IMG/VR virus record: IMGVR_UViG_2698536533_000008
Reading direction: 5' to 3' (one strand)
DNA from: a virus
Lineage: Duplodnaviria; Heunggongvirae; Uroviricota; Caudoviricetes
Length of the DNA: 4,413 nt
This document shows, piece after piece, positions 1 to 4,413 of the stretch. Position 1 is the stretch's first letter, and each line of letters starts with the position of its first letter. Under the pieces are notes generated by a model. The model ran no database searches, was not told the DNA's origin, and saw nothing but the letters and a program-made list of their open reading frames with translations. The translations under genes and the position numbers were made by a program.

Positions 1-53
1 AGGGACAGCTGATAGAAACAGAAGCCACTGGAGCACCTCAAAAACACCATCAT
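1..53 (-). CDS. Possible 5' end of the next minus-strand gene downstream of the tape measure gene (unassigned)
   Basis: Tandem ATG ATG at 48-53 opens a frame that is stop-free to the window edge (MMVFLRCSSGFCFYQLS...). There is no recognisable Shine-Dalgarno and only 17 codons are visible. Confidence 0.2.
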   Translation of the reverse strand, partial: MMVFLRCSSGFCFYQLS

Positions 54-260
54 ACACTAAATCAGTAAGTTGGCAGCATCACCGTTTTAACGTTACTAAT
101 AAATCGTGAAACAATCTCCTCATTTGTTAGTATTTTCGCCTGAGCACAGCAAGAGGTTAATATTGCAACCGTCATTAAAAATGGCTTTATCACAAAACAA
201 ACTCCATTGTTAGCATGTTACGCGATAATTTTGCCTCATCTTTCACCACAAAAAAAGAAC

Positions 261-1823
261 TCACCTTTTAAATGGAGAATACCCAACATCATGGGTGATT
301 TTCATAAAGGGATCGCCTGTTTTCGGCAAATCGATAACGCGCATTCCAGGCGGCGCGTTGTCAAACGTCACCTTAAGTTCGCTGCGGGTTGCCGGTGAAG
401 ATGCAAGGCTTAACAGCTGATTCCTTTCCAGTGATACATTCGGGGTGTAGCGTTTATCGGGAGATAAATACCCATCACCACGTGGCATCTGCCATCCGGT
501 CATGTCATAGACAAAATCATGGAACTGTTTGCCCCACTCGTCGAACTTATCATTCAGACCAAATCCACTGTTCAGTGCATCAGCCACAAAATTTTTAACA
601 AGCCAGGGATGTGCTTTTTCAAACTCCTGCGCCATCATGCCCAGTTCAAGCAATCCACCAATCAGACTGATCTTTCCGAGGCCCTTTAATTTCAGCCCTG
701 TTTTTCCTGCCGCCGTTGTCCATTGATTCTGGGCGACTGTTGCCGCACGAATACTTGCCACCGCCTTCACACCAATATACAGGGCAGAAACCGTTGCTAT
801 TGTTTTTACTGCCTGTTCCCATCCCCCCATTGCTCTGACAACCTGATCAACCTCCTGCCAGACTTTTTTCACAACCGGACCGACCGTTTCCCAGTTATCA
901 ATTATGAGATATGCACCACCGACGAGAAGCGCAATTAATCCCTTTGCCGGCGTCATATTCATCACGCTACCCATGATTTTTGTTATGCGTGTCAATGTGC
1001 CAATCGCCACGCCCATCGTCAGTAATGCCGCACCAGTTTTCGCGATGGTTTTTACGACCTCAGGATTTTCTCTGACAAACGTGCGCACTTCTTCCAGAAA
1101 AGGCTTCATCTCTTTTATGCCTTCATTGAGTGAAGGCAGGAAGGTTTCCCCCNNNNNNNNNNNNNNNNNNNNNNNNNNNNNNNNNNNNNNNNNNNNNNNN
1201 NNNNNNNNNNNNNNNNNNNNNNNNNNNNNNNNNNNNNNNNNNNNNNNNNNNNNNNNNNNNNNNNNNNNNNNNNNNNNNNNNNNNNNNNNNNNNNNNNNNN
1301 NNNNNNNNNNNNNNNNNNNNNNNNNNNNNNNNNNNNNNNNNNNNNNNNNNNNNNNNNNNNNNNNNNNNNNNNNNNNNNNNNNNNNNNNNNNNNNNNNNNN
1401 NNNCCCCATTCCGGCAATGGTTGCCCCCATTGCGGCAATCTCTCCGGAGGCCACACCCGCAACACTGCCTAAAGGGCCAATACGGGTCACAACATCAGAA
1501 ATCTTTTTCGCACTTGCAGGACCGGTATTACCAAGATAGTTAATCTTATCCGCAAGCCCTGCCACCTCTCCCTGTGTCAGTTTAAAGGCAGTGCGCCACT
1601 GCGCCATCATCTGACCGGATTCTTCTGCCGTGGTGTCAAAGGCCACGCCCATCTTCACGGCATCGTCAGTAAACTGCATCAGCTCGTCACGGGCGATACC
1701 AGCCTGACCACCCGCCGCCACAATTTCGGCGATACCTTCCGCCGACATGGGCAGTTCTGTTGACAGGTCGCGCACCTGCTCCGTCATTGCCTTAAACGCT
1801 TCCGGCGTATCCAGACCATCCAC
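261..1823 (-). CDS. Phage tail tape measure protein (TP901/P2-T-like core); 5' end incomplete, start lies in or beyond masked block 1824-2075
   Basis: Long minus-strand ORF with TGA stop at 261-263, stop-free to the mask at 1823 and in frame across the internal N block 1153-1403. The N-terminal region (AEGIAEIVAAGGQAGIARDELMQFTDDAVKMGVAFDTTAEESGQ...) has the Ala/Gly-rich helical character of tape measure cores, followed by hydrophobic segments (LIALLVGGAYLIIDNW, ISLIGGLLELGMM). It sits directly downstream of a chaperone gene. The visible ATG at 1821-1823 abuts the mask and is probably not the true start. Confidence 0.85.
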   Translation of the reverse strand: MDGLDTPEAFKAMTEQVRDLSTELPMSAEGIAEIVAAGGQAGIARDELMQFTDDAVKMGVAFDTTAEESGQMMAQWRTAFKLTQGEVAGLADKINYLGNTGPASAKKISDVVTRIGPLGSVAGVASGEIAAMGATIAGMGXXXXXXXXXXXXXXXXXXXXXXXXXXXXXXXXXXXXXXXXXXXXXXXXXXXXXXXXXXXXXXXXXXXXXXXXXXXXXXXXXXXXGETFLPSLNEGIKEMKPFLEEVRTFVRENPEVVKTIAKTGAALLTMGVAIGTLTRITKIMGSVMNMTPAKGLIALLVGGAYLIIDNWETVGPVVKKVWQEVDQVVRAMGGWEQAVKTIATVSALYIGVKAVASIRAATVAQNQWTTAAGKTGLKLKGLGKISLIGGLLELGMMAQEFEKAHPWLVKNFVADALNSGFGLNDKFDEWGKQFHDFVYDMTGWQMPRGDGYLSPDKRYTPNVSLERNQLLSLASSPATRSELKVTFDNAPPGMRVIDLPKTGDPFMKITHDVGYSPFKR

Positions 1824-2075
1824 NNNNNNNNNNNNNNNNNNNNNNNNNNNNNNNNNNNNNNNNNNNNNNNNNNNNNNNNNNNNNNNNNNNNNNNNNNNNN
1901 NNNNNNNNNNNNNNNNNNNNNNNNNNNNNNNNNNNNNNNNNNNNNNNNNNNNNNNNNNNNNNNNNNNNNNNNNNNNNNNNNNNNNNNNNNNNNNNNNNNN
2001 NNNNNNNNNNNNNNNNNNNNNNNNNNNNNNNNNNNNNNNNNNNNNNNNNNNNNNNNNNNNNNNNNNNNNNNNNNN

Positions 2076-2470
2076 GGCCTCGGCTTCCAGTTCTGTAAAC
2101 TGCGAAACAGCCCCCCGTCGCAGCTCCAGTGGATTCAGTTTCCAGAACCAGGCAACATTGTAGAGTCGTTTCCGGAGGTGCTTCCCGTCTCCGACTGGGT
2201 AAAAAAACGCAGGATCTGCATGCTGGTCTTAAAAATATCCAGTTTTGCCATCTGCGCCGCCGATGAACGCGGGATCCCCGCCAGCAACGGGATATATTTC
2301 AGTGCCACCTGGCTGTCCAGTTTAATACTGCCTTCACCGGAAATAATGAAAGGAAAACCCAGCGCCTCGATTTCGTCATACGTGGGCTCGCGCAACTCCA
2401 GCACATGCAGCATTTCGTTATGCGCTGTCACCGGTTTTTTTAAAACTATTTCTGTAACGTTCATTGCCAT
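2076..2470 (-). CDS. Predicted -1 frameshift-extended chaperone product (E+E' / G-T-like); visible part only, extension continues into masked block
   Basis: After codons F89-F90 (TTT TTT) a -1 slip gives ...RFF-YPVGDGKHLRKRLYNVAWFWKLNPLELRRGAVSQFTELEAEA... The -1 frame has its last upstream stop at 2229-2231, contains no ATG/GTG/TTG between there and 2076, and is stop-free to the mask. It can therefore only be expressed by frameshifting from the chaperone frame. Confidence 0.45.
2135..2470 (-). CDS. Phage tail assembly chaperone (P2 gpE / lambda gpG-like), 111 aa
   Basis: ORF from ATG 2468-2470 to TGA 2135-2137. A GGGAGGG Shine-Dalgarno lies 8 nt upstream. The start overlaps the upstream gene's stop as TAATG. 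It is a small protein between tube and tape measure and contains a T7 slippery run near its 3' end with an open -1 frame. Confidence 0.7.
   Translation of the reverse strand: MAMNVTEIVLKKPVTAHNEMLHVLELREPTYDEIEALGFPFIISGEGSIKLDSQVALKYIPLLAGIPRSSAAQMAKLDIFKTSMQILRFFTQSETGSTSGNDSTMLPGSGN
2173..2193 (-). promoter_or_regulatory. Possible frameshift-stimulating stem-loop 7 nt downstream of the slippery site
   Basis: Inverted repeat CGGAG (2173-2177) and CTCCG (2189-2193) with an 11-nt loop. On the mRNA it lies 7 nt 3' of the T7 run. The stem is only 5 bp, so this is weak. Confidence 0.25.
2201..2207 (-). promoter_or_regulatory. Slippery heptanucleotide for programmed -1 ribosomal frameshifting (T TTT TTT on coding strand)
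   Basis: Seven consecutive T on the minus strand (A7 on +), positioned so the 0-frame codons are TTT TTT preceded by T. This is the same class of site as the T-run used for P2 E/E+E' frameshifting. Confidence 0.5.
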
Positions 2471-2836
2471 TACTGATACCCTCCCTCTTCGCCGTGGAAT
2501 TCAAGATCTGCCGTGCCTTCTTCGGCATTATGATTAGCCTCTCCGTGCAGCCATGCCGCCGAAAGCACATACACCATGCCGNNNNNNNNNNNNNNNNNNN
2601 NNNNNNNNNNNNNNNNNNNNNNNNNNNNNNNNNNNNNNNNNNNNNNNNNNNNNNNNNNNNNNNNNNNNNNNNNNNNNNNNNNNNNNNNNNNNNNNNNNNN
2701 NNNNNNNNNNNNNNNNNNNNNNNNNNNNNNNNNNNNNNNNNNNNNNNNNNNNNNNNNNNNNNNNNNNNNNNNNNNNNNNNNNNNNNNNNNNNNNNNNNNN
2801 NNNNNNNNNNNNNNNNNNNNNNNNNNNNNNNNNNNN
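2470..2836 (-). CDS. Putative tail tube protein; only the C-terminal 37 aa (2470-2581) are readable, the 5' part is masked
   Basis: Readable C-terminus is ...GMVYVLSAAWLHGEANHNAEEGTADLEFHGEEGGYQ with TAA stop at 2470-2472 overlapping the chaperone ATG (TAATG). Assignment rests on position between sheath and chaperone and on the roughly 120-codon space available. The start coordinate is an estimate. Confidence 0.5.
2479..2485 (-). promoter_or_regulatory. Shine-Dalgarno sequence of the chaperone gene, embedded in the 3' end of the tube gene
   Basis: GGGAGGG on the minus strand, 8 nt upstream of the ATG at 2470. Confidence 0.6.
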
Positions 2837-4323
2837 TCCTCTGAATACTGAAGACGGAACTGGTTAACCACCGCAAAGACACGTAACTGATTAACATAAT
2901 CCGGCGGGAACAGCGTATTCAGTCGGTTCGGGTTATCTGCATCACGCTCAACTATCAGATACTGTTTAAACAGATCGTAATTTTCCACAATACCGGCACG
3001 CTCCATCTGACGATATGTCGCCAGAAGTTCCCCTTTGATAACGGCAGGAGTGACAATCGCCTGCCCCGGACCAAAACGGGTACCATCATTTGCCAGCTTG
3101 TGACGTCCGTACTTGCTTGTGATGACCGATTTCAGTTTGCGAAGAACATATGCACTGGTATGCAGAGTTTCACTGTCCAGATAGCTGTTGTCTGCCACGC
3201 CATACGCATTCTTTTTGTAGGTGGTTACGGAACGCTGGATCTGCAACGTGCCGCCTTCCACATAAGCCGTCGCCACGCCGTGAGATAAAAGGGTCTGCTG
3301 CTCTGTCATGATGAATCGCTTACCTTTCGGTGCCGGAAGCATCCCCACCAGCTCCCCCGTCTGTGTCGGACGGGCAGGATCATTCCGGATAAATACCGCT
3401 TCACGGGCAAGGCGACTGGCAACCAGTTCATCGACAGGCGACTGGGTTTCTTTTTCGTAACCGGCAAGCGTGATATGTTGCTGATTATGCATATCTCCGG
3501 CACCAACCAGCTCTGACAGCGTTCCCAGTTTTGCGGTATAGCCATGCCCGTATAACTGGCGCGCATAACTCCAGCGACCGCTGCTGTCATTCATTTCGGT
3601 CATCATCATATTGATGGAGGCGGCATCGTTGAACGGCAGACCGATAAAGTCGAATGCCTCATCGCCCATAGCAGCAACAGCGGCGGTAAGATCAGGCGCT
3701 CCGCTACCGGCAGCACCGACTTCCGTCACCACCCGAAGCCCTGCTGGCAGAATCTCACCACCACCAGAACCATAATAATTCAGACAGACCGGTAACTCAT
3801 TACCATACAGCCCCTTATGACGGGCAGTCAGCGTCACCACACCTGCATCAGATGACGCCGTAAACGGCAGGGTGATAACCCCGTTTACCGCTTCCTTAAT
3901 CGCGGTGGCAACCGCAGTGGCATCATCGCCATTCACCACAGGCACCTGTACACGGGAGCGCCCGACATACAGACTCAGGGTGCCGCTTTCCTCTGCTTCT
4001 CCGGCAACCGTCACCCTGACCGTCGCCGCCGCCCCTCTGGCTTCCGGTACTGCAATAACATACAGTTCACCGAAAGGATCTGTCTGACGGTAGACTTCCA
4101 CCATACGCGCCAGCTGGCTCCCCGCCCCACAAATCTGGCGGGCATAATCTGCCGATGGCATCAGCACCAGGCTGTTAACCTCAATGGCTGCATCGTTGCT
4201 GGCATGCCCGATCAGTAATGCAGGCGCGCTGGTCACCGCTGTATTTGCCGCAGAATTGTTCATCTCGGCGTAGAACAACGGCACCAGCGTATTCGACGGA
4301 ACAGTATTAAAACTTATCGTCAT
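2837..4323 (-). CDS. Contractile tail sheath protein (Mu gpL-like family); about 495 N-terminal residues readable, 3' end in masked block
   Basis: ATG at 4321-4323, stop-free to the mask at 2837. The N-terminus MTISFNTVPSNTLVPLFYAEMNNSAANTA... and its length match the Mu-type sheath family from memory. It is the first gene of the sheath-tube-chaperone-tape measure order. Confidence 0.8.
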
Positions 4324-4338
4324 GATTTTTTAGCCTTA

Positions 4339-4413
4339 TCCTTGAGGTGTACTGGCAATAGCGGACACTACCATTTGTTCTTTTTTTAAGCAGCCATCTG
4401 ATGATATTTTTCC
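4339..4413 (-). CDS. Possible 3' end of an upstream minus-strand gene (unassigned); very short fragment
   Basis: A minus-strand frame is open from the window edge to a TAA at 4336-4338 (…GKISSDGCLKKEQMVVSAIASTPQG*), 12 nt before the sheath ATG. A second frame is also stop-free here and the region is AT-rich, so this is weak. Confidence 0.25.

Follow-up and report, generated by a model that had tools for sequence, protein, structure and literature searches.

Probable programmed frameshifting in a prophage tail assembly chaperone gene

Xu, Hendrix and Duda are said to have described, in 2004, a class of tail assembly chaperone pairs that are generated by frameshifting, which includes G/GT of lambda and E/E+E' of P2. 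The two proteins of such a pair have a common N-terminus, and tail assembly needs both of them in a fixed ratio. In P2 the annotated -1 site, in the FETUD tail operon, has the sequence GGT TTT TTG and is found at codons 83-85, giving a 91-aa E protein and a 142-aa E+E' fusion whose stop codon overlaps gene T. In lambda a low-level -1 shift generates the two forms in a ratio of about 30:1 (PMC5009743), and for gp41 of Mu a -2 frameshift has been reported (PMC2628397, PMC5009743).

The locus considered here is an unannotated case of this well-known short/long tail-chaperone signal. It has several of the features by which the class is recognised, with a gene lying between those for the tube and the tape measure, a shifted ORF that has no start and ends near the tape-measure start, and signs of coding selection on that shifted ORF. 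The initial annotation, which was made from the letters of the DNA alone, had proposed a programmed -1 frameshift, and a programmed -1 ribosomal frameshift in the tail assembly chaperone gene of a phiP27/SfIV/ST64B-type prophage is indeed the likely mechanism, being supported by the PF10109 domain of the protein, the position of its gene between tube and tape measure, a conserved heptamer with its -1 ORF, the codon-phase signature of the extension and a layout that is shared with P2.

The prophage locus

The window, by which is meant the whole stretch of 4,413 nucleotides that was analysed, contains three masked blocks, and each of its four unmasked pieces matches Shigella sonnei chromosomes at 100% identity. 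The S. sonnei stretches that correspond to the masks measure 244, 419 and 254 nt, where the window shows 252, 251 and 255 N. The masks are thus not length-true, and reading frames are therefore not transferable across them in window coordinates; an apparent continuity of the -1 frame with the tape-measure frame in those coordinates is an artefact of this kind.

The host element is a prophage of the phiP27/SfIV/ST64B type, with a contractile tail and other tail genes that resemble those of Mu, the Mu-like neighbours encoding sheath, tube, a DUF2635 protein, a DNA circularization protein and baseplate. The order of sheath, tube, chaperone and tape measure is the same in the identical S. sonnei loci, in E. 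coli and in phiP27. Every feature described here belongs to the minus strand. Of the tail tube gene only the 3' end is visible, at 2470..2581, its start being under a mask, and its TAA stop shares the last A with the ATG of the chaperone gene; the gene calls in the identical loci place the tube at 3645-4001 and the chaperone at 4001-4336. The tape measure protein gene is found at 261..2050, coordinates that are distorted by two masks, and encodes 649 aa in the real sequence. Its identity comes from PF10145 together with the 649-aa length of the gene calls in the identical loci, and from the RefSeq annotation in two of the related loci (L001 and L002).

The copy in the window is a prophage remnant that is bordered by IS1 and IS600 and lacks head genes. 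The frameshift signal is intact in this copy, yet its service to virion production has probably ended. It is doubtful that the signal is under selection in the S. sonnei genome.

The chaperone gene and its slippery heptamer

In the 0 frame the gene for the tail assembly chaperone spans 2135..2470 and consists of 111 codons plus TGA, specifying a 12.1-kDa protein that would be the short, G/E-like product. Residues 8-77 match PF10109 (Phage_TAC_7), a family that covers P2 E, Mu-like gp41 and gp14, with 29.8 bits, which is above the cut-off of 25 bits, and the same family is found with 61 bits over residues 6-87 in a relative (L028) and with 47.8 bits over residues 7-85 in P2 E+E'. In both the relative and P2 E+E' the match stops at the slip site. 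Among PHROG families the chaperone matches phrog_166, labelled 'tail protein' (5e-28).

The slippery heptamer T_TTT_TTT is located at 2201..2207 and is formed by the last base of Arg88 (CGT) and the TTT TTT of Phe89 and Phe90, so that it occupies codons 88-90 of the 111. In the 0 frame the site reads CTG CGT TTT TTT ACC (L87 R88 F89 F90 T91), which is the X_XXY_YYZ phase; the heptamer that had been noted in the chaperone ORF is hence in phase on the minus strand (2207..2201). An in-phase A_AAA_AAA at codons 10-12 was considered as a second programmed site and rejected, being not conserved although the LKKP peptide is kept.

The predicted -1 frame extension

The -1 frame opens after a TAA (2231..2229), seven codons (DQHADPA) ahead of the two Phe codons, and no ATG, GTG or TTG is present in this frame between that TAA and the site, which agrees with the opening seven codons upstream and lack of a canonical start first described. 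The visible part of the extension, the 'T/E'-like' domain, covers 2076..2201 with 42 codons, YPVGDGKHLRKRLYNVAWFWKLNPLELRRGAVSQFTELEAEA, running from YPVGDG to ELEAEA at the mask edge at 2076; at least 41 open codons had been noted. For the sequence under the mask, S. sonnei 53G (L008 4396-4428) was used, which matches the adjoining unmasked window sequence at 100% identity. This reveals a further 10 codons (VRINEEMKHG) and a TGA, at nominal positions 2043..2075 as counted from the right-hand mask edge, so that the extension past the site has 52 codons in total.

Unmasking, which had been proposed as a check, thus places the end of the -1 frame 10 codons inside the mask, at a TGA that forms with the tape-measure ATG (nominal 2050..2048) the overlap ATGGCTGA. 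An early stop together with a start for an independent gene was not what emerged, as the tape-measure ATG is in another frame and the -1 ORF has no start of its own; in the window copy the only start codon downstream of the site in this ORF is an ATG four codons before its stop.

The predicted products have 111 aa in the 0 frame and 142 aa, or about 16.2 kDa, as a fusion. Most ribosomes would be expected to stay in the 0 frame and make the 111-aa, acidic-tailed chaperone. A minority, in which the P and A sites both hold tRNA-Phe paired to UUU, would slip back by one base on U_UUU_UUU, where re-pairing after the tandem slip of tRNA-Phe would be perfect, and reading would then proceed through 52 codons of the -1 frame. 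The resulting protein would run ...ILRFF-YPVGDGKHLRKRLYNVAWFWKLNPLEL...KHG, its TGA stop overlapping the start codon of the tape-measure gene. If lambda G/GT, whose function is reviewed in PMC5009743, and P2 E/E+E' are taken as models, the common N-terminal domain may coat the tape measure protein and the extension of the rare long form may recruit tube subunits, with the frequency of slipping setting the ratio between the two. We infer that the shift is ribosomal, that it takes place at a low percentage and that the two predicted products divide their roles in this manner.

Taken alone, the extension resembles PHROG families of small phage ORFs (63-68-aa proteins), with phrog_32181 at 1.7e-5. 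Searches of NCBIfam gave no match, and a sequence search of solved structures returned nothing relevant. The AlphaFold model of a natural fused relative has a mean pLDDT of 69, with 51-68 in the extension, and has no significant match in the PDB; its best viral match is a weak one, to a 'tape measure chaperone' of Burkholderia phage Mica (E 0.027, TM 0.38).

Comparison with P2, lambda and Mu

The likeness to P2 E/E+E' that was suggested initially holds at the level of layout, with the annotated -1 site of P2 at the equivalent codon. P2 E and the window chaperone share the PF10109 N-terminal domain and the slot between the tube and tape-measure genes. Their heptamers have the core T_TTT_TTN and the phase in common and lie near codons 83-90, and the GGT found before the heptamer in P2 is also seen in many relatives of the window. 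In each case the fusion amounts to 142 aa and the -1 stop forms an ATGnnTGA overlap with the start of the tape-measure gene; for P2, too, no downstream structure has been reported. The two differ in the last base of the heptamer, which is G in P2 and T in the window, and in the 0-frame tail past the site, which has 6 codons in P2 and 21 in the window. Moreover, the tail genes that surround the site in the window's element are Mu-like rather than P2-like. The E' domain of P2, PF06528 (Phage_P2_GpE), scores 78.7 bits on P2's own extension (cut-off 23 bits) and gives no match, at E up to 10, to the extensions of the window and five relatives, the only motif common to the two being VAxxFxWxPxEL. 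A BLASTP comparison of the window chaperone with P2 E+E' gave no match, and the hhalign alignment, although colinear, was not significant (E 0.1). The proposed alignment with P2 E+E' is therefore borne out in layout and in the Pfam family PF10109, but not in any significant pairwise or profile similarity. The same layout is present in SfIV, F1055, SfV, Pantoea AH07, YeP2, EPP-1, Pseudomonas PG1, DVM-2008 and Burkholderia BgVeeders33.

As in lambda, the chaperone gene is just upstream of the tape-measure gene and a start-less -1 ORF is fused to it at a heptamer near the 3' end. The bare heptamers of the two are about equally shifty in one reporter (0.28% for lambda against 0.33% for U_UUU_UUU), although it would be Gly and Lys tRNAs that slip on G_GGA_AAG in lambda and two Phe tRNAs in the window. 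The lambda tail is also non-contractile, whereas the window's element has a sheath. Mu shares with the window the same chaperone slot and the Mu-like neighbour genes, but gp41 (144 aa) lacks a T run at the corresponding position and in the window the conserved coding frame is -1. Between the window chaperone and gp41 there is no significant similarity, hhalign giving a 15-column match with E 0.078. Mu-like chaperone pairs, which had been put forward as a comparison, thus turn out to be a poor guide, because gp41 is not detectably similar and reportedly shifts by -2.

Conservation of the site in relatives

Against chance alone the individual elements are unremarkable. The window contains 4 T7/A7 runs where 1.04 would be expected, a number that 18 of 200 shuffles also reach; an open frame of 52 codons occurs in approximately 10% of shuffles of that stretch, and the +1 frame is also open at the window locus, by chance. 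The same is true of the downstream hairpin discussed below, and the significance of these elements comes wholly from phase, position and conservation in relatives.

The comparison set consisted of 58 distinct related loci of 40-100% identity, from Shigella, E. coli, Pantoea, Mixta, Mangrovibacter, Lonsdalea, Buttiauxella and Erwinia, together with nine further sequenced phages; these related sequences do not represent independent samples. All 58 loci and nine phages have an in-phase heptamer of the form T_TTT_TT[T/C/G] within codons 83-90. TTTTTTT is found in 55 of the 58 loci and TTTTTTC in the other 3. The codon before Phe89 is CGT, AAT, GGT or AGT (R/N/G/S), always with T as its last base, and Phe89 is TTT in 58/58, whereas at two other Phe positions of these genes, used as controls, the TTT:TTC ratios are 26:24 and 12:43.

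The -1 extension has a length of 51-57 codons in 57 of the 58 loci (51-64 when the nine further phages are included), the exception being L057, where a +1 G insertion fuses the frames. No upstream start was found in the -1 frame in 57/58. In 54 loci the -1 stop overlaps the first long downstream ORF, presumed to be the tape-measure gene, by -5 or -8; of the other four, L030 has -77 and L057 +17, and in L043 and L060 no such ORF was found.

Simple diversity counts by codon phase were used to determine which frame is constrained. Upstream of the site, diversity is highest at position 3 of the 0 frame (0.413, vs 0.190 and 0.094), and after the 0-frame stop it is highest at position 3 of the -1 frame (0.403, vs 0.067 and 0.122). 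The +1 frame has the lowest third-position diversity and is therefore not coding. The extension is also preserved as a protein in all of the relatives, with a conserved motif, YNxAxFWxxNP. This pattern of sequence variation indicates that the start-less -1 ORF is under protein-coding constraint.

Stimulatory elements

A hairpin of the form UCGGAG / 11-nt loop / CUCCGG is found at 2172..2194, with a stem in which CGGAG (2193..2189) pairs with CTCCG (2177..2173), 7 nt after the run. The weak 5-bp hairpin that had been noticed 7 nt downstream is hence present, but neither a stability beyond that of shuffles nor conservation could be attached to it. Its free energy of -8 kcal/mol corresponds to z = 0.33, with 126 of 200 shuffles folding as well; 14 of 19 relatives have lost the middle pair, no pair is changed on both sides, and the consensus fold over 137 nt reaches only -2.9 kcal/mol. 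As a stimulator the hairpin was thus rejected, being no steadier than shuffles, not conserved and without covariation, and it is probably without function.

No GGAG or AGGA that might act as a Shine-Dalgarno-like stimulator occurs within 20 nt upstream of the site, and no conserved downstream hairpin or pseudoknot, of the kind associated with the stimulated signals of dnaX or IS3, was found. An Rfam scan of the window returned two weak matches, far below gathering scores, neither of them near the site. In an E. coli reporter without stimulators, bare U_UUU_UUU gave 0.33% -1 shifting, compared with 0.28% for the lambda G_GGA_AAG and 0.12% for the P2 U_UUU_UUG (PMC4066793 Table S3). Since no stimulatory element was found, the efficiency of the slip could be very low, about 0.3% in the reporter context.

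Alternative origins of the long product

An identical 142-aa protein (...RFFYPVG...) would arise if RNA polymerase were to stutter on the T7 run and add one U, and the site is after all a pure homopolymer of 7 for which no ribosomal stimulator was found, with a run-length variant, T5, known from one genome (L123). UUUUUUU is, in addition, under-represented in each of the three phases across E. coli genes, for which Sharma et al. suggest transcriptional slippage or indel mutation (PMC4066793), and bacterial RNA polymerase slips efficiently on 9 A or T, a property that Shigella type III secretion genes use (PMC5009743). As at the known slippage sites, Thermus dnaX (T9) and Shigella mxiE, spa33 and mxiA, a homopolymeric T/A run opens another frame, and the host genus uses the mechanism. 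The run in the window is, however, only 7, not at least 9, is never longer in the 58 loci and is always flanked by non-T bases. The run is T6C in the most distant relatives and T6G in P2, and both of these are poorer for RNA polymerase but still perfect in-phase X_XXY_YYZ heptamers, such that phase, T6C and T6G all fit the rules of ribosomal heptamers. A run of 7, or of 6 in the distant relatives and P2, falls short of the approximately 9 A/T (PMC5009743), or the dedicated context element, that marks programmed slippage, and the P2 site is annotated as a translational frameshift and is so described in PMC3091744. Transcriptional slippage is consequently an unlikely main route, though it may operate at a low level.

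The -1 ORF could instead be a small gene in its own right, read from a non-canonical or downstream start or by re-initiation, given that some phage records annotate small ORFs in the gap and that the peptide resembles PHROG families of 63-68-aa proteins. This is highly improbable, as the start codons looked for upstream (ATG, GTG, TTG) are missing in 57/58 loci, the sole downstream start in the window copy would leave just four codons, and the -1 frame always opens upstream of a heptamer that is conserved at synonymous positions. A further reading is coincidence or a relic, in which T7 would merely encode Phe-Phe, the -1 frame would be accidental and the gap between chaperone and tape measure non-coding. 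T7 runs and 52-codon open frames are not rare in a single sequence, the +1 frame is open by chance too, and public annotations leave a bare gap at this place; but heptamer, open frame and end point are kept down to 40% identity, variation is concentrated in the third positions of the -1 frame, TTT is invariant at the site although the control Phe codons are not, and the motif YNxAxFWxxNP persists, making an accidental origin exceedingly improbable.

Annotation of the predicted long product

A 142-aa product is absent from the annotation of phiP27, SfIV, Salmonella phage F1055, SfV, Pantoea AH07 and YeP2, and equally from that of EPP-1, Pseudomonas PG1, DVM-2008, BgVeeders33 and the RefSeq E. 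coli prophage. All eleven examined records have an unexplained gap of about 80-140 nt before the tape-measure gene. No frameshift in phiP27, SfV, ST64B or SfIV was found in the literature searched, a scope that did not take in Xu et al. 2004 or Christie et al. 2002. The main value of a programmed -1 ribosomal frameshift at this locus is one of annotation, and the understanding of frameshifting or of tail assembly is unchanged by it. A P2-type T_TTT_TTN site is common to the phage group and joins Mu-like tail modules with a P2-type chaperone, and the group offers a clean comparative example of a U_UUU_UUU site without stimulators.

A bolder possibility, to which we give little credence, is that the T run is slippery for the ribosome, RNA polymerase and DNA replication alike, so that the short/long ratio would be set beyond translation and be heritably switchable, and that the IS-bounded tail block of Shigella may be kept as a tailocin-like element that needs the signal. 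Natural fusions in which the long form is hard-wired do occur, in the form of the T5 allele (L123) and a +1 G allele (P0003), the insertion that L057 carries, which is widespread in Shigella flexneri, with 661 contigs.

Gene layout and proposed slip site

The tail assembly chaperone gene of the window probably carries a programmed -1 frameshift, as the initial annotation had proposed; the features observed there are real and the interpretation placed on them is supported. The genes are all encoded by the minus strand: that of the tail sheath, which starts at 4323, is followed by that of the tail tube (start under a mask, stop at 2472..2470), a 111-codon ORF (2470..2135) and the tape measure gene (ending at 261). 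The 111-aa product matches PF10109, 'Phage tail assembly chaperone proteins, E, or 41 or 14', with 29.8 bits against a cut-off of 25 bits, and also hits phrog_166, 'tail protein'. The codons around the site read ...ATC CTG CGT TTT TTT ACC CAG..., and the 0-frame reading CGT TTT TTT makes the T7 run an X_XXY_YYZ heptamer, T_TTT_TTT (2207..2201), formed by the last base of Arg88 together with Phe89 and Phe90. The phase of this heptamer was confirmed, as was the opening of the -1 frame 7 codons upstream, after a TAA at 2231..2229, with no ATG, GTG or TTG before the site. Beyond it, where at least 41 open codons had been claimed, 42 can be read up to the mask edge (FF-YPVGDGKHLRKRLYNVAWFWKLNPLELRRGAVSQFTELEAEA).

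Taken alone, these features of a single sequence are unremarkable. The window holds 4 T7/A7 runs against 1.04 expected, a count matched by 18 of 200 shuffles, and when the stretch of the extension is shuffled, about 10% of the resulting sequences contain a 52-codon open frame. The +1 frame (minus strand, 2076-2300) is likewise open across the site, for about 75 codons; its third-position diversity among relatives is the lowest of the frames, which suggests a chance opening that does not code.

All four unmasked pieces are 100% identical to Shigella sonnei chromosomes, for example that of strain 53G (HE616528.1), the window being the reverse complement of these loci. The masks do not preserve length: 1824-2075 has 252 N for 244 hidden nt, 1153-1403 has 251 N for 419 and 2582-2836 has 255 N for 254. 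Frames therefore cannot be traced across them in window coordinates, and two artefacts result: the sheath ORF runs on into the tube to an apparent length of '617 aa', and the tape-measure ORF seems to lie in the -1 frame of the chaperone. In strain 53G the -1 frame goes on as VRINEEMKHG to a TGA overlapping the tape-measure start (cATGGCTGA), giving 52 codons of extension past the slip site; an early -1 stop with an in-frame independent start, looked for in the hidden stretch of this locus, was absent. The tape-measure ATG lies in the 0 frame of the chaperone, not in the -1 frame. The predicted short product has 111 aa (12.1 kDa) with an acidic tail, and the predicted long product 142 aa (16.2 kDa) with a basic extension.

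Conservation and coding of the -1 frame

Relatives were drawn from species-representative genomes and IMG/VR, giving 110 loci, 58 of them distinct in the region. They come from hosts such as Shigella, E. coli, Pantoea, Mixta, Mangrovibacter, Lonsdalea, Buttiauxella and Erwinia, with a chaperone identity of 40 to 100%; across the region, identity is 96-99.8% for E. coli prophages and for phiP27, an Stx2e phage. The heptamer is in phase throughout; 55 distinct loci have TTTTTTT, and the 3 most distant ones have TTTTTTC. Past it the -1 frame stays open for 51-57 codons in 57/58, the exception being L057, an IMG/VR locus in which a +1 G insertion fuses the frames. In 54/58 the overlap of the -1 stop with the first long downstream ORF, presumably the tape-measure gene, is -5 or -8; L030 (-77) and L057 (+17) differ, and in L043 and L060 no such downstream ORF was found.

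As judged across these relatives, the constraint on the slip site acts at the nucleotide level. Phe89 is encoded by TTT in 58/58 and the codon before it, for Arg (CGT), Asn (AAT), Gly (GGT) or Ser (AGT), always has T as third base, while invariant control Phe residues of the GFPF motif in the same genes use TTT and TTC at 26:24 and 12:43. A second in-phase heptamer, A_AAA_AAA at codons 10-12 (2435-2441, minus strand; TTA AAA AAA, peptide LKK), serves as an internal control: it occurs in 18/58 and drifts synonymously elsewhere (CTT AAA AAA, CTG AAA AAG and others), though the LKKP peptide is kept. A -1 slip there would end after 5 codons; this heptamer is probably incidental and could be slightly costly to expression.

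The extension bears the mark of coding sequence. Mean pairwise diversity by codon phase, over 46 distinct indel-free sequences, is highest at 0-frame third positions before the site (0.413 vs 0.190 and 0.094) and at -1-frame third positions past the 0-frame stop (0.403 vs 0.067 and 0.122), with both raised in the 21-codon overlap (0.287 and 0.241). This switch indicates that the -1 ORF is protein-coding, and by its layout it is predicted to be translatable solely as a continuation of the chaperone. The extension (consensus LRxRLYNxAxFWxLNPLELxxxxxSxFxELExEAxRIxEE) hits PHROG families of small unannotated phage ORFs. At its codon 30 (window 2113, minus strand), a variable position, S. sonnei has RRGAVS for the RRVAVS/RRVAIS of E. 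coli and phiP27, through a non-synonymous change of GTG to GGG.

Mechanism and alternative explanations

Most likely, two tRNA-Phe would slip back by one base in tandem on U_UUU_UUU. Measured systematically with an E. coli reporter and no stimulators (PMC4066793 Table S3), -1 shifting was 0.33% on this heptamer, 0.28% on G_GGA_AAG of lambda and 0.12% on both U_UUU_UUC and U_UUU_UUG, the latter that of P2; by itself, this heptamer thus shifts no less readily than those of proven phage cases. A strong pseudoknot raised U_UUU_UUU to 10% (PMC4066793), and the class H_HH.U_UU.Y is counted among the efficient motifs in E. coli. Of the weak 5-bp hairpin proposed as part of the signal, the CGGAG/CTCCG stem does exist 7 nt downstream (-8 kcal/mol), but its z of 0.33 and a central pair disrupted in 14/19 relatives, without compensation, speak against a role. 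The consensus fold over 137 nt reaches only -2.9 kcal/mol, and no stimulator was found by hairpin stability, pairing in the 19 relatives or this fold; no structure is reported for P2 either (PMC3091744). By extrapolation from lambda, the shared N-terminal domain would bind the tape measure and the extension would recruit tube subunits (PMC5009743).

Transcriptional slippage adding one U would yield an identical protein, so that mass spectrometry alone could not tell the two routes apart. As the main route it is improbable: the run is of 7, efficient slippage being described for 9 (PMC5009743), no relative has a longer T run, and the T6C of distant relatives and T6G of P2 shorten the homopolymer while retaining the ribosomal heptamer. 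The -1 ORF might instead be an independent small gene, which is unlikely given that the frame has no start codon before the site in 57/58 distinct loci. Pure coincidence is unlikely too, in view of the conserved heptamer, the switch in codon-phase diversity and a TTT fixed at Phe89 while control Phe codons vary. Ribosomal frameshifting is the reading retained.

Comparison with P2 and other phages

The phenomenon itself, a tail-chaperone frameshift, is textbook knowledge. The family to which it is assigned here is unannotated and has a P2-homologous site, and the value of the finding is chiefly for annotation. The P2 record (NC_001895) annotates E (91 aa), E+E' (142 aa, a joined CDS) and a 'site of -1 translational frameshift', an arrangement also described in PMC3091744. 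The P2 site is GTC GGT TTT TTG, i.e. T_TTT_TTG at codons 83-85, with an overlap between the E+E' stop and gene T, which encodes the tape measure. PF10109 matches residues 7-85 of P2 E+E', stopping at the slip site, and residues 6-87 of the distant relative L028, stopping at its GFF, with which the RFF of the window aligns; on this alignment the window site is positionally homologous to that of P2. The suggested E/E+E' arrangement is hence borne out by the T_TTT_TTN site, the layout and the PF10109 match. Beyond site and layout the likeness is remote: hhalign gives a colinear alignment with P2 E+E', though at E 0.1, and neither BLASTP of the chaperone against E+E' nor a search of the extension for PF06528, the P2 E' domain, gave a match. 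The proposed parallel with Mu-like chaperone pairs failed, since Mu gp41 has no significant similarity to the window chaperone and the shift reported for Mu is -2 (PMC2628397, PMC5009743).

T_TTT_TT[T/C/G] also lies at codons 83-86 in SfIV, Salmonella phage F1055, SfV, Pantoea AH07, Yersinia YeP2, Edwardsiella EPP-1, Pseudomonas PG1 and DVM-2008 and Burkholderia BgVeeders33, with extensions of 52-64 codons whose end coincides with the tape-measure start or is a few bases away from it. ST64B gives a two-piece match to the fused query, as does F1055, at match level only. The public records of these nine phages and of phiP27 (L002, L113-L118, L120-L122) carry no frameshift or joined CDS annotation and leave the roughly 80-140 nt between chaperone and tape measure blank. 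The frameshift product seems to have been systematically missed in annotating this group of phages.

Fused variants and the prophage remnant

In natural indel variants the extension peptide is fused in frame. Shigella flexneri-type copies (L057; proteins P0001, P0003 and P0005) carry CTCCGGG for CTCCGG, an insertion of one G 28 nt past the slip site (window equivalent about 2172-2173) that merges the 0 and -1 frames into a hard-wired 142-aa gene (…RFFTQSETGSTSGKRLYNVAWF…); P0003 is present on 661 contigs. In an SfIV-like locus (L123 847-857, GCA_045584985.1; P0006) T5 replaces T7 (CGT TTT TAC) and only a fused 137-aa protein is encoded, joined exactly at the slip site. This T5 could be a replication-slippage allele or a homopolymer assembly error.

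The tail-gene block is flanked by insertion sequences on both sides. The left end of the window (1-83) is an IS1 end including the start of insA; identical S. sonnei loci have insA/insB there, and E. coli FDAARGOS_944 is without the insertion. On the right (about 4343-4413) the window closes with the end of an IS600 (IS3-family), which lies a short way upstream of the sheath gene. IS4-like and IS3-family elements have taken the place of the upstream head genes in identical S. sonnei loci, and the block is therefore a prophage remnant. By its sequence the window copy is an intact signal within this remnant, probably without a role in the present host. IS1 lies about 178 nt past the tape-measure stop (window 84-260), a position that in FDAARGOS_944 (L001 2120-2602) falls inside a 160-aa hypothetical gene, lacking in phiP27; in S. 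sonnei this gene is therefore interrupted.
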